The notes under the pieces were generated by a model. It had not been told where the DNA came from. It saw only the letters and a program-made list of their open reading frames with translations, and did not search any database. Shown here piece after piece: positions 1 to 64,000 of a stretch of DNA of 64,000 bases. Source of the stretch: Dehalococcoidia bacterium (lineage in GTDB: Bacteria; Chloroflexota; Dehalococcoidia; Lucifugimonadales; UBA3495); the NCBI GenBank assembly GCA_963664375.1, contig OY761449.1, positions 2,026,877 to 2,090,876 on the forward strand, written 5' to 3'. Within the stretch, counting starts at the first letter, position 1. The number at the start of each line of letters is the position of its first letter. A program made the translations under genes and the position numbers.

Positions 1-608
1 AATTTGGTCCAGATGTAAGGCTTTTTCTCGGAGCCTTTGTTGTAGATGCCCAGCCATGCGGTTTGGTTGAGGCCGGTGACTTGGAACACGGATTCGGATA
101 TATGCTCCACGGTGAACTCATATCCGTCGGAGCGGTAGACGCGGGGGCTGATTCTGGGCGGTGTATCATCCGGCAGCTTCGGGAAGGCGGACACGAACTC
201 CAGAAGCTCCTGCTTGGCGGAGCCGAATCCGCTGTCTCTGAATTTCTGGATCCGCTCCTTTTCTCTGGCGTCTCGAATCAGGGCTTCGCAGAGACTGTCG
301 AAACCCGCTTTCAGGGAGACGAAGCCCCCGCCGGCCAGCACACTCCCGAATTCCAGACCCTCGGGCCCGATGTCGTACCTGGATTTGGTCCAGATGTAGG
401 GCTTTTCCCGGGATCCTTTGTTGTGTATGCCCAGCCAGCCGGTCTGACCGAGCCCGGTGACCTGGACCACCGATTCGGACACCTGTTCCACGGCAAACTC
501 AAAACCGCAGTAGTGGTAGGAGTGGGGCCAGGCATAGGCCGGTTGCCGGCCCGTGGGTTCTATAGCCGCCGGGGTCTCCCCGGCGCCGGATTTCCGGCCC
601 CATTTCAT
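1..608 (-). CDS. hypothetical protein (3' end outside window) with an internally duplicated ~45-aa module
   Basis: Own minus-strand translation from ATG at 608 gives MKWGRKSGAGETPAAIEPTGRQPAYAWPHSYHYCGFEFAVEQVSESVVQVTGLGQTGWLGIHNKGSREKPYIWTKS..., open to position 1. It is absent from the ORF track because no stop lies in the window. nt 1-150 and 378-530 are clearly homologous. Confidence 0.6.
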   Translation of the reverse strand, partial: MKWGRKSGAGETPAAIEPTGRQPAYAWPHSYHYCGFEFAVEQVSESVVQVTGLGQTGWLGIHNKGSREKPYIWTKSRYDIGPEGLEFGSVLAGGGFVSLKAGFDSLCEALIRDAREKERIQKFRDSGFGSAKQELLEFVSAFPKLPDDTPPRISPRVYRSDGYEFTVEHISESVFQVTGLNQTAWLGIYNKGSEKKPYIWTK

Positions 609-737
609 CCTCGGGAGCTTTGGCACAGCAGACTCCTGCGGGTGTGGATACCGCCGGTTCCCAGACGTTGATTCCATTCTAATGAGACTGCGACGGTTTT
701 CAAGGGTTCGCCCACTGCCAGCAGGGCCTTTCGATTA

Positions 738-780
738 TTCCCTCCCCCTGAGGGGGAGGGTTAGGGTGGGGGTGAAATTC
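738..780. repeat. REP-like palindromic element (family 1)
   Basis: ccctccccctgagggggagggttagggtgggggtgaa: a hairpin core (ccctc...gaggg) plus a ttagggtgggggtgaa tail. The same motif recurs about 25 times in the window. Confidence 0.85.
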
Positions 781-1056
781 TCGCATCAACAAACTGGCAT
801 GCATCGGACGGCGGCAAATCCTGTGAATCCTTTAATCCCGGGAATCCTGATTCAGACTACTGCTTTGCAATCGTCCCGTTCAAATGGGTAAGGGATGGGA
901 CGGGGGTAAAATTCTGTAAACCACCCAATCAAACAAATCACAGTTCAAACTACCCCGGTTGCCACATGCAGCGTCGGCGCGTATTATCGCCGTATTCTCA
1001 GGCCGGTATCCTCAGGCTCGTAATTCCAGCCCCGCACATCCGTTTTGGGGGACGCC

Positions 1057-3087
1057 ATGCTTTTTCGCACTTACCGCTATTCCAGGTGGGACGGAACCCA
1101 AAACATCTTCGACATGGACGCCGACCAGTTGATGGACCTGCTGTCCGACGACGTCCTCAATCGCGGCGACATCATGCAGGCCCTCCGTGACCTGTTCCGC
1201 CAGGGAATGCAGAACCGCGACGGCGAACAGATGCCCGGCCTGCGGCAGTTGATGGAGCAGCTCAAGGAGCGCCGCCGCCAGCAGATGCAGCAGCACAACA
1301 TGGACTCCGTGTTGGACGACCTGAAGGAGCGGCTGCAAGACATCATCGACACGGAGCGGCGCGGCATCCAGAACCGCCTGGACGACGCACAGCAGCAGGT
1401 GGAGCAGGCATCCGACGACGAACGGGAGCAGCAGGAGGCGCTCAACAACCTGCTGAAGCAGCGGGCCGACCGCAACCTGGACAAGCTCGATGACCTCCCG
1501 GAAGGCGTCGGCAGCCAACTGCGGGAGTTGATGGACTACGACTTCATGGACCCGGAGGCACAGCAGAAGTTCCAGGAATTGCTGGACATGCTGAAAAGCC
1601 AGATGGCCCAGAACATTTCCCAGCAAATGCAGCAGCAGATACAGAACATGTCCCCGGAGGACATGGCCGCCACGCGCGAAATGATGCGCGATCTCAACCA
1701 GATGATGCGCGACAAGCTGTCGGGCCGGGAACCGGACTTCGACGGGTTCATGGACAAGTGGGGCCAGATGTTCGGCCCCAACCCGCCGCAGAGCTTCGAA
1801 GAACTGATGGAAATGCTGCAACAGCAACTCGCCCAGATGCAGTCGATGCTGGACAGCATGTCGCCCGAGGCCCGCCAGGAGATGGAGGACGCGCTGGCCC
1901 AGGCCTTCGACGCCGAGACGCAGCGGGAGATGGCCCAGTTTGCCGCGATGATGGAACAGTTGATGCCTATGGACGACCTGCGTCGGCAGTACCCGTTCCT
2001 GGGCGACGACAGCCTGACCATGGAACAGGCGATGCAGATGATGCGCGACCTGCAACAACTGGACCAGCTCGAGGCCGCGCTCCAGGACGCCATCCGCACC
2101 GGAGACCTCTCGGACGTCGACCCCGAGAAGCTGGCGGAACTGCTGGGCGACGATGCCCGGCGCGTGTGGGACGAGCTGGACAACCTGCGCAAGCTGCTGG
2201 AGGACGCCGGGTACATCACTGGCGGCGACAAGGCCGAGTTGACCGCCCGCGGCATCCGGCGCATCGGCCAGAAGGCCCTGAAAGAGGTGTTCGCCCACCT
2301 GAAAAAGGACCGCATAGGCGGGCACCTGATGGACACCCGCGGCGCCAACGGCGACCTGCTGGGCGAGACCAAGGCCTACGAGTTCGGCGACCCGTTCCTC
2401 GTAGACCTCCAGACGACGGTGAAGAACGCAGTGCTTCGCGGCGGGCCGCAGGTGCCAGTGCGTATCGGCCCGCAGGATTTCGAGGTCCACCGGACGGAGC
2501 ACATGACCAAGGCCGCAACCGTGGTGCTGCTGGACCAGAGCCGGTCAATGGGCCTGTTCAACAACTGGCAGGCAGCCAAGAAAGTTACCGTCGCGCTGAT
2601 GGCGCTGATCCGCTCGCAGTTTCCGAGAGACTCCCTGTACATCGTCGGTTTCTCGGACTATGCCCGGGAAATCAAGGAGGAGGAGCTCGCCAATTGCAGT
2701 TGGAACGCCTGGGTGTCGGGCACCAACCTGCACCACGCCCTGATGCTCTCCCGCAAGCTGCTGTCCCGGGAGAAGGGCGGCACTCGCCAGATACTGGTCA
2801 TCACTGACGGCGAACCGACGGCCCACCTGGAGGGAGACCGGTCGTATTTCAGCTACCCGCCCAGCTACCGGACGGAGATGGAGACGCTACGGGAAGTGCG
2901 CCGCTGTACCCAGGAGGACATACTGATCAACACATTCATGCTGGAGAACAACTACCAGTTGGTGAATTTCGTCGACCGGATGACTCGAATCAACCGCGGC
3001 CGTGCCTTCTACACCAGCGCCTCCAACCTCAGCGAGTTCGTGCTGGTAGACTACCTGAACAACCGCCGCAAGAAAGTGGCCTCGTAG
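1057..3087 (+). CDS. von Willebrand factor A (vWA) domain protein with a long Q/M/E-rich helical N-terminal region
   Basis: The C-terminal VVLLDQSRSMG ... ITDGEPTAH matches a vWA MIDAS (DxSxS) fold. ATG at 1057 follows gggggac; the track ORF starts at TTG 1045. Confidence 0.85.
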   Translation: MLFRTYRYSRWDGTQNIFDMDADQLMDLLSDDVLNRGDIMQALRDLFRQGMQNRDGEQMPGLRQLMEQLKERRRQQMQQHNMDSVLDDLKERLQDIIDTERRGIQNRLDDAQQQVEQASDDEREQQEALNNLLKQRADRNLDKLDDLPEGVGSQLRELMDYDFMDPEAQQKFQELLDMLKSQMAQNISQQMQQQIQNMSPEDMAATREMMRDLNQMMRDKLSGREPDFDGFMDKWGQMFGPNPPQSFEELMEMLQQQLAQMQSMLDSMSPEARQEMEDALAQAFDAETQREMAQFAAMMEQLMPMDDLRRQYPFLGDDSLTMEQAMQMMRDLQQLDQLEAALQDAIRTGDLSDVDPEKLAELLGDDARRVWDELDNLRKLLEDAGYITGGDKAELTARGIRRIGQKALKEVFAHLKKDRIGGHLMDTRGANGDLLGETKAYEFGDPFLVDLQTTVKNAVLRGGPQVPVRIGPQDFEVHRTEHMTKAATVVLLDQSRSMGLFNNWQAAKKVTVALMALIRSQFPRDSLYIVGFSDYAREIKEEELANCSWNAWVSGTNLHHALMLSRKLLSREKGGTRQILVITDGEPTAHLEGDRSYFSYPPSYRTEMETLREVRRCTQEDILINTFMLENNYQLVNFVDRMTRINRGRAFYTSASNLSEFVLVDYLNNRRKKVAS

Positions 3088-3100
3088 CAGGGGGCGAAGT

Positions 3101-3832
3101 ATGACCACCAAGAAGGTACTCAGACCGCAAATTGAGGAATACGCACACCTTGAACCGTTGCCCGACCCGCCGAAAGAACCGGATATGCAGCAGCGATTGA
3201 GCACCATGGCCATCGACAAGGTTCTGGGGCTTCACTTCGCCCGCCGCGACGACGTATTGATTTGTGGCGACGGATACCTGCGGCGCGAGGCAGGCAATGA
3301 GTCCGAACAACTGGCCCCCGATTGCGTAGTGACCTTTGGCGTCAACCCCGATGGCATTGTGGCCCGTAACGGGTACGTCATCAGCGAGGTGGGCAAGCCG
3401 CCGGATTTCGTGCTGGAAGTGGCATCCCGCAGCACAGGCCGCCGTGACTACACCGTTAAACGGGATGGCTACGCCGCCTACGGCGTGCAGGAATACTGGC
3501 GCTTTGACCGTTCCGGCGGACGCTTCCACGACGCTCCGCTGGCTGGCGACACGCTGGCGGATGGGATTTACGAACGCCTGCCAATACACCGGGAGCCGGA
3601 CGGCTTGCTGTGGGGATATAGCGCGGTGTTGGACCTGGAAATTTGCTGGGACCGGGGCGAGCCAAGGTTCCGCGACCACTACACTAAGCAGTTCCTCCCC
3701 ACCCCGGAAGAGGAGCGGGACAGGCGGGAGGCTGCCGAATCCGAGCGCGATGCTGCCGAATCCCGCGCCGACGCTGCGGAAGCTGAGGTAGCGCGGCTCA
3801 GGGAGCAACTTCGGCGGCTGACCGACCAGTGA
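3101..3832 (+). CDS. Uma2 family (DUF820) PD-(D/E)XK endonuclease
   Basis: PDCVVTFGV...GYVISEVGKPPDFVLEVASRST...EYWRFD is the typical Uma2 core, with a charged coiled-coil tail. A paralog lies at 38204-38920. Confidence 0.85.
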   Translation: MTTKKVLRPQIEEYAHLEPLPDPPKEPDMQQRLSTMAIDKVLGLHFARRDDVLICGDGYLRREAGNESEQLAPDCVVTFGVNPDGIVARNGYVISEVGKPPDFVLEVASRSTGRRDYTVKRDGYAAYGVQEYWRFDRSGGRFHDAPLAGDTLADGIYERLPIHREPDGLLWGYSAVLDLEICWDRGEPRFRDHYTKQFLPTPEEERDRREAAESERDAAESRADAAEAEVARLREQLRRLTDQ

Positions 3833-4010
3833 TGCCCGGAATGCCTGGGAATCGCCTTGGACGGTCTGCCCAATAAGGTACAGAGAAAATTAAAAGGCCG
3901 TGGGCGTGGGTAAGCGGGTATCGAAAGGAACGGATTTGTGATAATCTGAAAGATACAACGGAAAATTCTCTTGCCTGCGGAATGCTCCGCAGCAGGGCAG
4001 TCAGACTTTT

Positions 4011-4036
4011 AAGGCAGTCCCGTGAGGCTGGCAAAG
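4011..4036 (+). promoter_or_regulatory. putative PyrR-binding RNA motif in the pyr leader
   Basis: aaggcAGTCCcGtGAGGCTggcaaag resembles the PyrR binding-loop consensus (A/G)GUCCAGAGAGGCU. It lies ~55 nt upstream of a terminator hairpin and ~160 nt upstream of pyrR. Confidence 0.55.
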
Positions 4037-4089
4037 TTGGACGTCCCGGATTTCTCCCGGCGCGCTTGAGTCCGCCGGGCCGGTTCGCG

Positions 4090-4120
4090 CCCCTTGCCAG
4101 TCGTGAGGCAAGGGGTTTTT
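4090..4120 (+). terminator. intrinsic terminator / attenuator upstream of pyrR
   Basis: 9-bp stem ccccttgcc (4090-4098) / ggcaagggg (4107-4115), 8-nt loop, then TTTTT (4116-4120). The position in the leader of the pyr operon fits PyrR attenuation. Confidence 0.65.
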
Positions 4121-4192
4121 GTTATCCCCCGGTTAAGCACGGGCGGGCCGCGGGTATTTCCGCGCATGGGAAGAACCGACGGGAGAATTGTC

Positions 4193-4822
4193 ATGCCCGA
4201 AGAGGGCCTCGCCGGAATGACGGAACGGCAAGTTATGAACCGGGAAGGCATGAGCCGTGCCCTGTCCCGTATCGCTCACGAGATACTGGAGCGCAATCGC
4301 GGGGCCAGCGACCTGTTGCTCGTTGGCATTCAGCGGCGCGGCGTGCCCCTGGCGCAGCGTTTGTCGGCGCGCATTTCGGATTTCGAAGACACGTCGGTGC
4401 CGGTCGGTTCCCTTGACATCAACCTTTACCGGGATGATCTCCGCGAGCGCAAGCGGCCCAGGGTGCGGGTGCACCGCACCGACCTGCCCGTGAGCATACA
4501 GGGGCAGCGCGTCGTGCTGGTGGATGACGTCCTGTACACCGGGCGCACGATACGCGCCGCGCTGGACGCGCTCACCGACTACGGCCGGGCCACCCAGGTG
4601 CAACTGGCCGTCATGATCGACCGGGGCCACCGGGAACTGCCCATCCGCGCCGACTACGTTGGCCGCAACATTCCCACCGCCCGCAGCGAGATTGTCGCGG
4701 TGCGCCTCGACGAAATCGACGAACGTGAAGAGATAGTCATTCTGCGGTCTGGAGACGGAATCACGGAGGATTCCGCCCCTATACCGGAACAGGCGGAACC
4801 CATCGCCACATTCCGGCAATAG
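4193..4822 (+). CDS. pyrR: bifunctional pyr operon regulator / uracil phosphoribosyltransferase PyrR
   Basis: [38 protein letters not shown] (PRPP-binding loop). ATG 4193 is preceded by gggaga; the track start 4094 would read through the terminator. Confidence 0.9.
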
Positions 4823-4861
4823 CGGCAACCTCGGCACAACGAAATTGCACGGTCAGGTTTC

Positions 4862-5881
4862 ATGACACTGCAAGAAGCGATCAACGAGGGACTGGACGCT
4901 CGGATCATCCCCGGGGATGACCTGCCTTCGCGCCGTCACGTTCTCGACCTGGACGATTACTCCCGTGAGGAACTGGAGACGACGCTGGCATCCACCCATA
5001 GCATGGCCGAGGTGCTGGGCCGGGACATCAAGAAGGTGCCAGCGCTCCGGGGAAAAGTGGTAGTGACGCTGTTCTACGAAGCCAGCACCCGGACACGGGT
5101 CTCCTTCGAGGAGGCAGGCAAGATACTCAGCGCCGACGTCATCAACATGAGCGCCTCCGGCAGCAGCGCCGACAAGGGAGAGTCGCTGCTCAACACCGGC
5201 CTGACGTTGCAAGCCATGGGCGTCGACACGCTGGTGGTGAGGCATCCCCACTCCGGAGCGCCCAACTTCCTCGCCCGCAACCTGGAGCGCGTCAGCATCG
5301 TGAATGCCGGCGATGGCCTGCATGCCCATCCCACCCAGGCGCTGCTCGACCTGTACACGGTGCAGTCCCGCCTGGGACGTATCGAAGGTCTGAAAGTCGT
5401 CATAGTCGGCGACGTGCTGCACAGCCGGGTGGCCCGGTCAGGAATATGGGGCTTTGCCAAGATGGGCGCCCGCGTAGTTCTGTCCGGGCCGCGGACGCTG
5501 ATGCCTTTGGACTTCGTCAACGGGCCGACGGCTGCCGATGGCGTGGGGTTGGCGTCGAAAGTGGAATTCGACCCCGATCTTGACCGGGCGGTGACCGGCG
5601 CGGACGTGGTGATGGCCCTGCGGCTTCAGTCCGAACGGCAGCGGGGCGGATTCCTGCCCAGTGTCCGCGAATACATACGGCGCTGGCAGGTCAACGACGC
5701 GCGGCTCTCGAAGGCCAAGCCGGACGTGCTGGTGATGCACCCGGGGCCGATGAACGAGGGCATCGAGATAAGCTCAGGACTGGCCCACGGCAGCCGTTCC
5801 GCCATAGAGGAGCAGGTCACTGCCGGTGTGGCGGTTCGCATGGCGGTGTTGTACCAGTTGAACGCCGGAGCCGCGGAATGA
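4862..5881 (+). CDS. pyrB: aspartate carbamoyltransferase catalytic subunit
   Basis: STRTRVSFE, HPTQALLD and HPGPMN motifs. The stop overlaps the pyrC start (ATGA). Confidence 0.95.
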   Translation: MTLQEAINEGLDARIIPGDDLPSRRHVLDLDDYSREELETTLASTHSMAEVLGRDIKKVPALRGKVVVTLFYEASTRTRVSFEEAGKILSADVINMSASGSSADKGESLLNTGLTLQAMGVDTLVVRHPHSGAPNFLARNLERVSIVNAGDGLHAHPTQALLDLYTVQSRLGRIEGLKVVIVGDVLHSRVARSGIWGFAKMGARVVLSGPRTLMPLDFVNGPTAADGVGLASKVEFDPDLDRAVTGADVVMALRLQSERQRGGFLPSVREYIRRWQVNDARLSKAKPDVLVMHPGPMNEGIEISSGLAHGSRSAIEEQVTAGVAVRMAVLYQLNAGAAE

Positions 5882-7254
5882 CGGCAACAGTGAGTGCGCC
5901 GCCCATACTCATCAGGCGGGCACGGCTGATTGACGCCGTGCGCCAGCTAGATTTCATCGGCGACATTCTGGTGGACGGCGGGCAGATAGTCGATTCTGGT
6001 GCCGCAATCGACAGCGGGCCGGACGGTTGCATCGAAGTGGACGGAACGGGCCTGGTGGCATGCCCCGGCTTCATCGACCTGCATGCCCACCTGCGGGAAC
6101 CCGGTTTCGAATACAAGGAGACCATCGCGACCGGCGCGGCGGCGGCGGCCAGGGGTGGTTTTACCACCATCTGCTGTATGCCGAACACCGACCCGCCCAT
6201 TGACTCCGAACCCATGGTCGAGTTCGTTTTGCGCCGGGCCAGGGAGGCCGCCCTAGTTCGCGTGCTGCCCATCGGCTGCATCACCCGCGAGCGCCGGGGC
6301 AAGGAACTGGCGGACTTCGAGGAGATGGCCGCTGCCGGGGCCGTGGCGTTCAGCGACGACGGCGATCCGGTCCAGGACGCCAACCTGATGCGGATGGCCC
6401 TCGCCTACGGGGCAGACCTCGGTCGGCCGGTCAGCAACCACTGCCAGGACTTGCACCTGTGTGCCGACGGGATGATGGCAGAGGGGGCGGTCGCGACGCG
6501 GCTGGGCCTGCCCGGCATTCCGCCAGCCGCCGAGGACGCGATGATCGCCAGGGACATCGCGCTGGCTGGCTCCACGGGCGGCAAGCTGCACGTGGCCCAC
6601 GTCAGCACCGCTGGCAGCGTGCCGCTGGTCCGGCGCGCCAAGGAGCTGGGGCTGAACGTGACCGCCGAGGTCTGCCCGCATCACCTGACCATCACCGACG
6701 AGTGGGCCCTTGGGACAAAGGGAAGCGGCGCTGGCCCCGGTGAATGGGCCTACGACACTGCAACCAAGGTGTACCCGCCCCTGCGCTGGCAGTCCGACGT
6801 CGAAGCTCTGATCGCTGGCCTGGCGGACGGCACTATCGACTGCATAGCCACCGACCACGCGCCCCACGACGTAGCCAGCAAAGAGGTAACGTTTGAGGAC
6901 GCCTCCTTCGGCATCAGCGTGCTGGAAACCGCGCTTGGTTCGGTCATGCAACTCTCCCACGGCGGGCGGGTTCCCTTGCCCGTGCTGATTGAACGCCTGA
7001 CGGCAGGGCCGGCCAGGGTGCTGGGCCCGCGGTATCTCCCCTTGGCGTCTCTGGCGCCGGGCACCCCTGCCGACCTGGTCCTGTTCGACCCGGATCTGGA
7101 ATGGACCGTTGACTCGACGGAGTTTGCCTCGAAGGGCAGAAACACGCCGCTGGATGGAACCATACTCAAGGGGCGGGTTGTGGCGACAATTGCTGGCGGC
7201 AAATTCGTTCACCAGTCGAAAAGGCTTCAAGTGGGGGAGGGACGTGATTCCTAG
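5878..7254 (+). CDS. pyrC: dihydroorotase
   Basis: PGFIDLHAHLREPG, TDHAPH motifs; position in the pyr operon. Confidence 0.93.
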   Translation: MTATVSAPPILIRRARLIDAVRQLDFIGDILVDGGQIVDSGAAIDSGPDGCIEVDGTGLVACPGFIDLHAHLREPGFEYKETIATGAAAAARGGFTTICCMPNTDPPIDSEPMVEFVLRRAREAALVRVLPIGCITRERRGKELADFEEMAAAGAVAFSDDGDPVQDANLMRMALAYGADLGRPVSNHCQDLHLCADGMMAEGAVATRLGLPGIPPAAEDAMIARDIALAGSTGGKLHVAHVSTAGSVPLVRRAKELGLNVTAEVCPHHLTITDEWALGTKGSGAGPGEWAYDTATKVYPPLRWQSDVEALIAGLADGTIDCIATDHAPHDVASKEVTFEDASFGISVLETALGSVMQLSHGGRVPLPVLIERLTAGPARVLGPRYLPLASLAPGTPADLVLFDPDLEWTVDSTEFASKGRNTPLDGTILKGRVVATIAGGKFVHQSKRLQVGEGRDS

Positions 7255-7336
7255 AAGATGTGTGGCATATCAAGCAAACCCAAGGGAAAACCGTCCTGGC
7301 TTGTCATCCCACGTTCCTGAGCGAGCAAGGGCCGCC

Positions 7337-7367
7337 TTCACCCTAACCCTCTCCCGGAGGGAGAGGG
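7337..7367. repeat. REP-like element (family 1, opposite orientation)
   Basis: ttcaccctaaccctctcccggagggagaggg between pyrC and carA. Confidence 0.8.
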
Positions 7368-7472
7368 ATTTTGTCATGCGCCCATTCCTGCGGGCCGATG
7401 CCGTGGCTCATCCTGAAGAGTGGGGCCGCCCAGGTTACCAAATCCTTTCTCCATTGCTGGGGGTGCGCTAAA

Positions 7473-8564
7473 TTGCCCACCGCGTTTCTTGTTCTTGAAG
7501 ACGGTTCCGTCCACCGTGGCCAGGGTTTTGGCGCCGACGTTCCCGCCGTTGGCGAGGTGGTATTCAACACGACGATGACGGGGTATCAGGAAGTGCTGAC
7601 CGACCCTTCCTATTCGGGGCAGATGGTCACACTCACCTATCCCCTGATCGGAAACTACGGGATTAACGAGCAGGACTACGAATCCCGCCAAATCCAGGTC
7701 AGCGCCCTCATCGTGCGGCAGCACTGCGATGAACCCAGCCATGGTTCCAGCGACCGGACCATCCACGAATTTCTGGAGCGGCAGGGCATTCCCGGCATCA
7801 GCGGCGTGGATACCAGGGCCATCACCCGCCGTTTACGCTCCAGCGGAGTAATGCTCGGCGCAATCGCTCCTGACCCGGAAACCGGCAGGTCAATGCTCGA
7901 CGCCGCCCCCAATTACGATGAGCTCGACCATGTACGTAACGTAATGACCGACACGGGCTACGGTTGGGGCGGTTTGAATCAAAACGGAGAGGAAAGCCCC
8001 TACCGTGTGCTGGTAACGGACTGTGGGCTTAAATACAATATTCTGCGTGAACTCACCCGGCGGGGCTGTGACGTGAGGGTGGTGCCCGCCGATACGCCGG
8101 CGGAGGAACTGCTCTCGCTGAACCCGTCAGGAGTGCTTCTCTCGCCTGGGCCGGGAGACCCGCAGATCGTGGATTACGTGGTCGACAACGCCCGGCGAAT
8201 TCTCGGCAGAGTCCCCGTAATGGGAATATGCCTCGGCCACCAGGTTGTGGCGCGGGCTCTGGGCGCGGAAACCTTCAAGCTGAAGTTCGGGCACCGGGGC
8301 GGCAATCATCCGGTGCGCGACCTGTCCGACGGAAAGGTGTACATCACGGCGCAGAACCACGGCTACGCGGTGCTGGCCGATTCCCTGCCGTCCGGCCTGG
8401 AGGTCTCTCACATCAATCTGAACGACGATACGGTGGAGGGCTTGACCCACCGGGAGCTGCCGGTTTTCACCATTCAGTATCACTCAGAGGCATCGCCGGG
8501 ACCGAGGGACAACGATTACCTCTTCGACCGGTTTCTGAAGCTGATGGACGACTTCAAGTCATAG
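7473..8564 (+). CDS. carA: carbamoyl-phosphate synthase small (glutaminase) subunit
   Basis: AFLVLEDGSVHRGQGFGA..., GICLGHQ (catalytic Cys), HGYAV. The likely start is TTG 7473, since homology begins at LPTAFLVLEDG. The track ATG 7371 lies inside the REP element. Confidence 0.9.
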   Translation: MPTAFLVLEDGSVHRGQGFGADVPAVGEVVFNTTMTGYQEVLTDPSYSGQMVTLTYPLIGNYGINEQDYESRQIQVSALIVRQHCDEPSHGSSDRTIHEFLERQGIPGISGVDTRAITRRLRSSGVMLGAIAPDPETGRSMLDAAPNYDELDHVRNVMTDTGYGWGGLNQNGEESPYRVLVTDCGLKYNILRELTRRGCDVRVVPADTPAEELLSLNPSGVLLSPGPGDPQIVDYVVDNARRILGRVPVMGICLGHQVVARALGAETFKLKFGHRGGNHPVRDLSDGKVYITAQNHGYAVLADSLPSGLEVSHINLNDDTVEGLTHRELPVFTIQYHSEASPGPRDNDYLFDRFLKLMDDFKS

Positions 8565-8698
8565 AATTTCGTGCCCCGCACGGGGCATTCAAGGAGGTTC
8601 TCTACCAGGTACCCGGCGCGCTGAACGGCTGCCGTCGCTTGCGCCGGATGCCTCCCCTCAACAGCTTTCAGCTACAAACTTCCGGAGGAATTATCTGC

Positions 8699-9121
8699 AT
8701 GTCTTCTTTTTCGATGGTCTTGCTGGAAGGGGGGGTGGATGTGGAAGTGGATGTTGACTTCGCGGACATGACCGCAGTCTTCGACCAGGAGGTCCCGGGC
8801 TACACCTGCGGAGAGTTCGGTTACGCTGTCAACCCCGGCCGGGGACAGATAGGCGGACAATGGATTTTCACCGTAAACGCCTTCTCTCTCCTCCAGCCTC
8901 GGAGCGCAGAAAACTCGATTCCTCTCGGCCGCATGGAGGTCGAGGTGAACCGCTACGGGAACGTGACGATCAGCATCCCGCCAAGGGTGGAGCAGACGGT
9001 GCCCGGCCCCGACGCCGCCGACTGGGACGGCAAGCTGTTCGGCGCCTTCGTGTTCCAGTTGCTCAATTCGCTGTACGATCGGGGCCTCATCGAGCTGCCC
9101 GGCGTACTGCCGAAAGTCTGA
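8699..9121 (+). CDS. hypothetical protein (140 aa) inserted between carA and carB
   Basis: ATG 8699 is preceded by ggagga (8685-8690). The sequence is MSSFSMVLLEGGVDVEVDV...; no family recognised. The upstream part of track ORF 8228-9121 overlaps carA and is discounted. Confidence 0.55.
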   Translation: MSSFSMVLLEGGVDVEVDVDFADMTAVFDQEVPGYTCGEFGYAVNPGRGQIGGQWIFTVNAFSLLQPRSAENSIPLGRMEVEVNRYGNVTISIPPRVEQTVPGPDAADWDGKLFGAFVFQLLNSLYDRGLIELPGVLPKV

Positions 9122-9272
9122 CGGCATCGCCGTCGGAACGGATATTCAGCCCAGAGCAAAGCCCGGCTTGTTAATTTAACAGCCGGGCTTAAAATATATT
9201 GTCAACCAAAACAAAAACGGCACGCCTTCGCCCTCGGAACCGAAGAGCCGTTGCCGACATCAGGGAGGCCCC

Positions 9273-12200
9273 ATTACGGATAAGCCGCGAAAAGTTCTGG
9301 TGATTGGCTCAGGCCCTATCGTGATTGGACAGGCAGCAGAGTTCGACTATGCGGGCACCCAAGCGTGCAAGGCCCTCCGCGAGGAGGGTGTTGAGACCGT
9401 GCTGGTCAACTCCAATCCCGCGACCATAATGACGGATGCGGGCATCGCCGACCGGGTGTACATCGAACCTCTCACCGTTGAGGTGCTGGAGAGGATCATT
9501 GACCGCGAACGGCCCGACGGGCTGCTGCCCACCCTGGGCGGGCAGACCGGGCTGAACATGGCCGTTGACCTGGCGGATGCGGGCATTCTGGACCGCTACA
9601 ACGTGCGCCTGCTCGGGACGCCCCTGGATACCATCCGCCGGGCCGAAGACCGTGAATTCTTTCGCGCGTTTCTGCACGACATCGGCGAGCCGGAACCGGA
9701 AAACGTAACGGTCTTTTCGATGGAGGAGGCTCGGGAGGTGGCCGCCCGCATGGGCCTGCCGCTGGTTATCCGGCCCGCCTACACCCTGGGCGGCAGCGGC
9801 GGCGGCATCGCCAATACGGAAGAGGAATTCGAGGCCATCGTCCAGGCAGGATTGTCGGCCAGCCCCATTTCCCAGATTCTGCTGGAGCGGTCGCTGGTCG
9901 GCTGGAAGGAGCTGGAGTACGAGGTGCTGCGCGACGGGGCCGACAACTGCATAACCATCTGCAACATGGAAAACCTGGACCCAATGGGCGTGCATACCGG
10001 CGACAGCATCGTGGTGGCCCCCAGCCAGACACTCACCGACAAAGAGTACCAGATGCTGCGAACCGCATCGCTGAAAATCATCCGAGGGCTTGGGATTGAG
10101 GGGGGCTGCAACGTCCAGTTCGCGCTGCCGCCGCATCCCAAGGTTTCCGAAGCCCTCGGCATGACGTGGGAGCCGGACGCGCCCTATTACGTCATCGAGG
10201 TAAACCCCAGGGTCAGCCGCAGCTCTGCCTTGGCCAGCAAAGCCACGGGATACCCGATAGCCCGGGTATCGGCCAAGATCGCGGTCGGAAAGCGGCTGGA
10301 CGAAATCGAGAACGCCGTAACGGGGCAGACCAAAGCCGCCTTCGAGCCTGCGCTGGATTACTGCGTCGTCAAGATACCGCGCTGGCCCTTCGACAAATTC
10401 CCTCACGGCGACCGGCGCACCACCACGCAGATGAAGGCCACCGGCGAGGCCATGGCCATTGACCGCTCCTTCGAGGCGGCGCTGCAAAAGGGCGCGAGAT
10501 CCCTCGAACTGGGCGGCCGCTCCCTGCTGTGGGAAGACCGGGGATGGCGAAACGGAACGGCAACTGCCGATGGCGAACTGCCCCTCGGCCCGAACGACAT
10601 GCGGCTCTGGGGAATAATGGCGGCGCTCAGGCGCGGCTACACGGTCGATCAACTAGTTGAACTCACCTATTTCGACCCGTGGTTTCTCGTGGCCCTGGAG
10701 CGCATCGTCAAGATGGAGCGCCGCCTCCTGTCCGAAAAGCTGACGCCCGACCTGCTGCGCGAATCCAAGATGATCGGGTTCTCAGACGCCCAGATCGGCA
10801 CCCTGGCCGACATGCTCCCGGAGCAGGTGCGCAATCAGCGCCAGCAGTGGGGCCTTCGCCCGGTCTACAAGATGGTGGACACATGCGCCGCAGAATTCGA
10901 GGCGATCACTCCCTACTATTACAGCACCTACGACCAGGAAAATGAGGCCGAGCCGCTGGAGGGCGACAAGACCCTGGTCATTGGCAGCGGCCCAATTCGC
11001 ATCGGTCAGGGCATCGAGTTCGACTATTGCAGCGTCCACGCCGCCTGGGCCCTTTCCGAGTCCGGCGTGCGCAGCATCATGGTCAACTCCAACCCCGAGA
11101 CCGTCTCCACCGATTTCGACTCCAGTGACCGGCTGTATTTCGAGCCTCTGGACGAGGAATCCGTCCGTGACATAATCGACAACGAGACGGGAGACCCGGA
11201 CGACGCCAACAGCCGCCCTCCGTCGTCGCTGGTGCAGTTCGGGGGGCAGACGGCCATCGACCTTTCCCAATCCCTGTCCACTGCCGGAATGCCCATCTTG
11301 GGCTCCAGCGCGGAAGCCATCGACATCGCGTCAGACCGTCAGAAGTTCGAAGACTTCCTCTCCCGGCTGGGCATCCCTCAGCCCCCTGGCGCTGCTGTCA
11401 GCACTGTCAGCGAGGCGTTGCAGGTGGCCCAGACCATCGGCTACCCCGCCGTGGTGCGCCCGAGCTACGTGCTGGGCGGACGGGCTATGGAAATCGTGCA
11501 GAACGCCACCGAGTTGATCCATTACCTCACCGCCGCCACCGAAATGTCCCCCGACCGGCCAGTGCTGATTGACCGCTACATGGAGGGCAAGGAGTGCGAG
11601 GTTGACGCCATCTGCGACGGGGAGGGCGTGCTCATCCCGGGACTCATGGAGCACGTTGAGCGCGCCGGAGTTCACAGTGGGGACTCAATGGCCATCTACC
11701 CCGGCCTCAATTTGACCGAGGAAGAGGTGGACACCATAGTCGATTACACCACTCGCATCGGCCTGGCCCTGGGCGTGCGCGGTGTAATGAACGTGCAGTT
11801 CGTGATTCACGGGGGCGCCGCCTATCGCAGCCCTCAGGTGCCGACCAGCGAAAGCGCTGGCACGACGGTGTACGTGCTGGAGGTCAATCCCCGCGGCAGC
11901 CGCACCATTCCGTTTATCTCCAAGGTCACCGGCATCCCGGTGGCCCGGCTGGCGACCAGGATCATGCTGGGCCATACCCTGGCTGAGGAGGGTTATCCCT
12001 CCGGGCTATGGCCCCGGCAGGGACTGGTGGGAGTGAAGGCCCCGGTGTTCTCCATGGGCAAGCTGGTTGGCGTGGACTGGCACCTGGGGCCGGAAATGAA
12101 GTCCACCGGCGAGGTCATGGGCATAGACCACGACTTCTCGTCGGCCCTCACCAAGGCCCTGCTTGCGGCTCGGCTCAACCTGCGCCAAGGGGTCGGCGTA

Positions 12201-12590
12201 CTCCTCAGCATCGCTGACCAGCACAAGGCGGAGGCGGTCTCTCTGATCCAGGGCCTCAACCGGGCCGGTTGCCCTCTCTATGCTACCGAGGGAACCGCTG
12301 CCATGATCTCGGCCATGGGGCTTCCCGTGACCATGACCACCAAGAAGCTGGGCGAGGGGCATCCCAACGTGGTAGACGTAATCGACGACGGCAGCATCGG
12401 CGCGGTGATCAACACTCTCTCCGGCGAGAGCGACGCGCTCCGCGACGGGTTCTACATTCGCCGGGCCGCGGTCGAGCGCCAGATACCCTGCTTTACCTCG
12501 CTGGACACCGCGCGGGCTGCTGTGGAGAGCTTGCTGACCGGCAACTCCGCCTACTCCATCGGCACCACCAGCGACTATCTGAACGGCTGA
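9273..12590 (+). CDS. carB: carbamoyl-phosphate synthase large subunit
   Basis: Two ATP-grasp halves plus an MGS-like C-terminus. Homology ([28 protein letters not shown]) extends upstream of the only canonical start, GTG 9300. An ATT at 9273 lies 4 nt after GGGAGG (9263-9268). Confidence 0.93.
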   Translation: [1105 protein letters not shown]

Positions 12591-12648
12591 TCGCGGGCGA
12601 GCGCCCCGAACGGGAAGACGCGAAAGCCCTAATGCGGGAGGGACAGGC

Positions 12649-12930
12649 ATGAAATTCAAGGTGGTGCTTTACGAAACTGGCGAGGGGTTTACCGCATTTT
12701 GCCCAGGGCTTAAGGGGTGCATTACGGAGGGCGGCAATCTGGAGGAGACCCTCCGCAACGCACGAATAGCTATCCGCGAATTCATGGAGGCATCGTGGAT
12801 AGAGATGAAAGAGGAAATCGAGCGGGATTCGCAGGACAGCCACGTCATCAGCGTCAGGATGGAGGATGTCGAGGTGAATCTTGACGGTGTGGAGGAAGCG
12901 GAGGCTGACGAGGTCGCCACGGTCACTTAA
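12649..12930 (+). CDS. hicB: HicB family antitoxin (UPF0150)
   Basis: MKFKVVLYETGEGFTAFCPGLKGCITEGGNLEETLRNARIAIREF is the typical HicB N-domain. It sits immediately upstream of a HicA-like ORF. Confidence 0.8.
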   Translation: MKFKVVLYETGEGFTAFCPGLKGCITEGGNLEETLRNARIAIREFMEASWIEMKEEIERDSQDSHVISVRMEDVEVNLDGVEEAEADEVATVT

Positions 12931-12933
12931 ATT

Positions 12934-13146
12934 ATGCCCGTCTTACCCGGCATCAACCACCTGAGAGCCGTTCGCGCATTCGAGAAAGCTGGCTTCCGGG
13001 TCATCAGGCAAGGCAAACACATCACCATGAGCAATGGTGCTGTGTCGGTTCAGATTCCAAGAAACAACCCCATCGCGCCAGTTACCATGGGGGCCATAGT
13101 TACCAAGGCCGGGCTGACCATCGAGCAGTTCCGCGAGCTGCTGTGA
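12934..13146 (+). CDS. hicA: HicA-like mRNA interferase toxin
   Basis: 70 aa; AFEKAGFRVIRQGKHITM...VQIPRNNPI...GLTIEQFRELL matches the YcfA/HicA pattern. It starts 3 nt after hicB. Confidence 0.78.
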   Translation: MPVLPGINHLRAVRAFEKAGFRVIRQGKHITMSNGAVSVQIPRNNPIAPVTMGAIVTKAGLTIEQFRELL

Positions 13147-13189
13147 TGCCGTGGTTCGGCCGATGGGACCCGGTGCCTGCCACGTTCCC

Positions 13190-14143
13190 CTACCAGTCCA
13201 TCTCCATCCCGACGCCGCGCTCCCGGGCGGAATCGTAGGCCAGCTTGGCCGCGGCTACGTCGGCGACACCCGTGCCCATCAGCTTGGCGTACACAATCTG
13301 CCTGTCGTTGTCCCGCCCCGGAATCGCGCCGCAGACCGCGTGCCGCAACTCCGACAGCCGGCTCCAGTTCAGCAGTCCCTTGTCAACGGCGGCGGAGATG
13401 TCGCCGGCCTCGATGGAAACCTGGTCCAATGAGTCGACGAACAACTTGTCCGCTCGCCTCAGCGTCTCTTCGTCCACCTCGCTGACGCGCCACGTCGTCG
13501 GGCCAGCGCCGATTACGGTTGCGCCTTCCTTGAGCCAACTGCCCTGTACGACGGGCTCGGCCGTGGCGGCAATCCCGATTACCAGGTCGCAATCCCGGAC
13601 GGCGTCCTCGTTGGAGTCCGCGGCCTTCACCGAAATTCCCATTGTGTCGGACATTCGCGCGGCAAAATCGGCGCGGCGCTCTGCATTGCGGCTGAACGCC
13701 TTGACTCCGGCAATCTCCCGCACGGCGGCGACCGCCTGCAACTGCGTTGGCGCTTGTCCTCCGGTGCCAATGATGCCAACCTGCAACGGCCCGCTACGGG
13801 AGAGGTGCTTTACGGCGACGCCAGTGGTCGCGCCGGTGCGCAGTTGGCCCAAGCGGTTAGCCTGCGTATACAGCAGGAGCTTCCCGGTCTCCGCGTCGTA
13901 GAGGCTTACCTGGAAGGAGTAGGAGCCCCGCACCACGGTGTAGGTCTTTACGCCCAAAACGCTGTCGTAGAACAGCCCGCCGCCCATCACGGAGAGCATC
14001 CCCGTTTCCGCGATGATCTTCCGCCGGCCCAGGTTGTAGGCTTCGCCCTGGCCGTACCGGGTCTGCATGGTCTCGATGGCTCCCAGCATTTCGTCCATCG
14101 ATACGCACTGGGCAACGTCTTCATCGCGAAGGAACAGCGCCAT
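13190..14143 (-). CDS. ornithine cyclodeaminase / mu-crystallin family protein
   Basis: LRTGATTGVAVKHL, VGIIGTGGQAPTQL (Rossmann). ATG 14143 is preceded by GGGAGG. Confidence 0.85.
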   Translation of the reverse strand: MALFLRDEDVAQCVSMDEMLGAIETMQTRYGQGEAYNLGRRKIIAETGMLSVMGGGLFYDSVLGVKTYTVVRGSYSFQVSLYDAETGKLLLYTQANRLGQLRTGATTGVAVKHLSRSGPLQVGIIGTGGQAPTQLQAVAAVREIAGVKAFSRNAERRADFAARMSDTMGISVKAADSNEDAVRDCDLVIGIAATAEPVVQGSWLKEGATVIGAGPTTWRVSEVDEETLRRADKLFVDSLDQVSIEAGDISAAVDKGLLNWSRLSELRHAVCGAIPGRDNDRQIVYAKLMGTGVADVAAAKLAYDSARERGVGMEMDW

Positions 14144-14349
14144 GACCAACGGCCTCCCTGTAATGGGGTCTCGGGAACTGAGGGCTGCCCCCTGTCGGAA
14201 CCCGGCGAGGGCAAACCCTGAACTCGGAAATGAAAAACCGACCGGCAAATTGCCGTGCGGGTCCCGTCAACCTGATCTCCGTCTTACTCCGATTCGAGAG
14301 AACAGGGTCAAGACCCGGCGAAAATCAGGAACTACCGACGCGCTACCGC

Positions 14350-14589
14350 CTATTTGAAGTAGTCCCGGTTCTTGGCGATGAACTGGCGCTGGTCGCTGGG
14401 AACCCTGAACTCGTCGAATATCGCGTTGACCGGGCACACCGACTCGCAATAGGCGCAGTCAATGCAGGCTATTGGGTCGATGAAATACTGCTCAACGCCG
14501 TCGTCGGTCTGGATGCAGTCAACGGGGCATACTTCGACGCAGGTCGCGTCTTTCACGCCGATGCAGGGCTCAGTTATCACGAATGGCAT
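14350..14589 (-). CDS. ferredoxin (7Fe-type, FdxA-like)
   Basis: CIGVKDATCVEVCPVDC ... CIDCAYCESVCP cysteine patterns. Confidence 0.9.
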   Translation of the reverse strand: MPFVITEPCIGVKDATCVEVCPVDCIQTDDGVEQYFIDPIACIDCAYCESVCPVNAIFDEFRVPSDQRQFIAKNRDYFK

Positions 14590-14772
14590 GTCGTCAACCC
14601 GAAGGCGCTGCCCGCCCTGTCCTTATCTTCAGTGCTGGCTGGCCCGGACAGGATACACTGAATTCCGGCACAGTGAGCACGCATCATTCTTGTTTTTGCT
14701 CACATATTTTGTCAAGGGATACTGTATGATATATTTTATCGAAAATGTAGCGGGGATTCTGAGGACAAATTC

Positions 14773-15726
14773 ATGGAATTACGAGAACTGATTAGCTTTT
14801 ACCACGTGGCCAGGCTGCGCAGCGTATCCAAGGCTGCCAGAACCCTGGAACTGGGACAGCCAACGGTAACCACCCACCTGCGGAAGCTGGAGAGCGAGTT
14901 CGGTATCACCCTGTTTGATCGAATCAAGCGCCCCATCCAGCTGACCTCCGAGGGCATAACCCTGCTTGAGCTGGTCACTCCGGTGGTAACATCCATCGAG
15001 GTGCTGAAACGGCAGATGGACTACGCCGACCGCCGGGGATCGTTCATCGTCGGCGCTTACCCCGACCTGATAGCGCATCACCTTCCCAAGGGTATCCAAG
15101 CCTTTCGGGAAGAGTATCCCGACATACGCATCAGGCTGATGGCGCGGGCCTATGACCCGCTGATGCAACTGGTCCGTTCCGGCGAGATTGACCTTGCCTT
15201 CTGCTCACCGCCTCCGCCCGACGACACTTCCCTGGAATTCCAGGAATTGTTCGAATACAACGCCGTCCTGATGACCCCTCTGGGACATCCCCTGATTGGA
15301 CGCAAGAACATCACCCTGGAGGAAGTGGTGGCGGCCCCGCTGATCCTGCCGGGACAGGAGAGTTTCCTGCGTCAGAGGGTTGACCAGGCCATGAAGTCCC
15401 AGGGCCTCGTGGGAGACGTGGTGCTGTCCCTGGACAACATGGAATCCATCAAACGTTACGTGGAAATCGGCATGGGGCTGGCGGTGGCCGTGGACTTTAC
15501 CGTGCGTCCGGAAGACCATGACCACGTGGGGATAGTGCGGTTGGACCACCTCTTCCCGGGCTCGGTCATCGGAATCTGCACCCTGAAGGGCAAGTTCATG
15601 GGGCAGGGCGTGCGAAACTTCACGCAGATGATGTCCGAGTACATGAGCGGCTACCACGCCGAGCTGTGGGAAACGCCGCTGCCGGTAATAAGCCGACAGA
15701 CACCGCCGATAATCGACGACGCCTAG
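14773..15726 (+). CDS. LysR family transcriptional regulator
   Basis: N-terminal wHTH (FYHVARLRSVSKAARTLELGQPTVTTHLRKLE) plus a substrate-binding domain. Confidence 0.9.
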   Translation: MELRELISFYHVARLRSVSKAARTLELGQPTVTTHLRKLESEFGITLFDRIKRPIQLTSEGITLLELVTPVVTSIEVLKRQMDYADRRGSFIVGAYPDLIAHHLPKGIQAFREEYPDIRIRLMARAYDPLMQLVRSGEIDLAFCSPPPPDDTSLEFQELFEYNAVLMTPLGHPLIGRKNITLEEVVAAPLILPGQESFLRQRVDQAMKSQGLVGDVVLSLDNMESIKRYVEIGMGLAVAVDFTVRPEDHDHVGIVRLDHLFPGSVIGICTLKGKFMGQGVRNFTQMMSEYMSGYHAELWETPLPVISRQTPPIIDDA

Positions 15727-15773
15727 CGCGTATTTGCAAACCACAAACAGGGCCGGAAATCGCCGCCAAAATC

Positions 15774-15812
15774 CCCTCTCCCTTGAGGGAGAGGGTTAGG
15801 GTGAGGGTGAAC
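15774..15812. repeat. REP-like element (family 1)
   Basis: ccctctcccttgagggagagggttagggtgagggtgaa. Confidence 0.8.
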
Positions 15813-15875
15813 CTCCTGCATCAAATAAAGCGGCCATGCCCAATTCTCCCTGCTCTTGGAGTTTGCAAACACATC

Positions 15876-16070
15876 CTAGCCTTCGCCGCTGGCAACGACG
15901 CTGCGTATCCGCCGCGCCAGATGGGCCCTGGGTATCATCACGTAGCGGCCGCACTTACGGCATACCAGGCCGATGTCAGCGCCCAGGCGTGTGACCGTCC
16001 AAAGGTACTCGCCGCAGGGGTGCGGCTTTTTCAGCCGCACCACGTCGCCGAGTTTCAGTTCGAGGGCCAT
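15876..16070 (-). CDS. DUF951 family small protein
   Basis: LKLGDVVRLKKPHPCGEYLWTVTRLGADIGLVCRKCGRYVMIPR, a typical DUF951 CxxC...CxxC pattern. It overlaps the pyrF stop by 16 nt. Confidence 0.75.
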   Translation of the reverse strand: MALELKLGDVVRLKKPHPCGEYLWTVTRLGADIGLVCRKCGRYVMIPRAHLARRIRSVVASGEG

Positions 16071-16897
16071 CCCAGTCCGCCCTCATCCAGCACGGAGTTG
16101 ATGGAATCCCGCAGATTCGTCGCTGCCCGCCCGGCGGCGTCTGCGAAATCCGCGCCCCGCGAGGCATAGATGATGCCCCGCGAGGAATTGATGAGCGCCA
16201 GCCGCCCCGATTGGTCGACACCGGCTTTGACCGCTGCCGCCAATTCTCCGCCTTGCGCTCCCACGCCGGGTATCAGGATGGGCATGGACGGGCACAGCTC
16301 GCGCACCGTTGCCAGTTGGTCCGGGACGGTTGCCCCGACAACAAGTCCCACGTTGCCCTTGACGTTCCAACCGGCGCAGGCCCTGGCCACTGACAGGTAC
16401 AGCGGCGTTTCTTGGCCGTCTTTAACGATGTTCAAGTCCTGAAAGTCAGCCGATCCAGGATTTGACCCCCGGCACCAGACGAAAACGCCACAGGATTCAT
16501 CCTCCAGGAAAGGCTCGACAGTGTCCCCGCCGCCCCAGGCGTTGACGGTCAAGGCATCGAACCCCCAGACCTCGAACATGGCCTTGGCGTAGGCCCTTGC
16601 GGACGGCCCGATGTCGCCCCGCTTGGCGTCGCCGATAATCACGGCATGCCCCGCCACCTGCCGTATGTGGGCTATGGTGCGCTCCAGGGCTGTCAATCCC
16701 GGCAATCCCAGGGCTTCGTAAAAGGCCAGGTTTGGCTTGAACGCGCAAGCGACCGCAGCCGTCGCATCGACGATGGCGCGGTTGAACTCGACCACGTCCT
16801 GGACAGGCATCAGCGCCGGGTCGGGGTCAAGGCCAACGCACACCAGGCTGCTGGTGGCGTCGCTGGCTTGGCGAATCTTGTCCGTGAAAGTACTCAT
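16055..16897 (-). CDS. pyrF: orotidine 5'-phosphate decarboxylase (type 2)
   Basis: LVCVGLDPD, IIGDAKRGDIG, PGVGAQGG motifs. ATG at 16897 chosen (MSTFTDKIRQ...). Confidence 0.88.
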   Translation of the reverse strand: MSTFTDKIRQASDATSSLVCVGLDPDPALMPVQDVVEFNRAIVDATAAVACAFKPNLAFYEALGLPGLTALERTIAHIRQVAGHAVIIGDAKRGDIGPSARAYAKAMFEVWGFDALTVNAWGGGDTVEPFLEDESCGVFVWCRGSNPGSADFQDLNIVKDGQETPLYLSVARACAGWNVKGNVGLVVGATVPDQLATVRELCPSMPILIPGVGAQGGELAAAVKAGVDQSGRLALINSSRGIIYASRGADFADAAGRAATNLRDSINSVLDEGGLGWPSN

Positions 16898-16992
16898 GCA
16901 ATCGTCGATTCCGTTGTCCTGTTGGGTGTCCATTGTTACCATTGCCGTGGCAGAGCGCAAGAGCGTCCCGATGGTGAATCAGGGTCTCTAAT

Positions 16993-17113
16993 CCCCTTAC
17001 CTTTAGATAGGGAAGGTTGGCGTAGGGGTGAAATCCTGCCTTTCAGCCCTTTCAGCGATGCGGCGCTGGAAGAGGAAACTCCCTCACCCTAACCCTCTCC
17101 CAGAGGGAGAGGG
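16993..17113. repeat. two REP-like elements, head to head
   Basis: A degenerate copy at 16993-17033 (ccccttacctttagatagggaaggttggcgtaggggtgaa) and an inverted copy at 17079-17113 (ctccctcaccctaaccctctcccagagggagaggg). They lie in the divergent pyrF/sfsA intergenic region. Confidence 0.75.
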
Positions 17114-17145
17114 AACAACTAAAAGCCCTTGGAGAGCGGCTACAG

Positions 17146-17871
17146 ATGCAATTGGGCGAGGACTTGGTCAGGGCGTCCTTCGTTCGCAGGGTGAACCGCT
17201 TTCTTGCCTTGGTCAACCTCTGCGGGCAGGAGACCGGCGTCCACGTGGCAAATTCCGGCCGGCTGCGCGAGCTGTTCGTTCCGGGGGCAGAAGTCTGGCT
17301 CAAACCCGCGGCAGCGCCGGGTCGCAAGACGGCTTACGACTTGGCGCTGGTGCTGGCCGACGGGGTGCTCGTGTCTGCCGACGCCAGGCTGCCCAACTCG
17401 CTGGTGGCCGAGGCCGTGGCCGCCGGGTCGCTGGATTGGCTCACCGGGCCAGTGAAAGTAACCAGAGAGTCCACCTTTGGCGAGAGCCGCTTTGACCTGT
17501 TGCTGGAGAACGAGGCAGGGCGCAGATACGTCGAGGTCAAGTCCTGCACTTTGGTGGAGAACGGAGTGGGGTTGTTTCCGGACTCGCCGACAACGCGGGG
17601 AGCAAAGCATTTGAAGACCCTGGCGGAGGCGGTGGCTGCTGGCCACAGCGCCAGCGTGATTTTCGTGGCGCAGCGGCCCGACGCGCGCGCATTCGCCACC
17701 AATGACCCTGCCGACCCCGATCTCGCCGCCGCCTTTCAGGACGCGGTTGGCCGCGGCGTGGAAGCCTATGCCTACAACTGCCGCGTTACGCGCTGGGAAG
17801 TGGCGTTGGACAGGCAATTGCCCATCGTTCCCTTTGCCTCGATTGGCGCGACAGCGGAGCGCGTCCAATGA
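17146..17871 (+). CDS. sfsA: DNA/RNA nuclease SfsA
   Basis: FVRRVNRFLALV...VHVANSGRLRELF...RFDLLL...VEVKS pattern of the SfsA family. Confidence 0.88.
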   Translation: MQLGEDLVRASFVRRVNRFLALVNLCGQETGVHVANSGRLRELFVPGAEVWLKPAAAPGRKTAYDLALVLADGVLVSADARLPNSLVAEAVAAGSLDWLTGPVKVTRESTFGESRFDLLLENEAGRRYVEVKSCTLVENGVGLFPDSPTTRGAKHLKTLAEAVAAGHSASVIFVAQRPDARAFATNDPADPDLAAAFQDAVGRGVEAYAYNCRVTRWEVALDRQLPIVPFASIGATAERVQ

Positions 17872-18578
17872 GCGGCTTTCTGGAACGCACCGAGTTGGCC
17901 GGTCTGCTGGGCGAGGTCTACAACCGCCTCCTGGATTGCTATGGGCCGCAAGGCTGGTGGCCCGCCGAAAGCCCGTTCGAGGTAATCGTGGGAGCCATCC
18001 TCACACAATCGACAGCGTGGGTGAACGTCGAAAAGGCGTTAGCATCTATGAGGGACAAAGGCTGCTGGTCGTTTGAAGCGATTGCAGAGCTGCCGACGGA
18101 CGAACTGGCCGAGACCATCAGGTCCTCCGGTTATTTCAACGCCAAGGCGCGCAAGCTCCAGGCCTTTGCAAGTCACATAATCGAGAATTACGGCGGCGAC
18201 TTGGACGGCATGCTTGACAAGGAAGTCTCGGAACTCAGGAGCGAGCTGCTCTCGATCCACGGCATCGGCGAAGAGACTGCCGACGACATCATCGTCTACG
18301 CTGCCGGAAAGCCGTCATTCGTGATGGACAGTTACACCCGGCGCATCGTCGACCGCATGGGCCTGACGCCCGAGGGCAGAAACCCGGGCTACCGCGCCTA
18401 CCAGTCTCTGTTCCAGGACAACCTGCCCGGCGACACCGCGCTGTTCAACGAGTATCACGCCCTCCTGGACCACCACGCCAAGGTGACTTGCGCCAAGCGC
18501 GAACCTCGCTGTCGGGAATGTTGCCTGGCGGATTTGTGTCCCACTGGCCGTGAGTCGAGCCGGGACGCCCCAAATTGA
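17868..18578 (+). CDS. endonuclease III-like HhH-GPD base-excision repair protein
   Basis: HhH motif (LLSIHGIGEETADDIIVYA) and C-terminal CxxxxxxCxxCxxxxxC Fe-S loop. The start overlaps the sfsA stop (ATGA). Confidence 0.85.
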   Translation: MSGFLERTELAGLLGEVYNRLLDCYGPQGWWPAESPFEVIVGAILTQSTAWVNVEKALASMRDKGCWSFEAIAELPTDELAETIRSSGYFNAKARKLQAFASHIIENYGGDLDGMLDKEVSELRSELLSIHGIGEETADDIIVYAAGKPSFVMDSYTRRIVDRMGLTPEGRNPGYRAYQSLFQDNLPGDTALFNEYHALLDHHAKVTCAKREPRCRECCLADLCPTGRESSRDAPN

Positions 18579-18654
18579 CGGCCTTTCAGCGCCGACTTAT
18601 GATTCCGGCATCAGAAACGGGCGCCAACAAATTTCACCCATAAGGAGATTCAGG

Positions 18655-19005
18655 ATGCAGGTAGTGAGAATCTATACCGGAGACGACGGCGAGTCGCATT
18701 TCGAGGAACTCGACCTTCCCTTCGAGGCGGTCGCCCAGGCCGAAAGAACCGCAGCGCAGAACGCTTCCAGCGTCACCTTCAGCCGCACCCAGCCGGGCAA
18801 TTTCATTGACTGGCATCCCGCGCCGCGCCGCCAGTACGTCATTACCTTGGACGGGCAGGCGGAAATCGGCTTGGGCAACGGCACGAAGCGTATCTTCAAC
18901 CCCGGCGACGTGCTGCTGGCCGATGACCTGACCGGGCGCGGCCACACCACCGCCGTCCACGGCGACAAGCCCCGCGTCTCGGTCGCCATCCCCATCGCCG
19001 ACTAA
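18655..19005 (+). CDS. cupin domain protein
   Basis: ATG 18655 after aaggag. The protein is small and beta-rich with WHPAPRRQYVITLDG...GDVLLADD...GH. Confidence 0.7.
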   Translation: MQVVRIYTGDDGESHFEELDLPFEAVAQAERTAAQNASSVTFSRTQPGNFIDWHPAPRRQYVITLDGQAEIGLGNGTKRIFNPGDVLLADDLTGRGHTTAVHGDKPRVSVAIPIAD

Positions 19006-19026
19006 AAGCGCGACAGCACTGAAATC

Positions 19027-19051
19027 AGGGGCAACCCTTGTGGTTGCCCCT
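19027..19051 (+). terminator. perfect 10-bp hairpin downstream of the cupin gene (no T-tract)
   Basis: aggggcaacc-cttgt-ggttgcccct. Confidence 0.4.
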
Positions 19052-19084
19052 ATCGCGCGAAACCGCCACAAACGCGGCTACATA

Positions 19085-19554
19085 TCATCACAAACAGTAG
19101 TTGGACTACGGAGAGGGGCGTCAAACTGCTCCGTCATCCTGGGACTCAGGCAAGCCTACGGCCGGATGCAAGGCTTGTGGGAGCGGCTTCCGGCTGAGGC
19201 GCAGCGGGAAGCTGACGCTGTTGGGCAGGTTGAGTGGGAAGTCCATTACGCGGCCGTCCCCGTATCAAGCCCCGGTAAGTCTGCGGCGGCAAAGGCTACG
19301 GCAGCCGCAGGATTCGGGCCTGGCTCAGAGGACGGGGAATTCGCCACGCCATCCCGCGGAAAGACTATGAACGGCGCATTGCTCCTTTCAACCGGGCCCT
19401 GTACCGGCAACGCAATCTGGTGGAGCGGGCCATTAACCGGCTGAAGCAATTCCGCCGAATCGCCACCCGGTATGAGAAGAGAGCCGAAAACCACCTGGCA
19501 ATGCTGCAAATCGGGGCACTGCTACTCTGGTTACAGTTTGCAAACACCCCCTAG
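19085..19554 (+). pseudogene. degraded IS5-family (IS427-like) transposase
   Basis: Three-frame reading gives GLRRGAS...RMQGLWERL...VEWEVHY, then (after a stop and frame change at 19276) GGKGYGSRRIRAWLRGRGIRHAIPRKDYERRIAPFNRALYRQRNLVERAINRLKQFRRIATRYEKRAENHLAMLQIGALLLWL. The DDE core is largely deleted and the N-terminus is missing. Confidence 0.75.
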
Positions 19555-19885
19555 AATAAACGGCGCAAAGCCTTTCATCGCATACCTCTGATGCTTGATT
19601 GAGCCCGGTAGTCATCACCACCGTCGGCTGCGAGACGCTGACGCGCCTCGGCCAAGGCCTGGTGGTGAACTCAGCGCCGGAGCTGAATCGTGGCAGACCG
19701 TTCCCCCTCCTCTCGTTGGGCTATAAGGGGAACCCAAACCCCCGGGCGCCTGCTGTGTGGTACCTTGACCAAGATAAGCACCATTACGGGGATGGTTGAA
19801 CGACTGGACGTCTGTGCCACAAGTTGGCCGCAGTATGATTTCGCCGCTTAGGGAAAGGCTCCATTATGGAGTATAATCGCACCGT

Positions 19886-20407
19886 ATGATCGAATTCTGG
19901 TCAAGCACCTGGGGCGACGTAGCCACAGTAGTCGGAATTGTCGTGGCATTGGGAGGATTTGCTTGGGCCATCCGGGAGGCCCGTCGCGCCAGGTCTGCTT
20001 CGGAAGCAGCGGAAGTGGCGGCGAGCGACACCAGTGCCCAAATTGCGCGGTACTTGCAGACCGTGGATTTGCAACGCGCCATTGGGCTGATTCAGCGCAT
20101 CAAGACCCTGCATGACAACGACCGTTGGGAGGCGTCCAGGGAGCTTTACCAATCGTTGAGAGAGATGTTATCAGACATCATAGCCCGATGTCCGCAAGGA
20201 CAGGCCAGCGTCCGCGAGAAATTGACGGCTGCCAGAACGACCGTAAGCAAAACGGAAGAGTCGGTTCGCAGGCGCGTTAGCAGCGCTCAGGCTGTCCCCG
20301 TTAGCGTTCGTTCCCAATTTAATAAAAGGCTGAATGGTATCCAGAGCGACTTGGAAGAATTGGCAAGCAGCGTTGGGTTTGGCGATTCACAGGGAGAGAC
20401 GAGATGA
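19886..20407 (+). CDS. hypothetical membrane-anchored helical protein (173 aa)
   Basis: N-terminal TM segment (VATVVGIVVALGGFAWAI), with the rest predicted helical. G+C is visibly lower than in neighbours. The stop overlaps the next start (ATGA). Confidence 0.6.
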   Translation: MIEFWSSTWGDVATVVGIVVALGGFAWAIREARRARSASEAAEVAASDTSAQIARYLQTVDLQRAIGLIQRIKTLHDNDRWEASRELYQSLREMLSDIIARCPQGQASVREKLTAARTTVSKTEESVRRRVSSAQAVPVSVRSQFNKRLNGIQSDLEELASSVGFGDSQGETR

Positions 20408-20721
20408 TTGAGCTGGGTCAGATCTTGTCAGGAATGGTTCAACGAACAGCGGAGGGAAAATTGAAATGGGCCAAGTCCGATGAGGACGGTCGGTTCATCG
20501 TAGCTGTCGATGCAATCTCAGTTACGATTGCGGAGGATGGGGATTTTTTTTACCGTCTCGACATACTCGACGAGTCAGGAGAGACTGTTGAGTCCTTCGG
20601 GTACAAGGATACGACTGACGAGCAGGACAATGAAATGGCGCGTCTTTACATGTTGGCTCGCCGTTCAGCCCACGACGTTGACTCGATTTTGGAAAAACTG
20701 GCCAAAGGTCTTGAGTTATAG
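20404..20721 (+). CDS. hypothetical small acidic protein (105 aa)
   Basis: Translationally coupled to 19886-20407; no family recognised. Confidence 0.6.
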   Translation: MIELGQILSGMVQRTAEGKLKWAKSDEDGRFIVAVDAISVTIAEDGDFFYRLDILDESGETVESFGYKDTTDEQDNEMARLYMLARRSAHDVDSILEKLAKGLEL

Positions 20722-21000
20722 CCGATATTGTCGACGTACCAGTGGCAGAACGGTTCGCAGTTTGATATAGCCCCCAACCACCTCAATGCAGCACGCAGGC
20801 GCAGGAGGTAGCCGCGATTTTCCCCGCAGTTCGGCGTTTACCAAATGGGGCCACCTTGTGACAAAGGATTTTAGGGATCCCACGATAAATTCTCACTCCA
20901 AGTCTACCGCCCTGTTCAGCACAGGTAGCCTGTCGTCGAACGCCGATACGAAGTTTTGTGACTGAACCGGGCCCTTGGCAGGCGCTTTTCAGTTGACAGG

Positions 21001-21831
21001 CTACTGCTTGTGGGCCACTATCAGCACTTGCACGCGGACCTCTTCGCCTAGGTAGGTTACTGGGCCGAAGACGGGTTTGGGCAGGCCGAGCTGCTCCCAG
21101 GTGAACGTTGTCTTGCCCAGCACGTTGACCGCCTCGGGGTCGAGCCTGGCGACGACTTCGAAGGTTAAGGGCGTTGCGGTGTCTCCTATCTGCAACGATC
21201 CCTCCAGCGTGCCCTCGGTGTCCTCGCCGTCCAGGAAACTCTGCGGCAGGTCGGGCAGTTGATCGAACGTGACCATCGCTATTGGCGTGTCGGGGAACAT
21301 GCGCTGCCTGATGTAGCGGTCCCGGTAGCTTTGGTCGCTCCCCAGCGAGTGCAAGTCCAATACGATTACCGACGGACTGCCGTCCAGATTCGCGTACCCG
21401 CTCAGTCCGGTGCCGGAGATGACTGCCTCAAAGCGCACCGGGGCAAAGTTGGTCTCTTCATCTACGGTGAAGGTGATCTGCGACCCCTCGCCGACCAGGA
21501 ACGAACCTGGCCCCGCTCCGGCGTCATCAGGGGCATCGGTTGGCACGGGCGTTGGCGTGTCCTGCGGAACGGGCGTGTCGGCCGGGGCCTCTGTTGGATC
21601 GGGGGACTCTGCTGTCTCAGTTGGCGTAGCCATGGCGGTGGGCGCTGGCTCCGTGGGCGTTTGAGTTGCCGGGGCGGCGTCGCTCGTCGTGGGCGCTGGC
21701 TCTGCGGCAGCCTCGGCTTGGGCGGCCTGGGTTGGGGTAGCGGCAGTCGTGGGTTCAGCGTCGCCGCCACAAGCTATGGACGCAAGGGCGAGGATTGGCA
21801 ACAGTAACAGGGCGAAGGCGATTGCTCTCAT
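21001..21831 (-). CDS. YceI-like lipoprotein with a long Pro/Thr/Ala-rich linker
   Basis: Signal peptide plus lipobox (LALASIAC), a ~90-aa PT-rich low-complexity linker, and a C-terminal YceI-like beta-barrel domain. Confidence 0.8.
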   Translation of the reverse strand: MRAIAFALLLLPILALASIACGGDAEPTTAATPTQAAQAEAAAEPAPTTSDAAPATQTPTEPAPTAMATPTETAESPDPTEAPADTPVPQDTPTPVPTDAPDDAGAGPGSFLVGEGSQITFTVDEETNFAPVRFEAVISGTGLSGYANLDGSPSVIVLDLHSLGSDQSYRDRYIRQRMFPDTPIAMVTFDQLPDLPQSFLDGEDTEGTLEGSLQIGDTATPLTFEVVARLDPEAVNVLGKTTFTWEQLGLPKPVFGPVTYLGEEVRVQVLIVAHKQ

Positions 21832-21838
21832 TTCGCGT

Positions 21839-23086
21839 CTACTCCCCCGCGTCAACGAGCTTGCGCAGCTCGATGAGGGCCTGGTTGGATATGCGGCGCT
21901 TTATGGTGATGCGGCGCGGCGGTACGCGCAGCTCCAGTTCCCTGATGACCTGCGGGCCGGAGCCGGTGGCGCGGGCGATGGCGACGAAGGCCAGGCCCAT
22001 GGGACGCCCGTCCAGTTCCGCCGGGCCGGGCGCGCCGGTGATGCCGATGCCGTAGTCCGCGCCCATCTGGAGCAGCGCGGCGGAGGCCATGGCGTTGGCC
22101 GCCTCCTGGCTGACCGGGCCGTGGTTGTCCATCAGTACCGGCGGCACTCCCGAAGCTGCCATGGACTCCGCGCCGAAGGCCACGACGCCGCCCCGGAAGT
22201 GTTTCTGGGCCTCGTTGGCCTCGGTGATGGCGTTGGTTAGGAAGCCGCCGGTGCAGTACTCCATCACCGCCAGGGTCTTGCCCCGCGACTGAAGCGCCTG
22301 CGCCACGGCCTGCTCCGGCGTTTCGTCGTCGTAGCCCCAGATGTACTCGCCGAGGCGCTCCTTGACCGCCAGTTCCACCGGCTCGATCATCCGGCGGGCG
22401 GTAGGCTCGTCCGCGGCCCGGGCGATGACGCGCAGGTGGATGCCGTCGGCCTTGGAGTATATGCCCAGGTAGGGGTTCTCCTGGCCAAAGTACTCCGACA
22501 TGATTTCGTCCACCGACGCTTCGCCCAGGCCCATGGTCTTGACGTTGCGGGTGATGGTGACCTCTTCGGTGACCAGCTCCTTGAGGCGAGGCTCCACCTG
22601 CTCCCGGAAGATGGCCTGCATCTCCACCGGCGGGCCGGGCATGATGACGATGCGCTTGCCGTCGCGCTCGGCCCACCAGCCCGGGGCCGTGCCGTTGCGG
22701 TTGGGGATGAACTGCGCCGACGGGATGAGCCAGGCCTGCTTGACGTTGTGCGAAGGCATGTCCTGCCCGCGGCTGCGGAAATACTGGCGCAACTCCTCGA
22801 CCATGCTTTCCTGCACCGCCGGGGTTTCGCCCAGGGCCGCCGCCACCGCCTCGCGGGTCAGGTCGTCCTGGGTGGGGCCGAGGCCGCCCGTCGTAAAGAC
22901 GATGTCGGAGCGCTCCAGGCCCTGCCGGAAGGCGTGGGTGAGCTGCTCCATGTCGTCGCCCACCAGGGTTACCCATTGCAGCGTGATACCCAACGGCGGC
23001 AGACGGGTGGCGATCCAGCCCGCGTTGGTGTCGTTCAGCTCGCCCATCAGCAGCTCGGTGCCGATACCCATGATTTCAGCTTTCAT
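21839..23086 (-). CDS. cinA: CinA family protein (MoCF-like domain + nicotinamide-nucleotide amidohydrolase PncC domain)
   Basis: MKAEIMGIGTELLMGELNDTN..., TTGGLGPTQDDLT, and a C-terminal CinA domain (ESCTGG-like EYCTGG). Confidence 0.9.
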   Translation of the reverse strand: MKAEIMGIGTELLMGELNDTNAGWIATRLPPLGITLQWVTLVGDDMEQLTHAFRQGLERSDIVFTTGGLGPTQDDLTREAVAAALGETPAVQESMVEELRQYFRSRGQDMPSHNVKQAWLIPSAQFIPNRNGTAPGWWAERDGKRIVIMPGPPVEMQAIFREQVEPRLKELVTEEVTITRNVKTMGLGEASVDEIMSEYFGQENPYLGIYSKADGIHLRVIARAADEPTARRMIEPVELAVKERLGEYIWGYDDETPEQAVAQALQSRGKTLAVMEYCTGGFLTNAITEANEAQKHFRGGVVAFGAESMAASGVPPVLMDNHGPVSQEAANAMASAALLQMGADYGIGITGAPGPAELDGRPMGLAFVAIARATGSGPQVIRELELRVPPRRITIKRRISNQALIELRKLVDAGE

Positions 23087-23217
23087 TGCGTTCCTCCGGT
23101 GCGTGGGATTTCAACGCTGAGGGCGCAGAGACTCCCGCAGAGGCCGCAAAGAACATGACCGGCGGCATAATTCTCTGCGTTCCCCGCGTAGACTCTGCGC
23201 CCTCGGCTTTGGATATT

Positions 23218-24201
23218 CTAGCGGGATATGAGGGGGGCGGACGCCAGTTCCGCGATTCCCTGGAGCCTGTCCTTCTTGATGGAGTAGAGCGTTTCGTCGA
23301 CGCTGTCGACAGTCCTGGCGTAGTAGCTGTCATCGCCGGGAGGGCCTTCGGCGAGGTGGAACTCCAGCGTTGCCTGCCCGCGGCGGGCGATGACAACGCG
23401 AACGTCGGGGGTAGCAAAGCCGTACTCCGCCAGCCGTTCGGTATCCCGGTCCGGCAGCCGCTGGTCCACGATGGCGTCCACCCGCGGCGAGGTCAGAACG
23501 TCCAGCCATATCGCCCATTCGTCGGACACCGGCGCCGACTGCTCTTCGTCCACCGGGGGCGGCCCTTGATGTACCAGCCACCCTTGGTTGCCCAGGTAAT
23601 ACACGGCGGTTTGGTCGTTGGCGCTCACCTCTACGACGGTGACCTGCGCGATTTCCACCTTGTAGAGCCGTCCGTAGGGCGGGTCATAGGCTAGGCGGTT
23701 CACCACGTCGGCCCAAACCGCAGGCACGGTGTAAAGCGCCTGGTCGCCCACCAGTCGCACGTACTGGTTCTTGCCGTCCGGAGTGGGGTTGCCCATGTGG
23801 AACTCAAAGGAATTTCCGGCGATGTCGGTGATCCTGACGGCGCTTTCCGGCGGGTCGAGGCCGTACTGCGCCGGGTCGCCGATGGTCTGCTTGAGGCCCC
23901 GGTTGACCCGCGGGCCGCTGAGCAGCAGCGTGGTGCCAGCCCAGCGTTCCTGGAACACCGGGTAGCTGGGATCGCCGACGATATTCCATTTGTAGCCGCC
24001 CGTCTCCCGGGCGAACTCGACGGTCTCGTCCTGGTACCTCACCTCGATGTGGGCGATGTCCGTCTCATCAATCTTGAACAGCCACGGCTCATCCTGGGTC
24101 GGCTCTTCCCGGGAGACCAGATCGGTGAACTCGATAATGGCCCAGGTCGACGCGATCATCGCCGCAAGGACGGCCAGCAGTATTGTCAGGCGAACGTTCA
24201 T
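23218..24201 (-). CDS. DUF4340 domain protein (ABC-2/GldG operon accessory)
   Basis: N-terminal TM anchor. Position downstream of GldG-like, ABC-2 permease and ATPase genes is the usual DUF4340 context. Confidence 0.65.
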   Translation of the reverse strand: MNVRLTILLAVLAAMIASTWAIIEFTDLVSREEPTQDEPWLFKIDETDIAHIEVRYQDETVEFARETGGYKWNIVGDPSYPVFQERWAGTTLLLSGPRVNRGLKQTIGDPAQYGLDPPESAVRITDIAGNSFEFHMGNPTPDGKNQYVRLVGDQALYTVPAVWADVVNRLAYDPPYGRLYKVEIAQVTVVEVSANDQTAVYYLGNQGWLVHQGPPPVDEEQSAPVSDEWAIWLDVLTSPRVDAIVDQRLPDRDTERLAEYGFATPDVRVVIARRGQATLEFHLAEGPPGDDSYYARTVDSVDETLYSIKKDRLQGIAELASAPLISR

Positions 24202-24235
24202 GATTCAATGCCGCGCCGGGCCACGGTTCCCCGCG

Positions 24236-26158
24236 CTACCGCCTGAGCCACCAGACCAGGCCCGCAGCCAGGGCCATTATGCCGGGCAGGAACAGCCAGG
24301 ACGAGAATCGCACGAAGTCATACTCGTTGCGGTCAAGATTGAATTCCCGGTACGCAAAGGCCTTGGGCCTGATGGAGACCAGCGAGTAGTCGCCCACCAG
24401 GAAATTGGTGGAATTGACGAACATATCCAGCCCGCCGCCCCGGCCCACGCTGCTGTTGGCCACAAAGTCGGCGTCGCCGTAGGTCAGGATCAGCGAGATG
24501 TCGGAGTCCGCCAGCCCGTCAACCGGGGCCTGCATCCCCACCTTTGACGCCGAGCGCATCAACATTGCCGGAATAAACGGCCCCCGGCGGTCGGGCGTGT
24601 CTCCCCCCAAGATCGGGTCGGTGCGGTCGGGGTCTTCGATCAGGTAGCTGTTCGCCGAAGTGAAGCCCATGGCCAGGGGCAGCCGCGCCCCGTCGTCCAC
24701 TGGCGCAAGCGCGGTGGCGTCGGGCATGAACACGTTCTGGAGCTGCTGCCCTTCCGGGGCTACGATTTCCAGGGCCGCCTCAAAGGCGCTGTTTATGACC
24801 GATTCGTTGTTACCCAGGACTTGAACGTTGAAATTGATCAGGGTGTTGAAGTCCACGTTCAGGGCCAAAGTCTGCGGCAGGCCGGGAACGGATGCCTCCA
24901 GGTCGAGGATGTAGCCGTCGCTGAGGAGCACCCCCCATTGCACCATAAACTCGCGCCATGTATCAGGGGTATCCGGTTCGGCAAGGAGAATCATCCGGCC
25001 GCTTTCGCGCCGCCGCTCTCCCGAAAGGTCGCGGCCCAGCAGGTACAGGTCGAGGGCGATGGCGTGGGCCTCGGGCAGGTCCGACGTAGGCCCCGCGACT
25101 ACGACCAGCGCGGCGTCGTCCGGCACGTAGACATCCGTAGATATGGAGGACCAGACCAGCGCCCTGACACGGTAGTTTTCCTGTTCCAGTGCCTGCCGTA
25201 GGAAGCCGTAGCCCTCGCCCGAGCCGCTGTCGATATTGCGCTCGCCGTGTCCGGCCAGGAAGTAAATGGTTTTCTGTTCCTGCCCGGTTACGACGTAAAG
25301 CCCGGTGACCAGGTCCTGTTCCAACTGGCTGAAGGCGGCGTCGGTGGGTTGCAGGGAGTCAAAACTTCCGGTGTCCAGGTTCTCCACCACGACGGTCTCG
25401 CTGACGAACCCGACGGGACGGGCGCCGAAGTAGGCGGCGACTATGCCCGGCTCCAGGTCCGGATCCACGACGCGGTAGGAAAACCGCCCCGACCGGGATT
25501 CGAACTCGTCCAGGGTGTCCACCACCCGGTTGCGCCGGGCCGCTATCTCTGCGCCGGGGGTGTCCTCCAGCGCCTTGTAGAAGGCCGTTACCCGTATGTC
25601 GTGCTGCAAGTCCTCCAGCAGGTCGCGGGTGCGTTCCGACAGGCTGAACTGGTTGGTGGCCGTTACGTCCACCCTCTGGGAATTCTCGAAGGACACCAGG
25701 TTGAGCACAACCACGATGGCGGTGAACGCTACCAGCAGTATGAGGGTGTTTATTCCGTAACGGCCCGTCCTGCTCAGGAAGGCGGCAATGACCGAGCTGA
25801 TGAAAGCCGCTCCCACCAGCCCGATCAGCGCCGCGCCGATGATAATGTCGATGATGCCGTACAGCCGCATCGAGCTGACGAAAGCGGTTACGACGATGCC
25901 GGTGACCAGGCCGATGATTCCGGCGACCAGCAGCGGCGCGCCGAGGAACCCGATGGCGTTAATCGCCGGGTCCAGGAAGCTGACCAGCGGCCGGGAAAGC
26001 TCTTCCTCGGTGCCTTCCGGTTCCCCGTCGCCGGTGTCGGTCCGTTCCGTCTCGGGCTGGTCGCCGGCCGGTTCGGGCGCTGCGGCCCTCCGGCGGCGGC
26101 GCCTGCGCCAGTCGCGGGGGCCCTCGTCTCCGGGGTCTGCTGCGGTGCGCCCGGCCAT
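24236..26158 (-). CDS. GldG-like ABC-type transport auxiliary protein
   Basis: A large periplasmic domain flanked by TM segments, with operon context. It carries an unusual Arg/Glu-rich ~60-aa N-terminal extension. Confidence 0.7.
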   Translation of the reverse strand: MAGRTAADPGDEGPRDWRRRRRRRAAAPEPAGDQPETERTDTGDGEPEGTEEELSRPLVSFLDPAINAIGFLGAPLLVAGIIGLVTGIVVTAFVSSMRLYGIIDIIIGAALIGLVGAAFISSVIAAFLSRTGRYGINTLILLVAFTAIVVVLNLVSFENSQRVDVTATNQFSLSERTRDLLEDLQHDIRVTAFYKALEDTPGAEIAARRNRVVDTLDEFESRSGRFSYRVVDPDLEPGIVAAYFGARPVGFVSETVVVENLDTGSFDSLQPTDAAFSQLEQDLVTGLYVVTGQEQKTIYFLAGHGERNIDSGSGEGYGFLRQALEQENYRVRALVWSSISTDVYVPDDAALVVVAGPTSDLPEAHAIALDLYLLGRDLSGERRRESGRMILLAEPDTPDTWREFMVQWGVLLSDGYILDLEASVPGLPQTLALNVDFNTLINFNVQVLGNNESVINSAFEAALEIVAPEGQQLQNVFMPDATALAPVDDGARLPLAMGFTSANSYLIEDPDRTDPILGGDTPDRRGPFIPAMLMRSASKVGMQAPVDGLADSDISLILTYGDADFVANSSVGRGGGLDMFVNSTNFLVGDYSLVSIRPKAFAYREFNLDRNEYDFVRFSSWLFLPGIMALAAGLVWWLRR

Positions 26159-26159
26159 A

Positions 26160-26897
26160 CTACCGCCACCGCCTTGATTCGAGCGCGCGCACCGAGAGGA
26201 ACAGGAAGAACGCGATGACGCTGACGTAGTAGATGACGTGCCTGGTGTCGATTACCCCGCGGGCAAAGTCGTAGAAATGGGTGGTCATCCCGATCTCCGC
26301 CAGCACGTCCCCGGCGGTGCCGCCCACCGCGGCAAAGGCCTGGTCGGCATAGAACAGCGCCAGGAGAATTCCGATTGCGACCACCGCCGCTACAATCTGG
26401 TTGTTGGTAAAGGTCGATGTCAGCATGCCCACGGCCAGCGCCGCCGCCCCGTAGAGAGCCAGGCCGATGTATCCCGCGTAGATTGGCCCGGGGTCTGGGC
26501 TGGCGTAAACGAACAGCAGGATGACGTAAAAGCCGGACATTACCAGCAAGGCCAGGAAAAAGACGAGGCTGGCGACGTATTTCCCGATGATTATTTCCCA
26601 GTCCCGCACCGGCGAAGTGAGCAGCAGCTCTATCGTGCCCAGCTTCGCCTCCTCCGCGATCAGGCGCATGGTCAGGACGGGCGCGAGCAGCACCAGCACC
26701 AGTATGGCCCCGGTGGTGATGAACCCCGGCGGGCCCAGGAAAAACGTTCTCAGGGACGCCTCGGGAAAGGGATCACCCAAATCCCAGACGAACAGCACGC
26801 CCGTCAGGAACAGGAATATCATTCCAACGATGTATGCCGTGGGACTCAGGAAGAATATCTGGATTTCTTTCCAGGCCACTGCCCGGACGGTTCGCAT
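26160..26897 (-). CDS. ABC-2 type transporter permease
   Basis: Six predicted TM segments. ATG 26897 lies 2 nt after the ATPase stop. Confidence 0.85.
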   Translation of the reverse strand: MRTVRAVAWKEIQIFFLSPTAYIVGMIFLFLTGVLFVWDLGDPFPEASLRTFFLGPPGFITTGAILVLVLLAPVLTMRLIAEEAKLGTIELLLTSPVRDWEIIIGKYVASLVFFLALLVMSGFYVILLFVYASPDPGPIYAGYIGLALYGAAALAVGMLTSTFTNNQIVAAVVAIGILLALFYADQAFAAVGGTAGDVLAEIGMTTHFYDFARGVIDTRHVIYYVSVIAFFLFLSVRALESRRWR

Positions 26898-26899
26898 CG

Positions 26900-27835
26900 T
26901 TACAGGTCCTCCTGAGTCGTGAGGCGGAGGAAGATTTCCTCGAGGGACATTCCCATCATCTGCATCCCCCGCAGGCTCCACCCGTTGCTGATCACTTCCC
27001 GTGAAATATCGTCTCGCAAGTCCCGCCCCTGCTGCGCCTGGATCACGTAGACGTGCCGGCCTTGCAGGTTCCGGTGGCTGACGCTGATGACGCCCTCGAT
27101 TTTCTGCAAGGCGGGAAGCACGTCGGCGGAGGGGCCGCCAACCTCGACCTCCAGCCTTTCCACCCCCTGCAAGCCCTGGGCCAGGTTCTGGGGCGTATCC
27201 TCGGCCACTATGCGGCCCTCGTGGATGATAAGCACCCGCTCGCAGATCATGCTCACTTCCGGCAGGATATGGCTGCTGAGAACCACGGTCTGCTCGCGGC
27301 CCAGATCCTGGATCAAACTCCGCGTCTCCACCACCTGGATCGGGTCGATTCCGATGGTCGGCTCGTCCAGCACCAGCACCTCGGGCTCGTGAATGATGGC
27401 CTGCGCGATTCCGACGCGCTGCCGGAAGCCCTTGGAGAGCTTGCCGATCTGCGTCTTGCGATAGTCGCCCAGGCGGCAGACGTCGATGACGTCGCCGATG
27501 CGGGCGCGTATCCGCGAGCCCGGCATGCCCCGCAGCGTCCCCATGTATTTCAGATAGTTGGTCACGGTCATGTCAGTGTACAGAGGCACCGTTTCGGGCA
27601 GATAGCCGACCCGCTTGCGCACTTCCAGCGATTTTTCCACCACGTCGTACCCGTCGAGCGTCACCGACCCGCTGGAGGGCGGCAGGAACCCGGTGAGGAT
27701 GCGCATGGTGGTGGTCTTCCCGGCGCCGTTCGGCCCGAGAAACCCCAGCACCTCGCCCTTTCTTACGTCGAAGTTGACGTCCTGGATTGCCGGGTAAGGG
27801 CCATAGTAGTGTGTGACGTTTGTAGCCTCGATCAT
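26900..27835 (-). CDS. ABC transporter ATP-binding protein
   Basis: Walker A GPNGAGKTT, signature LSKGFRQR, Walker B LVLDEPT. Confidence 0.92.
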   Translation of the reverse strand: MIEATNVTHYYGPYPAIQDVNFDVRKGEVLGFLGPNGAGKTTTMRILTGFLPPSSGSVTLDGYDVVEKSLEVRKRVGYLPETVPLYTDMTVTNYLKYMGTLRGMPGSRIRARIGDVIDVCRLGDYRKTQIGKLSKGFRQRVGIAQAIIHEPEVLVLDEPTIGIDPIQVVETRSLIQDLGREQTVVLSSHILPEVSMICERVLIIHEGRIVAEDTPQNLAQGLQGVERLEVEVGGPSADVLPALQKIEGVISVSHRNLQGRHVYVIQAQQGRDLRDDISREVISNGWSLRGMQMMGMSLEEIFLRLTTQEDL

Positions 27836-28011
27836 GGAAGACTGCACGGTATACCTGTCCGGGTCTGCCGTTTGCGCCAGCCGCGGCAAAAGCGGACGGC
27901 GCGATTGGCGAAGTTTGTGTTGGAATCCGACAAATGATATTCTATGTACTTGCGTTTGCCAACCATACCAATCTGATGGCGGCTTCTTTCAAGACCGTTC
28001 CTGGAGGTGAG

Positions 28012-28455
28012 ATGCACCTGGTAATTGACGGATTTGGCGGGAATACGAGCAAGATGTGGGACGAAGAACTGGTCCGCCAATTCTTGACCGATTACCCGGA
28101 CACTCTGGAGATGACCCGCATCACCGATCCCCGTGTCCTGGTATACGACGCGCCCAAGGCGGAGGATTCAGGCGTCTCGGGCTTTGTTATCATCGCAGAG
28201 AGCCACATCAGCATCCACACCTTCCCGCGCAAGAACTACGTCAACATCGACATCTTTTCCTGCCGGGCATTCGACCACGACCGGGCCCTTGAGGACGCCA
28301 AAAAGCTGTTTGAACTCGACGACGTTCAGACGTGGCTGCTAGACAGAGGGCTGGAATGGCTGGACGAACGCCAGGGAATGGCCGAGTCGCAGGCGCAGCG
28401 CACCGCTCTCGAAGGCGACCTGGAAGCGGGCCGCCCCGGTCTGAGGCGTGGCTAA
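28012..28455 (+). CDS. speH: S-adenosylmethionine decarboxylase proenzyme (pyruvoyl, SpeH-like)
   Basis: FVIIAESHISIHTFP self-cleavage (E-S) motif. ATG 28012 follows ggaggtga. Confidence 0.8.
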   Translation: MHLVIDGFGGNTSKMWDEELVRQFLTDYPDTLEMTRITDPRVLVYDAPKAEDSGVSGFVIIAESHISIHTFPRKNYVNIDIFSCRAFDHDRALEDAKKLFELDDVQTWLLDRGLEWLDERQGMAESQAQRTALEGDLEAGRPGLRRG

Positions 28456-29401
28456 CGACCTCTCCCCTTCCGAACCGGGCCAGCGCGCCCCGGACGACGG
28501 GAGTGGTGCGGATTCCGGCCTGGCGTCTCACTGGCTCTACCCCAACTTCCTGGCCCTGACCCCGGAGCAGTCTGCGCCGGAAACGGCCAGCGTAGCCCTC
28601 ATTCCCGTCCCCTACGACAGCACCACCTCCTACCGCGGCGGCGCGCGCGACGGCCCCTCCGGCATCATAGCGGCGTCGGCCCAGATGGAGGACTATGACC
28701 CGGAGCTTGACCTGGACGTGGCGGCGTTAGGAATCCACACGCTGCCAGCCCTGGAGCCGCACATGGGCGGGCCGGAGCGGATGGCCCAGCGGGTGCGGGA
28801 GGCCGTAGCGTCCTGCATGGCGCCGGGGCGCGTCGTAGGCGTTCTCGGCGGCGAGCATTCGCTGACCGCAGGCAGCGTTCAGGCCCATTTTGATGCCTTT
28901 CCATCCATGACCGTGCTGTACCTGGACGCCCACGCCGACCTGCGCGACGAGTACCAAGGCACAAAATGGGGCCACGCCTCGGGCGCCCGCCGCGTGCACG
29001 ACCTTTGCCCGCTGGCGCTGGCCGGGGTGAGAAGCCTCTCGCTGGAGGAACGGGATTTCATCCGGAACAACAACGTCCCGGTCTTGCCCTGCCCTGCGGA
29101 TGGCGGCCTGCTCCCGGCGGATGAGATTCTGGCCGCGCTGGGCGAGGACGTTTACGTCAGCGTCGATCTTGACGTGTTCGACCCGTCGCTGATGGCCGCC
29201 GTCGGAACGCCGGAGCCGGGCGGCCTGACCTGGAGGCAGGTGACGTCCCTGCTCCGCAGCGTCGCCGAGAACCGGCGCATCGTGGGCTTCGACGTATGCG
29301 AGCTGTCTCCGGCAGAAGGCCCGACCGCCTGCACCTACACCGCCGCCCGCCTGGTTGCCAAGCTGGCCGCCTACGCCGTGGCCTTCCGGCGCCCCCGCTG
29401 A
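28448..29401 (+). CDS. speB: agmatinase / ureohydrolase family protein
   Basis: GGEHS, LDAHADLRDEY, VSVDLDVFDP Mn-binding motifs. GTG start; the exact start is uncertain. Confidence 0.88.
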   Translation: MANDLSPSEPGQRAPDDGSGADSGLASHWLYPNFLALTPEQSAPETASVALIPVPYDSTTSYRGGARDGPSGIIAASAQMEDYDPELDLDVAALGIHTLPALEPHMGGPERMAQRVREAVASCMAPGRVVGVLGGEHSLTAGSVQAHFDAFPSMTVLYLDAHADLRDEYQGTKWGHASGARRVHDLCPLALAGVRSLSLEERDFIRNNNVPVLPCPADGGLLPADEILAALGEDVYVSVDLDVFDPSLMAAVGTPEPGGLTWRQVTSLLRSVAENRRIVGFDVCELSPAEGPTACTYTAARLVAKLAAYAVAFRRPR

Positions 29402-29450
29402 TCAACGACGCCGGGCCTTTCACTCATACACGGTCACGGTTGAAATTTAT

Positions 29451-29488
29451 CCCCTCCCCCTCAGGGGGAGGGTCAGGGTGGGGGTGAA
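29451..29488. repeat. REP-like element (family 1)
   Basis: cccctccccctcagggggagggtcagggtgggggtgaa, followed at 29510-29555 by an aatcctgattcagac motif also seen at 820-860. Confidence 0.8.
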
Positions 29489-29652
29489 CTCCTCAACTGC
29501 GTACCCCCTATCCTGTACATCCTAAAATCTTGTTAATCCTGATTCAGACAATCACATTGCGAATGCCCCGGCTCCCTTCGTGTACCTGATTGGGTATCGC
29601 CAGAATTTGTTATGCTAGAAGCACGTCCTCTTTGGCTGCGAGCGTGTTGACC

Positions 29653-30387
29653 ATGGGTAAATCCCTGCGACTGGGACGGGTTTTCGGCATTCCCATCGAG
29701 ATCAACGTGACCTGGCTGGTCATTTTCCTGCTGCTGACGGTCTTGCTGGCCGACCGGTTCGACTCATTGCGCTGGCCGGTGTACCAGCAGTGGATTGTGG
29801 CGGTAATCACGGTGGTGCTTTTCTTCCTGTCGGTGCTGGCCCACGAGCTTTCCCACAGCCTGGTCGCCCTGAGCCGCGGCATTCCGGTCACGGGCATCAC
29901 GCTGTTCATCTTTGGCGGCGTCTCGCACCTTGCCAGCGAACCCAGGCGTCCTTCCGAGGAATTCCTGATTTCCGTGGTGGGCCCTGTGACCAGCCTTGCC
30001 CTCGCCGTGATTGCTGGCGCGATTCTGGTCTGGGTTAATCCGGGCAACTGGATCTGGCCCACCCGCAATGCTTCGCCGGTCGAAATGGTGGCCTTCCTAC
30101 TGGCCTGGGGCAATCTGACCGTGGGCATTTTCAACATGATTCCCGGCTTTCCCCTCGATGGAGGCAGAGTGCTGCGGGCCATCGTGTGGGCCGGCTCCGG
30201 CAACCACGTCTTTGCCACCAAAGTCGCGGCGCGGTGCGGTCAGGGCGTCGGCCTGCTGATGATGGTGGGTGGCGTCCTCTACATCGTGCTTTGGGACAAT
30301 TGGATTGACGGAATCTGGGCGGCTGTCATCGGGTTCTTCCTCCTGTCGGTGGCGACCAGCAGCTACCCAAAGACGGCGCAGCAGTAA
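29653..30387 (+). CDS. site-2 protease family (M50) metalloprotease
   Basis: HELSHSL (HExxH) in a TM helix, plus the NMIPGFPLDGG motif. Confidence 0.85.
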   Translation: MGKSLRLGRVFGIPIEINVTWLVIFLLLTVLLADRFDSLRWPVYQQWIVAVITVVLFFLSVLAHELSHSLVALSRGIPVTGITLFIFGGVSHLASEPRRPSEEFLISVVGPVTSLALAVIAGAILVWVNPGNWIWPTRNASPVEMVAFLLAWGNLTVGIFNMIPGFPLDGGRVLRAIVWAGSGNHVFATKVAARCGQGVGLLMMVGGVLYIVLWDNWIDGIWAAVIGFFLLSVATSSYPKTAQQ

Positions 30388-30469
30388 TGCCCGGTCGTCT
30401 CTGTGATAAAATGGCGGGGCCGATTGCCCTCGCTGGCATTCGGCGACAACCGGGCAATGGCTGGATAGA

Positions 30470-31672
30470 ATGACTCAGAACCGCGCCCCCGACGGCATCG
30501 TGTACATGGACCACGCGGGCACTACGCCGCTGGCCCCCGATGTGCTGCGCTCCATGACCCCCTATTTCACGGAGCTGTTCGGCAATCCCTCCAGCATCCA
30601 CACCGTGGGGCAGGAGGCCAGGTACGCTCTGGATGAGGCCAGGGAACGGGTGGCCCGCGTGTTGAACTGCCGCCCGCGCGATGTGGTGTTCACCAGCGGC
30701 GGCACCGAGTCGGACAATGCCGCCATCGTGGGAGGGGCCACGGCGCTCCAGGAGACGGGCAACCACGTCATCACCTCCAGCGTCGAGCACCACGCGGTGC
30801 TGCACACCGCTCAGCACCTGGAGTCCCAGGGATTCGACGTAACCTATCTCCCCGTGGATTCCGACGGAATCGTCCAGCCGGAAGCGGTGCAGCGGGCGAT
30901 TACGGACAAGACTACCCTGGTGTCCATCATGTACGCCAACAACGAGATCGGCGTCGTGAACCCCATCCCGGAAATCGCGCAGGTTATCAAGCAGCGGGCG
31001 GCGGAACTTTCCCGCACCATCCTGTTCCACACCGATGCCGTGCAGGCCGCCGGTTACCTGGACCTCGACGTTAGGAAGCTCGGCGTTGACCTGCTGAGCT
31101 TATCGGGCCACAAGTTCCACGGCCCCAAGGGGACGGGCGTGCTGTTCATCAGGCGGGGCGCGCCGTTCCTGCCCTACCTGCTGGGAGGGGGCCAGGAGCG
31201 GGAACGCCGTTCGGGCACCGAGAACATCCCCGGCATCGTCGGCCTGTCCGTGGCGCTGGAAGCGGCCAACGCCCGGCGCGAGCAGACCGGCCAGCACTGC
31301 GGGGAACTGCGCGACCGTATCGTCGCTGAGGTGCTGGAGCGGGTGCCGGGCAGCCGCCTGAACGGTCATCCGACCCGGAGACTCCCCAACAACGCCAACT
31401 TTTCCTTCCCCGGCGTGGAGGGTGAACCCATCCTGCTGGGGCTGGATATGGCTGGCATTGCCGCCTCCAGCGGAAGCGCGTGCAGTTCCGGTTCCTTGGA
31501 GCCGTCCCACGTGTTGCTGGCACTGGGGCAGTCCGCCGAGGTTGCCAGGGGCAGCCTCCGCCTGACCCTGGGTAAGGACAACACCGACGAACAGGTAGAC
31601 TATCTTATCGACGTGCTGGTTGGCCTGGTGGAGCGGCTGCGGGAACTGCCCAGTCTCACCACGGCCAACTGA
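30470..31672 (+). CDS. cysteine desulfurase (NifS/IscS family)
   Basis: [12 protein letters not shown] (PLP Lys) and SSGSACSS (catalytic Cys loop). Confidence 0.92.
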
Positions 31673-31715
31673 TGTCTCACAATACACAGCTCCAGCTATT
31701 CAGACGCGATTGATC

Positions 31716-32591
31716 GTGGCGATTCCAACTCCCAAAATACCCCTTGCCGTTCCGCTCCTGGTATTCCTCGTGGCCGCGTTGCTGGCCGGGCTGCTGGCGT
31801 GCGCGTCGGAGTCGTCCAACCTGGGGCAATACAAGAAGGGCCGGACGCTGCACTTCAGCGTGGTCAGCGTCGAACGCACGCCGGAGTTGCGTTATTCCAC
31901 CTGCGACGTGCTGGCCGGGTCAGACCCTCCCGCCTGCGATCCCTCCGGCAAGGAACGGGACTGGGTTATCGCGCCCTCCGCCGAAGGCATGGAGCTGGTG
32001 CTGGTGCGGGCCAAGGTGGAGAACCACACCGCCGTCAGCGCCATCCTCCACGTTGACCGCACGGGGGTCGAGCTTAGGGACGTGGCAAATGGGGTGTACC
32101 GCCCGATTTCCGTAAGCGAATCTGCATGGCGGGACTTTCGCGGCGAGTCCGAGGGTCTGGTACGGATGGACCTCGGAGAATGCTATGACGGGCCGCGAAC
32201 GTTAATCGACGCGGGCGCGGCGGTGAGGTGGCAGAGCGAGGCGGAGGGCGTCCAGTACATCGACTTTGAGAACGCTGCCGTCGTGGGAATCCCCCAGGGC
32301 CGGGCGGAAATCGGGCCGGGCGCATCTGTGAGCCGCACCATCGACGAGGCTGGCACGTATCCCTACGTCTGCGGAAGTCCCGGCGCCTCGGAGTGGCCAG
32401 CGGAGCTGTGGGCGGCAGACCCCGAGGTGACGTATGACTACATCAAGCGCACCACCGCCTTCCTGCAAGGCTCTTTCGAGTTGTTGCAGGGGCACGGGCT
32501 GGACGGGTTCCTGATCTTCGAGGCACCGATAGGCACCGAATTCCGTGACGTCCGCTGGAGGGCTGGCGACTCGATCACCTTCGGCTTCTGA
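31716..32591 (+). CDS. hypothetical lipoprotein (beta-sandwich-like)
   Basis: Signal plus lipobox (LLAGLLAC). The start is uncertain (TTG 31710 / GTG 31716), and the track ATG 31620 overlaps the upstream gene. A GTYPYVC segment looks cupredoxin-like but lacks obvious His ligands. Confidence 0.55.
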   Translation: MAIPTPKIPLAVPLLVFLVAALLAGLLACASESSNLGQYKKGRTLHFSVVSVERTPELRYSTCDVLAGSDPPACDPSGKERDWVIAPSAEGMELVLVRAKVENHTAVSAILHVDRTGVELRDVANGVYRPISVSESAWRDFRGESEGLVRMDLGECYDGPRTLIDAGAAVRWQSEAEGVQYIDFENAAVVGIPQGRAEIGPGASVSRTIDEAGTYPYVCGSPGASEWPAELWAADPEVTYDYIKRTTAFLQGSFELLQGHGLDGFLIFEAPIGTEFRDVRWRAGDSITFGF

Positions 32592-32626
32592 GAAACCGTC
32601 CTGGAGCATTACACTACCCGAAAATC

Positions 32627-32721
32627 GTCATTCCGGCGAAAGCCGGAATCCAGTGTTCGGCGGCTGGCGGATTTTCTTTCGGTGTTAATGGCCCCTGGAT
32701 TCCCGCTTTCGCCGGAATGAC
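32627..32721. repeat. MITE-like inverted-repeat element (family 2)
   Basis: Arms gtcattccggcgaaagccggaatccag (32627-32653) and ctggattcccgctttcgccggaatgac (32695-32721). Each arm is itself a hairpin. A second copy lies at 47990-48081. Confidence 0.8.
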
Positions 32722-32777
32722 GGTCAGCCGAGCGAAATGCCGCCCGAATTTCAACGCTGTCAGGACAATGGCGGCCC

Positions 32778-33413
32778 ATGCAGAGACTCGCTGAACTGGT
32801 GATCTTCGCTGGACGCCGCCGGGAGGGTCCGCAAGCGCCTCCCCGGATCTGGCGACGGCTGTTCCACCTGATCGCCGGATCATCCATCCCCCTGGCAGGC
32901 ATTTTCGCCCCGGAGCGCGAGTTCGCGGTGGCGCTGGCGGTGCTGGCTGCGGGGGCGGTGGTGCTGGACCTCTCGCGGTTCGGCATCGGGCCGCTGAACC
33001 GGGTCTACATGCGCTGGATGGCCCCGCTCCTCAAGGGCGAGGAGATTTCCCGGATGACGGGCGCAACCCACATGCTGGTTGCGGCGGCCCTCGTGTTCTG
33101 GCTGTTCGGGAAAGAGGTGGGAGTGCCAGTGATGTTCTACCTGTCGCTGGGTGACCCGGTGGCCGCCATGGTGGGCAGGCGTCTGCCGGGGCCGCGGCTG
33201 GCGGGCAAGTCTCCCGGAGGCACGGCGGCATTCGCCATCGCCGGTTCCGCGGTGGCTGCCGTGCTGGTAATCTCCGGGGCCGTCGGGTACCACTGGGGTT
33301 TGTGGGCTGGCGCCGGGATTGCAGCCGTAGTCGAACTGGCCGGAATCCCGCCCGACGACAACCTGACCATCCCGCTGGTCGCCGGAACAGCAATGTGGGC
33401 AATGGGAGTGTGA
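32778..33413 (+). CDS. polytopic membrane protein, diacylglycerol/polyprenol (dolichol/phytol) kinase-like
   Basis: Multiple TM segments and an SLGDPVAAMVG motif reminiscent of the CTP-dependent polyprenol kinase / CdsA superfamily. Confidence 0.6.
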   Translation: MQRLAELVIFAGRRREGPQAPPRIWRRLFHLIAGSSIPLAGIFAPEREFAVALAVLAAGAVVLDLSRFGIGPLNRVYMRWMAPLLKGEEISRMTGATHMLVAAALVFWLFGKEVGVPVMFYLSLGDPVAAMVGRRLPGPRLAGKSPGGTAAFAIAGSAVAAVLVISGAVGYHWGLWAGAGIAAVVELAGIPPDDNLTIPLVAGTAMWAMGV

Positions 33414-33434
33414 CCCGTAGGGAGTGAGACCGGT

Positions 33435-33470
33435 CCCCTCTCCCTTCGGGAGAGGGTTAGGGTGAGGGCG
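33435..33470. repeat. REP-like element (family 1)
   Basis: cccctctcccttcgggagagggttagggtgagggcg. Confidence 0.8.
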
Positions 33471-33781
33471 TCCCCGGTTTACCAAGGATGATGGAAGTTG
33501 CACTGCCCGTCGAAATTTCAGTCTGCAATGGAGAGTCACACACCCCGTTATTTCGGTATTCCCAACGTGTGTTGGCATTCCCATGTAGGGGCGCACAGCC
33601 GTGCGCCCTGGCCCCCGGTTCCGGCACAATTCTCTCCTGCGCAGACACGGGCGCACGTCCTTCGACGTGCTCGGGAGTGCGCCCCTACGCGGCGGGGCCA
33701 AGCAGGCAAATCGCGTCCAATACCAACACACGCCGAGAATACCGTTATTTCGACCCCACTCACGGAGCATTTGCTGAAATA

Positions 33782-33817
33782 GCAGACGGGGAGCATCAGG
33801 TCTTGCTCCCCGTCTGC
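33782..33817. terminator. perfect 14-bp hairpin between convergent genes
   Basis: gcagacggggagca-tcaggtct-tgctccccgtctgc. There is no clean T-tract on the + strand; the minus strand has a weak one (tatttc). Confidence 0.35.
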
Positions 33818-33925
33818 CGTTGTCGCTGTTGGCCCGATGTTTCCTGAGAGAGTGTTCAATAAGCTCGGTTTACTGACAAAGAGCCGGTTTCAGGAGTATC
33901 CGTCGTCCTGAGCAACCAAGGGTAC

Positions 33926-33959
33926 GCCCCCACCCTAACCCTCCCCCGGAGGGAGAGGG
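33926..33959. repeat. REP-like element (family 1, inverted)
   Basis: cccccaccctaaccctcccccggagggagaggg. Confidence 0.8.
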
Positions 33960-34007
33960 AACTTTGGAAACACACTCTAAGGGGAGTGCCTTGGGCCAAC
34001 CAGGCAG

Positions 34008-35363
34008 TTACACGGAGGCCCCGTCGAACCGCACCGACTTTGCTTGCTCCCGCTGGAAGCGCAGGTAGGCGCTGCGGGACATTGCCGCCTTGTGCGCCGA
34101 CTTGACCTCCTTGGCCTGTTTTGCGCCGTCGTACAGCAGGTCAATCACTGACATCGCCATAATCTTCGCCGGATTGATTACCGCCACGTCGTAGTCCGTG
34201 ATGAGATAGGTCTTGCTGTGGCCGGGCCCGGTTGCGCCCCCGGTGTAGGGATGGATGGCCGGTAGAAGCTGCGACAGGTCGCCCATGTCCGTTGACCCGC
34301 CGCGGTTGCGGCCAGCGGGCATGACCAGCGTCCCATTATCCCCCACAACCGTGGCGGCATTGGTGCGGAACACATCCTGGAGCCGGGAGTCGTTGCGCAT
34401 TGGCATGTAGCCGGGAATGGTGGTGATTTCGACCTGAGCGCCGACGGCCAGCGCCCCGGATTTGAAACAGCGGTCAACGACCTGCGAGTTCTTGACCACG
34501 ACCTGCGGAGTCGAAGACCGGACGCGCCATTCCAGCTTGACCTCGGCGGGAACCGCGTTGACGGCTTCCCCTCCCTTGGTCATGATGCCGTGGATTCGCA
34601 CCGTATCCTCGGCGCGGTGGGTCTCCCGGTTGGCGTTGATGGCCTGCAGGGCGAAGGATGCGGCGTTGAGGGCGTTGATGCCCATGTGGGGCATGCCGCC
34701 TGCGTGTGCGCCGCGGCCCAGGAAGCGCACGTATTTGACCACGTGCCCGTTGCTGGTGCCGCCGATGGCGAACTTTCGCTCACCCATGTCGCTGGCAGTG
34801 TGGCACATCATGGCGATGTCCACGTCGTCGAAATGACCGAGGCGGATGAGTTCCTGCTTTCCACCAAGGAACTCCAGCTTTTTCTGCGCCCTGAGCTCCA
34901 ACCTCTGCTCGACTTCGATGAACTCCTCGGCAGGGACGGCGAAAGGCACAATCTCGCCGGACAGCCGTTCCAGGACTGCCGGAGTTTGCAGGCCCATGGT
35001 TGCGCCCAGCATCATCCCCAACTGGCAGTGGTGCCCGCAGGCATGCGCTGCGCCGGTCTCGGGGTCGGCGTGGGGATGTTCCGTTACCACCAGCGAGTCC
35101 AGTTCGCCGATCAGCGCCACCCTCGGCCCGGAGCCTGCGCCGCCCGGCACCCGGCCTTTCAGGCCAGTGAGGGCGAGGCCGCTCTGATGCGGGATCTGCA
35201 GCTCGTTGAACTTTTGCGCCACCAGCCCGGCCGTGCGGTGTTCGCGGAATCCTGCTTCGGGATGGGAGAGGGCCTGCTGAGCGACCGCTATGATCTCTTT
35301 CTTGCGCTTGTCGATGGTCTCACAGGCAAGCCGCTTCAGCTCTTCAACAGTCAACATAATCAA
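34008..35363 (-). CDS. M20 family amidohydrolase (AbgB/hippurate hydrolase-like)
   Basis: AHACGHH metal-binding motif and dimerisation-domain insertion. It is the tandem paralog of the upstream gene (ATGA overlap). Confidence 0.85.
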   Translation of the reverse strand: MIMLTVEELKRLACETIDKRKKEIIAVAQQALSHPEAGFREHRTAGLVAQKFNELQIPHQSGLALTGLKGRVPGGAGSGPRVALIGELDSLVVTEHPHADPETGAAHACGHHCQLGMMLGATMGLQTPAVLERLSGEIVPFAVPAEEFIEVEQRLELRAQKKLEFLGGKQELIRLGHFDDVDIAMMCHTASDMGERKFAIGGTSNGHVVKYVRFLGRGAHAGGMPHMGINALNAASFALQAINANRETHRAEDTVRIHGIMTKGGEAVNAVPAEVKLEWRVRSSTPQVVVKNSQVVDRCFKSGALAVGAQVEITTIPGYMPMRNDSRLQDVFRTNAATVVGDNGTLVMPAGRNRGGSTDMGDLSQLLPAIHPYTGGATGPGHSKTYLITDYDVAVINPAKIMAMSVIDLLYDGAKQAKEVKSAHKAAMSRSAYLRFQREQAKSVRFDGASV

Positions 35364-36706
35364 GCGCCCTTGAATGTTTCTTCCTTGGCCAGGCTGCGCA
35401 TGTATTTCAGGTATCCCGCCCGGGTCATCTCCGGCCGGTGATTGGAAACGATTTTGCCGCCGGTCTGCGCTCCGTCGGCCAGCAGGTCGATGGCGGTGCT
35501 GGCCAGCGCCTTGGCGGCGGTGATGACCGCCAGCGAATAGTCGTGCACCACGTAATCCGCGCCGTGGCCGATGCCCGTGGCTCCTCCCACGTAGGGATGG
35601 ATCGCTGGCATCAGCTGGCTGATGTCGCCCATGTCCGTGGAGCCGTTCCTGCGGTGTATGTGCCCGGTGTTTTCCTCGCCAACCAGACTGTGAGCGTTGG
35701 CCCTGAACACGTCGTTCATCGCCGAATTCTGCCGCAGCGGCAGGTAGCCCGGAATGGTCTGGATCACCACGTCGCCGCCCACGGCCATCGCGCCAGCCTT
35801 CAGCGCCCGGTCGACCTTGGTGTTGGCGTCCATGATGGCATCCAGGGTGCGCCCCCGGACGAACGTCTCCATCCGCACGTCGGCTGGCACGGCGCTAACC
35901 GCCTCGCCGCCCTTGGTGATGATTGGGTGGACGCGAATGCTGTCCTCATCGCGGAAAGTCTCGCGGTTGTAGTGGATGGCCGAAAGGGCGAGAGTGGCCG
36001 CGTTCAGGGCGTTGATGCCCAGGTGGGGAGCGCCGCCAGCGTGGGCGCCGCGTCCCAAGAACTGGATTTTCTTGGCGATGGTGCCGTTGTTTTCCCCGCT
36101 GATACAGAGCAGCTTTTCATCGGGGTTGGATGTGGTGTGGCACATCATGGCCAGATCGATGTCGTCAAACTCGCCGAGTTTCACCAGCTCTGGCTTGCCT
36201 CCCAGGAATTCGAGCTTGCCCTGCCGCCGCAAGGAATCGCGGTATTCGATCTCGATGTATTCCTCTGCTGGGACGGCCATGAATGCCAGGCGGCCGCTGA
36301 GAGATTCCAGAACGTCGGGCTGCATCAGTCCAATGGCTGCGCCCAGCAGCATGCCGATCTGGCAATGGTGGCCGCAGGCATGGGCCGCGCCAGTATCGCC
36401 GTTGGCGTGCGGGTGTTCGTTCACGATTAGCGAGTCCAGTTCGCCCATTATCGCCAGGGCAGGGCCGGGGCTGCCGCCCACCAAGTCGGCGCGCACCCCG
36501 GTGAGGGCCAGGCCGACTCGCGCTGGCATTCCCAGCTCGGCGAATTTTGCCGCAACCAGGCGCGCCGTCCGGGTTTCGCGGAATCCCGGCTCGGGGTTGG
36601 CCAGGATGTCCTTGACCAGCGACACCAGTTCACCGGAACGCGAGTCTATGGCCTCGGCTGCTCGGCTCTTGAGTTCGTCCCGCGAGGGGGTTCCGCCAGT
36701 GGACAT
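35360..36706 (-). CDS. M20 family amidohydrolase (paralog)
   Basis: Same motifs (AHACGHHCQIGMLLG). ATG 36706 after ggag; the track start 36751 adds 15 aa. Confidence 0.85.
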   Translation of the reverse strand: MSTGGTPSRDELKSRAAEAIDSRSGELVSLVKDILANPEPGFRETRTARLVAAKFAELGMPARVGLALTGVRADLVGGSPGPALAIMGELDSLIVNEHPHANGDTGAAHACGHHCQIGMLLGAAIGLMQPDVLESLSGRLAFMAVPAEEYIEIEYRDSLRRQGKLEFLGGKPELVKLGEFDDIDLAMMCHTTSNPDEKLLCISGENNGTIAKKIQFLGRGAHAGGAPHLGINALNAATLALSAIHYNRETFRDEDSIRVHPIITKGGEAVSAVPADVRMETFVRGRTLDAIMDANTKVDRALKAGAMAVGGDVVIQTIPGYLPLRQNSAMNDVFRANAHSLVGEENTGHIHRRNGSTDMGDISQLMPAIHPYVGGATGIGHGADYVVHDYSLAVITAAKALASTAIDLLADGAQTGGKIVSNHRPEMTRAGYLKYMRSLAKEETFKGA

Positions 36707-36986
36707 AAATGGACTCCGGGATCGTATTGGGCTGCTGGAGTAGCCAGGCAAAGAAGTGCCGGTTTGAACCGGAGACCGGCCCCCAGCCGAACCTTCCGCA
36801 GGCCCTAACCTGCCGGTCGTGGGCGCAACCCTGCTCGTAGCACTATATCACAATATAGGCGCTCCCCCGGCAATGTATAATCGGCAATCTAATTCCCGAC
36901 AAGATCGGCCGCCGGGCCCGGTGGCCGGTCTCGCTGAGACCTATAAGTTAGTCCCCTGACTCACCCGCCCTGTTCCGGAGCAGCCA

Positions 36987-38144
36987 ATGAAAATCGTCAT
37001 CGCGCCCCAGGGATTCAAAGCGACCTTGTCCGGGCTGGAGGCCGCCCGGGCCATCGGACGTGGGGTGTCAGCCGTTTTGCCGGATGCCGAAACCGTGCTG
37101 GCCCCGGTGGCCGACGGCGGCGACGGCACGCTCGACGCCCTGGTTGACGGTACCGGGGGGCAGGTGTTCACCAGCACGGTGACCGGCCCACTGGGTCAGC
37201 CAGTGGAGGCCCAGTGGGGAGTGATGGGCGACGGACGGACGGCGGTCATCGAAATGGCGCTGGCCTCGGGGATCGCCCTGGTGCCGCAGAGGCGGCGCAA
37301 CCCCCGCGTAACGACGACGGCCGGCACGGGAGAGATTCTCCGTGAGGCCCTCGACCGTGGCTACGACCGCATCATCGTTGGCCTGGGCGGCAGCGCCACC
37401 AACGACGGCGGGGCCGGGCTGGCTGCGGCGCTGGGCGCCCGGTTCCTTGATTCCTCGGGCAATCCTTTGCCACCGGGAGGGAGCGCGCTGGCAAGGCTGG
37501 ACCGCGTCGAGTCCGGCGCCCTGCATCCCGGCCTACGCGATGCGACGATTATTGCCGCCACCGACGTTACCAACCCGTTGTGCGGCCCCGAGGGCGCGTC
37601 GGCTATCTTTGGCCCTCAGAAGGGGGCGAGCCGGGAGATGGTGCAGGAGCTGGACGCCGCCCTGGCGAACTACGCCCGCGTGGTCGCTCGTGACTTAGGG
37701 CGCGACGTGTCGGAACAGCCCGGCGCGGGGGCCGCTGGCGGGCTTGGGGCCGGCTTGATGGCCTTCGCGGGAGCCACCCTTCAGTCGGGCATCGACATGG
37801 TGTGCGACGTGCTGGGCTTCGACGCGCTGCTGGAGGGCGCAGACCTGGTCATTACCGGAGAGGGACGCGCTGACCGCTCGACGATTTTCAACAAAGCGCC
37901 GGCCGGCGTGGCCCGCCACGCCCAGGCCCACGGCGTTCCGACGGTGCTGCTGGCGGGCGGCCTGGGGCCGGGATACGAGGAGCTCTACGATCACTCTCTG
38001 GCCGCAGTGGTGTGCATCTCCGACCGGCCAATGAGCTTCGACGTGTCGCTTTCGCGCACGGCCGAGCTACTGGAGTCCGCCGCCGAGCGCACCATGCGGC
38101 TGCTGCTGACGGGCAGGGCGATGGGTTCCGGAAACGTTGCGTAA
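36987..38144 (+). CDS. glxK: glycerate kinase
   Basis: MKIVIAPQGFKATLS..., PVADGGDGT, TGEGRADRST family motifs. Confidence 0.9.
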   Translation: MKIVIAPQGFKATLSGLEAARAIGRGVSAVLPDAETVLAPVADGGDGTLDALVDGTGGQVFTSTVTGPLGQPVEAQWGVMGDGRTAVIEMALASGIALVPQRRRNPRVTTTAGTGEILREALDRGYDRIIVGLGGSATNDGGAGLAAALGARFLDSSGNPLPPGGSALARLDRVESGALHPGLRDATIIAATDVTNPLCGPEGASAIFGPQKGASREMVQELDAALANYARVVARDLGRDVSEQPGAGAAGGLGAGLMAFAGATLQSGIDMVCDVLGFDALLEGADLVITGEGRADRSTIFNKAPAGVARHAQAHGVPTVLLAGGLGPGYEELYDHSLAAVVCISDRPMSFDVSLSRTAELLESAAERTMRLLLTGRAMGSGNVA

Positions 38145-38203
38145 CGACTGTGGCCCGCTATTTAAGTTACAATGTCAGCAGACCAGCTTGAAAGAGGGCA
38201 GCG

Positions 38204-38920
38204 ATGACGTCCAAACCAAAACCAAAAGGCTGGGCAGGATGCAAGTACGCGCACATCAAGCCGCTGCCTGATCCGCCTAAGGGGCCCTTTGCCATGCAGG
38301 AATCCCGGTTCATCTTCAATGCACGGTTCGTCATCCAGCATCACTTCAGGGACAGGGATGACGTGCTGGTGAATGGATACGGCTATCTCTGTTACGACAC
38401 GAGGGACAGGACGAACTGGACCGTACCGGACTGCATCGTGGCATTCGGCGTGGAACCGGGAGCGATTGAGGCCCGCAACGGATACGTAATCAGTGAGGTG
38501 GGAAAGCCTCCCGACTTTGTGTTGGAGGTTGCTTCCGGGAGTACCGGCAAGAACGACTACACACGGAAACGCGAAATTTATGCCTCAAGAGGTGTTGGCG
38601 AATACTGGCGGTTCGACAGTTCCGGCGGCCGCTTTCACGGCCGGCCTCTGAGCGGAGACCTGCTGGTTGACGGGCAGTTTCAGCCAGTGGAGACACACAC
38701 CGATGCCAGTGGTGTTACCTGGGGCCGCAGCCCGCTGCTGGGATTGGACTTGTGCTGGTTCCAAAACCTGCTGCGCTTTTATGACCCGGTGCAGGGGATG
38801 TACCTGCTGGATGAGCGGGAAACTGCTTCTCTGGCCGCCGCAGCGGAGGAAAGAGCCTCCGCAGCCGAGGAAGAGGCCAGGCGTCTCCGGGAGGAATTGC
38901 GGCGACTCCGGGAGGGGTAA
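38204..38920 (+). CDS. Uma2 family (DUF820) endonuclease, paralog of 3101-3832
   Basis: PDCIVAFGV...GYVISEVGKPPDFVLEVASGSTG...EYWRFD. Same architecture, including the coiled-coil tail; diverged at synonymous sites. Confidence 0.85.
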   Translation: MTSKPKPKGWAGCKYAHIKPLPDPPKGPFAMQESRFIFNARFVIQHHFRDRDDVLVNGYGYLCYDTRDRTNWTVPDCIVAFGVEPGAIEARNGYVISEVGKPPDFVLEVASGSTGKNDYTRKREIYASRGVGEYWRFDSSGGRFHGRPLSGDLLVDGQFQPVETHTDASGVTWGRSPLLGLDLCWFQNLLRFYDPVQGMYLLDERETASLAAAAEERASAAEEEARRLREELRRLREG

Positions 38921-38932
38921 GGAGCTACGGCG

Positions 38933-39334
38933 TCAGGCCATGCGTTCCTTGACGAACTCGAGCACCAGGTTCGACAGGTCGATGGAGCGGTCGGCGTCCA
39001 CCTCGTCGAACGCCTCGAAGCTGGCGCCGCTGGGCAGGAATTCGGGGTAGCGCGTGATGTAGTGGTACTTGTCGAGTTGCCTGGCTTCGCTCTTTACCGT
39101 GTCAAACATCATGTCGAAGAGCTTGGCATCCTCGCACAAGTCCAGCAGCGAGTGTCCCCAGACATCCTCCACCCGCCGGTGGTAGAGGTAGGCCTTGACC
39201 GCTTTCTCGGCGGCCTGCTGCCCCTGGAAACAGGCGAGGTTGTGCCGGCCGTTATCCCGCAGGAAACGGGCGTCCTCCAGGTCTCTTTCGGCTTGCCGCA
39301 GCCAGCGCGCGCCCTCGGACAGGTAATCAGGCAT
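38933..39334 (-). CDS. HEPN domain protein (putative toxin of a HEPN/MNT pair)
   Basis: [12 protein letters not shown] ... [13 protein letters not shown] (Rx5H). The ATG 39334 overlaps the stop of the upstream MNT-like gene (AATGCCTGA). Confidence 0.8.
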
Positions 39335-39668
39335 TGAAAATCTCCCTTCCCTCGGCACAGGCTCGCCGCAGGGCTGGCAAGGTGTCCTTCAGGGCCTCAA
39401 ATTCCGCGGGGGTGTACACCTGGGTGTCAATTTCCACAGAACTGCCCAAGTGATAGGAAAAGAAGTCGGACCTCCGGCCAAAGGGCCGGTCCGTTTCGTG
39501 GACTACCACCAGCTCGATCCGGCTCTCAGGGGTGAACTCACCGGCGGCCACTTCTCCGGTCAGGATGACCTTTTCCACCCCCAGCATGGGCAGGACTTCT
39601 TGGATATTCTCCAGTTCCCGCTCCAGCATCTGCTTGCGGAATTGGGCAAAGCCCACTCTCATTGGCAT
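39327..39668 (-). CDS. nucleotidyltransferase-fold (MNT-like) protein with a degenerate active-site motif
   Basis: The position and size fit an MNT antitoxin. The usual GSxxRG...SDxD motif reads [20 protein letters not shown] 39668 follows aagagg. Confidence 0.6.
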
Positions 39669-39717
39669 ACTCGAAGACCTCTTTCTGCGGCTACCCGGAT
39701 ACGGGAGAACGGGACGG

Positions 39718-40515
39718 CTATTCGACAATGATCATGTGAACCGCCCTGGGGCCGTGCACTCCCTGCACTATGGTCATCTCGATATCAGCGGTGCGGCTGG
39801 GGCCGGTGATGAAGTTTAGGTAGCTGCCCATTTCGCCGCCGAGCTGCTTGTATTCAAGGCGACGCAACAGGAACAGGTCGTGCAGGCTTTCCAGCACTTC
39901 CTCGGGACGTACCAGCGCGACATGCACCGGCGGCACCAGCGATACCAGCCGCGAAAGGCCCTGGCGTGGCAGGATCACCAGCGAACCGGTCTCCGCCAGC
40001 GCGTAATCCGTACCGGTCAGACCGATGTCCGCGCCGCGCATCTGCTCCCGGAGTTCCTCGCGGCTGGCCGAGGCTCCCCGCACGACCGGAACGATGTCGA
40101 TGCCGCGCCACTGGAGGGCGGAGTCCACTGGCACGTCGTCGAACACCGGCTGCCCGGAACGCACGACCCGCGTGGCGCCCACTTCGCCGACAATCGAGTC
40201 AACCTGTCCCAAGGCGGCTTCAGCGCCCGGCACGCGGTGAACGTTCCAGCCGCCTTTCGCAGCCATATCGGCCAGGCGGTCTAGCAACTGGGGCCGGTTC
40301 TCGCGCAGTCGGGATTCCAGTTCGGCGGCCTGCGCCTCCAGCAACGGCAGGTCTTCCTCCAGCCGGTGGTAACGCTGTGCCGGCGGCCCCTCGGAGCGCC
40401 CAAGCGCATCCCGCACCGACGCCAGGAACTCGGCTTTGCTGCGACCGGGGATGCCGTCATTCCCTCCCCCTTGAGAGGGAGGGTTAGGGTGGGGGTGAAA
40501 TTCTTGCGTCAACAA
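39718..40515 (-). CDS. lutC: lactate utilization protein C (LUD domain)
   Basis: LUD/DUF162 domain and operon order lutA-lutB-lutC. The only canonical in-frame start (ATG 40515) makes a REP element code for residues 6-18 (HPHPNPPSQGGG). Confidence 0.85.
   Translation of the reverse strand: MLTQEFHPHPNPPSQGGGNDGIPGRSKAEFLASVRDALGRSEGPPAQRYHRLEEDLPLLEAQAAELESRLRENRPQLLDRLADMAAKGGWNVHRVPGAEAALGQVDSIVGEVGATRVVRSGQPVFDDVPVDSALQWRGIDIVPVVRGASASREELREQMRGADIGLTGTDYALAETGSLVILPRQGLSRLVSLVPPVHVALVRPEEVLESLHDLFLLRRLEYKQLGGEMGSYLNFITGPSRTADIEMTIVQGVHGPRAVHMIIVE
40462..40499. repeat. REP-like element (family 1) lying inside the annotated 5' end of lutC
   Basis: ccctcccccttgagagggagggttagggtgggggtgaa. 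Confidence 0.8.
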
Positions 40516-41978
40516 CCCCCCTTTCCGCTGTCATCGCCCAATTCGTCGCGCCAGATGTCCCGGAAGGACTTGGCTGGGAGTTGCGGCAGGTCTCGCGCCT
40601 TTGTCCAGCGGGAAAACAGCGGCAGCGGCGCCCGCCGTATCCAGCCGCCGCGCCTGGACATTCCCGGCACCAGCCTCTGCGCGATGCGGCCCAGTCTTGC
40701 GCCAAGGGACATTCGGCCCGGATTGCGCATCAGCCGCGCGTAGGCCCGCGCCAGGAACCGCTCCGAGCGTGTCGATGCGCGTTCTTTTGGATCGTCGCTT
40801 TCTGCGGTGCGGTGCCGCAGCTCCAGCAGCATGCGCGGGATGTTGATCTTGATGGGGCATGCTTCGCGGCAGGCCCCGCACAGACTGGACGCCTGGGGCA
40901 GCATCTTTGACTCTTTCAGCCCCGTCAGCATGGGCGACACCACCGCTCCGATGGGGCCGGGGTAGACCCAGCCGTAAGCGTGCCCGCCTACCCTGGCGTA
41001 CACCGGGCAGATGTTGAGGCAGGCCCCGCAGCGGATGCAGTACAGCGCCTCCCGCAGCTTGGGATCGCGCAGCATCCGCGACCGTCCGTTGTCCACCAGC
41101 ACCAGGTGAAATTCCTCCGGGCCGTCCTCGTCGTCCTCGCGGCGCGGCCCAGTAATCATGCTTACGTAGCTGGAAATGCGCTGCCCGGTGGCCGAGCGCG
41201 GCAGCAGCCGCAGGAAGATGGCCAAGTCCTGCATCGACGGGATCACCTTTTCCATTCCCGTGATGCCGATGTGGATCCGGGGCGCGGAGGTGCAGAGCCG
41301 TCCATTGCCCTCGTTGGTCACGATAACCAGCGTGCCAGTTTCCGCCACCACGAAGTTGGCCCCGCTGATGCCGAGGTCGGCCTGCATGAACTTGTCCCGC
41401 AACACCTGCCGGGCCGTGCCAGCCATGCGCACGATGTCCTCGTCGTAGGGCACGCCCAGCTTGTCCGCGAACAGCTCGGCCACGTCCTCCTTGGACTTGT
41501 GCAACGCTGGCGCCACCAAGTGCGACGGCGTCTCCCCCGCGAGCTGGATGATGTACTCGCCCAGGTCGGTCTCGTAGACGTCTACCCCAATGGACTCCAG
41601 CACCGGGTTGAGTTCCAGCTCCTCCGACACCATGCTCTTGCTCTTGGTGGCGACCTTGACGCCCCGGCTCTGCGCCAGGTGCGAGACGATGGCGTTGGCC
41701 TCCGCGGCGTCGGCGGCGAAGTGCACCTGTCCCCCGGCGGCGGTCACGTTGTCGTGGAGCATCTCCAGGTAATAGTCGAGGTGGTCCAGGGTGTGTATCT
41801 TGATCTGCCGGGCTTCCTCGCGCCACTCCTCCCAGGCCTCCCACGATACCTCTTCGATGGCGTTGCGCCGCGCCACGTCAAATCCCGAGCCGACGCGGTC
41901 CAGCGCCCGCCGCAGTTGCGGGTCCAGCATTGCCGACGCCGATGCTCGCGTGAATTGACTGGTCTTTACTTCCGGCAT
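40509..41978 (-). CDS. lutB: lactate utilization protein B (4Fe-4S, LUD domain)
   Basis: CIRCGACLNICPVY and CGACREACP ferredoxin-type motifs plus a LUD domain. Confidence 0.92.
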   Translation of the reverse strand: MPEVKTSQFTRASASAMLDPQLRRALDRVGSGFDVARRNAIEEVSWEAWEEWREEARQIKIHTLDHLDYYLEMLHDNVTAAGGQVHFAADAAEANAIVSHLAQSRGVKVATKSKSMVSEELELNPVLESIGVDVYETDLGEYIIQLAGETPSHLVAPALHKSKEDVAELFADKLGVPYDEDIVRMAGTARQVLRDKFMQADLGISGANFVVAETGTLVIVTNEGNGRLCTSAPRIHIGITGMEKVIPSMQDLAIFLRLLPRSATGQRISSYVSMITGPRREDDEDGPEEFHLVLVDNGRSRMLRDPKLREALYCIRCGACLNICPVYARVGGHAYGWVYPGPIGAVVSPMLTGLKESKMLPQASSLCGACREACPIKINIPRMLLELRHRTAESDDPKERASTRSERFLARAYARLMRNPGRMSLGARLGRIAQRLVPGMSRRGGWIRRAPLPLFSRWTKARDLPQLPAKSFRDIWRDELGDDSGKGGC

Positions 41979-42003
41979 AATCCCCTATCTCTCGCCAAGT
42001 ACT

Positions 42004-42040
42004 CCCTCCCCCTCAAGGGGAGGGCTGGGGTGGGGGTGAA
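42004..42040. repeat. REP-like element (family 1)
   Basis: ccctccccctcaaggggagggctggggtgggggtgaa between lutA and lutB. Confidence 0.8.
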
Positions 42041-42066
42041 CTTCCCCATTCCGAATTCCAAATTCC

Positions 42067-42804
42067 TCACTCCCCGTCCAGCACCTGCGCGATGTGCCGT
42101 ATCCTGATGTCCGGGTCCTGCCGCCGCAACGCCCCTCCGATGTGCATCAGGCAGCTCATGTCGCATGACACCAGCGTGTCCGCGCCCGATTGCCGCACGC
42201 TTGCCACCTTGTCCGCCAGCATCCCTTCCGAGATGTGCGGCAATTTGACCGAGAAGCTGCCGCCGAAGCCGCAACATGTCTCAGCGTTGGGCAGCTCCCG
42301 CAACTCCAGCCCTTCGATAGCGCCGAGGAGCGACAGCGGTTCTTCCCGCACTTCCATCTCCCGTAGTAGGTGGCAGCCCTGGTGAAACACCGCCGACCCG
42401 GGCCGCTCCACCCCGGCGTCCTCCACTCCAAGCACCTTGACCAGGAACTCGGAGAATTCGTACACCCGGTGCGACAGCGACTCCGCCCGCCTCAGCATCT
42501 CCGGCTCATCCTCGAACAGGTCCAGGTAGAACACCTTCATCATGGCGGAGCAAGACCCCGACGGCACCACCACGTAGTCGCTGGCCTGGAACTCATCCAG
42601 CGTCCTCAGCGCCATCTCCCGGGCCTCACGGGTGAACCCCGAGTTGTACAGCGCCTGCCCGCAGCACGTCTGCCCTTCGGGAAAGCTGACGTTGACCCCA
42701 AGCCGCCGCAACACCCGCACCGCGCTGACGCCGACCTCGGGAAACAACTGGTCAACGATGCAGGTTACGAACAGGTCGGCCCTCGGTTGCATTTCCTGCG
42801 TCAA
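42067..42804 (-). CDS. lutA: lactate utilization protein A (CCG-domain Fe-S oxidoreductase)
   Basis: Two CCG motifs (QTCCGQ, ETCCGFGG). Confidence 0.92.
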   Translation of the reverse strand: MTQEMQPRADLFVTCIVDQLFPEVGVSAVRVLRRLGVNVSFPEGQTCCGQALYNSGFTREAREMALRTLDEFQASDYVVVPSGSCSAMMKVFYLDLFEDEPEMLRRAESLSHRVYEFSEFLVKVLGVEDAGVERPGSAVFHQGCHLLREMEVREEPLSLLGAIEGLELRELPNAETCCGFGGSFSVKLPHISEGMLADKVASVRQSGADTLVSCDMSCLMHIGGALRRQDPDIRIRHIAQVLDGE

Positions 42805-42958
42805 TCCAGCCTCCTATCGTCCGAAAGCCTAACAGACGGACGGAACACTGGCAACGATTGACAAAACCCGTTACCTCTCGTTGACAGCCCCCGGCTACGA
42901 TTCTACACTCGCCCACCAGCGTAAGCACAATCAGACACGGAAGGCGGAGGCGCTGCTG

Positions 42959-44080
42959 ATGAGGGATTCGGTGGACGTGGCAATCGTTGGCGGGGGCGTG
43001 ATGGGCTGCGCCATCGCCTGGCAGTTGGTCAAACGCGGCGTCTCTTGCGCCCTGGTCGAAAGGCGGGAATTCGGAAACGGAGCCTCCGGGGCGACCGCTG
43101 GCGTGGTTGGCCCGCTGTGGCACCTCGACCCTGATGACAGAGACCTGTTCCGGCTTGGGATGCGCAGCCTGGAGCTTTTCCCGCAATGGTCGTCTGAATT
43201 GGCGGAGGCCGGCGTCAACCCCGAGTTTCAGCAAAACGGCGTGCTGCGGCTGGCGTTTTCGGAAGACGAAGTAGAGGAACTCAGGGGATTTCTCACATGG
43301 CAGTCGGAACTCAGGATGGACGTGCAGTGGCTGGACAAGGCGCAGGTATTGGAACAGGAGCCATTGTGCAGCACTGAAACGCTGGCGGCCATCTTTTCCC
43401 CGGAGGAGGGTTGCATCCGTGGCCAGCGGTTCTGCGATGCCCTGGCCCACGCCGCCGGGCGGCTGGGAGCGAGGCTTTACGAACGCACGGAGGTTACGGC
43501 GCTTATCCACGACGGCGACCGAGTCACCGGAGTCGAAACGACCGCCGGAAACATCGCGGCGGGCCAGGTGGTGCTGGCTGCCGGGCCTGGCAGCGGCATT
43601 GCGGGGCGATGGTCATCCCCCGGCGGGCCACTCGACCTTCCCGTGCGAGGGGTAAAGGGACAGCGGATCCTGCTCCGGCGACCCGGTTTCATGCCTCAGA
43701 CGCCGGTGAGGAATACGTCGGTCTATGTCGTTCCGCGGCTGGACGGCAACATACTGGTGGCGTCAACGAGGGAAGAAGGCCGCACCGACGAGACCGTAAC
43801 CGCCGAAGGCGTCGCAACGCTGATTTCGGGCGCGGTATTGTCCTTTCCTATGCTTGCGGACGCCGCCTTTGTTGGCGGACGGGCCGGAGTGCGCCCCGCG
43901 ACACCCGACGGCCGCCCCATCATCGGCCCCGTCCCCGGCGTGGATGGCCTGACCATCGCCACGGGCCACGACGCCGTAGGCATCATGCTCAGCCCCGGCA
44001 CCGCCGAGCTGGTAGTCAACTGGCTGTTGGACGGAGCCGCCGAACCTCTGGAACCTTTCCGCGTAGACCGCTTCAGTTAG
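42959..44080 (+). CDS. FAD-dependent oxidoreductase (glycine/D-amino-acid oxidase family)
   Basis: VAIVGGGVMGCAIAWQL dinucleotide fold. ATG 42959 follows aaggcggagg. Confidence 0.85.
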   Translation: MRDSVDVAIVGGGVMGCAIAWQLVKRGVSCALVERREFGNGASGATAGVVGPLWHLDPDDRDLFRLGMRSLELFPQWSSELAEAGVNPEFQQNGVLRLAFSEDEVEELRGFLTWQSELRMDVQWLDKAQVLEQEPLCSTETLAAIFSPEEGCIRGQRFCDALAHAAGRLGARLYERTEVTALIHDGDRVTGVETTAGNIAAGQVVLAAGPGSGIAGRWSSPGGPLDLPVRGVKGQRILLRRPGFMPQTPVRNTSVYVVPRLDGNILVASTREEGRTDETVTAEGVATLISGAVLSFPMLADAAFVGGRAGVRPATPDGRPIIGPVPGVDGLTIATGHDAVGIMLSPGTAELVVNWLLDGAAEPLEPFRVDRFS

Positions 44081-44292
44081 CGGCTGTTGTCCTCGAATGA
44101 CTCACTCGGTTCAGGCGCCTCTGTACGACTGTGCCATTCCGACATTGGTGGAAGTTTACCGCCGGGAGGCTTGTCGTGAGGGATGAACACATACTTTCCT
44201 CCTCTGGGAGGGGAAAGTCTGGCAAAAGGCACTCTCTTTAGCGGTTTTTCCTCTCCGCTAACGTCTGGCGACGATTTCTTGAATAGCCTCAC
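44077..44292 (-). CDS. possible small ORF (71 aa), doubtful
   Basis: Track ORF only. It lies 26 nt downstream of 44319-44966 on the same strand, with no recognisable family. Confidence 0.2.
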   Translation of the reverse strand: MRLFKKSSPDVSGEEKPLKRVPFARLSPPRGGKYVFIPHDKPPGGKLPPMSEWHSRTEAPEPSESFEDNSR

Positions 44293-44318
44293 AGTTCTCT
44301 CAAAGTCCTCTTGACCAT

Positions 44319-44966
44319 TTAGCTGATATTTACTATATCATATACTGATGATAAATCCCATCCCCGTTGCCCTTGCAAAGTAATCGAGTATCTTGAATCG
44401 CCAAGGAACGTGTAAACGACAACGGATTTAGTATCTGAAGATACGATGAAATCTATTGTTTCCTGATGAAATTCCCCAGGCTCTACATAGGTTTCCCCCT
44501 CGCCTCTGGCTAACTGGGATTCGGAGATTACAGGCCACTCCAATTCAAGAATACTGCCGGATTCAGGCATTTCCAGATACAACTGTTCTACCTGTTCGTC
44601 AGAAAGAGGCGCCACATGATACAGGCGAAATATACCATCCACGATATCCACCTTCACCCGAGAGCTGTTATGCAAGGTGACTGAAACTGATATGTGGATG
44701 TAACTGTCGCTCACCGGCCGGTGGGAAATATCGTGGGTGATGGTCAGGTGCGGCTCAAAATCCCGGAACACCTCCAGCTTGTAGGCCGCGAACAGCCCGC
44801 CCGCGAGGATAGCGAATGCCGTTACCGACGCCTGGGCAACCGCTGCCAGTTCCCTGGCCTTCCCTGAATCGGTCAAGAGCAGCGCCAGCAAAGGCAACGA
44901 GACCGCCGCCAACAACAGCAACAGGCCCGGCAGCAGCAAGGCCGGGCGAATCCGGCGCCGTCGCAT
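44319..44966 (-). CDS. hypothetical protein: two N-terminal TM helices + beta-rich C-terminal domain
   Basis: RRRRIRPALLLPGLLLLLAAVSLPLLALLL and AFAILAGGLFAAY, followed by alternating beta-like segments. The C-terminal coding half is visibly AT-rich relative to the genome. Confidence 0.6.
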   Translation of the reverse strand: MRRRRIRPALLLPGLLLLLAAVSLPLLALLLTDSGKARELAAVAQASVTAFAILAGGLFAAYKLEVFRDFEPHLTITHDISHRPVSDSYIHISVSVTLHNSSRVKVDIVDGIFRLYHVAPLSDEQVEQLYLEMPESGSILELEWPVISESQLARGEGETYVEPGEFHQETIDFIVSSDTKSVVVYTFLGDSRYSITLQGQRGWDLSSVYDIVNIS

Positions 44967-44981
44967 AGCAGGTATTGGCCC

Positions 44982-46664
44982 TCAGGCCGACAGCGCTACG
45001 TCTACGATGGCGACACGGCCTGAATCCACCGCCGCCTGGGCCTCTTGCAGCGCTCCCTTCAGCCGCGACGGGTCTTCCACCCGCTCGCCGTGGCCGCCGA
45101 AGGGCTTGGCCAGCTCCGAGTAGTCCGGCCCCGGGATGTCGACGCCGTGGTAGATGCCCGTTTGCACCGCGGTGCCTTCGGGGTAGAAGGAGTGGTGCAG
45201 GCTCTTCATCGCGGCGTAGCTGGCGTTGTTGAAGACTACGATCAGGATGGGCAGGTTGCTCTCGCGCGCCACGCCGAGGCTCTGGGTGATGGGGTTGTAC
45301 AGGAAGGAGCCATCCCCGATCAGCGCGGTCACTGGCCGGTCAGGGGCCGCGAGCTTGGCGCCCAGCGCGATGCCCAGCCCTTGGCCCAGTCCGCCCGCAG
45401 GCCGCATGTAGGACAGCGGGTTGTCCCAAGCGATGCGGCGCAGGATCTGGGCACGGTGCAGGATGGTCTCGTCCACGAAAACGGTGTTTGACGGCAGGGT
45501 CTCGCTGATGGTATTGCACAGGAATCCGGTATCAATGGGCGACGCGGTGTCCGCCCCTGCGCCCAACGCGCCGTAACGCTCCCACACCGGATTGGCGTGC
45601 GGCGGTAACGCCGGGGGAGCGCCGCCGTTGCGCTCTCGCACGGCGGAATCCAGCGCCGACAGCGTGACCGGCAGCGATCCTTCGAGGTACATGTCCGCCT
45701 GAAGGTCTTGGTGAACCATGTATTCCTTGATCGGATATTCGTCAATGACCACCACGGTCGCCGACGGCCCGGCGCTGGGCGGATACCAGGGCGCGCGGTT
45801 CCCGATGACCAGAAACAGGTCGAAGCGGTCCATCTCGCGTTTCAGGTCATAGCCGTGATGCAGCGGGTGGCTCTTGGGGAAGTTGTTATAGGTCGGCCCC
45901 TCGCCCTCGAATACCGGGATGCCGCGCGACTCCGCCAGCGAGACCAGCGCGCTGAATCCCTCCACAGTACGGCCCGCCGAATCGGCAACGATAACCGGGT
46001 TCTCGGCGCAGCACAGCAGGTCTGCTACTCTCGCGACAGCGGCCGGATCGGGAGGACTCACCGGCCCGCCGTGGCGGTGCTTGAGCGTCTGGCTTGGCGT
46101 CCACTCCTCCAGCATCGTCTCGATGGGGACGTTCAGGAACGTGGGCCCCATCGGAGTGCGCTGCGCCAGCTCTCCGGCGCGGGCCACCGTCTCGTACAGC
46201 GTGGCCGCGCTGGTTATCCGGCTGCTCCACTTGGTGAACGGCTCGACCAGGCGGTTGGGGCCGCCCACGATGCTGAGGTTCCGCAGCCACTGGGGCCCGG
46301 GATCCATTTCCGGCACTTCGCCGTAGGTGGCCGACTCGCCGGAGCACACCAGCATGGGCACCTCGCTCTGATACGCGCCGTGGATGCCCATTGACCCCTG
46401 CAACACACCCACGCCAGCGTGCAGCAGCACCGCCTGCATTCGCCCCGTCATCCGCGTGTAGCCCGAGGCCATGGCCACGGCCAGCGTCTCGTGCCAGCAG
46501 TTGATGTATGCCGGGCCCGGCTGCTCGTTCACCTTCTGCCGCGCCAAAGCCTCCCAGACAGACGGCCACTCCGACCCCGGCGACGAGATGATGTAATCGA
46601 CGTCCAGGTTCCGCAGCGCTTCCAGTATTGCGTCGCCGCCGTCCAATCGTTCGGTCATTGCCAT
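44982..46664 (-). CDS. thiamine pyrophosphate-dependent enzyme (acetolactate synthase large-subunit-like)
   Basis: N-terminal Pyr domain (ISSPGSEW..., GYTRMTG) and a C-terminal GDGSF...NN TPP motif (IGDGSFLYNP...VFNNASY). The track N-terminus (to 46730) is a translated REP. Confidence 0.88.
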   Translation of the reverse strand: MAMTERLDGGDAILEALRNLDVDYIISSPGSEWPSVWEALARQKVNEQPGPAYINCWHETLAVAMASGYTRMTGRMQAVLLHAGVGVLQGSMGIHGAYQSEVPMLVCSGESATYGEVPEMDPGPQWLRNLSIVGGPNRLVEPFTKWSSRITSAATLYETVARAGELAQRTPMGPTFLNVPIETMLEEWTPSQTLKHRHGGPVSPPDPAAVARVADLLCCAENPVIVADSAGRTVEGFSALVSLAESRGIPVFEGEGPTYNNFPKSHPLHHGYDLKREMDRFDLFLVIGNRAPWYPPSAGPSATVVVIDEYPIKEYMVHQDLQADMYLEGSLPVTLSALDSAVRERNGGAPPALPPHANPVWERYGALGAGADTASPIDTGFLCNTISETLPSNTVFVDETILHRAQILRRIAWDNPLSYMRPAGGLGQGLGIALGAKLAAPDRPVTALIGDGSFLYNPITQSLGVARESNLPILIVVFNNASYAAMKSLHHSFYPEGTAVQTGIYHGVDIPGPDYSELAKPFGGHGERVEDPSRLKGALQEAQAAVDSGRVAIVDVALSA

Positions 46665-46684
46665 ACTCACAGAGTCCTTTAGTT

Positions 46685-46722
46685 CCCCTCTGCCTCGAGG
46701 GAGAGGGTTGAGGTAAGGGTTA
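46685..46722. repeat. REP-like element (family 1, degenerate)
   Basis: cccctctgcctcgagggagagggttgaggtaagggtta. Confidence 0.7.
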
Positions 46723-46746
46723 AATTCCAAATGCCGGGTACCGCTG

Positions 46747-46959
46747 TCACTTCACCCAGCGGCATTCGGGCTGGTGGCCGTGAGCGCCCCGGTCGATGCA
46801 AGTACAGGGGATGTCTTCGCGCAGCCTGAACCCGTGATACTCCAGGAACGAGTGGAATCCCGGGTAGAACCCCTCGCCCTCGTCGATGGAGTCGAACCCG
46901 GCCTGGAAGGCATCCCGCAGTTCTTCGCGGGTTGGCCCAATCACATTCGCGCTAACCAT
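46747..46959 (-). CDS. hypothetical small protein with a Cys/His-rich C-terminus (70 aa)
   Basis: ATG 46959 follows ggagtg, 7 nt after the stop of the MNT-HEPN gene. The C-terminus reads CTCIDRGAHGHQPECRW. Confidence 0.5.
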   Translation of the reverse strand: MVSANVIGPTREELRDAFQAGFDSIDEGEGFYPGFHSFLEYHGFRLREDIPCTCIDRGAHGHQPECRWVK

Positions 46960-46966
46960 AGCTGAA

Positions 46967-47749
46967 TCACTCCGCTTCGGCACGTTCCAGTAGTAAGGTT
47001 ACGTAATCCACCAGTGCGCGAACATCCTCGATTACACGTTCGCGATCCATCACGGGCGACTCGATTCTGTGGTACTGGTAGATGACGGCATAATTGGTAA
47101 GGCTCGACAGTTCGCGGAATTGATTGGCGTCCACGGCTCCGGCCCATTCGAGTTGGTCGAAAAGCTCGTGCAGCATGTGAGTCAGCCGGTATTGGTTGCC
47201 TGTCAGGGCTATCCAGGCCTTGAGAGTCAACTCCGTCGCTCTCTCCGCGTGGAACCCAAAGTCCTCTTCTCGAACATCCGGGTTTCGCAGGATTCCCAGC
47301 GTGACAAGCTGGCCGTGGGCCATTTCTACCAGTTCTCGCACATGGGGCAGTTCCGTCACCGTTTCCTCTCCGGGCAGCGTTTCGTGGGAGCCGAACAGGA
47401 CCCTGCCCTCCCGCCAGATGCGCCCGGCCACATGATTGATCGAGCGCTTTTTGGCTCTGAAGTCCGGTTCCGCCCAAACCCTCACGTCGACCCGGCGGAA
47501 CAGTTTGCCGCTGACCGACTTTGCGACGGTGAAGCCTTGGGCTTCCAGGTCTATTCGCCGCTGAGGCTCCAGAGATTTATCGGGTTCGCCGAGGATTACG
47601 GCGATATCCACGTCGCTGTAATCCTTGAAGTCGCCCCTGGCGCGGGAGCCGAACAGCAAGACGCACTGTGCGCCCAGCGCCTGCCCCACGGCTGTCCCTA
47701 TGGCCTGAATGGAGGCTTGAACTTCAACGTCAACGGCTGAGGTTACCAT
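46967..47749 (-). CDS. fused nucleotidyltransferase (MNT) - HEPN domain protein
   Basis: The N-terminus has LLFGSRARGDFKDYSDVDIAV (GSxxRG...SDxD). The C-terminus has a HEPN-like AERATELTLKAWIALTGNQYRLTHMLHELF. Confidence 0.8.
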   Translation of the reverse strand: MVTSAVDVEVQASIQAIGTAVGQALGAQCVLLFGSRARGDFKDYSDVDIAVILGEPDKSLEPQRRIDLEAQGFTVAKSVSGKLFRRVDVRVWAEPDFRAKKRSINHVAGRIWREGRVLFGSHETLPGEETVTELPHVRELVEMAHGQLVTLGILRNPDVREEDFGFHAERATELTLKAWIALTGNQYRLTHMLHELFDQLEWAGAVDANQFRELSSLTNYAVIYQYHRIESPVMDRERVIEDVRALVDYVTLLLERAEAE

Positions 47750-47752
47750 TTC

Positions 47753-47953
47753 CTAACCAAGCACCTCGGCGATGTCCTGCGCGAATATCATATCCTCCGT
47801 CCCCACCAGCTCCGGGTCGTCAGGCGAGGTCAGGTACTTGGCGAATACCCACACGCCGTCCTTGGGGTTGCTCACCACCTCGGCGGTCGCCCCGTGGATC
47901 GTCGAGATGGTTGCGCCCTCCGCGATGGTTATCAGGTTGATCACATCCGCCAT
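47753..47953 (-). CDS. hypothetical small protein (66 aa)
   Basis: It ends 3 nt before the MNT-HEPN start. It is beta-rich with no recognised family. Confidence 0.5.
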   Translation of the reverse strand: MADVINLITIAEGATISTIHGATAEVVSNPKDGVWVFAKYLTSPDDPELVGTEDMIFAQDIAEVLG

Positions 47954-47989
47954 TTGCCCGTCTCCATTAACGGTTACTCGCTATGTACC

Positions 47990-48081
47990 GTCATTCCCGC
48001 GAAAGCGGGAATCCAGGGACTTCTGCCCCGGAATGTTTACCTTCCCTCGGCACCCTGGATTCCCGCTTTCGCGGGAATGAC
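47990..48081. repeat. MITE-like inverted-repeat element (family 2)
   Basis: Arms gtcattcccgcgaaagcgggaatccagg and cctggattcccgctttcgcgggaatgac separated by 36 nt. Confidence 0.8.
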
Positions 48082-48119
48082 GGGGATTTGCGCAGGGATG
48101 CGCAGGGACAGGAATAATT

Positions 48120-48665
48120 TCAGAAGAAGAACGTCAGGTTCTTGGCCATCAGCACGTTCTGGTCGAGGATGACCTTGCGCTCGGCGATTTTCCAGCCGCC
48201 GTTCTCGCGGCGCAGCACGTCCTCGCGCTTGCCGATCAGGAAGTCGGTCTCTGTCTCCACCCGGTTGCGGTAGATCAGGAACCGGCACTTGATCGACACT
48301 TCGGTCGCGTCTTCCGCCGAGGGAGTGGCGCTCAGGATTTGCACGTTGGACACCATGTGGCAGATGCGGGACAGCGGCTCCTCGGCCCAGTGCACGCCGG
48401 TCAAAATCTGGTTCACCCGGCGTTCCAACGTGTCCTTGCCCTCGTCGAACCAGTTGATGTCATAGCCCTCGCGAGTAAATTCCCGGTCCAGTTCCCCGAA
48501 CTTGACGTTGCGGCGCATGGGCATCCAGTACCGGATGTCGTCGGTGAGCAGTTCCAGCCACTCGGCGAAGCGGCGGTCATCCAGCAACTCCGCCTCGTGG
48601 TACAGGAGCTCCTCCACGTCGTGCTTCAGCAGCATTTGGGCGACGATCGCCCCTACCGTCGTCAT
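48120..48665 (-). CDS. aromatic ring-hydroxylating dioxygenase beta subunit
   Basis: SnoaL-like beta-subunit pattern (LLYHEAELLDDRRFAEWLELLTDDIRYWMP). It overlaps the alpha stop (ATGA). Confidence 0.9.
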   Translation of the reverse strand: MTTVGAIVAQMLLKHDVEELLYHEAELLDDRRFAEWLELLTDDIRYWMPMRRNVKFGELDREFTREGYDINWFDEGKDTLERRVNQILTGVHWAEEPLSRICHMVSNVQILSATPSAEDATEVSIKCRFLIYRNRVETETDFLIGKREDVLRRENGGWKIAERKVILDQNVLMAKNLTFFF

Positions 48666-50107
48666 GCCAGGCTCTCCACGCGCACGGCAGCGCCGTTATC
48701 GCCGCCCGTCATGAGCTTGCCTAAGGATGCCCCGTTGGAGTGGCCGTTGCGCCAGTTCGCCAGTTCGTCCCAGTCCTTTGCCGTCAGGAACTCGGCCCAG
48801 CGGGTGTAGAAGCCGCGCTGGTTCTGCTCGGCCGCCTTGGCGACAGTCACGTTGCGGATCTGCCCCGGCAGCTCCAGCCCGTCGGTATCGTAGGGCGGCG
48901 CTTCATGGCCCATGCCCATCTGGTAGTTGTACGGGTATCGGCGGGCGATGGAGCCCCGGCTGGCGTTGTGGGCGTAGTTCCAGTTCTCCATGTCGTCCTG
49001 CTCGGTCAGACCGGCCGGGCCGGAGTAGCTGATGTAATACTTGCGCAGGAACTCCTTGACCTCTGCGGGAGCGTTCTTGTCCACCAGGAACCAGCGCCAC
49101 GCCTCGTGGCTCTCCGGCGTGCGCGGGTGCCACACGGCGATGGTGCGCGGCTGGCGGGGCAGGTAGGAAAAGTTGGGGAACACCGTGCCCGGGCCGGGGA
49201 TGAACCTCGACCACTTGCCGTAGTTCTTCCGCCGCTCGTTCTCGCAGTGGGCAAAATAGTCGGAGACGATCTTGGAGTGCTGGTAGGCGCCGATGGGCGC
49301 GTCGTCGGGCCGCAGGAAACTTATGGTGCCGTGGCCGCGCTCTGGGAAGGAGAAATCCAGCGCGGTGGCCCCGACCCGTTCCTGCGTGTCCCGCCGTCCG
49401 CTGCCGCTGGGGCCCACGCCCACCAGGTCAACGGAGCGGTGGCTGATATTGTGGTAGCGGTCGCCGATGAAGTTCTCAGAGGGGAATTTCCAGTTGCAGG
49501 GAATCACCCATTTTTCGATGCCGCCGAAGACTTCCGTCTCGCCCCCTGCTCCGTCCCAAGTGTCCAGCAGGAAGTCGAGATAGGTCTTGTAGCCGCCCAG
49601 GTACTCCGCGAAGGATGGAGCGCGCTCGTCCCAGGTGGCCCACACGGTGCCTTTGTAGATGCAGAGTTTCGGCACCTCGATCAATCCCCACTGCGACTTG
49701 TCCAAAGCGCCCTTGTAGGCGTCCTTGAAGTAGGGCACGCCGACCAGCTTGCCGTCGGTGGCGAAGCTCCAGCCGTGGTAGGGGCAACTGAACACCGGCG
49801 TGTTGCCCTCGTCGTAGCGGCAGACCTTCATGCCGCGGTGGGTGCAGGAGTTGAGGAAGACGTGCACTTCGCCTTCCCGGTCCCGGCAGAGAATTACCGA
49901 CTCTTCGCCCATGCAGGACACGAAGTAGTCGCCGGGCTTCGGGACTTGCGAAACGTGCCCCACGAAGAGCCAGGCCCGGGCGAAAAGCATCTCCTGTTCC
50001 TGGGCATAGATCTCTTCGTTGACGAAAATCTCGCGGCTTACCGTGCCAGCGGCCATGTCCACCATGCCCGCCAGCGAACGGTTCCCGTTGCTATGGCCGT
50101 TCTGCAT
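48662..50107 (-). CDS. Rieske-type aromatic ring-hydroxylating dioxygenase alpha subunit (copy 1)
   Basis: Rieske CTHRGMKVC...CPYHGW and the catalytic-domain motif DRYHNISHRS. ATG 50107 follows taaggagg; the track N-terminus (to 50404) is a translated REP plus the neighbouring gene. Confidence 0.93.
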   Translation of the reverse strand: MQNGHSNGNRSLAGMVDMAAGTVSREIFVNEEIYAQEQEMLFARAWLFVGHVSQVPKPGDYFVSCMGEESVILCRDREGEVHVFLNSCTHRGMKVCRYDEGNTPVFSCPYHGWSFATDGKLVGVPYFKDAYKGALDKSQWGLIEVPKLCIYKGTVWATWDERAPSFAEYLGGYKTYLDFLLDTWDGAGGETEVFGGIEKWVIPCNWKFPSENFIGDRYHNISHRSVDLVGVGPSGSGRRDTQERVGATALDFSFPERGHGTISFLRPDDAPIGAYQHSKIVSDYFAHCENERRKNYGKWSRFIPGPGTVFPNFSYLPRQPRTIAVWHPRTPESHEAWRWFLVDKNAPAEVKEFLRKYYISYSGPAGLTEQDDMENWNYAHNASRGSIARRYPYNYQMGMGHEAPPYDTDGLELPGQIRNVTVAKAAEQNQRGFYTRWAEFLTAKDWDELANWRNGHSNGASLGKLMTGGDNGAAVRVESLA

Positions 50108-50123
50108 CGTCTCCTCCTTAATC

Positions 50124-50163
50124 TCCCTCTCCCTTGAGGGAGAGGGCTGGGGTGAGGGTGAAA
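50124..50163. repeat. REP-like element (family 1)
   Basis: tccctctcccttgagggagagggctggggtgagggtgaaa. Confidence 0.8.
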
Positions 50164-50183
50164 TCCCTGCCGCCAGCCACTCT

Positions 50184-51059
50184 TCAGTTTCCCCGCAACT
50201 CCGCGCTGGCCAGTTGCTCGAGGATGCGGGCCACGGCGGGGTAGCCGTCCTGCCCCATTCCCTGGGTCTGCGCCCGCTGGAACATGTCGTCGGCGATTGC
50301 GCCGATGGCGGCGGGGGCCTGCACCTCGCGGGCCAGCTCGCAGGCCAGGTGAATGTCCTTGGCCACGATGTCCAGCGTGCCGTTGGACGCGAAGCTGCGG
50401 TCAAGGATAACGTCGGTCGAGCGGTTCAGCACGCCGCTGGACCCGGCGCTGACCGGAATGATCTTAGCCAGCACGTCCAGGTCGATTCCGGCCTTGGCCC
50501 CGATCAGCATGCCCTCAACCCCGGCGATAAATGCGCAGTATCCGAGGTATTGCGTAACCAGCTTGGCGATACACCCTGATGCCGTCTCCCCGACGTAGAA
50601 CACGTCGCGGCCCATGCACTCCAGCACGGCGCGGTGCTTTTCGAAGACTGCCTGATCGCCGCCGACCATCATGGTCATCGCTGGCGGGCGTCCACTCACT
50701 GGCGAGTCCAGCATCTCGACGCCGCGCCGCTGGCACTCCTCGGCGAGCCGCCGAATCAGGGACGGGGAGTTGGTGGTGGTGTCGATCCACGCCCCTCCCC
50801 TCGGCAGTCCGGCGAGAATGCCGGTGTCCGGGTCCAGCACCACCCGTTCGGCCTCCGTCGGCCCGGGCAGCGAGGTGAACACCACCGGCGCAGCCTCCGC
50901 CACGGCGCGGGGGCTGTCGGCCCAGTGGGCGCCCAGCTCGCACAGGTTGGTGGTGGCCTCGCGGCGCACGTCGTATACCGTCACGTTGTGCCCGGCGTCC
51001 AGCAGGCAGCGGGCCATGGGGTTGCCCATCGTTCCGGTGCCGATGTATCCAACGTCCAT
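50184..51059 (-). CDS. NAD(P)-dependent oxidoreductase (3-hydroxyisobutyrate / 6-phosphogluconate dehydrogenase-like)
   Basis: VGYIGTGTMGNPMARCLLDAGHNVTVYDV Rossmann N-terminus and a HIBADH-type C-terminal domain. Confidence 0.88.
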   Translation of the reverse strand: MDVGYIGTGTMGNPMARCLLDAGHNVTVYDVRREATTNLCELGAHWADSPRAVAEAAPVVFTSLPGPTEAERVVLDPDTGILAGLPRGGAWIDTTTNSPSLIRRLAEECQRRGVEMLDSPVSGRPPAMTMMVGGDQAVFEKHRAVLECMGRDVFYVGETASGCIAKLVTQYLGYCAFIAGVEGMLIGAKAGIDLDVLAKIIPVSAGSSGVLNRSTDVILDRSFASNGTLDIVAKDIHLACELAREVQAPAAIGAIADDMFQRAQTQGMGQDGYPAVARILEQLASAELRGN

Positions 51060-51062
51060 CTG

Positions 51063-51623
51063 TTACTCCGAAATACCGTTATCGCTGGCCCCGAATCCGC
51101 TTTCGCCAGCGGTGTGTTTCAGCGAAAACCCCACGGGAGACGAATCCCCGATTTGGAGGTCATTATTGCCGGTTAGTGCCCGGAGCCGCCTGAGTTGCGT
51201 GTTCGAGGAGATAGTGGACGGTCGGGGCTCCATCTGCTGCAAGGCTTCCAGTGCGTGGAGCGCTTGCTCTGCTGCCCGGATCGTCTCCCTTATCTCATCG
51301 ATAGTGCGCTGATTCTCGTAGAAGTTTTGGTGGCCGTTGTGGTACACCTCGGAAAGGAGCTCGCTGAGCTCAATATCACCGAATTCCAGGACGATTTGAC
51401 TGCCGATGTTCCGTATCTGCTGATGATTTCCGTGATGCCACCCGCGTAACTCGCCGATGACTTTCAGGTTCTGTGCGACCGCGCCCCAGGCCTTCTCCCC
51501 GGCTTGCAGGCGGTCGCCGTCCAACAGGTGTTGCGCGGCTTGATAGAGGAACCGCCGTCCGATTGTACGGCGGTCCTCTGCCCTTTGTGTTCCTGGTTCG
51601 GGTAGTGGGGGTAGATCGGCCAT
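51063..51623 (-). CDS. PaREP1-like (HEPN-superfamily) protein
   Basis: FLYQAAQHLLDGDRLQAGEKAWGAVAQNLK ... HNGHQNFYENQ matches the PaREP1 pattern (GDL-QASEK-WGA ... LH-NFYE). The ATG is at 51623. A paralog lies at 57463-57861. Confidence 0.6.
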   Translation of the reverse strand: MADLPPLPEPGTQRAEDRRTIGRRFLYQAAQHLLDGDRLQAGEKAWGAVAQNLKVIGELRGWHHGNHQQIRNIGSQIVLEFGDIELSELLSEVYHNGHQNFYENQRTIDEIRETIRAAEQALHALEALQQMEPRPSTISSNTQLRRLRALTGNNDLQIGDSSPVGFSLKHTAGESGFGASDNGISE

Positions 51624-51643
51624 GGCGATCCTTCTCCAGGCCC

Positions 51644-52525
51644 TTAGTCGGCGGCGGCGGGCTGCGGCACGGGGCGGTGGCCCCAGATGCTGCCCTTCTC
51701 GTGGCGCACCACCTGCCATGTGGCGTCGTCCACCGTCCGCGCGCCCCAGCCGTATTCCACGTCGAACCCGGACGGCGTCTTCATGTAGAAGGACGTCATG
51801 TGGTCGTTGGTGTGGCGGCCCAGCCCGCGGGTGATGTTGATGTCCTCGGCGTCCAGCACCAGGTCGTAGGTGGAGCCGACGTCATTCATGCCCTGGGTCT
51901 GGAGCATGAAGTGGTTGAGCTTCTTGGTGGCGCGGCCCTTGGCCTCGATCAGGGCCAGGGTGTGGTGGCGCGGGTTGCAATGGAAGAAGACCAGGTTGCG
52001 GATGTAGTCGCTGATTTTCATGCCCAGCACGTCGCGGTAGAAGGCCACCGCCCGGTCCAGGTCGTCGACGTGGTACACCACGTGGCCCAGGCCCTGCTCG
52101 CCGGTGACGAAACCGGAGATGGGACGCGGCGAGTTGAACGGGTTGTCGAAGCTCACTGGCGGGCCGTAGTAGACCTCGGTGGGGGTGCCGTCGGGATCCT
52201 CGAACTTGATCAGGCCCTCTACCTTGCGCTCTTTCGCCTCATCGGGCGTGCCAGTGGACACCTCGATGCCGGCCTCGCGCAGTTGCTCGGCCATCTCTGC
52301 CAGGGCCTCCCGGTCGGTGACCTGGAAGCCGACGAATTCCACGTCGTCCTTGCCTGTCGGGCTGACGATGAAGCGGTGACTGTACTCGTCCATCCGCATG
52401 GTCAGCACGCCGTCGCCGTCGACGCCGTTGGATTGTAGCCCCAGCACCTCGGTGCCGAAATGCTCCCATTCCTCGATGTTGCTTGCGCTGATACCGATAT
52501 AGCCCAGTTGGGTAACATTGGCCAT
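51644..52525 (-). CDS. extradiol ring-cleavage dioxygenase (type I, VOC superfamily; BphC/catechol 2,3-dioxygenase-like)
   Basis: Two VOC repeats (LGYIGISASN..., LGHVVYHVDD...). ATG 52525 follows gaaggagg. Confidence 0.9.
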   Translation of the reverse strand: MANVTQLGYIGISASNIEEWEHFGTEVLGLQSNGVDGDGVLTMRMDEYSHRFIVSPTGKDDVEFVGFQVTDREALAEMAEQLREAGIEVSTGTPDEAKERKVEGLIKFEDPDGTPTEVYYGPPVSFDNPFNSPRPISGFVTGEQGLGHVVYHVDDLDRAVAFYRDVLGMKISDYIRNLVFFHCNPRHHTLALIEAKGRATKKLNHFMLQTQGMNDVGSTYDLVLDAEDINITRGLGRHTNDHMTSFYMKTPSGFDVEYGWGARTVDDATWQVVRHEKGSIWGHRPVPQPAAAD

Positions 52526-52550
52526 GATGATTCCTCCTTCAGTCTTATTC

Positions 52551-52699
52551 TCCCTCTCCCTTGAGGGAGAGGGTTGGGGTGAGGGTGATTTTGCAATCAT
52601 AAGTGTCCTTTCAATTCAGACACAACCCCGCCTCACCCTACCGATACTTGTACTAGCGATTTCCCCCCCACCCTAACCCTCCCCCGCTGGGGGAGGGGA
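52551..52699. repeat. pair of REP-like elements (one each orientation)
   Basis: 52551-52588 tccctctcccttgagggagagggttggggtgagggtga; 52664-52699 ccccccaccctaaccctcccccgctgggggagggg. Confidence 0.8.
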
Positions 52700-52721
52700 T
52701 TTTGCGGTTGAGAGGATTTTG

Positions 52722-54023
52722 TTACTTGGCGTCCATCATCCTGACCCAGCCGGAATAGAAGCCCCTGGCGTTCTCCTCGCAGATACCCTCGGTGAGCACG
52801 CCGGGGAGGTCCACGTCCTCAGCGAAGTGACCGATACCCATCTGATAGTTGTAGGGCTTGCGGCGGGCGATGGCGCCCCGGCTGGCCTTGTGGGCGTAGT
52901 TCCAGTTCTCCATGTCGTCCTGCTCGGTCATCCCGCCCGGCCCGGAGTAGCGGATGTAGTAGTGGCGCAGCACGTCCTTAACCTCTTCCGGCGTGTCCTT
53001 GTCCACCAGGAACCAGCGCCAGGCCTCCGTCAGGTTCGGCCCCCGCGGGTGCCACACGGCGATGGAGCGCGGCTGGCGCGCCAGGTAGGACATGTTCGGG
53101 AACACGGTGCCCACCACTCCCAGCAGGTTGGTCTTGCCGTCCAGACGGCGGCGGCGCTCCGCCTCCATGTAACGGAAGTACTCGCCCACGTCCGCCGTGT
53201 TTTGGAAGGTGGCAATCTGCGGCGTTTCCGGCGGGAACAGTTCCACCACGGCGGCATGACCGCGCCCCGGCATTGAGACATTGATGCGTTTCCCCGCCTT
53301 GTACTCGGCGTCGTCCCTGCGCCCCACTCCGCTGGGGCCGATGCCCACCAGGTCCACCGAGCGGTGGCTGATGTTGTGGTAGCCGTCCCCGGCGAAGTTC
53401 TCGGCGGCGAACTTCCAGTTGTTGGGCATGGTCCACTTCTGGACGCCGCCCAGAATTTCCGAGCCGCCCTCGCTGCCGTCCCGCCCGTCCATCAGCAGGT
53501 CGAGGTAGAGGGTGAAGTCGCCCACGTATTCCTGGAACGATGGGCCGTCCTTGTCCCACGATGCCCAGATGCCGCCCTTGTAGTTGTGTATCTGCGGCAC
53601 CTCGATGAGGCCCCACTGCGACTTGTCCAGCGCGCCCTTGTAGGCGTCCTTGAAGTACGGCACGCCGACCAGCTTGCCGTCGGTGGCGAAGCTCCAGCCG
53701 TGGTAGGGGCAACTGAACACCGGCGTGTTGCCCTCGTCGTAGCGGCAGACCTTCATCCCGCGGTGGGTGCATGAGTTGAGGAAGACGTGAATTTCGCCCT
53801 CGCGGTCGCGGCAGAGGATGACCGATTCCTCGCCCATGCTGGACACGAAGTAGTCGCCGGGCTTGGGAACCTGGGTCTCGTGGCCCACGAACAGCCAGGC
53901 TTTGGAGAACACCTGCTCCTGTTCCTGGGCGTAGATATCCTCGTTGATGAATATCTCGCGGCTGATCTGGCCGCCGTCAAGGTCAACAATGCTGCCCAGC
54001 GTCCGGCTAGTCGTCGTCGCCAT
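52722..54023 (-). CDS. Rieske-type aromatic ring-hydroxylating dioxygenase alpha subunit (copy 2, no adjacent beta)
   Basis: Same Rieske and catalytic motifs as copy 1. ATG 54023 follows ggggag. Confidence 0.92.
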   Translation of the reverse strand: MATTTSRTLGSIVDLDGGQISREIFINEDIYAQEQEQVFSKAWLFVGHETQVPKPGDYFVSSMGEESVILCRDREGEIHVFLNSCTHRGMKVCRYDEGNTPVFSCPYHGWSFATDGKLVGVPYFKDAYKGALDKSQWGLIEVPQIHNYKGGIWASWDKDGPSFQEYVGDFTLYLDLLMDGRDGSEGGSEILGGVQKWTMPNNWKFAAENFAGDGYHNISHRSVDLVGIGPSGVGRRDDAEYKAGKRINVSMPGRGHAAVVELFPPETPQIATFQNTADVGEYFRYMEAERRRRLDGKTNLLGVVGTVFPNMSYLARQPRSIAVWHPRGPNLTEAWRWFLVDKDTPEEVKDVLRHYYIRYSGPGGMTEQDDMENWNYAHKASRGAIARRKPYNYQMGIGHFAEDVDLPGVLTEGICEENARGFYSGWVRMMDAK

Positions 54024-54162
54024 TGGCACGCTCCCCGCCAAGTCTCAGTTAACGCAAAGTATACACGATAACGGCGCTCGGAACGGAAGCAGGGGCCGAA
54101 GCTGAATTGCGGGGCCGCGCCCGCCCCGTTTAGAATGACATGGACGGCAGCAGGAGAATCCG

Positions 54163-54852
54163 GTGACTACCATCAACTCTCAGGAAGATTTCCTACAAGC
54201 CCTTGACGATAATCCCCAATGGAGGGAAGCCGTTCGCGCCCGGATTCTGGGTGACGATTTGATGCAGCTTCCCGCCCGTTTCGATGCTTTCGTGGAGCGC
54301 ACTGAAGCGTTCATGGCGCGCACTGAAGCCTTTATGGTGCAAACCAACCGGATCCTTGAACAGCAATACGCCCTCAACGAGCGGCTGGCGCAACGCATGG
54401 ACCGTCTGGAGGGTGACTTTTCCGTTTTCAAGGGCGAATACGCCCGCCAGAGAACGGTCCAAGATGCAAAGGGCATTGTCGAGGATATGGGGTTTGAGTA
54501 CGTGCGCACTCTTTTGATGGACGACCTAACGCAAATGGCTAGGAACGCTCTCGATAATGACAGCCTGCGGGAGCGCCGCGACCAGCTCCGCAGCTTCCGC
54601 AACGCCGACCTGGTAATCGAGACGAAAGACGGCGCGGCGACCAAGTACGTCGCCATCGAAATATCCTTCACCGCCGACCACCGCGAGACCGACCGGGCGG
54701 AAAGGAACGCCGAACTGCTGACCGAGTTCACCGGAGCGCCCGCCGTCCCCGCCGTCGCCAGCGTCAGGAACGACAAGTACGTCGAGCGCCAAGTGGAGCT
54801 GTCCCGCGTCTACTGGCACCCCCTCGAAGACCGAACGCCGCGGCCTGAGTGA
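54163..54852 (+). CDS. hypothetical protein: coiled-coil N-terminus, possible PD-(D/E)XK-like C-terminal domain
   Basis: GTG start after aggaga. It contains a duplicated ERTEAFMARTEAFM segment, and the C-terminal ADLVIETKDG...YVAIEISF resembles a nuclease core. The family assignment (DUF3782-like) is tentative. Confidence 0.55.
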   Translation: MTTINSQEDFLQALDDNPQWREAVRARILGDDLMQLPARFDAFVERTEAFMARTEAFMVQTNRILEQQYALNERLAQRMDRLEGDFSVFKGEYARQRTVQDAKGIVEDMGFEYVRTLLMDDLTQMARNALDNDSLRERRDQLRSFRNADLVIETKDGAATKYVAIEISFTADHRETDRAERNAELLTEFTGAPAVPAVASVRNDKYVERQVELSRVYWHPLEDRTPRPE

Positions 54853-54972
54853 CGGCCGCTGTACTCAGGCAATTTGATGACACTTGCTTGTTTACAGGTT
54901 CAGCGCTTGACGCTAGCATCCGGATATGACCATTCAGATTCAGAATCAAGCGCCGTAGCGCAAGGCTGATTG

Positions 54973-56346
54973 ATGACTATTACCGCTACAAATACCACAG
55001 AGGCCAGAGACAGCTTGCACAGACGTTTCGAGGAGCGAATCTTAGCCAATCCATCTCTAAGCCGTAGGTTAGTATCCTATCAAGGTAACAAGAAAGTTCC
55101 CGGGTTGCGCTGGCTGAAGTACAAAGAGGGATTCTCTGCCGACTTGGTTCGGGGACTCTTGGATGCTACTGATGCCAAGACTTTCCTCGACCCTTTTTCC
55201 GGCAGCGGCACCGGCCCTCTTACCGCTGGCAGCATGGGTATGGATGCTACGGGCATCGAAGTCATGCCTGTCGGAAATCTGCTGGCTCGTTCTATCTCGG
55301 TAGCTTCCAATGGGTTGCGGACGGAAGATTTGTGCGAGGCGGCAGGAGGGTTTCTTCAAACGCTGGAAGGCAATCAATTTAGTCCAGCTATGGCGTTCCC
55401 TCACGTACCTATCACGAAACACGCCTTCCCCCAAGAGACTGAGAATGAGTTGGCGAAAGCTAGGGAATACTTGAGCAGGGTAACCGATAGTTGCCTGCGC
55501 ACGGTACTTACCCTTGCCTGTGTGAGCGTTCTGGAGGAAATCAGTTACACCCGCAAGGATGGACAATTTCTCCGCTGGGATCCTCAATCCGGACGGGACG
55601 TAAAGCCCAAGCTGCACAAGCCAATCCTTCCGAGTCTTTCAGATGCGTTCAGCCGACGGATTAGGGAAATCGTCGACGACCTGCCAGCGCTAAAAGCCAA
55701 GTACGGTGGGACTGTCCCAAAGTTCATAGAAGGCTCCAGCCTGAATGAACTCCAAAATCTGCCCGGCGCGAGTTTTGATGCGGTTGTAACCTCTCCGCCC
55801 TATGCCAATCGGTATGACTATACCAGAACGTATGCTCTTGAGTTGGCGTACTTGGGGTACGACTCGGATGGACTGAAGGAACTGCGGCAAACCCTGCTGT
55901 CGGCGACCGTCGAGAATAAGTCGAAGCGGGAATTGTTAAAGCGCAGATATGGCAGCTTGGAAAACGCCAGCTTCGCCATTGATATGGCAGACCATCAGCC
56001 AGCATTGCAAGAGGCGTTAAATGCCCTGAAGGCGGAAGCGGGCAACCTGAGCAATCGCAACGTCATAGACTTGGTGGAAAATTATTTCACCGAAATGGCC
56101 CTTATAGTCGTTGAACTCGCACGGCTGGTTTCACCAGGGGGCCACGTTTTTATGGTGAATGACAACGTCCGATACCACGGCGAGGAAATTCCGGTTGACC
56201 TAATCCTGTCTGATTTCGCGGAGCAATGCGGGTTCCGCTGCGACTCCATTAGGACGCTCAATAGAGGCAAGGGCAATTCCAGCCAACAGATGGGCCGTTT
56301 CGGGCGACAAGAACTGCGAAAGTGCGTGTACCTCTGGAGGAGGTAA
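54973..56346 (+). CDS. DNA methyltransferase (N6-adenine or N4-cytosine; SPPY type)
   Basis: Motif I FLDPFSGSGTG and motif IV VVTSPPYANRYDY. G+C is visibly lower than in the flanks. Confidence 0.85.
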   Translation: MTITATNTTEARDSLHRRFEERILANPSLSRRLVSYQGNKKVPGLRWLKYKEGFSADLVRGLLDATDAKTFLDPFSGSGTGPLTAGSMGMDATGIEVMPVGNLLARSISVASNGLRTEDLCEAAGGFLQTLEGNQFSPAMAFPHVPITKHAFPQETENELAKAREYLSRVTDSCLRTVLTLACVSVLEEISYTRKDGQFLRWDPQSGRDVKPKLHKPILPSLSDAFSRRIREIVDDLPALKAKYGGTVPKFIEGSSLNELQNLPGASFDAVVTSPPYANRYDYTRTYALELAYLGYDSDGLKELRQTLLSATVENKSKRELLKRRYGSLENASFAIDMADHQPALQEALNALKAEAGNLSNRNVIDLVENYFTEMALIVVELARLVSPGGHVFMVNDNVRYHGEEIPVDLILSDFAEQCGFRCDSIRTLNRGKGNSSQQMGRFGRQELRKCVYLWRR

Positions 56347-56347
56347 A

Positions 56348-57301
56348 GTGGTTACCCCGGATTCTCGCCTGGAAGAATCAAGGCAAAGAGCATTGGCAAT
56401 TTCGGATGCCATCCGGCGGCGGCCCGATGAAAGCGTCCGCGAGAAAATTCGGGGATACCCCGAGCCATTGGAGTTTGCCAGCCGCTTGGAGGATTTGGCG
56501 ATCGCGGAAGAGGCTTGGGAGCACATCGTTCAGACACAGATCGACCCGAAATTGGTCTTTGCACACCCTGACCTTCTGCGGGCACATCCTGAAACCTCTC
56601 TTCATTATCGAGGAATCGCCACGTTGTCTCTTAAGAGGGTTCAGGCAATGGCTACTTCAGTAAGCAGGTGGGAGGACGGGAGCTTGCGCCGCGCCCCAAC
56701 TTTGGAAAGGTGTACTTCCGTTGCACGCACTTACAATGCCGTAATTTCTGTGGTGGTCACTGGGACTGACGGATGGGCTTTGGAAAACGGATACAGGAAC
56801 GTACTGGCGACAATCGGCATTACCGAGGATGGTTCCCTGAGAAATCTTGTCGGGCAGCAAGGGGAGGCTGCTGTCAAGGATGGCATCATCAAATGGTTGA
56901 AGGATGCTGGTGCGGCTGCTCACCCGCGTTTTGAGGGAGCGACTACGATTCTTGGGGAACCTGGGCGCTTCCGTATGGTTTTCGGTTCCGAACCTGACAT
57001 TAAGTTCGAGAGCCAGAACGATGAGGGAGCATGGCAAATCGTTTCTACCGTGGAGATAAAGAGCGGTACCGACCCCGCTGGCGCATTAGAACGGTTGGGT
57101 GCGATTCAGAAGAGTTTCGACCAGACACCTGCCCGGTCCCGTAATTTCGTTGTGCTGGGTATCGTAACCCCCGCTATGCGGTCCCGCCTAGATGAATTAA
57201 ATGTCACCAGGGATTTCCTGCTTTACGACCTTCTAAACGACTCCGAAGCTTGGGACGCCTTCGTTGCGGAATTGTTTCATCACACCCTTCGCATAATCTA
57301 A
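56348..57301 (+). CDS. putative type II restriction endonuclease (PD-(D/E)XK-like)
   Basis: It starts 2 nt after the methyltransferase stop. SEPDIKF...STVEIKSGTD fits PD...(D/E)xK. I half-recall XcyI-family similarity but cannot verify it. Confidence 0.55.
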   Translation: MVTPDSRLEESRQRALAISDAIRRRPDESVREKIRGYPEPLEFASRLEDLAIAEEAWEHIVQTQIDPKLVFAHPDLLRAHPETSLHYRGIATLSLKRVQAMATSVSRWEDGSLRRAPTLERCTSVARTYNAVISVVVTGTDGWALENGYRNVLATIGITEDGSLRNLVGQQGEAAVKDGIIKWLKDAGAAAHPRFEGATTILGEPGRFRMVFGSEPDIKFESQNDEGAWQIVSTVEIKSGTDPAGALERLGAIQKSFDQTPARSRNFVVLGIVTPAMRSRLDELNVTRDFLLYDLLNDSEAWDAFVAELFHHTLRII

Positions 57302-57462
57302 CCAGTTTGCCGTGTATGTGTAATCGACCTAGCTGGCCGACACCGACCACAACCGCGCAATCCTGGACTGGCGGGTTATTGGGGACTTGATAGAGTTCTG
57401 CCGCCGACAGCGACAACGGCCTGAACAGCACTTTGGTGCAATCCAGACAACAGGAGCCTGAT

Positions 57463-57861
57463 ATGACTTCTCCCGCGACGGAGCCGCCGGAAACCGGGGA
57501 CGCTGTGGCCGACCACCGGGCGCGGGCCGCTTATTTCTTGCAAAAAGGAAGGGAGTATCTGGCCGAGGGCGACTTGCATCAGGCGTCCGAAAAAGGCTGG
57601 GGAGCGGCAGCGCACATGGTCAAGGCCTTCGCTGCGTCTTACGGGCTGACCTACGAAAGCCACGATGAGTTTGACCACGTGCTGGAGCAGGTGTCGGTGC
57701 TGGGGAGAAACGAGCGGATTCATGATTTGGGCAACTCTGCCCAATATCTGCACCGCAATTATTACAAACGCAAGATGTTTCTGAAATCGGAACCTATCCA
57801 GCGTAATTTGGACAATGTAGCGGAACTAATCGGGTTGCTGTCGCCTCTGTGCCGGAGCTAG
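57463..57861 (+). CDS. PaREP1-like (HEPN-superfamily) protein
   Basis: YFLQKGREYLAEGDLHQASEKGWGAAAHMVKAFA ... YLHRNYYKRK. ATG 57463 follows caggag. Confidence 0.62.
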   Translation: MTSPATEPPETGDAVADHRARAAYFLQKGREYLAEGDLHQASEKGWGAAAHMVKAFAASYGLTYESHDEFDHVLEQVSVLGRNERIHDLGNSAQYLHRNYYKRKMFLKSEPIQRNLDNVAELIGLLSPLCRS

Positions 57862-57897
57862 GGCGGAGGCTCCGGCAAGCGTTGGTGGGGAGAAAGA

Positions 57898-57935
57898 TTC
57901 ACCCCCACCCTAGCCCTCCCCCCGAGGGGGAGGGG
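57898..57935. repeat. REP-like element (family 1, inverted)
   Basis: ttcacccccaccctagccctccccccgagggggagggg. Confidence 0.8.
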
Positions 57936-57977
57936 AAGTAAGGAAACGCGCCTCCTCAGGAGGAAAAGCAGCGTTGC

Positions 57978-59036
57978 CTATGGCCGGGCTACCGCCAGGC
58001 ACTTGCTGGAGTTGTGGACGTAGGTCTGCTGGAACTCGACGATTTCGGGCGTGCGGTTCAGTTCCGACAGCGCGCCGGCGAGGCACATCCAGTTGAGCAT
58101 CTCCTGCTGCCCGGCGTCCTCGACCTGCGCCGTGGTCAGCCCGCGCCACGCCTCGAAGTCGCCGGCCTTGAACTCCTCGAACCTGGCCCGGTCGGAGTCC
58201 ACGTCGCAATACAGCCACCAGTTCTTTTCCGTCAGGAAGGCGTGGGACCAGCTTGACGACGCGATGATCGCCACGCGCCAGGGGCTGGCTTGCAACGCCC
58301 GGGCCGCGGCCGCGCCCAGCTCCATGCAGCGTTTGGGCGACGGGCCGGGCGGGTCGGCGGGTGCCTCGACGCCGTTGACCGTCTGTGTCGTGGCGCCGCC
58401 GCGGTTGCGGATGACGCGGCTGCCGTAGCAGTTGATGGCGAAGGGGATCACCGGATAGTCGAAGCCGATGCGGTCGTAGTCCAGGTAGAGCAGCGTGTTC
58501 AGGAAGGCGTGGCCCAGCCCCGGCTCGTGCAGCGGCTTGTAGGCATAGGCCACGTCGAAACCGTCGTCGATCAGCGCCCCGGCCAGGTACCGCGCCGACG
58601 GGTGCCCGCTGTACCGGAAAGTCTTGTCCGCTGGCTCGCCCCACACGTTGGGCCGCGTCCCGCCGTCCTTGGTGGCGAAGGGACGGCATTCGTACTCCCC
58701 GTGGGCCATCACGCAGAAGGTGGGGATGATGTCCTCTTTGAAGTTCTCGTACTGGTCGTCGCCCCAGACCAGCACCACGTCGGGGTTGAAGGCGTCCAGT
58801 TCCGCCCGAACCTTGCGGAATCCGGCCACCAGCTTCTCCCGCTGGAACAGCGCGGAGGAGTAGCCCTCGTCGTCGCCCCATTCCTTGCGCATTGCGTCCG
58901 GCCAATTCTCCGGGTTCTTCCGCTCGCTGGGGATGCGGTCGTTCCTCAGCGCGCGGGTCAGCGAATAGTTCTTAAGCTCGTCCGGCGCGATCAACGACGG
59001 CGAATGCGTAACGCCAATGCCCAGTATCTCTGCCAT
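57978..59036 (-). CDS. class III extradiol dioxygenase (LigB superfamily)-like protein
   Basis: GVTHSP near the N-terminus, GHAF, and ASSSWSH, as in LigB-type enzymes. ATG 59036 follows caggagg. The family call is tentative. Confidence 0.55.
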   Translation of the reverse strand: MAEILGIGVTHSPSLIAPDELKNYSLTRALRNDRIPSERKNPENWPDAMRKEWGDDEGYSSALFQREKLVAGFRKVRAELDAFNPDVVLVWGDDQYENFKEDIIPTFCVMAHGEYECRPFATKDGGTRPNVWGEPADKTFRYSGHPSARYLAGALIDDGFDVAYAYKPLHEPGLGHAFLNTLLYLDYDRIGFDYPVIPFAINCYGSRVIRNRGGATTQTVNGVEAPADPPGPSPKRCMELGAAAARALQASPWRVAIIASSSWSHAFLTEKNWWLYCDVDSDRARFEEFKAGDFEAWRGLTTAQVEDAGQQEMLNWMCLAGALSELNRTPEIVEFQQTYVHNSSKCLAVARP

Positions 59037-59079
59037 GCTGCGCCTCCTGTGGTATGTATTGGCGAAGGTATTGCTGCAA

Positions 59080-59649
59080 TTATACCCCGGAATCTCGGTC
59101 TCTACGCCGAATCGAGTCAACAAGTGGCTGATCTACTCTGTAGTGTTCGTCAACCTCCTCCAGGAGTTCGCGGTGGCAGTTCGCCCCGTGGAATAACTTC
59201 ACGACTACCCCTTCGCTCTTGGCTGCCTCAATTGCCGGGATAAAGTCGCTGTCGCCAGCAATCAGAACGGCTTGCTGAATGTGGCCATTGGCCGATAATT
59301 TGACCAGGTCCACCGCCAGCAGGATGTCCACCCTTTTTTGCTCTGTTACAGGGGAGCCGTCATCTCTGGTTCCCCGCCGTTCTACCCTCCCCAATTTCAC
59401 GGTGTATATCGGGAGCAGTTTCAGCGCGGAAAAGAACTGCCGTTGTCGGTTGTAGAAGGCGCTCTCCCGGGTCGTGGGAGGGTCGCTCCGATAGGGGAGT
59501 GATGAATAATAGTAAGTCCTGATTAGATTGGTTCCCAAAGTTAACTTGCTGGGAAGCAATCCAAAGTTGACCCGCGCATCCCCGAACTCATTGCGCAGCA
59601 CATTGAAGAGGTAGGCACCGTCAATGAAAATCGCGGATCTCTCTGGCAT
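59080..59649 (-). CDS. NYN domain (LabA/DUF88-like, PIN-fold) ribonuclease
   Basis: AIFIDGAYL, VDILLAVDL and IAGDSDFIPAIE acidic motifs are all intact. ATG 59649 follows taggggg. Confidence 0.85.
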   Translation of the reverse strand: MPERSAIFIDGAYLFNVLRNEFGDARVNFGLLPSKLTLGTNLIRTYYYSSLPYRSDPPTTRESAFYNRQRQFFSALKLLPIYTVKLGRVERRGTRDDGSPVTEQKRVDILLAVDLVKLSANGHIQQAVLIAGDSDFIPAIEAAKSEGVVVKLFHGANCHRELLEEVDEHYRVDQPLVDSIRRRDRDSGV

Positions 59650-59662
59650 TAGCGCCCCCTAC

Positions 59663-59695
59663 AAAATGGAAAAGGGGCCGCGGTATCACGACCCC
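59663..59695 (-). terminator. intrinsic terminator between the tandem repeats and the NYN start codon
   Basis: Minus strand: GGGGTCGTG-atac-CGCGGCCCC (9-bp stem including 2 G-U pairs) followed by TTTTCCATTTT. It ends 13 nt before the ATG. Confidence 0.7.
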
Positions 59696-59703
59696 ATTTC
59701 TGT

Positions 59704-59814
59704 GTAACCTGACGTGAGTGGCCGCTCGGGGCGAACCGGCGGGTTGACGCCAGGGAGGATAGTAACCTGACGTGAGTGGCCGCTCGGGGCGAACCGGCGG
59801 GTTGACGCCAGGGA
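59704..59814 (-). ncRNA. two 100% identical 53-nt direct repeats (58-nt period); candidate repeat-RNA (type III antitoxin-like) or cis-regulatory leader
   Basis: Units 59704-59756 and 59762-59814 are identical base for base. Each folds (minus strand) as CCUGGCG/CGUCAGG enclosing the hairpin CCGCCGG-uucgcc-CCGAGCGG. They lie downstream of a strong promoter and upstream of a terminator. Confidence 0.55.
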
Positions 59815-59869
59815 ATTTTGTCGCCCGAACGTGCGCTGACGCCCAACGTCCGAGTGTCTAGACATTTGT

Positions 59870-59899
59870 ATATTACCATCCTCAGGCAACACTGGTCAA
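59870..59899 (-). promoter_or_regulatory. sigma70-like promoter driving the repeat/NYN unit
   Basis: Minus strand: TTGACC - 18 nt - TAATAT. Confidence 0.55.
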
Positions 59900-59999
59900 A
59901 GTCCTGGCGCTGGGTCAACTTGCCCGCCCCGTCCGTTTGCGGCGATAATGGGCCGCAAATCCCGACCGCGATTCGCACACGCACCGCAGGAGGCAGCTT

Positions 60000-60818
60000 A
60001 TGGACTGGGGAATGGCCAACCGTATGGCGCAGCTTGTTCAATCCGACGGGAAGTGCATGTTCCTTCCCGTTGACCACGGTTACTTTCAGGGGCCGACCCG
60101 CAACCTGGAGCGGCCGGGCGAGACCATCGCCCCGCTGATGCCCTACGCCGACGCGCTGTTCGCCACCCGCGGCGTCGTCCGCTCCGTCGTAGATCCGGCC
60201 GACACCAAGCCGCTGATCCTGCGCGTTTCCGGCGGCACCAGCATGACCGCTGGCGACCTCGCCGACGAGGACGTGACCACCTCCATGGAGGACGCCATCA
60301 GGCTGAATGTCGCAGCCGTTGGCATTTCCGTGTTCATCGGCTCCGAGTACCAGAAGCAGTCCATCATCAACCTCGGTCGGCTGGTCGACGAAGGGGAGCG
60401 CTACGGCATCCCGGTCATGGCGGTCACCGCCGTGGGCCGCGAGCTGGACCAGCGGGACTCGCGCTACCTGGCCATGGCCTGCCGCATCTGCGCCGAAATG
60501 GGCGCCAAGGTGGTCAAGACCTACTGGTGCGAGGACGGCTTTGACCGCGTGGTCGACGGCTGCCCCGTGCCGGTGGTGATGGCCGGGGGGCCGAGGGCGG
60601 AAACTGAGCGCGAGGTGCTGGAATTCGTTCACGACGGCATGCAGAACGGCGCCATAGGGATCAACCTTGGCCGCAACATCTGGCAGAGCCCCAATCCCGT
60701 GCCGATGATTCGCTCCCTGCGTCACATCGTCCACGGCGGTGGCACTGTGGCCGAGGCGCAGGAAGTCTTTGAATCAGCCCGCGCCGGTACCGCCGAGCTG
60801 GTCGGCGTCTCGGACTGA
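60000..60818 (+). CDS. class I aldolase, DhnA/LsrF/ADH-synthase family
   Basis: LPVDHGYFQGP, a Schiff-base Lys context (GAKVVKTYW), and GINLGRNIWQ. Confidence 0.88.
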   Translation: MDWGMANRMAQLVQSDGKCMFLPVDHGYFQGPTRNLERPGETIAPLMPYADALFATRGVVRSVVDPADTKPLILRVSGGTSMTAGDLADEDVTTSMEDAIRLNVAAVGISVFIGSEYQKQSIINLGRLVDEGERYGIPVMAVTAVGRELDQRDSRYLAMACRICAEMGAKVVKTYWCEDGFDRVVDGCPVPVVMAGGPRAETEREVLEFVHDGMQNGAIGINLGRNIWQSPNPVPMIRSLRHIVHGGGTVAEAQEVFESARAGTAELVGVSD

Positions 60819-60840
60819 GTCCTTTTCCACCTTCCATTTC

Positions 60841-60878
60841 CCCTCCCCATCAGGAGGAGGGCTAGGGTGGGGGTGAAT
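60841..60878. repeat. REP-like element (family 1)
   Basis: cccctccccatcaggaggagggctagggtgggggtgaa. Confidence 0.8.
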
Positions 60879-60928
60879 CCCCCCGCAATCGAAAACCTGC
60901 GTAATCCCCAACGCCGAGGCCAGCAGTC

Positions 60929-61957
60929 ATGCGCGTAGCCATGTACTACAACAACAACGACGTCCGCATCGAGGAAATGCCTCGTCCAGAGATCGGTCCC
61001 GACGAGTTGCTGCTCCGGATCGACGCCAGCGGCATTTGCGGAAGCGACGTCATGGAGTGGTACCGCATCCAGCGCGCGCCAGTGGTGCTGGGACACGAGG
61101 TTGCCGGGACCGTGGTGCAGGTCGGGCGCGAAGTAACCAAGTTCCGCGAGAACGACCGCTTGGTTGTAACCCATCACGTTCCCTGCAACGCCTGCCGCTA
61201 CTGCCTCAGCGGCAGCCACACCGTCTGCGACACCCTGCGGGCCACCAACTACGACCCCGGCGGGTTCTGCGAGTACGTGCGCCTGCCGGCCATCAACGTT
61301 GACCGCGGAGCCATTCCCATTCCTCGCGGCGTCACCTTCCCGGAGGCGTCCGTCGCCGAGCCGCTGGCCTGTGTTTACCGGGGCCAGCGCCGCGCCAACC
61401 TCCAGGCCGGACAGTCAGTGCTGGTATTGGGCAGCGGCCTGGCCGGGCTGCTTCACATAAACCTCGCCCGCGCGGTTGGGGCTGGACGGATAGTGTCAAC
61501 CGATCTTTCCGATTTCCGGCTGGAGGCAGCCCGCAGTCTGGGCGCCGACGTCACCTTGAGGGCCGACGAATACACCCCCGACCTGCTTCGTCAGGTCAAC
61601 GACGGGCGACTGGCCGATCTCGTGATTGTCGCCACCGGGGCCCGCCCCGCGTTGTTGCAAGCCCTGGAATCGGTAGACCGCGATGGCACGGTGCTGTTCT
61701 ACGCCCCCACCGAGCCGGGCGTCGAGGTTCCGGTATCCATCAACGACGTTTTCTTCCGCAACGGAGCCACGCTCACTACCACCTACGCCGCTGCTCCCGG
61801 CGACCTTACCACGGCTCTCGACCTCATCGCCTCGGGCCGGGTGCAGGTTGGGGAAATGATCTCCCACCGTCTCCCGCTTGAGGAGACCGGGCTGGGCTTT
61901 AAGCTCACGGCCAGCGCCACCGACTCGCTGAAGGTGGTGATCCAACCGCACCGCTGA
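60929..61957 (+). CDS. zinc-dependent alcohol/polyol dehydrogenase (MDR family)
   Basis: GICGSDV, GHEVAG, CxxCxxCxxxxxxxC structural zinc site, GSGLAG Rossmann. Confidence 0.9.
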   Translation: MRVAMYYNNNDVRIEEMPRPEIGPDELLLRIDASGICGSDVMEWYRIQRAPVVLGHEVAGTVVQVGREVTKFRENDRLVVTHHVPCNACRYCLSGSHTVCDTLRATNYDPGGFCEYVRLPAINVDRGAIPIPRGVTFPEASVAEPLACVYRGQRRANLQAGQSVLVLGSGLAGLLHINLARAVGAGRIVSTDLSDFRLEAARSLGADVTLRADEYTPDLLRQVNDGRLADLVIVATGARPALLQALESVDRDGTVLFYAPTEPGVEVPVSINDVFFRNGATLTTTYAAAPGDLTTALDLIASGRVQVGEMISHRLPLEETGLGFKLTASATDSLKVVIQPHR

Positions 61958-61970
61958 TACTGACAATAAG

Positions 61971-62140
61971 CCATCTCAAGAGTCCCCTCCCTATCCAGGG
62001 TGAGGGTTGCCATCTCAAGAGTCCCCTCTCTATCCAGGGCGAGGGTTGCCATCTCAAGAGTCCCCTCTCTATCCAGGGCGAGGGTTGCCATCTCAACAAC
62101 CCCTCCCCCTTGAGGGGGAGGGTTAGGGTGGGGGTGAAAA
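61971..62140. repeat. tandem array: 3 x 39-bp REP-variant units plus one canonical REP
   Basis: ccatctcaagagtcccctc(c/t)ctatccaggg(t/c)gagggttg at 61971, 62010 and 62049. Then ccatctcaacaacccctcccccttgagggggagggttagggtgggggtgaa. Confidence 0.85.
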
Positions 62141-62218
62141 GGTGGTGCAGAGAGGCCTACCGGATGATCGACCTCCCCGGCGCTAATTCGATGTCGGCTG
62201 ACGCAGGATGAGTGAAGG

Positions 62219-62671
62219 ATGATGAATCAGAACGAAACGGACGCCGAAAAGCTCGAACGCCAGCAGCAGGCGATTGCGGACCTGCGCCTGGATCGGGACG
62301 ACGACGACGAAACCCAGCGCTCGGTAGTCGTGGAAGCGGCCCGAAGGGCCACACAGTACAGTTGGCCCGGAATGCCGGAGGATGACCGCAATCGACTCGT
62401 GGAGATGGTGGTGGGCCTCCATGCGCTCAACTTTCAACTGTCGATTTTCCGGCGGGGCTGGTCTCAGGGCGTGAACGCCGAGAGAATCCAGCTCGACCCG
62501 GAAATCGCCGGACCCAGGATACTGGTCAGGGCCTACGCAACCGCCGAAGCGGATGCCTGGCGGATGAGAGCCGAGGCAGGAGAATTGCCCGGCGACACCG
62601 GCCCGCGCCCCAGCTTGGAGGACCGTATCCGCCGTTACCTGCGCCCACACGAGTTAAAGGGAGACAACTGA
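62219..62671 (+). CDS. hypothetical protein (150 aa)
   Basis: Track ORF bracketed by the two repeat arrays; no family recognised. Confidence 0.5.
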   Translation: MMNQNETDAEKLERQQQAIADLRLDRDDDDETQRSVVVEAARRATQYSWPGMPEDDRNRLVEMVVGLHALNFQLSIFRRGWSQGVNAERIQLDPEIAGPRILVRAYATAEADAWRMRAEAGELPGDTGPRPSLEDRIRRYLRPHELKGDN

Positions 62672-62687
62672 GAGGGTGTATGACCAA

Positions 62688-63086
62688 TTCCCTCTCCCTC
62701 CGGGGGAGGGTTAGGGTGGGGGCGTCTCCCCTATGTACTCAAGGTTGCTGATACCCACGACTTCACCCTCACCCCAGCCCTCTCCCTCAAGGGAGAGGGA
62801 GAATTAAAAGGCCCTCAAAGTTCCCTCTCCCTCCGGGGGAGGGTTAGGGTGGGGGCGTCTCCGCTATGTACTCAAGGTTGCTGATAGCCACGAGTTCACC
62901 CTCACCCCAACCCTCACCCTCAAGGGAGAGGGAGAATTAAAAGGCCCTCAAAGTTCCCTCTCCCTCCGGGGGAGGGTTAGGGTGGGGGCGTCTCCCCTAT
63001 GTACTCAAGGTTGCTGATACCCGCGAGTTCACCCTCGCCCCAACCTTCTCCCTCAAGGGAGAGGGAGAATTAAAAGGCCCTCAAAT
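62688..63086. repeat. tandem array: 3 x 133-bp composite units, each holding two oppositely oriented REPs (BIME-like)
   Basis: Units start at 62688, 62821 and 62954. Each reads ttccctctccctccgggggagggttagggtgggggcgtctcc-ctatgtactcaaggttgctgata-...-ttcaccctcaccccaaccctc-ccctcaagggagagggagaattaaaaggccctcaaag, with only a few substitutions between units. Confidence 0.9.
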
Positions 63087-63100
63087 GGCGGGGCGCACGC

Positions 63101-63128
63101 TTGACGAAGGTGGCTATCCCTGTACAAT
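63101..63128 (+). promoter_or_regulatory. sigma70-like promoter upstream of the LLM monooxygenase gene
   Basis: TTGACG - 16 nt - TACAAT, 64 nt upstream of ATG 63192. Confidence 0.45.
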
Positions 63129-63191
63129 CAAGCCCACTATGTTCCGGCCCCGCAGGGTTACGGCAGGGCGGGTCAGGCCGCGGAGGTTGCA

Positions 63192-64000
63192 ATGGAACTC
63201 GGATTGTTCCTGGAGTTCCCGATAAGGGAAGGATCAAACGAAAACGAAGCTTTCAAGGAGTCCTTCGCCCTAGTCGACCAGGCAGAAGACCTTGGCGTGC
63301 ATTCCGTGTGGATGGCCGAGTACCATTTCAACCCTGCCAGGGTGCTGGCCAGCCCCGTAACCATCCTGAGCGCCATTGCGGCCCGGACTAAGAACATACG
63401 CATCGGGACGGCTGTGCTGTTGCTGCCGCTGGCCAACCCCGTGCGCGTCGCCGAGGAAATCGCGACCCTCGACCAGATCAGTGACGGCCGCGTCGAGTTC
63501 GGAATCGGCCGCGGCACCTTTCCCAACGTTCATGAGGGATTCGGGGTGCCATTCGAGGAGAGCCGGGGCCGGTTCGAGGAGAGCATTGAGATCATTCTGA
63601 AAGCGTGGACTTCCGATGCCTTCTCATTCGAAGGGGAACACTTCAACCTCCCGGAAATGTCGGTAAGTCCCAAGCCGTTCCAACAGCCGCACCCGCCCAT
63701 CCGGGTTGGCGTGACCTCCGCTGAGAGCTTTCCCATCCTGGGGCGGATGGGCTACGACATCCTGATCAACCCGTCGCGCGTCTTTACGCTGGAGGAGTTG
63801 CAGCCGTCCATCCAGGACTACCGGGATGCGTGGCGTTCAGCCGGACACGATGGCGAGGGCAAGGTGGGCCTGCGTATTCCCGTCTATCTGTCCCACGATG
63901 CTCAGAAGGCCCACGAAGAACCCAAGGAGAGCGCGCTCTTTTCAATGGATCGTCTGTCCGACCGCGTTGGAAGCTACGCCGGGCGGCTGGGAACGCTGGG
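63192..64000 (+). CDS. LLM-class (luciferase-like) flavin-dependent oxidoreductase, 3' end outside window
   Basis: Own translation from ATG 63192 (after ggaggt) gives MELGLFLEFPIREGSNENEAFKESFALVDQAEDLGVHSVWMAEYHFNP...IRIGTAVLLLPLANPVRVAEEIATLDQISDGRVEFGIGRG..., open to the window end. It is absent from the ORF track because no stop lies in the window. Confidence 0.85.
   Translation, partial: MELGLFLEFPIREGSNENEAFKESFALVDQAEDLGVHSVWMAEYHFNPARVLASPVTILSAIAARTKNIRIGTAVLLLPLANPVRVAEEIATLDQISDGRVEFGIGRGTFPNVHEGFGVPFEESRGRFEESIEIILKAWTSDAFSFEGEHFNLPEMSVSPKPFQQPHPPIRVGVTSAESFPILGRMGYDILINPSRVFTLEELQPSIQDYRDAWRSAGHDGEGKVGLRIPVYLSHDAQKAHEEPKESALFSMDRLSDRVGSYAGRLGTL

Follow-up and report, generated by a model that had tools for sequence, protein, structure and literature searches.

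In the type III toxin-antitoxin (TA) families ToxIN, CptIN and TenpIN, a promoter is followed by a non-coding RNA, an intrinsic terminator and an endoribonuclease gene. The RNA is specific to the adjacent nuclease, with which it forms a self-contained two-part module, and is made of tandem, near-identical 34-45-nt pseudoknot units, which the toxin cuts to unit length; the nucleases belong to the ToxN/AbiQ, CptN or TenpN folds. Their activity arrests growth, direct binding of the RNA neutralises them, and abortive infection is a frequent outcome. Structured RNA elements also occur in the mRNAs of nucleases themselves: RNase III, RNase E and PNPase autoregulate through the rnc, rne and pnp leaders, and Regnase-1 does so through a stem-loop in its own 3' UTR. 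[quoted passage not shown] For NYN ribonucleases, the CRISPR-associated protein of Bacteroides fragilis was reported as a robust, sequence-nonspecific, Mn2+-dependent single-strand RNase (bioRxiv 10.1101/2024.04.08.588522). The function of bacterial LabA-like NYN proteins was given as unknown in a 2017 survey of PIN-like domains, and older genomic-context work had proposed roles in tRNA or rRNA processing (PMC5499597).

The locus analysed here shares features with each of these systems. Like ToxIN, CptIN and TenpIN, it shows the order of promoter, non-coding RNA, intrinsic terminator and endoribonuclease gene, and an RNA specific to the adjacent nuclease in a self-contained two-part module. 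Tandem near-identical RNA units were found in the window (the whole 64-kb stretch of Dehalococcoidia DNA that was analysed) and in about 13 other arrays. The differences from type III TA systems are the NYN/PIN-like fold of the nuclease and the simplicity of the RNA unit, a plain hairpin that measures about 28 nt in general and 53 nt in the window. Most loci moreover carry a single unit, so that array processing cannot be essential. Since the protein is not ToxN, CptN or TenpN and the RNA is not a pseudoknot, the locus lies outside the known type III families; it is type III-like in logic, not ToxIN, CptIN or TenpIN by ancestry. The initial annotation had proposed a type III-like module, which stands as regards the gene order and the link between RNA and NYN gene, and does not extend to membership of these three families, as both fold and RNA unit differ. 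The locus and the abiF system both have an RNA motif that was recognised because it lies upstream of a single family of genes for nuclease-like proteins and that occurs in one or two copies. However, AbiF is an Abi_2/HEPN-like protein, the RNA folds differ, the abiF family of Rfam gave no match here, and that system is prophage-borne and was studied experimentally, the present one by sequence comparison. As in the rnc, rne and pnp 5' UTRs and the Regnase-1 stem-loop, a structured element lies in the nuclease's own mRNA, co-evolves with it and is its presumed target. Those RNases are essential or global housekeeping enzymes with stable orthology, whereas the NYN gene is sporadic, duplicated and often pseudogenised, and its hairpin, unlike those leaders, precedes a terminator and in some cases comes with a promoter of its own. 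Finally, LabA-like NYN proteins (PF01936, COG1432; structure 2QIP) and the B. fragilis RNase share the domain and its conserved acidic active-site residues, but have no described cognate RNA, whereas the present subfamily is minimal, single-domain and equipped with its own leader RNA. The features of the locus are as follows.

60000-60818, plus strand: upstream gene, divergent from the NYN locus
59870-59899, minus strand: sigma-70-type promoter TTGACC-18-TAATAT, from a consensus scan; TG-extended (TG before the -10 element)
59824-59854, minus strand: degenerate first hairpin unit (CUCGGACGU...ACGUUCGGG), folding at -17.7 kcal/mol
59762-59814, minus strand: repeat copy 1, 53 nt, with its hairpin core at 59766-59812
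59757-59761, minus strand: centre of the single-stranded 11-nt linker UUACUAUCCUC with a conserved UAU, from flank statistics across loci
59704-59756, minus strand: repeat copy 2, 53 nt, same sequence as copy 1, with its hairpin core at 59708-59754
59663-59695, minus strand: intrinsic terminator with a 9-bp G+C-rich stem, loop AUAC and a U run
59655-59660, minus strand: Shine-Dalgarno (SD) sequence AGGGGG, read from the sequence
59080-59649, minus strand: NYN (LabA-like, PF01936) ribonuclease gene, 189 aa, from a Pfam match, with intact acidic residues
ATG at 59036, minus strand: LigB-type ORF, 43 nt downstream of the NYN gene

Promoter, repeats, terminator and NYN gene had been annotated on the minus strand at these positions, and all were recovered there. 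As the upstream gene is divergent and on the plus strand, positions 59650-59999 form a divergent intergenic region, in which the 5' to 3' order is promoter, degenerate hairpin, two identical 53-nt repeats, intrinsic terminator and SD, ahead of the NYN gene. The promoter described as near-consensus was found as TTGACC-18-TAATAT at 59899-59870, with a predicted transcription start around 59862. The two direct repeats are 100% identical with a period of 58 nt. Each unit consists of an 8-bp outer stem (CCUGGCGU/ACGUCAGG) followed by a lineage-specific distal stem-loop, and the two-stem fold first suggested is well supported (-22.6 kcal/mol, z about -3 to -3.7, no shuffle being as stable). Further copies with up to 3 mismatches were absent from the 64-kb window, as they were from 100 shuffles. 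The leader, earlier described as a decayed partial repeat, contains a real degenerate third hairpin, which aligns with the unit CCUGACGUUGGCCUUCGGCUUCACGUUGGG of locus L002 and is the positional homologue of that clearer unit; it gave no match to model R1 at E <= 1. The terminator, GGGGTCGTG-atac-CGCGGCCCC followed by a T run (stem 59695-59674), folds by itself at -20.3 kcal/mol (z = -5.1), in agreement with its annotation as Rho-independent. A coding origin of the repeats (ORF 59686-59892) was rejected because unit lengths differ by numbers of nucleotides not divisible by three and because paired positions covary.

The 189-aa product matched no Pfam family other than NYN (PF01936, E = 8.8e-17, residues 4-170), NCBIfam returned a weak NYN family match only, and PADLOC matches were likewise weak (HEC-09 at 3e-9, NYN at 2e-6). 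The acidic motifs FIDG, VDILLAVD and GDSDF were, as first reported, intact in the window protein and are invariant among homologues; residues D10, D108, D114, D133 and D135 were conserved in all of 18 homologues. A sequence search for homologues of solved structure found none. The AlphaFold2 model (pLDDT 92) had as its closest solved fold the LabA-like protein 2QIP (E = 2.4e-10, TM-score 0.66-0.76), of unknown function, which was the only match of the fold search. The protein belongs to one subfamily of stand-alone, single-domain NYN/LabA-like ribonucleases of about 185 aa.

The unit conserved across homologous loci is not the 53-nt repeat but a hairpin of about 28 nt, CCUGGYGU...AYNYCAGG, with AU-rich flanks, and the unit of the window is this hairpin enlarged by a lineage-specific distal insert and then duplicated. 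The check proposed initially, a covariance model of homologous NYN loci with analysis of covariation, recovered the hairpin together with compensatory changes. Among 37 independent units, 87.6% of cells pair versus 79.2% in shuffles (0 of 500 shuffles reached the observed value), and pairing dropped to 27-40% when the partners were slid. Six of 11 pairs displayed changes on both sides, with 29 compensatory cells, and an 86-row model-fitted alignment left this picture unchanged. G.U or U.G cells numbered 88 against 5 A.C or C.A cells, and the structure is therefore read as RNA, on the sense strand. The sequence is conserved in the lower stem (C1-G, C2-G, G7-C, U8-A, then a C.C or U.G step) and, across loci, at A(-6), U(-5) and C(-1) of the 5' flank and at U(+1), U(+2), U(+5), A(+6) and U(+7) of the 3' flank. 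The versions from Dehalococcoidia have conserved non-canonical positions (C.C at pair 9; U.U or C.C at pair 6), the Planctomycetota-type hairpins are fully paired over 11 bp with UUCG-type loops, and a variant stem CCUUUCG/CGAAAGG occurs in L063. Arm spacing ranged from about 10 to more than 100 nt between loci. No match to Rfam 15 was obtained at the gathering threshold for the whole window, nor for the leaders of 40 homologous loci, and at E <= 10 the window leader gave only chance microRNA or sRNA matches, all with E >= 1; a known riboswitch or leader, which the initial annotation had wished to see excluded, was thus found in neither set. We found no published account of an RNA motif associated with NYN genes. 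The hairpin may therefore be considered a previously undescribed candidate RNA family, absent from Rfam 15, with at least 80 members and covariation support.

The association of this hairpin with NYN genes is near-exclusive. Of 79 homologous loci, 72 have it 5' of the NYN frame, on the sense strand every time, which confirms the specific link between RNA element and gene. When 548 kb were searched on both strands with model R1, all matches with E < 0.01 lay upstream of an NYN frame, including the leaders of second NYN paralogues in L036 and L005. In the window, copy 1 was matched at 59757-59820 (27.1 bits, E = 1.3e-6) and copy 2 partially, at 59705-59754, with a lower score because its flank overlaps copy 1. 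A motif-first scan of metagenomes used a pattern that was too permissive, most of its 57 matches being due to chance in G+C-rich coding DNA (e.g. a rubrerythrin gene in L126), and became informative only after re-scoring with the covariance model: 10 of the 11 matches of at least 30 bits then adjoined an NYN gene or NYN remnant. Gene and hairpin were found together across phyla, mostly in Dehalococcoidia and also in Planctomycetota, Caldisericota and others. A dispersed repeat was rejected, as no extra copy occurs in the window or elsewhere in homologous loci. Known plasmids and phages showed no enrichment, their homologues being less than 31% identical, multi-domain and devoid of the motif, and a scan of viral contigs returned one 45%-identical NYN homologue without motif plus one weak variant. 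A plasmid or phage origin was rejected on the grounds that the homologues there are distant, multi-domain and motif-free.

Tandem repetition is not the defining feature, since about five of six homologous loci contain a single hairpin of about 28 nt. A single sense hairpin at the 5' end, the state of most loci, is equally expected of a purely cis-acting autoregulatory leader. Where arrays exist, identity between units of a locus was 0.81-1.0, against a median of 0.71 between loci. Identical copies were found in the window (two, next to the degenerate unit), L016, L036#2 and L039, whereas the two copies of L001 and of L002 have diverged from each other. This divergence indicates that the identity of the window copies reflects homogenisation, in line with concerted evolution, one of the two origins first suggested for it. 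Judging from these comparisons, tandem hairpins arose repeatedly and were then homogenised.

In most homologous loci, the hairpin is closely preceded by a promoter comparable to that of the window (TTGACA/TAnnnT). A terminator-like element separated hairpin and SD in 61 of 75 loci by strict scan and in some 68 of 75 by eye, and the order promoter, RNA, terminator, nuclease, as initially described, is thus kept in about 90% of loci. No terminator is present in the most distant homologues (Caldisericota, L077, L078), and in L071, L072, L075, L077 and L078 the hairpin is kept directly before the SD. By inspection only, no alternative pairing between hairpin and terminator (antiterminator) was seen. 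The frequency of the terminator and this absence of alternative pairing favour a constitutive excess of short RNA. Stand-alone hairpin genes were limited to two cases: unit A of L052, which has its own promoter, and L109 (= L125), where a promoter-hairpin-terminator unit is convergent with a complete NYN gene.

The gene itself proved less stable than its leader. Roughly 10% of NYN copies were pseudogenes with a retained hairpin, through in-frame stop codons (L004, L049, L064), 5' truncations (L073, L079), interruption by an insertion sequence (L039), general decay (L005, L111) or frameshifts (L058, L080), some of which may represent long-read assembly errors. As far as such remnants show, cells can do without NYN, which is often inactivated next to a persisting hairpin. 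Identity between NYN proteins was 51-85% where that of flanking DeoC-type and LigB-type genes reached 82-96%, which marks NYN, on these values, as the faster-evolving gene. Three NYN paralogue types alternate at one chromosomal slot, each with its own hairpin variant. The LigB-type gene, which had been suspected of being a co-transcribed partner, is linked in one subclade only; a functional link was rejected because the order DeoC-type aldolase-NYN-LigB is restricted to that subclade; NYN and LigB are separated by another gene in L005 and by a second NYN in L036. Beyond this arrangement no conserved NYN neighbours were found among homologous loci, the sampled neighbourhoods containing mostly ordinary metabolic genes, and no rRNA genes were found near NYN in 40 loci.

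In the reading favoured here, the window repeats are two homogenised copies, beside one decayed copy, of the conserved hairpin of one NYN subfamily, and the hairpin would be the RNA partner that restrains the nuclease; we give this reading a probability of about 0.45. Binding of the hairpin by NYN, inhibition, cleavage and toxicity are all inferred. A single promoter would drive hairpin(s) and NYN gene, and the terminator would stop most transcripts, leaving hairpin RNA in excess of NYN mRNA. The protein would recognise the lower stem (the C1-G, C2-G, G7-C and U8-A pairs and the following C.C or U.G step) and the UAU-containing single-stranded flanks, and binding would restrain an otherwise unspecific single-strand RNase, for which the hairpin would serve as a decoy or as an antitoxin-like RNA. 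Where transcription reads through, NYN would feed back on its own mRNA by binding or cleaving it, and additional tandem hairpins would raise the dose of the RNA partner. The hairpins kept beside NYN pseudogenes, paralogue turnover, stand-alone hairpin genes and fast NYN evolution fit, indirectly, a TA-like module rather than a housekeeping gene. A wider proposal, for which the odds are somewhat unfavourable, is that the locus is the founding example of a new widespread type III-like family. Its toxin would be an unspecific NYN single-strand RNase, neutralised by an excess of a short hairpin RNA of conserved sequence that is transcribed from the promoter of the toxin gene. No processed pseudoknot array would be involved, and paralogue-specific variants would avoid cross-talk between co-resident modules.

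Several other explanations can account for part of these data. The hairpin could act purely in cis, as the autoregulatory leader of an accessory, non-toxic RNase that binds or cuts its own mRNA and limits its own synthesis, without trans neutralisation, addiction or a defence role. The locus shows what is characteristic of autoregulatory RNase leaders, a structured 5' UTR element conserved together with the nuclease gene in whose mRNA it lies. The constant location of the hairpin in the 5' leader on the sense strand, its single copy in about five of six loci, its retention where no terminator precedes the SD (L071 and the four similar loci), the variant proper to each paralogue and the mostly ordinary genomic contexts all agree with such a leader. 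It does not account for hairpin genes that stand alone under a promoter of their own (L052, L109), a terminator without alternative pairing to the hairpin, repeated amplification and homogenisation or intact hairpins beside disrupted NYN genes, and on balance we consider it rather unlikely. Another cellular factor might recognise the hairpin, or the hairpin might mimic a cellular RNA such as 5S rRNA helix I, in which case NYN would process rRNA ends and be controlled by molecular mimicry, as ribosomal proteins are through their leaders. The outer seven pairs of Planctomycetota-type hairpins (CCUGGCG/UGCCAGG, including G.U) are indeed those of helix I of E. coli 5S rRNA, whose sequence was confirmed at 100% identity to annotated rrf genes, and cyanobacterial 5S rRNA, which starts with UCCUGGUGUC and ends with GACGCCAGGUC, also counts in favour, as does the older proposal of tRNA or rRNA processing by bacterial NYN proteins (PMC5499597). 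The resemblance is nevertheless post hoc, concerns one short stem and was drawn with E. coli 5S rRNA; variants such as that of L063 are unlike 5S rRNA, sporadic occurrence, duplication and some 10% of pseudogenised copies would not be expected of a 5S processing enzyme, and the 40 loci had no rRNA genes close to NYN. This explanation is accordingly held to be improbable.

A small-molecule or ion riboswitch, tandem in the window and acting on the downstream terminator, would look much the same at the level of organisation (a conserved structured 5' leader, an intrinsic terminator, occasional tandem copies), and the non-canonical C.C at pair 9 and U.U or C.C at pair 6 of the Dehalococcoidia versions could belong to it. 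However, the element accompanies NYN genes only, never transport or metabolic genes, it has no Rfam match, what is conserved is helix sequence rather than junctions, and inspection revealed no antiterminator pairing between hairpin and terminator. In some lineages, moreover, Watson-Crick or wobble pairs run the whole length of the hairpin up to a UUCG loop, so that there is no room for a ligand pocket; the stem sequence conserved in the fully paired Planctomycetota-type hairpins instead implies a protein as the recognising partner. A riboswitch is for these reasons very improbable. Hardly any weight can be given to a DNA-level element (operator palindrome, REP-like repeat or mobile-element end) or a functionless chance duplication, to which the imperfect inverted repeat of the arms and the rapid change in copy number might point: the excess of G.U over A.C cells (88 to 5) reveals selection on one transcribed strand, the variation in arm spacing from about 10 to over 100 nt is incompatible with a dimeric DNA-binding site, and the element is conserved across phyla and not dispersed in the window or the loci.

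LabA-like NYN proteins abound in bacteria, and the hairpin provides one of their subfamilies with a conserved candidate RNA ligand of about 28 nt. The specificity of this candidate opens binding, cleavage specificity and regulation to simple assays. Should the nuclease be neutralised by the RNA, a new toxin fold and a far simpler RNA architecture would be added to RNA-antitoxin systems, whose range would also come to include the Dehalococcoidia, an environmentally important and poorly tractable class. An RNA partner would then be defined for an NYN toxin for the first time, and such a system described for the first time from Dehalococcoidia.

The arrangement read by the initial annotation on the minus strand of the window, from a promoter through a decayed hairpin, identical repeats, a terminator and an SD to an intact NYN gene, was recovered with all elements present and in that order. 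These features and the surrounding genes were as follows.

59899-59870, minus strand: near-consensus promoter sequence
59824-59854, minus strand: degenerate hairpin, between promoter and repeats
59762-59814 and 59704-59756, minus strand: two identical direct repeats of 53 nt each, 58-nt period
59663-59695, minus strand: strong intrinsic terminator, 3' of the repeats
between terminator and NYN ORF, minus strand: SD sequence
59080-59649, minus strand: NYN ORF, 189 aa (Pfam NYN, E = 8.8e-17), all acidic motifs kept
start 43 nt downstream of NYN, minus strand: adjoining LigB-type gene
60000-60818, plus strand: DeoC/LsrF-type aldolase gene, upstream of and divergent from NYN
54970-56346, plus strand: type II DNA methyltransferase
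56348-57301, plus strand: XcyI-like restriction endonuclease
57433-57861, plus strand: PaREP1-family ORF
52722-54041, minus strand: Rieske ring-hydroxylating oxygenase

The two-stem hairpin predicted for each repeat unit was also obtained (-22.6 kcal/mol), shuffles never being as good. A third repeat copy was found neither within the 64-kb window nor in 100 shuffles, and a search for known elements with Rfam 15 gave no match in the window (gathering threshold) or in the leader (E <= 10). On the divergent side (60000-61957, plus strand), the neighbour of NYN matched the LsrF-type model NF006081 (3-hydroxy-5-phosphonooxypentane-2,4-dione thiolase, E = 1e-106), and a zinc alcohol dehydrogenase gene came next. 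The restriction-modification and PaREP1 block (54970-57861) sits between the LigB-type gene and the Rieske oxygenase; because these two genes are directly adjacent in the homologous locus L039, with no such block between them, it appears to have been inserted, in this lineage, into an aromatic-catabolism cluster.

The window NYN had 677 homologues at E <= 1e-5 in a word-indexed protein search, the listed matches all being about 160-250 aa long. Scanning one genome per species confirmed 216 NYN places, the best 80 of which were kept (L001-L080); they belonged mostly to Dehalococcoidia MAGs, and also to Planctomycetota, Caldisericota, Saccharimonadales, Gemmatimonadaceae and a few proteobacterial and archaeal bins. 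The layout of the 260 nt upstream of each of these genes was nearly universal: a sigma-70-type promoter, an AU-rich flank, a hairpin, a UURGUAU flank, an intrinsic terminator, an SD and the start codon. Hairpin units, typically 26-33 nt long, had the consensus CCUGGYGU-C-CG[loop]CG-C-AYNYCAGG in Dehalococcoidia and the form CCUGGCGUUCC-UUCG-GGGAUGYCAGG in Planctomycetota and some others. The 47-nt core of the window repeat combined the 8-bp outer stem found elsewhere with a longer distal stem-loop. Since the outer stem is general and the long stem-loop is limited to the window and L001-L003, this comparison indicates that the conserved object is the short hairpin, not the 53-nt repeat. Large distal inserts were observed in the hairpins of L010 (~2810-2925, ~113 nt) and L032 (~2864-2940, ~76 nt), the latter holding a partial internal duplication of the hairpin 5' arm.

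A covariance model of the leader hairpin (R1), run on both strands of 548 kb, gave 86 hits, and all those with E < 0.01 lay on the sense strand upstream of a NYN reading frame. An RNA element preceding homologous NYN genes was found by R1 in 72 of the 79 loci with upstream sequence; the remaining seven carried insert-bearing or divergent variants recognised by pattern or by eye. Three 'extra' strong hits each preceded a further NYN copy (the second tandem paralogue of L036, a decayed paralogue in L005 and the IS-split gene of L039). Of the 11 hits of at least 30 bits from a motif-first scan of metagenome contigs, 10 adjoined a NYN gene or remnant; the sole other one, inside a rubrerythrin gene, was rejected as a chance match. 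The plasmid-borne, distant multi-domain NYN genes examined were without the motif. The order DeoC-type aldolase, NYN, LigB-type gene was restricted to one subclade, outside which no neighbour gene was conserved among the loci compared. Leader and NYN gene thus form a self-contained module, and the link to the LigB-type gene, which the initial annotation took as possibly co-transcribed, is incidental. A TPP riboswitch (65.8 bits), presumably unrelated, was observed just downstream of the NYN gene in L009 (3646-3759).

When 37 distinct short units were aligned with MAFFT, the 11-pair helix was 87.6% paired, versus 79.2% for shuffles (0 of 500 at the observed value) and 27-40% for slid partners. 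The covariation proposed as a test by the initial annotation was observed in six pairs, with both-side changes in 29 cells and compensatory examples such as CCUAGUG/CGCUAGG, CCCGGUG/UGCCGGG and CCUUUCG/CGAAAGG. C1, C2, U8 with its partner A, and the closing GG were invariant, and flank positions A(-6), U(-5), C(-1), U(+1), U(+2), U(+5), A(+6) and U(+7) were kept. The model-fitted alignment of the 86 hits presented the same pairing picture and contained 88 G.U/U.G cells versus 5 A.C/C.A cells, an excess ruling out both a DNA palindrome and an antisense RNA. These alignments show that the conserved structure is formed by RNA of the sense strand.

About five sixths of the arrays held a single hairpin. 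At least two were present in the window, L001, L002, L005 (five), L015, L016, L034, L036#2 (the second tandem copy in L036), L039, L045, L052, L055, L058 and L059. Units were fully identical in the window, L016, L036#2 and L039; the two window-type units of L001 and of L002 differed in the distal loop, and L003 had lost one unit through a deletion between repeats. Because unit identity was 0.81-1.0 within loci versus a median best match of 0.71 between loci, and the L001 and L002 copies have diverged, the perfect identity in the window reflects recent homogenisation or re-duplication, as had been suspected, and such events have taken place independently in several lineages.

In 61 of 75 loci by strict scan (~68 of 75 by eye), the last hairpin was followed, ahead of the start codon, by a stem and U run resembling a terminator; Caldisericota and a few distant homologues lacked it, their hairpin running directly up to the SD. 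As inspection found no complementarity between hairpin and terminator arms, termination looks constitutive, not switched, and short hairpin RNA would be expected in excess over NYN mRNA. The hairpin formed its own transcription unit in two loci. L052 (2720-3000) has a stand-alone hairpin with its own promoter (TTGACG...TATACT), then a stem-loop, and a second promoter downstream drives the usual hairpin, terminator and NYN leader. In L109 (1-830, same sequence as L125), promoter, hairpin and terminator (~150-275, plus strand) form an independent transcription unit. It converges on an NYN gene (276-827, minus strand) that is complete (183 aa), apparently co-transcribed with upstream genes and without its own hairpin.

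About one in ten NYN copies was disrupted with the upstream hairpin intact. Lesions included in-frame stop codons (L004, L049, L064), 5' truncations fused to the leader (L073, L079), an IS insertion splitting the gene (L039) and frameshifts (L058, L080) for which assembly errors are possible; a decayed paralogue in L005 (1927-2679) and a remnant in L111 were also found. In the syntenic subclade, NYN proteins were 51-85% identical versus 82-96% for flanking genes, and paralogue types A, B and C, each with its own hairpin variant, alternated, in related genomes, at one and the same position flanked by the DeoC-type and LigB-type genes. Tandem paralogues (L036, 3001-4389; L005, 1927-3549), ~52-57% identical, likewise each had their own variant. 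The NYN structure model was confident (pLDDT 92) and had a single close solved relative, 2QIP, a LabA-like protein of unknown function. For a CRISPR-associated NYN protein from a bacterium, robust single-strand RNase activity that is Mn2+-dependent and sequence-nonspecific has been described (bioRxiv 10.1101/2024.04.08.588522).

Since the helix is conserved in sequence, fully paired in some lineages, NYN-exclusive and present in paralogue-specific variants, we infer that the NYN protein itself would recognise it. This binding step is common to two readings. In the favoured one, to which we assign a probability of roughly 0.45, the hairpin RNA would act as a restraining partner of the nuclease, following a type III-like logic. 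A purely cis-acting autoregulatory site in the NYN leader is the less probable of the two; over it, the partner role is favoured by the constitutive terminator, recurrent hairpin amplification and stand-alone hairpin genes, as well as by the dispensability of NYN, which decays beside a kept hairpin, and by module-like spread across phyla. Mimicry of 5S rRNA helix I, with NYN as a maturation enzyme, is doubtful. In hairpins of the Planctomycetota type (CCUGGCG/UGCCAGG in L053, L054 and L062), the seven outermost pairs equal helix I of 5S rRNA, G.U included, in a comparison made with E. coli rrf (5S sequence verified 100% against annotated rrf genes). This resemblance could be molecular mimicry or coincidence, and frequent NYN pseudogenes are unlike an essential maturation enzyme. 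A riboswitch is very improbable, and a DNA-level element, given the G.U excess, less probable still.

In contrast with ToxIN, CptIN and TenpIN, the nuclease here is NYN and not ToxN, CptN or TenpN, a simple hairpin takes the place of the pseudoknot, and the tandem array is optional; judged by nuclease family and RNA fold, the locus falls outside these type III families. The initial type III-like interpretation is partly supported: an RNA element specific to NYN genes is upheld, and the 53-nt repeat as its conserved unit is not. [quoted passage not shown] The mechanism is less certain than initially held, toxicity and binding being putative. From the sequence data, both the NYN leader hairpin as an RNA motif and its pairing with a nuclease are new; the hairpin is family-wide, and the finding hence more general than a view limited to the window.
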